Shown here: piece by piece, positions 1-27,817 of the stretch
Position numbering within the stretch: the first letter of the stretch is position 1
Layout: every line of letters starts with the position of its first letter
Source of the DNA: Desulfuromonadales bacterium
GTDB lineage: Bacteria > Desulfobacterota > Desulfuromonadia > Desulfuromonadales > SZUA-540
Reading direction: 5' to 3'
Length of the DNA stretch: 27,817 nucleotides
Assembly: GCA_033549025.1 (NCBI GenBank)
Contig: JAWSUS010000034.1
Coordinates: forward strand, 1-27,817
Position numbers and translations under genes: made by a program
The notes under the pieces: model-generated
What the model was told of the DNA's origin: nothing
Databases searched by the model: none
Seen by the model: only the letters and a program-made list of their open reading frames with translations

Positions 1-74
1 ATCTAACGCCATACGAAAAGTTGCTGGATCATTTCTATGGCTTAAAAGTGTAAACAACGCGTTCAGATCTAACA
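1..74 (+). mobile_element. IS481-family insertion sequence, right end (truncated by window start); terminal inverted repeat at 49-74
   Basis: The reverse complement of 49-74 (TGTTAGATCTGAACGCGTTGTTTACA) matches 27741-27766 (TGTAAGAAATTGACGCGTTGTTTACA) at 21/26. Termini are 5'-TGT...ACA-3', as is typical of the IS481 family. AT-rich relative to the host genes. Confidence 0.8.
3..53 (+). CDS. IS481-family transposase, C-terminal fragment (LTPYEKLLDHFYGLKV*)
   Basis: Frame 3 reads LTPYEKL..., resembling the 'TP.E.L' tail of IS481/IS3-type DDE transposases. The TAA stop (51-53) lies inside the terminal IR. Confidence 0.7.
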   Translation, partial: LTPYEKLLDHFYGLKV

Positions 75-217
75 ACTTACTATACTCAATCCCTTGACGC
101 TTTGCAAAGGTGTATGTTGCCAACGCCCTTGTTTTATAGGGCTAATTCCTTGACTGCCCCGACCCTTTGCATAATAATGGCCGTTTTAAAAGACTCCATC
201 GGAAAGGGGCTGTCCCC

Positions 218-1606
218 ATGGAAAAAAACGTCGCGGCCGTCATTTTGGCAGCGGGTCAGGGAACCCGCATGAAATCGAATAAACCCAAGGTGTTGCACCC
301 TGTTGCCGGGCAGCCCATGGTTTCCTATCCCGTCAATCTGGCGGCAGGCCTTGGCTGCCGACCGACCGTGCTGGTCGTGGGCCATGGTGCGGAGCAGGTT
401 CAGGCGGAACTGGCCGACAGCGAGGTTGTGTTTGCTCGCCAGGAGGAACAGCTGGGGACGGGGCATGCTCTGCTCTGCGCCCGCGAGGCCCTGCGCGATT
501 TCGAAGGGACCCTGCTTCTGCTCTGCGGCGATGTCCCCCTTCTGCGGGCCGAGACTCTCGAGCAGCTTCTCTCCTGGCACCATGCCCAGCAGGCGGCGGT
601 TACCGTGCTTACGGCCAATCTGGACGAGCCCCACGGCTACGGGCGCATTGTGCGGGAAGGAGAGCAGGTGCTGCGCATCGTCGAGGAGAAGGATGCCACC
701 GCCAGAGAAAAGGCCATCCACGAAATCAATACGGGCATTTATGCCATGGAAGTCCCCTGGGCTTTCGAGGCGCTACGCACGGTCGGCCGGGACAACGCCC
801 AGGGGGAATATTACCTGACGGACATCATCGCGGTCGCTCACCAGCAGGGGCTGGCCGTGAGCGCGCTACCGGTAGCGGATGCGACCGAAACCCTGGGCAT
901 CAACGATCGGGTGCAGCTGGCGACGGCCGATGCGCTCATGCGTCAGCGCCTCAATGAAAAACTGATGCGCGCCGGGGTGAGCTTCATCGACCCGGCGACC
1001 ACCTACGTCGATGCCCGCACCGAGATCGGGCCGGATACGGTGGTCTATCCCGGGGTGCATCTGCGCGGCGCCAACCGCATCGGGCGCGACTGCATTCTGG
1101 AGCCGGGAGTAATCATCACCGATTGCGTTCTCGGGGATGGCGTCCATGTCAAGGCGGGCTCGGTTCTGCAGGACAGCCGTGTGGGGGATGGTACCGATAT
1201 TGGCCCCATGGCCCATCTGCGGCCGGGTACGGAGCTGGCCGGCCGGAACAAGATCGGCAACTTCGTCGAAACCAAGAAGGCCGTCATCGGCCTGGGGTCC
1301 AAGGCCAGCCACCTGACCTATATCGGCGACGCCGAGGTCGGCGCCGAGGTCAACATTGGCTGCGGCACCATTACCTGCAACTATGACGGTGTCAACAAGC
1401 ACAAGACCATCATCGAGGACGGCGTTTTTGTCGGCAGCGACACCCAGTTCGTGGCCCCGGTACGCATCGGGCGCAACAGCCTCATCGGGGCCGGCTCGAC
1501 CATTACCAAAGATGTCCCCGCCGATGCCCTGGCGCTGTCGCGGAGCGAGCAGAAGGTGATTGAAGGCTGGGTACTGCGTCAGCGCAAGAAAAGTCGCAAG
1601 GATTAA
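218..1606 (+). CDS. glmU: Bifunctional UDP-N-acetylglucosamine pyrophosphorylase / glucosamine-1-phosphate N-acetyltransferase
   Basis: LAAGQGTRMKS motif, QLGTGHA, and hexapeptide-repeat C-terminus (NYDGVNKH). ATG 218 follows a GGAAAGGGG purine tract; the ORF-track start at 167 is probably too far upstream. Confidence 0.97.
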   Translation: MEKNVAAVILAAGQGTRMKSNKPKVLHPVAGQPMVSYPVNLAAGLGCRPTVLVVGHGAEQVQAELADSEVVFARQEEQLGTGHALLCAREALRDFEGTLLLLCGDVPLLRAETLEQLLSWHHAQQAAVTVLTANLDEPHGYGRIVREGEQVLRIVEEKDATAREKAIHEINTGIYAMEVPWAFEALRTVGRDNAQGEYYLTDIIAVAHQQGLAVSALPVADATETLGINDRVQLATADALMRQRLNEKLMRAGVSFIDPATTYVDARTEIGPDTVVYPGVHLRGANRIGRDCILEPGVIITDCVLGDGVHVKAGSVLQDSRVGDGTDIGPMAHLRPGTELAGRNKIGNFVETKKAVIGLGSKASHLTYIGDAEVGAEVNIGCGTITCNYDGVNKHKTIIEDGVFVGSDTQFVAPVRIGRNSLIGAGSTITKDVPADALALSRSEQKVIEGWVLRQRKKSRKD

Positions 1607-1671
1607 ACCCTGAGGCGGGAGGGGCTCTCCCTCGCTCCTTTTTACAATCTCAACTGGAGTTTACATAGATT

Positions 1672-3501
1672 ATGTGTGGAATTGTCGGTTACATCGGTTT
1701 TCAGGAAGCCACCCCCATCATCCTTGACGGCCTGCGCCGCCTCGAATATCGCGGTTATGACTCGGCCGGCATCGCCACCCTGGATGGTGGCAAGATAGAG
1801 ATACGTCGCGCCCGCGGCAAGCTGGTGAATCTCGAAAAAATCTTGCAGGAACGCCCCCTGGCCGGCGCCTGCGGCATTGGCCATACCCGCTGGGCCACTC
1901 ACGGCCGCCCTTCGGAAATCAACGCCCACCCCCATTACGCCGGCGGCATCGTCGTTGTCCATAACGGGATCATCGAAAACTATCTTCCCCTGAAAGAGAG
2001 GCTGCGCGCCCAGGGGCACAACTTCAGTTCGGAAACGGACACGGAGGTCATTGCCCACCTGGTGCATCAGCACTATGCCGAGTGCGCCGACTTCGAGACC
2101 GCCGTGCGGCGGGCGCTGGCCGAAGTACGCGGGGCCTACGCCGTCGCCATCCTGTGCGAGCAGGAGCCCGGCAAGCTCATTGCTGCCAAGCTCGGCTCGC
2201 CGCTGGTGCTGGGGCAGGGGCAGGGCGAGTTCTTCGTGGCCTCCGACATCCCGGCCATGCTCTCCCATACCCGGGAGATGATCTTTCTGGAGGATGGGGA
2301 ATTGGCGGTCTTCGCCGACGGGCGTATGCAGGTGACAACTCTGGCCGGCGACATTCTGCAGAAGACGGTCAAGACCATTACCTGGAGCCCCCTGATGGCG
2401 GAAAAAGGGGGGTACAAGCACTTCATGCTCAAGGAGATTTTCGAGCAGCCCCGGGCTATCGCCGATACGCTGGCCGGCCGTTTGCGCGACGAGGCGGGGG
2501 ATGTCTATCTCGAAGACCTCCAGCTGGGCGATGAGGAGCTGCGGCAGATCGACAAGCTGACCATCGTCGCCTGCGGCACCTCCTGGCATGCCGGACTGGT
2601 GGGCAAATTTCTCATCGAAAAGCTGGCACGGCTGCCGGTGGAAGTCGATATCGCCAGTGAATTCCGCTATCGCGACCCCATCGTCAACGAGCGCATTCTG
2701 ACCATTCTCATCAGCCAGAGCGGAGAAACGGCCGACACCCTGGCGGCCCTGCGGGAAGCCAAGAGCAAGGGCGGCAAAGTCGTGGCCGTCTGCAATGTGG
2801 TCGAATCGTCCATCGCTCGCGAGAGCGACGGCGTGATCTACACCCACGCCGGGCCCGAGATCGGCGTCGCTTCCACCAAGGCCTTCACCACCCAGCTGGT
2901 GGCGCTGAACCTGCTGGCTATCCGCCTCGGACGGGCGTTGGGAACCCTGGAGGCCGAGGCGGCCCGTTCTCTCATCGCCGCTTTGACCACGCTGCCGCGC
3001 AAAGTCGAGGATACCCTCGAATTGGACAAGGAGCTGCAGGCGGTCGCCCAGAATTTCATGAATGCCCGCGATTTCCTTTACCTCGGCCGGGGCAACCAGT
3101 ATCCCGTCGCCCTGGAAGGCGCCCTCAAGCTCAAGGAAATCTCCTATATCCATGCCGAAGGCTATCCCGCCGGCGAAATGAAGCACGGTCCCATCGCCCT
3201 TATCGACGAAAATCTGCCGGTGGTGGTCGTCGCCCCCCACAATGAGACCTTCGAAAAAGTCGTCTCCAATATGGAGGAGGTCCGGGCCCGTTCCGGGCGC
3301 ATCATTGCCATCGGCACGGCGGGCGGACCCGATCTTTCCGGGGTGGCCGATGTGGTGCTTTCTGTGCCGGAGATAGCCGATGAACTCTTGCCCATCCTGA
3401 CCTCCGTGCCTTTGCAGCTGCTGGCCTACCATGTGGCTGTCTCGAAAGGAACGGACGTCGATCAGCCCCGCAACCTGGCCAAAAGCGTTACCGTGGAGTA
3501 A
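1672..3501 (+). CDS. glmS: Glutamine-fructose-6-phosphate aminotransferase
   Basis: N-terminal [35 protein letters not shown] and C-terminal [11 protein letters not shown]. Confidence 0.98.
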
Positions 3502-3506
3502 GAATC

Positions 3507-5303
3507 TTGCGTATTCGAAAGAGATGGCTCTTTGCCTGGCTGCGCCGCCGCAGCACCGCTTTTCTCAGCCACTTCCGCATCAGCGAAAACACCTTCATGG
3601 CCACCCTGGCGGTGGTCATCGGCCTGCTCTCGGGGCTTGGCAACTACGCCTTCCGCAAGACCATCGATTTTTTTCACTGGCTGATCTTCGAGCACGGCGG
3701 CGCCCTGTTGGGCATCTCGATGACGGAGTGGAGCTGGAGCCGGTTGCTGCTGGTCTTTTTTCCGGTCATCGGCGGGCTGCTGCTGATTCCTTTCGGGCTC
3801 TTTTTCGCCCGGGACATGCGTTATGGTTTTCCCGCCTTTCTGGAGCAAGTCAATCTGCGCGGCGCCAAGATTCCCGGTCGTACTATTTTTACCCGCGGAC
3901 TGGCCAGCGCCATCACCATAGGCACCGGTGGCTCGGCCGGACAGGAAGGGCCCATCGCCCAGATCGGCGGGGCCATCGGCAGCCAGTTCGGCCAGGCCTT
4001 TAAAATGAGCGGTGACCGTCTCAAGGTGCTGGTGGCCTGCGGGGTGTCGGGCGGCGTGGCCGCCACCTTCAATGCCCCCATCGCCGGCGTTTTTTTCGCC
4101 CAGGAAATCGTCCTGCTTTCCTCTTTCGAGCTCTCCAGCTTCACCTCCATCGTCATTGCCAGCGGCATGAGTACCGTCGTTTCCCGCGCCCTGCTCGGCA
4201 ACGTGCCGGCCTTCGCCGTACCCCCCTATGTCATGGGCAGCGCCTGGGAAATAGCCCTCTATGTTTTGCTGGGCATGATTATCGGTGTGCTGGCGGCCGG
4301 TTTTATCGATGTTCATTTCCGCGTCAAGGAAGTCTTTGACAAGCTGCGTCTGCCCCCCCTGGCCAAGCCGATTTTTGGCGGTCTGCTCGTTGGTGTCATC
4401 GGCGTTTTTTTTCCGGCGGTGTTCGGCAACGGCTACGAATTCATGGAAGCGGTCATGCACGGCGAAGGGCTGTGGTACCTGCTGGCCGCGCTCATCCTGA
4501 TGAAGGCGCTGGCCACGTCCATCACTCTGGGCAGCGGTTTGCCCGGCGGCCTCTTTGCCCCTTCCCTCTATATCGGCGCCGTCACAGGCGGCGCGTTCGG
4601 CAAGCTGGCCCAGATTATTTTCCCGTCGGTGGCCGCTTCGCCGGGCGCCTACGCGCTGGTGGGCATGGGGGCTTTCCTGTCGGCGGCCACCCATGCGCCC
4701 ATGACCGCCATCTTCCTGCTCTTCGAGATGACCGCTTCCTACGAGGTCATCATCCCCATCATGCTCTCCTGCGTCATCGGCACCGCCATCAGCCGCCACT
4801 TCAAGAAGGACAGCCTGGACACGGTGGAACTGTCCCGGGCCGGCATCAATCTGGAGGCGGGCAAGGAACGCAACATCATGAAGTCGATCAAGGTGCGCGA
4901 GGTCATGAGCGGTGCCCCCGAATCGATTCCGGAGAACATGACCCTGGGGCAGTTCGCCAATTTCACCGCCACCACCCGCCACACCAATTTTCCCCTGGTA
5001 AACGGCGCGGGGGAGCTGACCGGGATCATTTCCGTGCAGGATTTCATGGGGGTCGTCTTCGAGCGTGACCTGCGGGATCTTATTGTGGTGAAAGAGCTGG
5101 CGACTCTCGACGTCATCACCGTCACCGAGGATGAAGATCTCGATCAGGCCATGCGCAAGATCGGCTACCGCAACATCGAACAGTTGCCGGTGGTGGACCG
5201 GGAGGGGAGCAACAGGCTGGTGGGGATCATCTCCCGGCGGGACATGGTCGCCGCTTACAATCGGGCCCTGATGACCCGTACCCTGGAGGACACTGATGAT
5301 TGA
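3507..5303 (+). CDS. ClC-family anion channel/transporter with C-terminal CBS pair
   Basis: GGSAGQEGP, FNAPIAG, GGLFAP, many TM helices and two CBS-like repeats. The TTG start 5 nt after the glmS stop is uncertain. Confidence 0.92.
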   Translation: MRIRKRWLFAWLRRRSTAFLSHFRISENTFMATLAVVIGLLSGLGNYAFRKTIDFFHWLIFEHGGALLGISMTEWSWSRLLLVFFPVIGGLLLIPFGLFFARDMRYGFPAFLEQVNLRGAKIPGRTIFTRGLASAITIGTGGSAGQEGPIAQIGGAIGSQFGQAFKMSGDRLKVLVACGVSGGVAATFNAPIAGVFFAQEIVLLSSFELSSFTSIVIASGMSTVVSRALLGNVPAFAVPPYVMGSAWEIALYVLLGMIIGVLAAGFIDVHFRVKEVFDKLRLPPLAKPIFGGLLVGVIGVFFPAVFGNGYEFMEAVMHGEGLWYLLAALILMKALATSITLGSGLPGGLFAPSLYIGAVTGGAFGKLAQIIFPSVAASPGAYALVGMGAFLSAATHAPMTAIFLLFEMTASYEVIIPIMLSCVIGTAISRHFKKDSLDTVELSRAGINLEAGKERNIMKSIKVREVMSGAPESIPENMTLGQFANFTATTRHTNFPLVNGAGELTGIISVQDFMGVVFERDLRDLIVVKELATLDVITVTEDEDLDQAMRKIGYRNIEQLPVVDREGSNRLVGIISRRDMVAAYNRALMTRTLEDTDD

Positions 5304-7491
5304 TCTGCTGGCCGGGCTCAACGCCCCGCAGCGGCAGGCGGTGGAACAGACCGAGGGTCCTCTGCTCATTCTGGCCGGAGCCGGCTCGGGCAAGACGCGC
5401 ACCCTCATCCATCGCATCGCCTACCTGCTACACGAAAAGAAGGTCGCTCCCTGGGAAATTCTCGCCGTCACCTTCACCAACAAGGCCGCCGCCGAAATGA
5501 AGGAGCGCCTGGAACGCCTGCTCGGGCAGGAGGAACTCCCCTGGGTCGCTACCTTTCATGCTACCTGCGTGCGCATCCTGCGCCGTGAAATCGGTGCCCT
5601 GGGGTTCACCACCAACTTCACGATCTACGATGACCAGGATCAGCTGCGCCTGCTCAAGGATATCCTCAAGGAGCTGCACATCCCCGAAAAGGTGGCCAAG
5701 GAGCGCGCCGCCGCCACCTTCATCGACCAGTGCAAGAATCGGGGGCTTTTTCCGGCTGAACTGGAGGGGCAGGATTCCCGGGACGAGACCCTGATCCGGG
5801 TCTATGAGCTGTACCAGAGGAAGATGAAGCAGGCCAACGCCCTGGACTTCGGCGACCTCATCCTCTACACCATCGCCCTTTTCGAAAAGCATCCCGAGGT
5901 GCTCGACCGCTACCGTCGCCGTTTCCGCTACATCCTGGTGGATGAGTTCCAGGACACCAATCAGGTGCAGTACCGGCTGGTGAAGCTGCTGGCTTCGGGC
6001 TATGGCAATCTGTGCGTGGTCGGCGACGACGACCAGTCCATTTATGCCTGGCGGGGGGCCGAGATCAGCAATATCCTCGGTTTCGACCGGGACTTTCCCG
6101 GCACCCAGGTCATCCGTCTGGAGCAGAACTACCGCTCCACCACCACCGTCCTGGAGGCGGCCGGCCATGTGGTTGCTCGCAACGCCGGCCGCAAAGGCAA
6201 GACTCTGTGGACGGAAAATCCGGAGGGCGAAAAGATCACCCTGGAAGCCCTGGCCGATGACCTGGAAGAAGCCCGCTATGTCGCCGGCGAAATCGCCCGC
6301 CTGAAGAAGTCTGGCCGCCCCCTGCGGGACGTCGCTGTCTTCTATCGCACCAATGTGCAGTCCCGCGTTCTGGAAGAAGCCCTGCGCAGCCAGGGGCTGC
6401 CCTACGTCATGTTTGGTGGCCTGAAATTCTACAGCCGCATGGAGATTAAAGACGTCCTGGCCTATTTGCGAGTGCTCGTCAATCCGGCCGACTCGGTCTC
6501 GGCCCGGCGCATTATCAACGTGCCGACGCGGGGCATCGGCGCCGCCACCGTTGAGCGGATCGGTCAGTACGAGGAAGAGGCCGGCGGCTTTCTGCCCGCT
6601 TGCCGAGCGGCTTTGGATCATGGCGCAATCCGGGGCGCCGCTGCCAAGAGGGTCGGCGAGTTCGTGGCCCTCATGGACGATTACCGCGCCCGCCTGGAGC
6701 ACATGCCTTACCCCGCCCTGACGGCAGCGCTCATCGATGACAGTGGCTACGGGCCGATGCTGCGGGACGAGCGCACGGAAGAGGCGCGGGGCAGGCTGGA
6801 AAACCTGGAGCAGTTGCTGGCCGGCATGGAGGAACATTACGGCTCGGAAGGGACTCTGCAGGAATATCTGGAGCAGGTTTCTCTCATCACCGATCTCGAC
6901 TCCTACGATCCCAGCCTTGACCGCGTCACCCTCATGACCCTGCACGCCGCCAAAGGGTTGGAGTTTCCCGTCGTCTTCATGACCGGCATGGAAGAGGGGC
7001 TCTTCCCCCATGCCCGTATGGGCGCCGATGACGGCGACGTTGAGGAGGAACGCCGTCTCTGCTATGTGGGGATGACCCGGGCCATGGAGAAGCTCTACCT
7101 CACTCAGGCCCGCCGACGCCGGGTTTACGGCAGTTTTCAGTTCAATCCCCCCAGCCGTTTTCTAGAAGAAATTCCCCCTTCGCTGCTGGCCGGCAGCGAG
7201 TCGCCGTCCCTGAAAAAGCCGGCGCAGCACAACCTGGCCTCCATCTTTGAACAGATGGAGCCGGCGCCCTTTGCCGATGAGGAAGAGGATTTTTTCGAAG
7301 AGGAGGTGCGTGTCGTTCCCGAGGCCGAAGAGGGCTTGCGTATCGGCACCCGCGTCCGTCACGTCAAATTCGGCGTCGGCACGGTGCGGCGCCTGGAAGG
7401 GAGCGGCGACAACCAGAAGGTCATCGTCTACTTCAATACGGTGGGCCCCAAAAAGCTCCTGCTCAAGTTCGCCGGGCTGGAGCCGGCCTAA
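5296..7491 (+). CDS. pcrA: ATP-dependent DNA helicase UvrD/PcrA
   Basis: AGAGSGKT, VDEFQDTN, VGDDDQSIYAWRGA, LEQNYRS, TLHAAKGLEF, EERRLCYVGMTRA and a C-terminal Tudor-like domain (RVRHVKFGVG). Confidence 0.95.
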   Translation: MIDLLAGLNAPQRQAVEQTEGPLLILAGAGSGKTRTLIHRIAYLLHEKKVAPWEILAVTFTNKAAAEMKERLERLLGQEELPWVATFHATCVRILRREIGALGFTTNFTIYDDQDQLRLLKDILKELHIPEKVAKERAAATFIDQCKNRGLFPAELEGQDSRDETLIRVYELYQRKMKQANALDFGDLILYTIALFEKHPEVLDRYRRRFRYILVDEFQDTNQVQYRLVKLLASGYGNLCVVGDDDQSIYAWRGAEISNILGFDRDFPGTQVIRLEQNYRSTTTVLEAAGHVVARNAGRKGKTLWTENPEGEKITLEALADDLEEARYVAGEIARLKKSGRPLRDVAVFYRTNVQSRVLEEALRSQGLPYVMFGGLKFYSRMEIKDVLAYLRVLVNPADSVSARRIINVPTRGIGAATVERIGQYEEEAGGFLPACRAALDHGAIRGAAAKRVGEFVALMDDYRARLEHMPYPALTAALIDDSGYGPMLRDERTEEARGRLENLEQLLAGMEEHYGSEGTLQEYLEQVSLITDLDSYDPSLDRVTLMTLHAAKGLEFPVVFMTGMEEGLFPHARMGADDGDVEEERRLCYVGMTRAMEKLYLTQARRRRVYGSFQFNPPSRFLEEIPPSLLAGSESPSLKKPAQHNLASIFEQMEPAPFADEEEDFFEEEVRVVPEAEEGLRIGTRVRHVKFGVGTVRRLEGSGDNQKVIVYFNTVGPKKLLLKFAGLEPA

Positions 7492-7493
7492 AG

Positions 7494-8168
7494 TCAGGGC
7501 AGTCTACTCACCAGACGGGTCGAGGCTTCGCGCACGACCTGCCGAAAAGTGATGGGTTTTTCCTGAAAGGTGTCGTAGGCGAAATTCACCTCGTCCATCC
7601 CTTCCCAGACGATGCTGCCGTCCCAGCTGTCCCAGACGGAGAGAAAAAGGCGGATATTGCCCGACTTGGTCTGGAAGAGCCGCAGGCCGAAGAAGCTGAG
7701 CCGGCTCTGGCTGCTCTGGGAGAAATTGGCCAGTTTGAGCTGGGCCAGATAACGGTGTCCGGTCATCTTCCCCACTTTCATCAGCGCGTCCTGCTTGAAT
7801 ATCCCGGTAAAGTGATACTCTTCGAACATGCTGCGGTATTCCGTCGCCATGCCATTGCGATTGATGTGGCCGATGGTTTCCGACAGGGTGGACAGGGGGA
7901 TGTCGGGGCGATGTTTCTCCAAGGCCAGGGCAAAGATCAGGGCCACGCTCTGCCGGTCCTCTTCCTGGCCGGTGACGGAGGTGGGAGTGATGACGGCGAG
8001 GCCATAGGTTTCCAGTTGTTTTGCTTCGAGGGATACGTTGTGGGTCTGCGCCGTGCCGTCAATCTGTTTGAGGCAGCCGCTGAATGAGAGGGCGGCCAGA
8101 ACACTCAACAGAAGAGTCAGGGCGCGCGTAAGCTTCAGAGGGCGGGTGAGTCTGCTGGCGTATCGCAT
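7494..8168 (-). CDS. Putative lipoprotein, function unknown
   Basis: ATG 8168 preceded by AGGGAGG; basic N-terminus, hydrophobic stretch and lipobox-like FSGC. Confidence 0.75.
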   Translation of the reverse strand: MRYASRLTRPLKLTRALTLLLSVLAALSFSGCLKQIDGTAQTHNVSLEAKQLETYGLAVITPTSVTGQEEDRQSVALIFALALEKHRPDIPLSTLSETIGHINRNGMATEYRSMFEEYHFTGIFKQDALMKVGKMTGHRYLAQLKLANFSQSSQSRLSFFGLRLFQTKSGNIRLFLSVWDSWDGSIVWEGMDEVNFAYDTFQEKPITFRQVVREASTRLVSRLP

Positions 8169-8261
8169 AGTAGCCTCCCTGGCACGAAGGGCAGCGAATC
8201 TCTTGCCATTAATTATACACCCTTCTGGCCGTCTCACCGGCTCCGGCGGTAACAGACCTTG

Positions 8262-8302
8262 AAAAAAACGCCCCGCAGGAAAGACGATTCCTGCGGGGCG
8301 TT
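8262..8302 (-). terminator. Rho-independent terminator after the aminotransferase
   Basis: Stem AACGCCCCGCAGGAA/TTCCTGCGGGGCGTT ending in a T7 run on the minus strand. Confidence 0.9.
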
Positions 8303-8321
8303 GTGATGTCGCGGACTATTT

Positions 8322-9398
8322 TCAGCTGCGGGCGTCAGGCAGAAGCTCCTCCAGCAGGGTGAACAATTCCTCCAGGTCGGCCGGGGTGAAGTCGGCCATG
8401 TGCGGAATGCGGAAGGTCTTGTTCTTGATTTTGCCGTAGCCGTTGTCAATGGCGTAGCCCCGCTCGCTGGCCAGCTTTTTCAGCTTCTCGAGGTCGGTGC
8501 GCTGGTCGTTTTGCCCGGCGGTCAGGGTCAGGGAGCGGTAGCCCTCGGCGGCGAAGAGACCGAATCCCTGCGCCTGGATCCACTGGCGGGTCATCTCGGC
8601 CATCTGCCGGTGGCGGGCGTAACGGTTGTCGAGCCCTTCTGTCATCATTTTGGCGAGCTGGTGGTCAAGGGCGTAGATGAGGCTGATGCAGGGAGTGCTG
8701 GGGGTGTTGTCCTTGAGGTCGTTCTGCTCGAACTCTTCGAAGTCGAAGTAGTAGCCGCGATTGGGCGTTGTCTTGGCCTTGTCGAGAGCCCGGCGCGATA
8801 CGGCGAAGACGGCCAGCCCCGGTGGCAGACCGAAAGCCTTCTGCACGCCGGCCAGGCAGACGTCGGTCTGCAGGGCGGCCAGGTCGATCGGGACGGCGCT
8901 CATGGAGGAGACGGTGTCGACGATAAAGGAGACCTCAGGATATTTCTTCATGACGTCGGCAATCTCGGCCAGAGGGGACATGACGCCGGTGGAAGTCTCG
9001 TTGTGAACGACGGTCATGGCGTCGTACTTGCCGCTGGCCAGGGCGCTGTCGACCATTTCCGGCGTAATGGGCTGCCCCCATTCGGCGCTGAACAGATCAG
9101 CTTCGAGCCCGCAGCGGCGGGTGACGTCGTGCCATTTGGCGCTGAAGGCGCCGTTGGCGAAGTTGGCGCAGCGCTTCTGCACCAGATTGCGCACAGCCCC
9201 TTCCATGACCCCGAAGGCGCTGGAGGTGCTGAGAAAAACGGGATCGCTGGTATTGAGAAGCGTCTTGAGGGCCCGGGTCACCCGCTGATGCAGGACAGCG
9301 TATTCTTTCATGCGGTGCCCGATCATGGGAGCGCACATGGCCTCCATGACGTCGCGACTGACTTCTACCGGTCCGGGGATGTAAAGTTTCTTGCCCAT
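8322..9398 (-). CDS. Class V PLP-dependent aminotransferase (alanine/serine-glyoxylate or phosphoserine aminotransferase-like)
   Basis: MGKKLYIPGPV start with AAGGAG RBS (9408-9413); HNETSTG, VDTVSS and PLP lysine in GVQKAFGLPPG. Confidence 0.93.
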   Translation of the reverse strand: MGKKLYIPGPVEVSRDVMEAMCAPMIGHRMKEYAVLHQRVTRALKTLLNTSDPVFLSTSSAFGVMEGAVRNLVQKRCANFANGAFSAKWHDVTRRCGLEADLFSAEWGQPITPEMVDSALASGKYDAMTVVHNETSTGVMSPLAEIADVMKKYPEVSFIVDTVSSMSAVPIDLAALQTDVCLAGVQKAFGLPPGLAVFAVSRRALDKAKTTPNRGYYFDFEEFEQNDLKDNTPSTPCISLIYALDHQLAKMMTEGLDNRYARHRQMAEMTRQWIQAQGFGLFAAEGYRSLTLTAGQNDQRTDLEKLKKLASERGYAIDNGYGKIKNKTFRIPHMADFTPADLEELFTLLEELLPDARS

Positions 9399-9430
9399 CG
9401 TCGAGGTCTCCTTACTCGTAGGGACAAAAT

Positions 9431-9470
9431 AAAAAACGCCTGGCTCCAGTGATGATGGGGAGCCCAGGCG
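9431..9470 (-). terminator. Riboswitch expression-platform terminator
   Basis: Minus strand CGCCTGGGCTCC-N11-GGAGCCAGGCG-TTTTTT; the 5' arm overlaps P3 and the pseudoknot of the aptamer. Confidence 0.88.
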
Positions 9471-9539
9471 AACGGCTGACCGGGCCTTGATATCCTGCTC
9501 CCCGGTGGTGTCCCACCTTTCGCCAGTCACAGGAGGCCC
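9462..9539 (-). promoter_or_regulatory. ZMP/ZTP (pfl) riboswitch aptamer
   Basis: Minus strand CCTGTGACTGGCGAAAGGTGGGACACCACCGGGGAGCAGG-linker-GCCGTTCGCCTGGGC matches the pfl motif: P1 CCTG/CAGG, P2 GGTGG/CCACC, P3 GCC/GGC, pseudoknot GGCGA/TCGCC. Confidence 0.93.
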
Positions 9540-9676
9540 TTGAATTGTTCGGTTAATCTGGCGACTCATTAGCATATCCGCCGGGGCGCTGTCAAGCCGT
9601 TCGCGCCGACTGTCGCCCCGTTTCAGGCAAATGGCGGGGATGGGTCGGACGGTTGAGAATTTTCTGGAGAAACCCC

Positions 9677-9704
9677 TTGACATTCTATCTGAGCTGATTA
9701 TATT
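9677..9704 (+). promoter_or_regulatory. Sigma70-type promoter of groESL
   Basis: TTGACA (9677-9682), 16-bp spacer, TATATT (9699-9704), immediately upstream of CIRCE. Confidence 0.75.
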
Positions 9705-9715
9705 TAGCGCTGTTG

Positions 9716-9742
9716 TTAGCACTCCCTGTGAATGAGTGCTAA
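9716..9742 (+). promoter_or_regulatory. CIRCE element (HrcA operator)
   Basis: Perfect TTAGCACTC-N9-GAGTGCTAA upstream of groES. Confidence 0.97.
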
Positions 9743-9815
9743 CAACAGCGCTGGCGAAAGGCCTTGGGAATCTATCCCTGATTTCATTTTAGAGTGAGAA
9801 GAAAGGAGCAGAAAC

Positions 9816-10106
9816 ATGAACATCAGACCGCTGCACGACCGTATCATTGTAGAAAGACTGGAAGAAGAGACCATGACCGCCGGGGGGCTCATCATCCCCG
9901 ACTCCGCCAAAGAAAAGCCCCAGCAGGGCGTTGTCGTTGCCGCTGGCAAAGGCAAGGTGACTGAGGACGGCAAGGTGCTTGGCATGGACGTCAAGGTGGG
10001 CGACAAGGTGCTGTTCGGCAAGTACGCCGGTACCGAAATCAAGATTGAAGGCAAAGAATTTTTGATGATGCGCGAGGATGACATTCTCGGCGTCGTTGAA
10101 AAGTAA
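9816..10106 (+). CDS. groES: Co-chaperonin GroES
   Basis: [33 protein letters not shown]. Confidence 0.98.
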
Positions 10107-10138
10107 TCCGCATATCAAATCTGACAAGGAGGATATAG

Positions 10139-11782
<1,644 letters not shown>

Positions 11783-11816
11783 CAACCGCCGCTCTTTGAG
11801 CTGCACTGGAACAACC

Positions 11817-11852
11817 AAAAAATCCCCCGGAAGCAATTCCGGGGGATTTTTT
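11817..11852. terminator. Bidirectional rho-independent terminator
   Basis: AAAAAATCCCCCGGAA-GCAA-TTCCGGGGGATTTTTT between convergent genes. Confidence 0.93.
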
Positions 11853-11881
11853 ATTTGAGCTGATAAGAAAGGGCTGGCGGA

Positions 11882-12856
11882 TCAGAGAATGTAATCGGCG
11901 ACCCGCTCCCGGGGCATGGGCGACACTTCGACCGTCCAGCTCTGCTCCCCCTGCCGCAATAGCACCTCCAAGTGCGGTTCGTCCTTGCCCTTGCCATAGG
12001 ACGCCAGAATGGCCGCGGCGGTAGTCAGATCGGCGGGAGTGGCGTCGCCGGTGACGACACCGAGGGGGCCAGAAAAGTTGAGCGTGCGCAGAAGGATGTC
12101 CTCCGGACGCAAGAGGCTTTTCAAAGCCTCATTGCTGACCTTGTCGCGGCCGAGGGTCAGTTTGGCGCGGTCCGACAATCGGTACTGGCGCCCGAGTTTG
12201 AGGTATTCAACGTCGATGACGCTGGCTTGCGGGTGGTGTTCGAAGAGATCTCTCAAGCGGCCGGCAAAGGATTTTTCCGTCAGCAGACACCCCCCGCCCG
12301 AACCGGGGTATTCTACCAGTTTCCATTCGCGGGCCAGTTCTTCCTGTCGGCGTCGGGTGCGTCCCTGAATATCCAGCAGGCGTTCGCGATCAACTAGACC
12401 CTGTTCCTCCATGGGGGTGATGGGCAGCAGTTTGGCGCTCAAGGGCCGCAGGATGCGATTGGGGAAGTCCGAATAGTTAGCCACTGCTTTGAGAGCGCTG
12501 AGATTCTGGCTCATGGGGCGCTGCCCTAGCACTTCACCGGAAAAGAGGAAGTCATAACCTTCATCGTTCATGATGCGCCCCGCCAGCCGGAACATCATGG
12601 CATGGCAGTCGATGCAGGGGTTCATGTTGCGCCCATAGCCGTATTTAGGATTTTTCAGCATCTCCAGGTGGATGTCGCCGATATCCCGGATCAGCAGGGG
12701 GATGCCGATCTGGGCGGCGGCTTTTTCGGCTTTTTCCGAACCGAAAAACGGGGTGACAAAAACGATGCCCGTGACATCGACGCCCTGCCGTTTCAGGACC
12801 ATGGCGGCCAGAATGCTGTCGAGACCGCCGGAAATCAGGCCGAGGCCTTTGCTCAT
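11882..12856 (-). CDS. ThiI/MnmA-like PP-loop ATP pyrophosphatase (putative tRNA sulfurtransferase)
   Basis: SGGLDS PP-loop, PCIDCH, GEVLGQRPMSQ, ILRPL, GGCLLT; AAGGAG RBS; no THUMP domain in front of the PP-loop. Confidence 0.82.
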   Translation of the reverse strand: MSKGLGLISGGLDSILAAMVLKRQGVDVTGIVFVTPFFGSEKAEKAAAQIGIPLLIRDIGDIHLEMLKNPKYGYGRNMNPCIDCHAMMFRLAGRIMNDEGYDFLFSGEVLGQRPMSQNLSALKAVANYSDFPNRILRPLSAKLLPITPMEEQGLVDRERLLDIQGRTRRRQEELAREWKLVEYPGSGGGCLLTEKSFAGRLRDLFEHHPQASVIDVEYLKLGRQYRLSDRAKLTLGRDKVSNEALKSLLRPEDILLRTLNFSGPLGVVTGDATPADLTTAAAILASYGKGKDEPHLEVLLRQGEQSWTVEVSPMPRERVADYIL

Positions 12857-12952
12857 AACGTGACTCCTTGCATCGTACTGTGTTCGCTCGGTCCGCCTGC
12901 GGGACTGAGGTGAGAGGGGAGCACCCGGATTATAGGGCCGGATGCCGGAAAC

Positions 12953-12979
12953 AAAAAAAGAGGCCCGTTGCCGGGCCTC
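12953..12979 (-). terminator. Rho-independent terminator after the cytochrome gene
   Basis: Minus strand GAGGCCCG-GCAA-CGGGCCTC-TTTTTTT. Confidence 0.9.
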
Positions 12980-13003
12980 CGGGACGTGGGTCTGGCAAAA
13001 AGT

Positions 13004-13315
13004 CTACTTTTTGTGACACCTGGCGCAGTTGCCTTTAGCGTCGAAGGCCAGTTGGCCGTTGTGACAGATGCCGCACTGTTTGCCGGCGTAGATTTCGTCC
13101 ATGGTGATGGTCACGGTTCCCTTTTTCATGGCCGGAAAGGTGTCCTTGTTGTGGCACTGGGCGCAGTTTTTAGCGGCATCGTTATGCAGCTTGCCGTCAA
13201 AAATCACTTTTCCCATGGGGCTCTTGTCGAACTCAAGGGTTCTGCCGGGGGGGACGGCAAGAGCGGCGGTGGCGCAAAACGCCGAAAGAACCAGGACGAA
13301 AGCCAGTTTTTTCAT
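13004..13315 (-). CDS. Periplasmic triheme c-type cytochrome (c7-like domain)
   Basis: Sec signal peptide ending in ALA; three CxxCH motifs (CAQCH, CGICH, CARCH); AAGGAGG RBS. Confidence 0.93.
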   Translation of the reverse strand: MKKLAFVLVLSAFCATAALAVPPGRTLEFDKSPMGKVIFDGKLHNDAAKNCAQCHNKDTFPAMKKGTVTITMDEIYAGKQCGICHNGQLAFDAKGNCARCHKK

Positions 13316-13362
13316 GGTGAACCTCCTTCACATAGGTATGGGATGTCTGAAATCACTGTCTA

Positions 13363-13390
13363 ATTATGCCCTTTGCCTGAGAAAGTGCAA
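13363..13390 (-). promoter_or_regulatory. Putative sigma70 promoter of the cytochrome gene
   Basis: Minus strand TTGCAC-N16-CATAAT. Confidence 0.55.
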
Positions 13391-13399
13391 CCAGCCTCG

Positions 13400-14680
13400 T
13401 CAGGAGGCCTGACTGTCGGGATAGAGGCTGAGAGCCTCATCGACCAGTTCCAGCAGATGGACAGCCTTCTGATTCTGGCCGGCATGGTTGAGACTGTCCT
13501 GCAGCTGCATGATGCAGCCGGGGCAGTCGGTGGCGACCAGTTCGGCGCCGCTGGCCTCGATGTTGGCCGCTTTTTTGGCCCCGATTTTTTTGCTGGTGTC
13601 GTAGTGATAGACCGAATAGGTGCCGCCCAGGCCGCAACAGGTTCCGGATCCGGTCATTTCGACAAAATCCACCTGGGGCAGGGCCTTGAGGATGAGGCGC
13701 GGTTCCTTGGTGATGCCGCGGGTGCGCAGATGACAGGGGTCGTGATAGGTGACCCGGGTGCGCTGGGCCGCTTTGGGCAGGGCGGCCAGCTTTTCGGGGA
13801 AGCCCTGCTCGACCAGAAAGACGAAAATGTCCTTGGTCTTGGCCGCCAGTTTCTCGAAATCGCCTCCCATCTCGCCATAGATTTTGCCGAGACCGGCGTT
13901 GCAGGTGGCGCAGGCTGTGACCACGTAGTCGACGGGGTGGCGATTGAGGGCGGCCAGGTTCTGCTCGGCCAGTTGTTCGACCACCTCGCCGGCGCCGGCG
14001 CTGACGGCGGGCAAGCCGCAGCAGGCCTGATCCTTGGGGATGACGATGGTCACACCGAGAAATTTCAAGGTTTTGAGAAAGACTTCACCGATCTGGGGAT
14101 ACATGTAGTTGATGCCGCAGCCGGTGAAGAAGGCGACGGTGGGCGCCCCTTCTTTGCCAGGGATGATTTCGGGGTGCTGCTCCCGGAAGGGCTTGGCGGC
14201 GATAGGCGGCAACGTGCGGTCCCGGTCGAGATACGGGGCAGGAAAGCGCAGGCGCAGACCACTGTTTTCCGGCAGTTTCTTGAAGAGTAGGGAAGAGAGC
14301 GCCCCACCCGTCTTGGCCAGCGTGTTCATGAGTTTGGGACGGCCCAGAACGGCAGCGACGCCCTTGCCGAAACTGCTCAGGCCACGTTCCTCGGCGATGC
14401 GACGGCGAGCGGCCGCGACAATGTCGTCAGTGGGGACCTTGTTCGGGCACTGGGCGCAGCAGCTGCCACAGAGCAGGCACTGGCTCATGTCCTCGAGCAC
14501 CTTGGCCTCCAGGTCGATCTGCCCTTCCAGCAGGGAGTGGGCCAGGGCTACCTTGCCCCGGGCCACGCGCCCTTCGTGCTTCTCGGCGCCGAAGACGGGA
14601 CAGTGGGCGCGGCAGGCGCCGCATTTGACGCATTGCTCTATCTCTTCTCTGAAATCTTCGAGTTTCTTCAGTTTGCTCAT
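13400..14680 (-). CDS. glcF: GlcF-like Fe-S subunit (two 4Fe-4S motifs plus two CCG domains) of a 2-hydroxyacid dehydrogenase
   Basis: CVKCGACRAHCP, CLLCGSCCAQCP, ACCG, YHDPCHL, TCCG and DCPGC. Confidence 0.88.
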   Translation of the reverse strand: MSKLKKLEDFREEIEQCVKCGACRAHCPVFGAEKHEGRVARGKVALAHSLLEGQIDLEAKVLEDMSQCLLCGSCCAQCPNKVPTDDIVAAARRRIAEERGLSSFGKGVAAVLGRPKLMNTLAKTGGALSSLLFKKLPENSGLRLRFPAPYLDRDRTLPPIAAKPFREQHPEIIPGKEGAPTVAFFTGCGINYMYPQIGEVFLKTLKFLGVTIVIPKDQACCGLPAVSAGAGEVVEQLAEQNLAALNRHPVDYVVTACATCNAGLGKIYGEMGGDFEKLAAKTKDIFVFLVEQGFPEKLAALPKAAQRTRVTYHDPCHLRTRGITKEPRLILKALPQVDFVEMTGSGTCCGLGGTYSVYHYDTSKKIGAKKAANIEASGAELVATDCPGCIMQLQDSLNHAGQNQKAVHLLELVDEALSLYPDSQAS

Positions 14681-14752
14681 AAAAAAACCAATATGACGTG
14701 CTGGAGTAGTGGGGACGGTGTGCTCCGACAGTTCACACCGCTCACCCTGGGT

Positions 14753-16132
14753 TCAATCCAGAAAAATTTTGCCGGGATTGAGGATGTTGTTGGGGTCAAG
14801 GGCCTTTTTGACCGCCTTCATGTAGGCTGCCGTCTGCTCGCTGAGTTCGAGGGGAATAAAGGCAGCCTTGGCGATGCCGACCCCGTGCTCGCCGCTCATG
14901 GTGCCGCCGAGGGCGAGGGCGCCGCGAAAGACCTCTTCAATGGCCTTTTCGGCGATCTCCATCTGGCCGGGAATTTTCTTGTCGATCATGACGTTGACGT
15001 GGATGTTGCCGTCGCCGGCGTGACCGAAGTTGACGATGGGGATCTGGTATTTCTCTGAAATAGCATCGACTTTGCGAATCATCTCCGGCACTTTGCTGCG
15101 CGGCACGCAGATATCCTCGTTGAACTTGTCGGGATTCACTTTGCGCAGCGACGGGGAAACGGCGCGGCGGATCTGCCACAGGGCCTCACTCTCTTCCGGG
15201 GTGGTGGCGATGCGCGTCTCCACGACGCCCAGGGGCTGGATGATGTCGCTGATGCGGCCCACCTGCTTGTCGAGAAACTCGCGGTCGCCATCGACCTCGA
15301 TAATGAGCACGGCCCGGGCGTTTTCGGGCACCTGCAGGCCGGTGGCCTGGCGCACGCAGTCGATGGTGCGGCCATCCATGAATTCGAGGGTCGTTGGGAT
15401 GATCTTGCCGCGAATGATGGCCGAGACGGCCTGGGCGGCGCCGTCGATGGAATCGAAGAGCACCAGCATGGTCTTTTTGGCTTCGGGCAAAGGCAACAGC
15501 TTGATGACGATGCGGGTGATGATGCCGAGGGTTCCCTCCGAGCCGCACATGAGTTTGGTCAGGTCGTAGCCGACCACGCCCTTCATGGTCGGTCCCCCCG
15601 TGGTGATGATGTCGCCGGTGGGGGTGACGACTTCAAGGCCGAGGATGTAATCCTTGGTCACGCCGTACTTGACGCAGCGGGGGCCGCCGGCGCACTCGGC
15701 CACGTTGCCCCCCAGGGTGGAGAACTTGAGGGAAGCCGGGTCGGGGGGATAGAAGAGCCCCACCTTTTCGACGGCCTGCTGAAACTGTTCGGTCACCACG
15801 CCGGGTTCGACGACGGCGACGAGATTTTCCTCGTCGATCTCGAGGATGCGGTCAAGTCGCTCGGTGCAGAGGACGATCCCGCCCTTGGTGGGCAGGCTGC
15901 CGCCGGAAAATCCGCTGCCGGCGCCGCGGGGAAAGACGGGGATCTTCTCGGCGTTGGCCATCTTCATGACCAGGCTGATCTCTTGGGCGTCGGCGGGAAA
16001 GACCACGGCCTCAGGCAGATACTGCTGCTGGGTGGCGTCATAGGAATAGCAGATCAGATCGGCCTTTTGGGTGGAGACGTTCTCTTTGCCGACGATATCC
16101 TGCAGGATTTTTACAAGTCGTGATTCGAGCAT
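14753..16132 (-). CDS. glcD: GlcD-like FAD-linked D-2-hydroxyacid (glycolate/D-lactate) dehydrogenase
   Basis: PRGAGSGFSGG, YPPDPAS, GSEGTLG, FGHAGDGNIH, GEHGVG and LNPGKIF. Confidence 0.92.
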   Translation of the reverse strand: MLESRLVKILQDIVGKENVSTQKADLICYSYDATQQQYLPEAVVFPADAQEISLVMKMANAEKIPVFPRGAGSGFSGGSLPTKGGIVLCTERLDRILEIDEENLVAVVEPGVVTEQFQQAVEKVGLFYPPDPASLKFSTLGGNVAECAGGPRCVKYGVTKDYILGLEVVTPTGDIITTGGPTMKGVVGYDLTKLMCGSEGTLGIITRIVIKLLPLPEAKKTMLVLFDSIDGAAQAVSAIIRGKIIPTTLEFMDGRTIDCVRQATGLQVPENARAVLIIEVDGDREFLDKQVGRISDIIQPLGVVETRIATTPEESEALWQIRRAVSPSLRKVNPDKFNEDICVPRSKVPEMIRKVDAISEKYQIPIVNFGHAGDGNIHVNVMIDKKIPGQMEIAEKAIEEVFRGALALGGTMSGEHGVGIAKAAFIPLELSEQTAAYMKAVKKALDPNNILNPGKIFLD

Positions 16133-16177
16133 GTTTTTATACCTTTTCTGGGCCGCCGGGGCGGCGGGTAACGCGGA

Positions 16178-17446
16178 TCAGACGAGGACGGGCAGTACGC
16201 TGCCGCCATCGGGGATGACCACCGTCCTGGGGTTTTTGTTCAGCCCCTTGTACGCCATCCGCAGGGCTTCGTCAAGATCGGCGGCCTTTTCCATGCCCAT
16301 CTGGCGGGTTTCTTCGGCACCGAGTTCGCTGACCAGAATCAGCCGGTATTTTATCGCCTTGAGCAGGGTGGCATAGGCCGTCTGTCCGTTGATTTCATAG
16401 TGCTGACGCAACTGCGCCTCAAACTCCTGCAGATCCTGATAGCGAAACCAGTTGAAAAAGGTGCTGTTGCCGAAGCCATCCGCGCAGGCGGCGAGCAGAA
16501 TGAGGGTGCCCCCCGGCTTGAGGGCGCCAACCCCATAATCGAGGGCCTTGTGGGCTTGGATGAAATTGATGTCTTTAGGGTAGCCGCCGCAGGAGACCAC
16601 GGCCAGGTCGAAAGGCGCCTCCAGGGGGATGGCGTAGAGATCGTTCACCTTCCGGCAGGCAGCCAGGTGGGCCTGTTCCAGTTCGCCGCAGGTCACGCCA
16701 AGGATCTCCTTGCGGGGAGACAGAACCGTGTTGAGCACGAAGTCGGGGCCAATCATACGGGCGGCTTCCAGCAGGGCAGCATGGACGGGATTGCCTTCGA
16801 GGACACCCGTTACCGCGCGGGGGTGCTTGCCGCCTATTTCAGGGGGATTGAAAACGGCGAAATGGGTGGCCATACAGGTTTCACGGCTGGCGACGCCGGG
16901 GACCAACCCCTTGCGGCCGCCGCCGAAACCGGCGAAGTAGTGAAAGCCCGCGGTGCCGGTGACGATGACCCGATCTGCTTCGGTGACCTTGCGGTTGACC
17001 GTAACGGGAATGCCGCCGGCCGTGCGTCCCAGCGTCACGAGGTCGGCGGGATTATCGCAGTTGTGATCGCTGACGCGGATGCGGCCGTAAAGGGGGCCGA
17101 GAATCTTGCGGTGCTCCTGTTCCGTTTGGGGGCGGTGAATGCCGAGGGCGATCAGAATCTCCATGTCCCCGTCAGCAATGCCGCAGTCGTTGAGATGATC
17201 TACCAGGATGGGCAGGTAGACCTCGCTGCCGGTGTAGCGGGTGATGTCCGAGGTGACAATGACGACGCGCTCGCCGGGATGCACGATATCGGCCAGACAG
17301 GGACTGCCCAAAGGTGCGGTGAGGCTCTGACGCACCAGGTCCTCGGCGGACAGGGGCGGAGTCAGGCTGCGGGGACTCAAAACCTGGCCCTCGGGGAGGG
17401 TGCAGTTAAGGGTGCGCTCGCCGTATTTCAGTTCGATAACCGACAA
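16178..17446 (-). CDS. larA: LarA-family nickel-pincer-dependent lactate/2-hydroxyacid racemase
   Basis: SDITR, LGIHR, HYFAGFGGGRK, MATH, GGYPKDINFIQAHK; TTG start with GGAGG RBS 7 nt upstream. Confidence 0.88.
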   Translation of the reverse strand: MSVIELKYGERTLNCTLPEGQVLSPRSLTPPLSAEDLVRQSLTAPLGSPCLADIVHPGERVVIVTSDITRYTGSEVYLPILVDHLNDCGIADGDMEILIALGIHRPQTEQEHRKILGPLYGRIRVSDHNCDNPADLVTLGRTAGGIPVTVNRKVTEADRVIVTGTAGFHYFAGFGGGRKGLVPGVASRETCMATHFAVFNPPEIGGKHPRAVTGVLEGNPVHAALLEAARMIGPDFVLNTVLSPRKEILGVTCGELEQAHLAACRKVNDLYAIPLEAPFDLAVVSCGGYPKDINFIQAHKALDYGVGALKPGGTLILLAACADGFGNSTFFNWFRYQDLQEFEAQLRQHYEINGQTAYATLLKAIKYRLILVSELGAEETRQMGMEKAADLDEALRMAYKGLNKNPRTVVIPDGGSVLPVLV

Positions 17447-17472
17447 TTGATGACCTCCAGAGTAGCCTTTGT

Positions 17473-17501
17473 ATTCTACGGATTTTACGTGGAAAGTGCA
17501 A
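17473..17501 (-). promoter_or_regulatory. Putative sigma70 promoter of larA-glcD-glcF
   Basis: Minus strand TTGCAC-N17-TAGAAT. Confidence 0.65.
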
Positions 17502-17515
17502 GAAGAGAGGTGTTT

Positions 17516-18892
17516 TTAGGGCGGGGACTTTCTTCGGCTTTGATGCTGCCCGAGCGCCAGGGCGAAAAAGGCGGCCGCCAGTCCCAGGTAAAGAGGGGGG
17601 ATGCTGGTCTGTACAAAGCCGGCGACCAGGACGACAGTAGGGCCGAGGTAAATAGCCAGCGCGCCGCCTCTGGGTGAGAGGTGCTCTCGCAGGAAGAGAG
17701 CGGCCAGCAGGGGCAGGCACAGGGTGGCGCCGCGCAAGCCCATGGAGAGAAAGCTCCAGGCCATGACCGTGGAGCCGAGGTTGACGAGGAGGAGCAGCAA
17801 GGCAAGGAGGAGGGCGGTCAGGGTGGTCAGGCGCAGGGCGGTCAATTCGTGTTTTCTGGCCCAGGCAAAACGCGAGAAGACATCGACCTGCAGGGTCGTG
17901 CCCACCCCGAGGGTCAGCCCCGCCGCAGTTCCGAGCGCGGCAATCAGCAAAGCGGCAAAGGCGATGCCGGCGAAGGCCGGCGGCAGCTGCTCGAAGAGAA
18001 AGGTCGGCAGGGCCAGGGCGCTGTCGAGGCCGGGCTGGCTCTGCCGCATGAACAGGCCGACGGCGACACCGAAGAGGCCCAAGGGGGGGATGAGGACGGC
18101 GCTCAACAGCGCTCCCTGGCGCGCGGCCTTTTCGTCGCGGGCCGAAAAGATGGCCTGCAGGTAGGTCTGGGTGGAGACGACACCCACCAGCATGGACAGC
18201 AGGTCGTTGAGGCCGGCGCCGAGGCCGTAGCCGAAGAGACTGAACCAGGGGACGGGGCTAAATGAACGGGTAAGGCCCGGCCATCCGCCGCTGAGGCTGA
18301 AGGCGATAAGGCCGGCGCTGACCATGGTGAGATAGAGGAGCAGCAGTTTGACCAGGCCGATTTTGCCGGCGCCGAGCATTCCCTGCTGCAGGGAAAGGAC
18401 GGCGACCAGCCCGGCCGACAGCAGCGCCCCCTGAAAGAGGCTGAGGCCGAAGAGACTGGTCAAAATGGCGCCACAGGCCAGCAGCTGGGCAACGATGTGC
18501 ACGAACATGCCGGTTGCGGAAAAGAGGCTGGCGGCCAGGCGAGGGCGGGGGCCGTAGAAGCGGCTGATGAACTGGGGGATGGTTTCGACCTCGCCCTGGC
18601 GCAAGGGGGAGGCCATGAACAGACCGAGAACGAGGCAGGCCAGACCTGCTCCCAGGGTGAACCACCAGGCGGAGAGACCATAGAGAAAGGCCAATTGCAC
18701 CGTACCGATGGTGGAGGCGCCTCCGACCAGGGTGCCCATGATGGCGCCGGCGACGCTCCAGCGGCCGGCCTGCCGCCCCGCCACCGAAAAGTCCCGGGCA
18801 GTGCGGGCCGTTCGTCGACCGCCGGTCGAAAACAGCACCATGGCGACAAGGGTGGCGGCAAAAGCGGCGAGAAAGGGGAGATTGGGGGCCAT
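17516..18892 (-). CDS. Sodium:solute symporter (SSS) family transporter
   Basis: DFSVAGR, GTLVGGASTIG, TIPQFISRFYG, QTYLQAIFSARD and many hydrophobic segments. Start uncertain (ATG 18892 chosen; frame open to 18943). Confidence 0.88.
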   Translation of the reverse strand: MAPNLPFLAAFAATLVAMVLFSTGGRRTARTARDFSVAGRQAGRWSVAGAIMGTLVGGASTIGTVQLAFLYGLSAWWFTLGAGLACLVLGLFMASPLRQGEVETIPQFISRFYGPRPRLAASLFSATGMFVHIVAQLLACGAILTSLFGLSLFQGALLSAGLVAVLSLQQGMLGAGKIGLVKLLLLYLTMVSAGLIAFSLSGGWPGLTRSFSPVPWFSLFGYGLGAGLNDLLSMLVGVVSTQTYLQAIFSARDEKAARQGALLSAVLIPPLGLFGVAVGLFMRQSQPGLDSALALPTFLFEQLPPAFAGIAFAALLIAALGTAAGLTLGVGTTLQVDVFSRFAWARKHELTALRLTTLTALLLALLLLLVNLGSTVMAWSFLSMGLRGATLCLPLLAALFLREHLSPRGGALAIYLGPTVVLVAGFVQTSIPPLYLGLAAAFFALALGQHQSRRKSPP

Positions 18893-19005
18893 GGCAGGGT
18901 GAATTCCGGGTGTATGGTACGCCTGCGCCTTCAAACCAGGCACCCCATGATAGCGGTCGCCGACGACCTGATCAATGCCAAATGTGGTCTTGCCCGACCA
19001 TTCAA

Positions 19006-19034
19006 TTGACTCGGCCTTAACTTCGACTTAGAAT
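19006..19034 (+). promoter_or_regulatory. Putative sigma70 promoter of radA
   Basis: TTGACT-N17-TAGAAT. Confidence 0.7.
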
Positions 19035-19057
19035 CGCACCTTCCGGAAAGGGGCGCC

Positions 19058-20410
19058 ATGAAAACAAAAACGCTATTTACCTGTCAGCAGTGCGGTTATC
19101 AGAGTCCGAAGTGGCTGGGGAAATGTCCCGATTGCCAGGCCTGGAATACGCTGGCCGAAGAGGTCGTGGAGGTGGCGGGCAAAGGCAAGTCCCTGGTGGT
19201 GACCGATAACCGGCCCGTCCGTTTCGCCGAAGTGTCGGGTACCGAAGAGGATCGCCTGCGATGCGGCATCGCCGAACTCGACCGGGTGCTCGGCGGCGGC
19301 GTGGTGCCGGGCTCTTTTACCCTGATCGGTGGCGACCCCGGCATCGGCAAATCGACCCTCTTGTTGCAGGCCGTTGACCGCCTGGCCCGCTGCGGCAAGG
19401 CTCTCTATGTAACGGCTGAGGAATCCACCCGTCAGGTCAAGATGCGGGGGGAGCGCCTCGGCGCTGCCGCCTCGTCCCTCTATCTGCTGGCCGAAACATC
19501 GCTGGAGTCCATCTTCGCCCAGGTCAAGGAGCTCAAGCCTGATTTTCTGGTGGTCGATTCCATTCAGACCATTTTCACCCAGGCCCTGGAGTCGGCCCCC
19601 GGCAGTGTCAGTCAGGTGCGCGAATGTGCCGGGCGCCTCATGCAGTTGGCCAAAGGGCAGGGGATCCCCACCTTTATCGTCGGCCACGTTACCAAGGACG
19701 GCTCCATTGCCGGTCCGCGCATGCTGGAACACATGGTCGACACCGTCCTCTACTTCGAAGGCGACCCCGGCCATCCCTACCGCATCATGCGGGCGGTGAA
19801 AAACCGCTTTGGCTCCACCAACGAAATCGGTGTTTTCGAGATGAAGGAAAGTGGTTTGGCCGAGGTGACCAACCCTTCCGAGCTCTTTCTAGCCGAGCGT
19901 CCCCTGGATGCGCCCGGCAGCGTGGTGGTGCCTTCGCTGGAAGGAAGCCGTCCCATCCTCGTCGAGCTGCAGGCCCTGGTTTCCGGCTCTTCCTTCGGTA
20001 CGCCCAGGCGCACAGCCATGGGAATTGACCATAACCGGGTGTCTCTTTTGGTCGCTGTTCTGGAAAAAAAGGTGGGATTGTCTCTTCTTTCACAGGATAT
20101 TTTTCTTAATGTCGCCGGCGGTGTGCGCCTCGATGAACCTGCCGTCGACCTCGGCGTGATGGCGGCTCTGGCTTCGAGCCATCTCAATCGGGCCGTACAG
20201 GCCCGGACCATTCTGTTCGGTGAGGTCGGCCTGGCCGGCGAGGTGCGAGCCGTTTCCCGACCCGAACTGCGGGTCAAAGAGGCTGCCCGCCTTGGCTTCA
20301 ATCGCTGCATTCTGCCCCAGGGCAACCTGAAAAACCTCGAATCACCCGTGGGGATGGAGTTGGTCGGAGTCCGGTCAGCAGAAGAAGCCCTGGAGGGGAT
20401 CTTTGACTAG
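19058..20410 (+). CDS. radA: DNA repair protein RadA/Sms
   Basis: C4 zinc finger (CQQC...CPDC), GDPGIGKST, KNRFG motif. Confidence 0.97.
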   Translation: MKTKTLFTCQQCGYQSPKWLGKCPDCQAWNTLAEEVVEVAGKGKSLVVTDNRPVRFAEVSGTEEDRLRCGIAELDRVLGGGVVPGSFTLIGGDPGIGKSTLLLQAVDRLARCGKALYVTAEESTRQVKMRGERLGAAASSLYLLAETSLESIFAQVKELKPDFLVVDSIQTIFTQALESAPGSVSQVRECAGRLMQLAKGQGIPTFIVGHVTKDGSIAGPRMLEHMVDTVLYFEGDPGHPYRIMRAVKNRFGSTNEIGVFEMKESGLAEVTNPSELFLAERPLDAPGSVVVPSLEGSRPILVELQALVSGSSFGTPRRTAMGIDHNRVSLLVAVLEKKVGLSLLSQDIFLNVAGGVRLDEPAVDLGVMAALASSHLNRAVQARTILFGEVGLAGEVRAVSRPELRVKEAARLGFNRCILPQGNLKNLESPVGMELVGVRSAEEALEGIFD

Positions 20411-20464
20411 ATGGCCCGAGTCTTGCTTGTTGTCTGAGCGGCGAGCCAGAAGAGGCCGGCAGGA

Positions 20465-20492
20465 TTGCAACGCTTTCCTGTTGGGCTATAAT
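20465..20492 (+). promoter_or_regulatory. Putative sigma70 promoter
   Basis: TTGCAA-N16-TATAAT. Confidence 0.6.
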
Positions 20493-20529
20493 GACCATCG
20501 CCTTACTTTCTAGCCAGGGAAGGAATCCC

Positions 20530-21054
20530 GTGACTGCCCAACAGATCTTTGTCATACGACGTACATTTCTCATCCCACTAGGAATACTGCTGGCCCTTTC
20601 GGTGCTGCTCTTCGCCGTAATCCTGATCAAGGGGGAGCCACTGGCCAAGGTGGTGATACTCGGCGTTATCATTCTTCCCGTGGCCGGATTTTTCGCCGAA
20701 AGCGCCGTGCGCCGCTTCCGGGTTTCGGCGGAAGAGGTTCGGGTGGACAAGCTCTTCCGGCAGAAACGTCTCTCGATTGAACAGATTACGGCCGTGGATA
20801 CGGTTTTGGTCAAAAAAAGGGCTTTTCTGACCATCAGCACGGAGGAAGATTTTATCATTCTTTCCAACGCCTACGCGAATTTCCCGGTTCTGGTACACAC
20901 GCTGTTGCAACGGGTTCCCCCAGCGGCCATCAGTGAAGAGACCCGGCAGATGGCGGTTTCGCCCCCGTCCAAAAGCACCGATATTATTTCTTGCTGGCTG
21001 GCCGTCATCCTGCTGGCATTTATTCTCTATATTCAACTCATGGCGGGGCGATGA
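20530..21054 (+). CDS. Hypothetical membrane protein (two N-terminal TM helices, soluble domain, C-terminal TM helix)
   Basis: GTG 20530 after GGGAAGGA. The ORF-track ATG at 20491 overlaps the -10 box. Confidence 0.75.
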   Translation: MTAQQIFVIRRTFLIPLGILLALSVLLFAVILIKGEPLAKVVILGVIILPVAGFFAESAVRRFRVSAEEVRVDKLFRQKRLSIEQITAVDTVLVKKRAFLTISTEEDFIILSNAYANFPVLVHTLLQRVPPAAISEETRQMAVSPPSKSTDIISCWLAVILLAFILYIQLMAGR

Positions 21055-21076
21055 GGCCGGGCCGGGGCGATCTGTA

Positions 21077-21105
21077 TTGACTTTAACGCTGTTTTAAATT
21101 AGATT
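21077..21105 (+). promoter_or_regulatory. Putative sigma70 promoter of dksA
   Basis: TTGACT-N17-TAGATT. Confidence 0.65.
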
Positions 21106-21138
21106 TGCGCAATTACACAGAGTAAAGGGAGTTACCGA

Positions 21139-21495
21139 ATGGAGCAGGAAAAACTCAAAGAATTCCGTCAGATTCTGCAAAATCAGCTCGACGATCTGTT
21201 GCGGGAGGCTGGCAAGACCGTCTCTGAGATGACCGACGAAAAGACCAATTTTCCCGATCCTACCGACCGTGCGTCCCTCGAATCCGACCGCAACTTCGAA
21301 TTGCGCATCCGTGACCGGGAACGCAAGCTGATCCTGAAAATCCGCGAGGCGATTGAGCGCATCGAAGACGGCACTTTCGGCGTCTGTGAAAACTGTGAAG
21401 AAGAAATCGGGGAAGCCCGCCTTCGCGCCCGCCCGGTCACCACGTTGTGCATCGATTGCAAGACGGAGCAGGAACGCCAGGAAAAAATAGGCTGA
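21139..21495 (+). CDS. dksA: RNA polymerase-binding transcription factor DksA
   Basis: Coiled-coil tip DPTDRA (DxxDxA) and C4 zinc finger CENC...CIDC. Confidence 0.95.
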   Translation: MEQEKLKEFRQILQNQLDDLLREAGKTVSEMTDEKTNFPDPTDRASLESDRNFELRIRDRERKLILKIREAIERIEDGTFGVCENCEEEIGEARLRARPVTTLCIDCKTEQERQEKIG

Positions 21496-21537
21496 TCCTG
21501 AAGGAGCAAGGATCACCTTTCTTCGGAAGTGGTGCCG

Positions 21538-23382
21538 ATGATGCGTGACTCCTTTGATGTGCTACGCCATGTGGTCCGCCTTGCTAATTGCGGGGCGGCC
21601 AATCACCTCACCTGTTTTCATGGTATTCTCGACTACCTCGTTCACTCCCTGGGGCTGGTCGAGGCGTCCCTCTATTTTCTGGATGACGAGGGCGACGGTT
21701 TCTCCCGGGTTCTGCACGCGACCGGCCCACCCCTTTTCCGCGATTGTCACATTCCCCTCGGAGAGTCTCTCCAGGGGGAAGTCCTGCTTTCCCGCCAGCC
21801 CAAAGCGGAGGGAACGCAGGTAGCTTTTGCCGTTGTCACCCGTTTTCGGGAACACGGCGTCCTCTCTCTGCATCTGGTCCCAGATAGCCGATTGTCCCCC
21901 GCCGACTTCTCCCTGCTGGAAGCCGTGTCTGAAGAACTTGCCTCCCTGGCCCAGCTTCAGCACGATGTGGAAACTGAAAAAGAGCGCACCTTTGTTCTTG
22001 GCCAACTGCAAGCCCTTTCTGCGGAGAATGATCGCAAATATCGCGAGATTTCCTTGCTCTACCGCATCTCCCGGGCGATGCACAGTACCTTGCGGCTCAA
22101 TGAGCTGGTGCATCTCATCCTGTCGGCGGCGACGGTCAAAGAGGGGGGTGGCTTCGAGCGCGCCATGCTCTTTACGGTCAATGAACGCAGCGGTGTCCTG
22201 CAGGGGATGCTCGGGGTGACGCGCAAGGCAGCCCGAATGGTTCTGCCTAAAGCCGACGGTCTGGACAGCTGGGTGAATCCCCGCATGGGGGTTGACGTGC
22301 AGGAGGCGCAGAGAAGGACGGTCTTTTGCCGACAGGTTCTGAAGCAGCGGCTGCCTCTGGACCCTGGAGACAACGCCCTGGCCCGGTCGGTGGCTGATGC
22401 TGAGGTCGTCCTGGTCCGGGGACCCGCCTCGGGGCAAGATTCCAACCAGACCTTTGCCGCGGCCCTGGGACTCAATGCCTATGCCTGCGCCCCCCTCCTC
22501 GGCAAAGATCGCGTCCTCGGCGTCCTCGTTGTCGATAATCCCAACAGTGATGACGATATCCAGCCAGGACGCCTGCGTTTTCTCGAACTCTTTGCCAATC
22601 AGGCCGCTGCTGCCATGGAAAACTCCATGCTGCTGCACCGACTGGAGAGCGCCCATCAGGATTTGAGGGAAACGCAGGAACGTTTGATTCAGGGGGAAAA
22701 ACTGGCCGTGCTCGGCGAGATGGCGGCTTCCGTGGCCCATGAACTGCGCAATCCCCTGGTTTCCATTGGTGGATTCGCTCAACGTCTGTGCCGGCACGCC
22801 CCCGAGGGCAGTCGGGATCGGGAATATGCCGGGATTATCGCCCGGGAAGTGCGGCGGATGGAGGAGATGCTTACCAATATCCTCGCCTTTTCCAAAAAGC
22901 AGATGCTCTGTTTTGTCGAATGCGACCTGGTCCGGATCCTCGAGGAAGTTATCGACCTGGAAAACAACGCCATCCTGGCGGCGGGCATTGACCTTAAAGT
23001 CGAGGTGACCGCCGACCTGGCCAAAGTCCAGGGAGACGCCCAGAAGCTCAGACAAGTGCTGCTCAATATGGTGGCCAACGCCCGGCAGGTGATGCCCCAG
23101 GGGGGCGTCCTGACTATTCGCGCCTATCCGACCAGCCTGCGAGGCGAAGCTGCGGTGGCCGTCGAGGTGGAGGATACCGGCGGCGGCATCTCCGATGAAG
23201 TCATGCGCAATATCTTCAATCCCTTTTTTACCACCAAGGGCGAAGGGACCGGGCTGGGCCTGTCCATATCCCACCGGATCGTCGAACTGCACCGGGGGGA
23301 AATCGAAGTCATGAATCGCCAAAAAGGCGCCCTCTTTATTCTGCGCATCCCCTGCCGCGAGCGCCGTGAGACGCGGCGCTGA
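21538..23382 (+). CDS. Cytoplasmic GAF-domain sensor histidine kinase
   Basis: H-box AHELRNPL, N-box NMVANA, DTGGG, PFFTTK, GTGLGL; GAF-like segments; no TM helices evident. Start uncertain (21529/21538/21541). Confidence 0.9.
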   Translation: MMRDSFDVLRHVVRLANCGAANHLTCFHGILDYLVHSLGLVEASLYFLDDEGDGFSRVLHATGPPLFRDCHIPLGESLQGEVLLSRQPKAEGTQVAFAVVTRFREHGVLSLHLVPDSRLSPADFSLLEAVSEELASLAQLQHDVETEKERTFVLGQLQALSAENDRKYREISLLYRISRAMHSTLRLNELVHLILSAATVKEGGGFERAMLFTVNERSGVLQGMLGVTRKAARMVLPKADGLDSWVNPRMGVDVQEAQRRTVFCRQVLKQRLPLDPGDNALARSVADAEVVLVRGPASGQDSNQTFAAALGLNAYACAPLLGKDRVLGVLVVDNPNSDDDIQPGRLRFLELFANQAAAAMENSMLLHRLESAHQDLRETQERLIQGEKLAVLGEMAASVAHELRNPLVSIGGFAQRLCRHAPEGSRDREYAGIIAREVRRMEEMLTNILAFSKKQMLCFVECDLVRILEEVIDLENNAILAAGIDLKVEVTADLAKVQGDAQKLRQVLLNMVANARQVMPQGGVLTIRAYPTSLRGEAAVAVEVEDTGGGISDEVMRNIFNPFFTTKGEGTGLGLSISHRIVELHRGEIEVMNRQKGALFILRIPCRERRETRR

Positions 23383-23416
23383 TCCGTCAGGGGGCGGCAG
23401 GGATCATTCACATCAT

Positions 23417-23492
23417 GGGGCTGTAGCTCAGCTGGGAGAGCGACGCGTTCGCAATGCGTAGGTCGTGAGTTCGATCCTCATCAGCTCCACCA
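23417..23492 (+). tRNA. tRNA-Ala (anticodon CGC)
   Basis: 76-nt cloverleaf: acceptor GGGGCTG/CAGCTCC with G3:U70, anticodon arm ACGCG-TTCGCAA-TGCGT, TTCGA loop, encoded CCA. Confidence 0.97.
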
Positions 23493-23497
23493 TTTTA

Positions 23498-23537
23498 GCC
23501 CTTGGGGCCAGGCGACCTGCCTGTTCCCAAGGGTTTT
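23498..23537 (+). terminator. Hairpin/terminator after the tRNA
   Basis: CCCTTGGG..CAGGC-loop-GCCTG..CCCAAGGG followed by TTTT. Confidence 0.7.
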
Positions 23538-23716
23538 GCCGTTTATCTCAAAGAAAGGATAGTCTTTCTGTCAGAGACCCGATCTTTCAGGTTGGCTTCT
23601 GTTTGAGTATTCTCTCATGGAATAGTGAGAAATGCGCTTGACGGTCCAAGGCGAAAGTGATAACAAGAACGGCAGTTTTTAACGAGCGCCTGTTGGCGGC
23701 GCGACGACAGGTTGGG

Positions 23717-23754
23717 GTCTCACGGGGAATGACCTATCCCGCTGAGGCTTTTTT
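23717..23754 (+). terminator. Terminator-like hairpin in the leader of mrp
   Basis: GTCTCA-CGGGG...TCCCG-C-TGAGGC followed by T6, ending 50 nt before the mrp ATG. Confidence 0.6.
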
Positions 23755-23804
23755 ATGCACAAACGGCAAAAAACAGTATGCAAGAAAAGGGAGGATCAAC
23801 AACG

Positions 23805-24707
23805 ATGAAACAATCAGATAGTGCCTGCAGCAGTTGTGCGGATAAATCGGGGTGCTCCGAAAAGGGCTGCCCGTCGACGGGCTCCCGCCCCGGTGAATCG
23901 GCCGAACAGTATGAGCGTCGGATGCTCATGCAGCAGCGCCTTGGTCATATCCGCAACAAGATTCTGGTCATGTCCGGCAAGGGTGGCGTCGGCAAGAGTT
24001 CCACGGCGGTCAACCTGGCCATGGCCCTTGCCCAGCAAGGGCACGCGGTCGGCTTGGTCGATGTGGATATCCATGGGCCCAGCGTCCCCAAGATGCTGGG
24101 GCTCGAAGGGGTGCGGCCGAAGATCACCGAGGCCGAGGATGCCATGCTTCCCGTCAACTACGAGGGGCTCAAGGTCATGTCCATCGGCTTCATGCTGGAG
24201 AAAGACACGGACGCAGTCATCTGGCGCGGCGCCATGAAAGCCGGTGTCATCCAGCAGTTTCTCGCCGATGTCGAGTGGGGCTATCTGGACTATCTGGTGG
24301 TCGACTGCCCGCCGGGAACCGGAGATGAACCCCTGTCCGTCGCCCAGTTTCTTGGCGCCGACGCGCAGGCCGTCATCGTCACCACCCCCCAGGAAGTGGC
24401 TCTTAATGATGTACGCAAATCCATCACGTTCTGCCATCAGTTGAAGATGAATCTGCTGGGCGTGGTGGAAAACATGAGTGGTTTCGTCTGCCCCCACTGC
24501 AATGAGGTGATCGACCTCTTTAAAAAAGGGGGCGGCCGGCAGATGGCCGAGGCCATGGGGGCACCCTTTCTGGGCGCGGTTCCTGTCGACCCGGATATGG
24601 TCAACGCCGGCGACAGCGGCAAGCCGGTGGTGCTGGCTCATCCCGAGTCGGAAGTCAGCAAGGCGCTGCAGCAGATCGCCCAGGAACTGGTGGACAAGAC
24701 GGCCTGA
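23805..24707 (+). CDS. mrp: Mrp/ApbC/Nbp35-family Fe-S cluster carrier ATPase
   Basis: GKGGVGKS, DVDIHGPS, VDCPPGTGDE, ENMSGFVCPHC; ATG 23805 after GGGAGG. Confidence 0.94.
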   Translation: MKQSDSACSSCADKSGCSEKGCPSTGSRPGESAEQYERRMLMQQRLGHIRNKILVMSGKGGVGKSSTAVNLAMALAQQGHAVGLVDVDIHGPSVPKMLGLEGVRPKITEAEDAMLPVNYEGLKVMSIGFMLEKDTDAVIWRGAMKAGVIQQFLADVEWGYLDYLVVDCPPGTGDEPLSVAQFLGADAQAVIVTTPQEVALNDVRKSITFCHQLKMNLLGVVENMSGFVCPHCNEVIDLFKKGGGRQMAEAMGAPFLGAVPVDPDMVNAGDSGKPVVLAHPESEVSKALQQIAQELVDKTA

Positions 24708-24745
24708 GGCCTTTTTCGTCCCGCGGTGACAGAACCCAAAAAATC

Positions 24746-24781
24746 AGCCCCCGGTCCTCATTGGCCCGGGGGCTTTCTTTT
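24746..24781. terminator. Probably bidirectional terminator
   Basis: AGCCCCCGG-N11-CCGGGGGCT flanked by an A-run and a T-rich run, between convergent genes. Confidence 0.8.
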
Positions 24782-24795
24782 GAAGGGCGGTCGCG

Positions 24796-24978
24796 TCAGT
24801 GGGGTTGTCGGCAGAAGGACTCCAGGTCGGCGCGGAAAGACTGCAGGCAATCCGGGGTCAGGATGGTTTCCATGCCGCAGGAAGGGCAAAGTCGTCGCGT
24901 GCCGGGAGCATAGTCGATGAGGTTCTGGGCAAACCTCTTGCAGCATTGGGGGCATTCGAAGGCAATTTCCAGCTTCAT
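24796..24978 (-). CDS. Small zinc-ribbon protein (60 aa)
   Basis: CPQC...CPSCG knuckle pair; GAGGAG RBS. Confidence 0.8.
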   Translation of the reverse strand: MKLEIAFECPQCCKRFAQNLIDYAPGTRRLCPSCGMETILTPDCLQSFRADLESFCRQPH

Positions 24979-25160
24979 GGGGTGTTCTCCTCAACGTTTT
25001 TCGCCTGAAGTGACATTTTGCCATTCTTCCCCGGTTTGGCAAGTCATGAATGAAAATCATCAGCAATTAGAAAAAATGCCTCAGCCCCCTGGTGAAAGGA
25101 TCTTCTTCCGTTAGGATTAAACAAAGTCCTTACCGTTTCTTCTCGCGCCGGGAGTTGACG

Positions 25161-25847
25161 ATGTCCGATGTTTTTGATCTTAACGCATACGAACAGGCCA
25201 TAGAGTGGCGAGCCCGCGATCTTTTAGACGGCGCGACGGATGTGGATGATTGCCGGCACGGCGTAAGTCAGATCTATGCGCTGGCGGAAGAGACCCTGGC
25301 CAGACACAGGGACCCTGTGGAACAGCAGCATATCGCCTGCGCCGCCGGTTGCGGAACCTGCTGTGCCGTCAATGTCGCCGTCCTGCTGCCGGAGGCCGCC
25401 GCGATCGTGGCCTATTTGCAGCAGACGATGCCAGCGGAGGAAGCCGCCGCAATCGCCGCCCGCCTCGATGACCTCTACCCGCGCATTCTCTGGCTCGATG
25501 ATGATGACCGTGTCTTGCTGCGGCAATCCTGTGCCTTTCTGAACGAGCAGGGGGCCTGCGCCATTTATCCGGTGCGGCCGCTGATTTGCCGTTCCATCAC
25601 CTCGACCAATGCGGACGATTGCCGGGAGGCCCTTGCTTTCAAGGCCCTGGGCGAAGAGAGAACCGTTCTGATCAACCTTTTCCAGAAGACCCTCATGGAT
25701 GCCACCTTCCGCGGTCTGGGGGCCGCCCTCGCTGGTTTGAATCTGGACAGCCGCAGCGTGAAATTGACCGTGGCTGTCAGGACTCTTCTCCACGAACCCG
25801 GTCGTCTGGCCGCTTTTATGCAGGGGGAGCCGGTGCCCTGCGGTTGA
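25161..25847 (+). CDS. YkgJ/CxxCxxCC-family putative Fe-S or zinc protein
   Basis: CAAGCGTCC, CAFL, CAIYPVRPLICR; ATG 25161 after GGGAG. Confidence 0.88.
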   Translation: MSDVFDLNAYEQAIEWRARDLLDGATDVDDCRHGVSQIYALAEETLARHRDPVEQQHIACAAGCGTCCAVNVAVLLPEAAAIVAYLQQTMPAEEAAAIAARLDDLYPRILWLDDDDRVLLRQSCAFLNEQGACAIYPVRPLICRSITSTNADDCREALAFKALGEERTVLINLFQKTLMDATFRGLGAALAGLNLDSRSVKLTVAVRTLLHEPGRLAAFMQGEPVPCG

Positions 25848-25876
25848 TTGGCCTACGGGGTGGTGGAGGGTTCGTC

Positions 25877-26227
25877 CTAAAAGGTGATGATTTGGTATCC
25901 CTTGGAGACGTATGAGGCCAGGCTGGGGTGACCGGCCATGTCCGAGCGGACCGGCATTTTTTGCGCCTCGGCAATGGACAGGGTATTCATCTTGGCCGCG
26001 CAGGCCTTGCATACGCAGTCGATAAGGCCTTCCTGGATGGTCTTCGCATAGAGCGCCGCGAGGGGATGATCGGGGCTGGCCAATTCCCGGATCAGGCGTG
26101 TGGCGCTTCCTTCGATGACCACCTTGACCTCAAAGCCTTTCTGATGAAAATCGAGGGCATTCAAGAGTACGTGCACGAAGCAGGTCGAATCGCCGTTAAA
26201 GGCGATCAGGGCGACTTTCTCATTCAT
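25877..26227 (-). CDS. DsrE-like small protein
   Basis: DsrE/F-like pattern (HVLLNA, VVIEGSA, CVCKACA, GYQIITF); AGGAGG RBS. Confidence 0.78.
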   Translation of the reverse strand: MNEKVALIAFNGDSTCFVHVLLNALDFHQKGFEVKVVIEGSATRLIRELASPDHPLAALYAKTIQEGLIDCVCKACAAKMNTLSIAEAQKMPVRSDMAGHPSLASYVSKGYQIITF

Positions 26228-26260
26228 TCAGACCTCCTGTTATGGTCCTGTGTCCGGTTT

Positions 26261-27208
26261 TTACAAATCCACCCACAGGCCGAATATCCCTAGGGTTTGC
26301 GTTCTGTCGAAAAACTCACTTAGCGTGGGGCGCCCCCGGTAAAAAGTGGCGCCCAGCCGCCAGGCCCGGGTCGGTGAGCGGCTGATGAGTCCTGCCTGCA
26401 GGGCCGTGTCCACCTTCCAACTCCTTTCCTCCATGGCAGAAAGGTCAGCGGCAAGATACCAGCCAGCCCGCCCGGCCCCTAGGGGGCGGGTCTTTTCCCA
26501 TTCTACTCCCGTCTGCAGCCGTCCCGGTTTTTCCTGATGACTATCCCCACGAGCATAACTGTAGCCGCCTTCGAAATAGATCCGGATCCTTTCTCCTAAC
26601 CGTTGGTCGACGGCAAGCAGGATCTCTTCGCGAAGATAGCCGATGCGGGTGCGTCCGGTACGCTGCATATATTCGTCTCCCAGATGGCTGGACGTATGCA
26701 CCGTGCCGAACTTGAGGTTCGTCCCCGGTTTGACGGTCGTGGTGACCACCAGACCGTAATTGCCGTCCCAGCCGATATTGTCCAGGGAATGCTCGATGTC
26801 GAACTGGGCGTCAAGCCCTCCTTCAAAGCTGAGCTGCCAGGGCCGGTGAGGGTCTTCGGCCGGTACGAAACGTACCAAGCCAAAGCGACCGCCGGCTTGC
26901 AGGTTGAATCGCCGGGAGCCGGTGTCCGGAATGCCCGTCTCGGCCAGGGCCAGGTAGTGCATGCCTGTGCCGGCGCTGTGAAGATCGGCGAGATAGGAGG
27001 CATAGGGATCCCCTTCGGGCCCGAGGATAAGCTGGGCACCAGACTCGAGCCGGATCGCCGGCGCTCCCAGCGCGTGACTTTCCGCCGTCGCCCCGGCGGG
27101 CAGCGCCAGGAGCAGCGGCACGGTCAGCACCACTGGCAAAACCAGCGGTAAAAGTCTTCGTGCGGTGCGCCCGGCACGAAGCCAGGCCAAAGTCGGATGT
27201 CGAGTCAC
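26261..27208 (-). CDS. DUF1207-like exported, probably outer-membrane beta-barrel protein
   Basis: Signal peptide, HTSSHLGDEY motif recalled from DUF1207, alternating beta-strand pattern ending GLWVDL. GTG start uncertain. Confidence 0.7.
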   Translation of the reverse strand: MTRHPTLAWLRAGRTARRLLPLVLPVVLTVPLLLALPAGATAESHALGAPAIRLESGAQLILGPEGDPYASYLADLHSAGTGMHYLALAETGIPDTGSRRFNLQAGGRFGLVRFVPAEDPHRPWQLSFEGGLDAQFDIEHSLDNIGWDGNYGLVVTTTVKPGTNLKFGTVHTSSHLGDEYMQRTGRTRIGYLREEILLAVDQRLGERIRIYFEGGYSYARGDSHQEKPGRLQTGVEWEKTRPLGAGRAGWYLAADLSAMEERSWKVDTALQAGLISRSPTRAWRLGATFYRGRPTLSEFFDRTQTLGIFGLWVDL

Positions 27209-27351
27209 GGAAAAGTTATCCCTTCTCAGCGATTGCTTAAAGAAAGCCTAACAGATTTTTACCGCACAGAAAGGGACGGCCACGATCACTGGAGTCGGAT
27301 GGGCAGAATATATGGTGGGGATTGGAGTTAAACCGGTGCGAGAGGGTGCTG

Positions 27352-27666
27352 CTAGTGATCTATGTCGTTGGGATAAGGCTGTTCGCAATTGGGGCAGGTG
27401 GCCGGGGCTGCCTGATTTTTTCCATAGAGGAACTTGGTTCCGCAAGATGGGCAGCGAATCAGTTCGGGTTGGGGACGTTCATCCGTGCCCGGTTCACAGG
27501 CGCGGCCGGTACCGATAGATTCATGAACCGGGCTTTTGTCAGCCGGAAGGTTCTGTCGGCGGCGGCGATGGGCCATGACGACAAATATCCCAGCGCCCAG
27601 GACGACAAGGAGCAGGGCGATCATGGGAAACCAAAACGGGACCAGAGTCGAATTCAAGGGGGACAC
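27352..27666 (-). CDS. Membrane-anchored zinc-ribbon protein
   Basis: N-terminal TM helix followed by RRRR, then CPSCG...CPNC. Start uncertain. Confidence 0.65.
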   Translation of the reverse strand: MSPLNSTLVPFWFPMIALLLVVLGAGIFVVMAHRRRRQNLPADKSPVHESIGTGRACEPGTDERPQPELIRCPSCGTKFLYGKNQAAPATCPNCEQPYPNDIDH

Positions 27667-27703
27667 CTTTCTGAATATTTTTCACGCCTCTGCCCCCTAC
27701 TTT

Positions 27704-27719
27704 CTCAAGAGTCGTGCCA
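27704..27719 (-). promoter_or_regulatory. Putative sigma54 (-24/-12) promoter
   Basis: Minus strand TGGCACG-ACTC-TTGA versus consensus TGGCACG-N4-TTGC (one mismatch, at -12). Confidence 0.5.
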
Positions 27720-27740
27720 GCCTTTGTTTATTCATTAAAA

Positions 27741-27817
27741 TGTAAGAAATTGACGCGTTGTTTACAGAATCCGATAATATCGAGGGGAGGATTTTGTAAA
27801 CATGGTCATGCACAAAA
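27741..27817 (+). mobile_element. IS481-family insertion sequence, left end (truncated by window end); terminal IR at 27741-27766
   Basis: TGT-initiated 26-bp IR, 21/26 identical to the inverted end at 49-74; internal TTGACG-N17-GATAAT promoter, GGGGAGG RBS and ATG. Confidence 0.8.
27802..27817 (+). CDS. IS481-family transposase, N-terminal fragment (MVMHK...)
   Basis: ATG GTC ATG CAC AAA after a strong RBS. MxxHK resembles IS481-family transposase starts, but only 5 codons are visible. Confidence 0.6.

What the first reader, a model, noticed from the sequence alone, without database searches (positions are those of the whole stretch)
8322..9539. ZMP/ZTP riboswitch controlling a stand-alone class V aminotransferase
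Seen: a full pfl-motif aptamer (9462-9539, minus strand) whose P3/pseudoknot strand is also the 5' arm of an intrinsic terminator ending about 33 nt before the ATG. This is the layout of a transcriptional ON switch. The gene has its own downstream terminator. Known: ZTP riboswitches report 10-formyl-THF shortage and usually precede purH, glyA, pfl, fhs or fol genes. Inference: the enzyme supplies one-carbon donors, either as a non-canonical phosphoserine aminotransferase or as a glyoxylate-to-glycine aminotransferase. That gives a generically annotated enzyme a physiological role and may extend the ZTP regulon.
Basis: partly seen in the sequence, partly recalled or inferred. Interest (0 to 1): 0.7.

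Follow-up and report, generated by a model that had tools for sequence, protein, structure and literature searches.

The report
Folate-stress riboswitch on alternative serine aminotransferase
A known RNA sensor of one-carbon (folate) shortage sits in front of a vaguely annotated aminotransferase gene that very likely supplies the otherwise missing middle step of serine synthesis in these iron- and sulfur-reducing bacteria, which would make serine supply their response to folate stress; this is a logical extension of a known system.

Summary
Confirmed. Rfam RF01750 (ZMP/ZTP) matches 9455-9540(-) at 62.8 bits (cut-off 39). Its pseudoknot/P3 strand is the 5' arm of a terminator, the layout of tested ZTP ON switches. 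It is the only ZTP switch found in this genome. In 24 of 25 Desulfuromonadales genomes with a hit it lies directly before the same gene; the 25th is cut by a contig end. The 358-aa class V aminotransferase is very likely a SerC3-type phosphoserine aminotransferase. The genome has serA and serB but no other serC, and only 1 of 155 order genomes holds both this gene and canonical SerC. Homologues are fused to SerB, SerA or SerBK domains, or sit under a Ser T-box. By eye, its N-terminal third is about 50% identical to a complementation-validated SerC3. The glyoxylate reading is weaker. Nothing was assayed. Novelty is modest: a relative's copy of this RNA is already in the 2010 pfl alignment, ZTP control of a serine-synthesis gene is in print (PMC9481103), and this scan noted ZTP before serC-serA on other DNA. 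New here: the functional assignment, a one-gene ZTP regulon in the genomes searched, and decayed switches in several lineages.

The parts
9566..9595 (-). Predicted sigma-70-type promoter: -35 box at 9595-9590 and extended -10-like element at 9574-9566
   Evidence: Positions. A similar -35 plus TG-n-TA element is visible upstream of most orthologues, with or without the riboswitch (by inspection). The strict consensus scanner did not list it. Start site not measured.
9455..9540 (-). ZMP/ZTP (pfl-motif) riboswitch aptamer: P1, P2, P3 and pseudoknot (9524-9521 with 9470-9467)
   Evidence: RF01750, 62.8 bits. In 35 orthologous leaders, 98.3% of cells at 20 aptamer pairs are standard pairs, 16 cells change on both sides, and the 4 pseudoknot pairs are invariant.
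9426..9470 (-). Intrinsic terminator hairpin 9470-9437 and U tract 9436-9426; its 5' arm is the pseudoknot/P3 strand
   Evidence: The 7 basal pairs are kept in 99.2% of cells across 35 leaders, with no two-sided changes, and are followed by U-rich tails.
9408..9413 (-). Shine-Dalgarno-like site
   Evidence: it lies downstream of the terminator, outside the aptamer.
8322..9398 (-). 358-aa PLP-dependent class V aminotransferase (P0001), likely SerC3-type phosphoserine aminotransferase
   Evidence: Near-invariant D161, K187, R330 and H28-R29. Model pLDDT 98, closest fold 2dr1 at TM 0.96. Distribution and fusion evidence.
8260..8302 (-). Gene's own intrinsic terminator (15-pair hairpin 8302-8267 plus T run)

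Best explanation
A ZMP/ZTP riboswitch whose pseudoknot strand doubles as the 5' arm of a terminator sits directly in front of a stand-alone class V aminotransferase gene, and it would switch transcription on when ZMP/ZTP rises, raising an enzyme that is likely the cell's phosphoserine aminotransferase (SerC3 type). Inferred chain: shortage of 10-formyl-THF stalls PurH, so ZMP/ZTP accumulates; ligand binding locks P3 and the pseudoknot; the invader strand (9447-9437) cannot form the terminator; RNA polymerase reads through. More SerC3 would then give more phosphoserine and serine (with SerA and SerB), and GlyA, the glycine cleavage system and FolD would turn serine into 10-formyl-THF. Shown: the RNA anatomy, its conservation and exclusive link to this gene, the serC gap in the genome, and the near-exclusive distribution with canonical SerC. 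Inferred: ligand binding, direction of switching, substrate, and the effect on flux.
For: RNA: RF01750 hit; terminator fold; forcing P3 costs about 10 kcal/mol against the terminator fold (-36.7 vs -46.5, pseudoknot and ligand not modelled); both structures conserved in 35 leaders; same layout as the tested Clostridium beijerinckii and Fusobacterium ulcerans ON switches (PMC10085676, PMC7484762; passages). Link: 24 of 25 hits in 151 order genomes lie 45-230 nt before the orthologue on the same strand, and one is at a contig end with its terminator intact. Enzyme: the genome has serA and serB over cut-off, but no serC_1 or serC_2, and P0001 is its only SerC/AGT-like class V protein. In 41 genomes: 29 orthologue, 11 canonical SerC, 0 both, 1 neither. 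In 155 genomes: 67, 81, 1 both, 8 neither. Homologues are fused to DUF1015/SerBK (P0004 51%, P0010 48%), to HAD domains (P0115, P0144), and to SerB plus a SerA-like domain (P0121). A 43% homologue precedes a serA-like gene under a T-box whose specifier reads UCC (Ser). 16 of 23 more distant homologues (33-36%) are followed by serA. A SerC3 validated by complementation (PMC13759103) matches P0001 at 62 of the first 124 residues without gaps, counted by eye from the printed passage. glyA, gcvP, folD and purH are present and fhs was not found.
Against: No assay of binding, read-through or substrate. No NCBIfam equivalog cut-off is reached, and the best-scoring model is BhcA (196 bits against a cut-off of 650). 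The closest solved structures are an uncharacterised archaeal protein and AGT/SGAT enzymes. The His-Arg motif is not diagnostic: BhcA has it too. The orthologues in the order are never next to serA in the loci examined, and only 1 of 80 loci of the 51-56% relatives has a serA-like neighbour. The complement with SerC mostly follows family lines, so it rests on few independent events. Most orthologues lack the switch (36 full hits among 100 loci), so it is dispensable. A threonine-aldolase-like gene offers another glycine and one-carbon source. A genome paper calls what is probably this gene a 'nonspecific aminotransferase' (PMC3543383; identity of the locus tag not verified). The terminator stem shows conservation but no compensatory change.
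Confidence: 0.8

Rival explanations
1. The switch is real, but the enzyme is a broad-specificity aminotransferase whose ZTP-relevant job is glyoxylate to glycine or hydroxypyruvate to serine, feeding one-carbon units by a non-phosphorylated route.
For: Fold and sequence neighbours are AGT/SGAT-type. The glycine cleavage system is present. A glcD/glcF-like pair in the window could make glyoxylate (below cut-offs). PMC3543383 proposes glyoxylate/hydroxypyruvate recycling by aminotransferases in a relative.
Against: No isocitrate lyase or GlyXL found. It leaves the serC gap and the mutual exclusion with SerC unexplained. The protein groups with the serine-pathway fusions (SH-aLRT 86, quick tree), apart from BhcA/SGAT (100).
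Confidence: 0.11
2. The enzyme is SerC3, but the switch in this genome is vestigial or nearly constitutive, acting as a fixed attenuator, as in the lineages where it has decayed.
For: Five relatives keep only partial or remnant elements with the terminator side (L083, L027, L090, L024, L074). One RNA-library contig runs across the terminator (DNA not excluded).
Against: The window copy keeps all invariant aptamer positions, scores 120.9 bits on the lineage model it helped to build, and P1 shows two-sided changes across relatives.
Confidence: 0.06
3. The gene's main role is general aspartate/glutamate transamination or the PdxF step of PLP synthesis, and the ZTP link tunes nitrogen or cofactor supply for purine synthesis.
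For: Sources label orthologues 'aspartate aminotransferase-like'. PMC3543383 assigns oxaloacetate-to-aspartate activity to a nonspecific aminotransferase. SerC also serves PLP synthesis (PMC9997740).
Against: A separate class I aminotransferase-like gene is in the genome (by inspection). Fusions and the Ser T-box point to serine. A PdxF side role is compatible with the main reading.
Confidence: 0.03

Closest known systems
ZMP/ZTP (pfl-motif) riboswitch, Rfam RF01750 (Weinberg 2010, PMC2864571; C. beijerinckii pfl switch, PMC10085676; F. ulcerans switch, PMC7484762)
   Same: Full aptamer; terminator whose invader displaces P3 and the pseudoknot; predicted ON logic. A row from RefSeq record NC_007498.2 in the 2010 alignment shows the same leader type as named locus L103.
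   Different: [quoted passage not shown] Here the target is an aminotransferase, and it is the only target found in the order's genomes.
Tandem ZTP/glycine riboswitches of Bacillus and Oceanobacillus (Sherlock 2022, PMC9481103)
   Same: Predicted ZTP activation of a gene of the phosphorylated serine pathway to refill 10-formyl-THF.
   Different: There the gene starts the conversion of 3-phosphoglycerate (serA-type) and a glycine switch is in tandem; here a single switch controls the second step, and serA lies elsewhere without a switch.
SerC3 alternative phosphoserine aminotransferases (Ashniev 2022, PMC9026213; complementation in GapMind 2026, PMC13759103); also Synechocystis Sll1559
   Same: PF00266 family, replaces SerC1, nearly the same length (357 codons before the stop in the printed construct; 358 aa here), about 50% identity over the first 124 residues by eye.
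   Different: Described mainly in serC3-serA(-serBK) operons of Clostridium, Akkermansia, Brevibacillus and Brachyspira; here stand-alone and ZTP-linked. In the terms searched, neither paper showed this order or a ZTP link.
BhcA / serine-glyoxylate / alanine-glyoxylate aminotransferases
   Same: Same fold (TM about 0.94 to plant AGT1); BhcA is the best NCBIfam score.
   Different: Far below the BhcA cut-off (196 vs 650), about 30% identity, separate clade, no bhc or serine-cycle neighbours.

Membership tests
ZMP/ZTP riboswitch (RF01750) | Covariance-model score above the gathering threshold over the full model | tested here: met
   62.8 vs 39 bits, positions 1-86
ZMP/ZTP riboswitch (RF01750) | P1-J1/2-P2, P3 and pseudoknot with conserved pairing | tested here: met
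   98.3% of cells paired over 20 pairs in 35 leaders, against 37-51% when slid; pseudoknot invariant. The rows are related, so the shuffle counts are not probabilities.
ZMP/ZTP riboswitch (RF01750) | 5' leader position and an expression platform that excludes the aptamer | tested here: met
   Terminator uses the pseudoknot/P3 strand; 24 of 25 hits directly upstream of the orthologue
ZMP/ZTP riboswitch (RF01750) | Binds ZMP/ZTP and changes read-through | not testable with these tools
   Only RNA-library contigs were available
SerC3-type phosphoserine aminotransferase | PF00266 fold with PLP lysine, aspartate and carboxylate-binding arginine | tested here: met
   residue roles from general knowledge of fold-type I enzymes
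SerC3-type phosphoserine aminotransferase | Occurs in genomes with serA/serB that lack SerC1 | tested here: met
   Own genome. Order: 1 of 155 genomes has both; serA/serB were checked only in the own genome.
SerC3-type phosphoserine aminotransferase | Co-localised with serA | tested here: not met
   No serA next to the window gene or its close orthologues. Met only by homologues (L153; 16 of 23 distant loci; fusions). In PMC9026213 this context held for 65 of 173 serC3 genomes, so it is supporting, not required.
SerC3-type phosphoserine aminotransferase | Sequence similarity to the validated member | tested here: inconclusive
   62 of 124 N-terminal residues identical, counted by eye from a cut passage; no full-length computed alignment and no curated SerC3 model in the libraries scanned
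SerC3-type phosphoserine aminotransferase | Rescues a serC mutant or transaminates phosphohydroxypyruvate | not testable with these tools
   Needs bench work
Canonical SerC (NF003764, TIGR01364/5/6) | Score above the curated cut-off | tested here: not met
   49.7/253, 42.8/443.6 and 70.1/401.65 bits; no TIGR01365 match
BhcA / SGAT glyoxylate aminotransferases | Cut-off score, clade membership, bhc or serine-cycle context | tested here: not met
   196/650 bits; separate clade; no such neighbours in the window

The most novel reading that the evidence does not exclude
In Desulfuromonadales the whole ZTP regulon is this one gene: the folate-stress alarm acts neither on purH, glyA, folD nor serA but on the transamination step of serine synthesis, making an unannotated SerC3 the regulated valve of one-carbon supply. 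The switch was gained once in the order, decayed repeatedly leaving terminator remnants, and disappeared together with the gene where canonical serC-serA operons took over.
Probability: 0.45. Interest if true: 0.55.

Novelty: new member of a known kind. Interest (0 to 1): 0.4.

Why it matters
It gives a testable function to a conserved gene of Desulfuromonadales, with 61-69% homologues in Geobacteraceae, that public sources label only 'aspartate aminotransferase-like' or 'alanine--glyoxylate aminotransferase family' (1 of 120 listed hits is labelled predicted phosphoserine aminotransferase). It fills the serC gap in their serine pathway. It adds a SerC3 gene to the targets of ZTP riboswitches, and shows a one-gene regulon with intact, decayed and lost switches in one clade, a natural series for studying riboswitch loss. 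It would not change the general picture of ZTP signalling.

Tried and rejected
His-Arg phosphate motif as a marker of phosphoserine specificity: rejected, because BhcA and a Rhizobium AGT-like protein carry it too. Long 466-aa GTG reading through the riboswitch: rejected, since orthologue matches start at the ATG. RNA-seq: four sediment metatranscriptome runs held only as contigs cover parts of the leader and gene, and one 584-nt contig crosses the terminator; contigs show no ends, strand or level and may be DNA, so no conclusion. ZTP switches before wider homologues: none in 24 phylum/class loci, in 11 canonical serC loci or in the other loci, and none in 80 metagenome loci by nhmmer. serA adjacency of the 51-56% relatives: 1 of 80. 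Fold search does not separate PSAT from AGT. The careful tree did not finish; quick trees without bootstrap were used. In one search the pattern rule labelled L030 a remnant although Rfam and the lineage model score it as a full element, and three loci were too short to label. L022 looks like a remnant by eye but has no model hit. Papers not held: Kim, Nelson and Breaker 2015 and Meyer 2011. Additional files 1 and 3 of Weinberg 2010 (gene contexts) could not be read and may already list this gene. Sun 2013 (PMC3766115) has no pfl passage. No complex prediction was run: no binding claim is made.

Full report
Observation. The Rfam scan of the window finds the ZMP/ZTP aptamer at 9455-9540 on the minus strand, 62.8 bits against a gathering score of 39, over the whole model. 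The strand that forms the pseudoknot (9470-9467) and the 3' side of P3 (9464-9461) are also the 5' arm of a hairpin 9470-9437 followed by U's at 9436-9426. That 61-nt piece folds at -18.9 kcal/mol (z -2.68, 3 of 200 shuffles as good). Forcing P3 instead costs about 10 kcal/mol in a nested model that cannot count pseudoknot or ligand. A Shine-Dalgarno-like site (9413-9408) and the ATG (9398) follow. The ORF is 358 aa and ends before a 15-pair terminator at 8302-8267. A promoter-like pair of boxes at 9595-9590 and 9574-9566 recurs upstream of most orthologues (by inspection; not listed by the strict scanner).

The RNA across relatives. The window's genome (100% complete) has one RF01750 hit (150 of 578 candidates scored), and an nhmmer profile of the lineage's aptamers finds no second copy. 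Among 151 genomes of the order, 25 have one hit each (only 27 candidates scored per genome). 24 lie 45-230 nt upstream of the orthologous gene on the same strand (coordinates). The 25th is at a contig end, with its terminator, in a genome whose orthologue is cut at another contig end. None of 84 genomes from the five families that mainly use canonical SerC has a hit. Named loci place the group in Desulfuromonadales. In 35 distinct leaders, the 20 aptamer pairs are standard in 98.3% of cells with 16 two-sided changes, against 37-51% when the partners are slid. The 7 basal terminator pairs are kept in 99.2% of cells but show no compensatory change. A model built from these leaders, run on 100 loci, gives 36 full hits (35 of them its own training rows), 2 partly decayed elements (L083, L027) and 3 remnants (L090, L024, L074). 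Geobacteraceae, Nitrospinota and other outer homologues have none. On a quick protein tree, intact, remnant and absent states are interleaved within one 71-row group (SH-aLRT 93), which suggests one gain and repeated loss; this is inference from an unbootstrapped tree.

The enzyme. P0001 matches only Pfam Aminotran_5 and reaches no NCBIfam cut-off; BhcA scores best at 196 of 650. The model (pLDDT 98) is closest to Pyrococcus PH1308 and AGT/SGAT folds, so fold alone does not give the substrate. Context does. (1) Gap: the genome has serA, serB over cut-off and a DUF1015 gene, but no serC_1 or serC_2, and the other class V hits look, by inspection, like cysteine desulfurases, GcvP subunits and unrelated enzymes. 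(2) Exclusion: in 41 genomes, 29 have a close orthologue (75-100%), 11 have canonical SerC, none has both and one (86% complete) has neither. In 155 genomes at least 90% complete the counts are 67 (at least 69% identity, 3 partial), 81 (80 over cut-off), 1 and 8. The one with both carries a SerC only 38% identical to the order's usual one, beside a tRNA gene. The split mostly follows families, so it reflects few events; G115, inside a SerC family, has the orthologue instead. In 7 of 11 canonical serC loci serA follows directly. (3) Fusions: of 7 longer homologues scanned, 2 carry DUF1015 (51% and 48% to P0001), 2 a HAD domain, and 1 SerB plus a SerA-like domain; the other 2 show no serine-pathway domain. 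DUF1015 is SerBK, shown to replace serB (PMC13759103, passages). (4) A 43% homologue in Acetoanaerobium precedes a serA-like gene under a T-box with specifier UCC and antiterminator UGGC, which I read as serine-specific from general T-box rules. (5) 16 of 23 loci of 33-36% homologues have serA next; 3 of the other 7 are cut by contig ends. (6) SerC3, defined by Ashniev 2022 (PMC9026213, passages), rescued an E. coli serC mutant, as did homologues only 30-38% identical to it (PMC13759103, passages and supplement). The printed start of that gene matches P0001 at 62 of 124 residues without gaps, counted by eye. On a quick tree P0001 groups with the DUF1015 and one HAD fusion (SH-aLRT 86), apart from BhcA/SGAT (100).

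Against. No orthologue in the order lies next to serA, and 1 of 80 loci of the 51-56% relatives does. The His-Arg motif is shared with BhcA. A threonine-aldolase-like gene could supply glycine independently. A genome paper calls Pcar_2772, probably this gene but not verified, a nonspecific aminotransferase (PMC3543383, passages and supplement search). Enzymes of this subgroup are often broad, so side activities are likely.

Mechanism. From established ZTP biology (PMC10085676, PMC7484762, PMC7266159; passages): lack of 10-formyl-THF raises ZMP/ZTP, and binding protects P3 and the pseudoknot from the invader, so the terminator does not form. Here that would raise SerC3. The genome has purH, glyA, gcvP and folD, and fhs was not found, so serine and glycine are the evident one-carbon sources and boosting serine synthesis closes a feedback loop. 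Binding, direction, substrate and flux are all inferred.

What is known. The RNA class and layout are textbook. [quoted passage not shown] Sherlock 2022 predicts ZTP activation of a gene that starts serine synthesis in Bacillus and Oceanobacillus (passages). Ten literature searches (listings, with passages read in 12 papers) showed no text linking a ZTP switch to a SerC/SerC3 gene or to this order; the two primary pfl papers were not held. Earlier notes of this scan report ZTP before serC-serA in Solirubrobacterales (unchecked).

Verdict. A real, conserved ZTP riboswitch in front of a gene that is very likely the order's alternative serC (confidence 0.8 for the combined reading). New member of a known kind; interest 0.4.

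Noticed in passing
window 9677-9742 (+): Perfect CIRCE-type inverted repeat (9716-9742; 0 in 100 shuffles; consensus recalled) just after a sigma-70-like promoter (9677-9704) for the divergent groES-groEL operon; ordinary HrcA control is likely.
   Followed up: partly
L083, L027, L090, L024, L074 (and possibly L022), leaders of the orthologue: Decayed ZTP aptamers that keep the terminator side, which may act as fixed attenuators.
   Followed up: partly
window 13400-17446 (-): larA-like racemase, glcD-like and glcF-like genes in a row, all below NCBIfam cut-offs. PMC9997740 suggests that a Geobacter glycolate-oxidase-like pair may replace PdxB in PLP synthesis; orthology not checked.
   Followed up: no
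G000:C2:310792-312384 and C2:86253-87836; C5:77599-78807; C1:278461-279810: The genome has two serA-like genes (41% identical to each other), and both an ACT-SerB and a DUF1015/SerBK gene.
   Followed up: partly
L151 (G071:C10:1081-2151): The only genome with both enzymes carries a divergent canonical SerC (38% to the order's type) about 1 kb from a tRNA gene, possibly a recent acquisition.
   Followed up: partly
L153:4674-6996 (Acetoanaerobium noterae record): Serine-type T-box ahead of an aminotransferase and a serA-like gene, unannotated in that record.
   Followed up: yes
P0121, P0004, P0010, P0115, P0144: Fusion proteins joining two or all three serine-pathway enzymes (SerB-aminotransferase-SerA-like; SerBK-aminotransferase).
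   Followed up: partly
L070, about 75 nt upstream of the gene: A 7-nt tandem repeat array fills the leader where the riboswitch would be.
   Followed up: no
L104: A record titled Pedobacter carries a gene and leader nearly identical to Pelobacter loci L105 and L109; probably a naming slip in the public record.
   Followed up: no
window 23417-23489 (+): tRNA gene.
   Followed up: no
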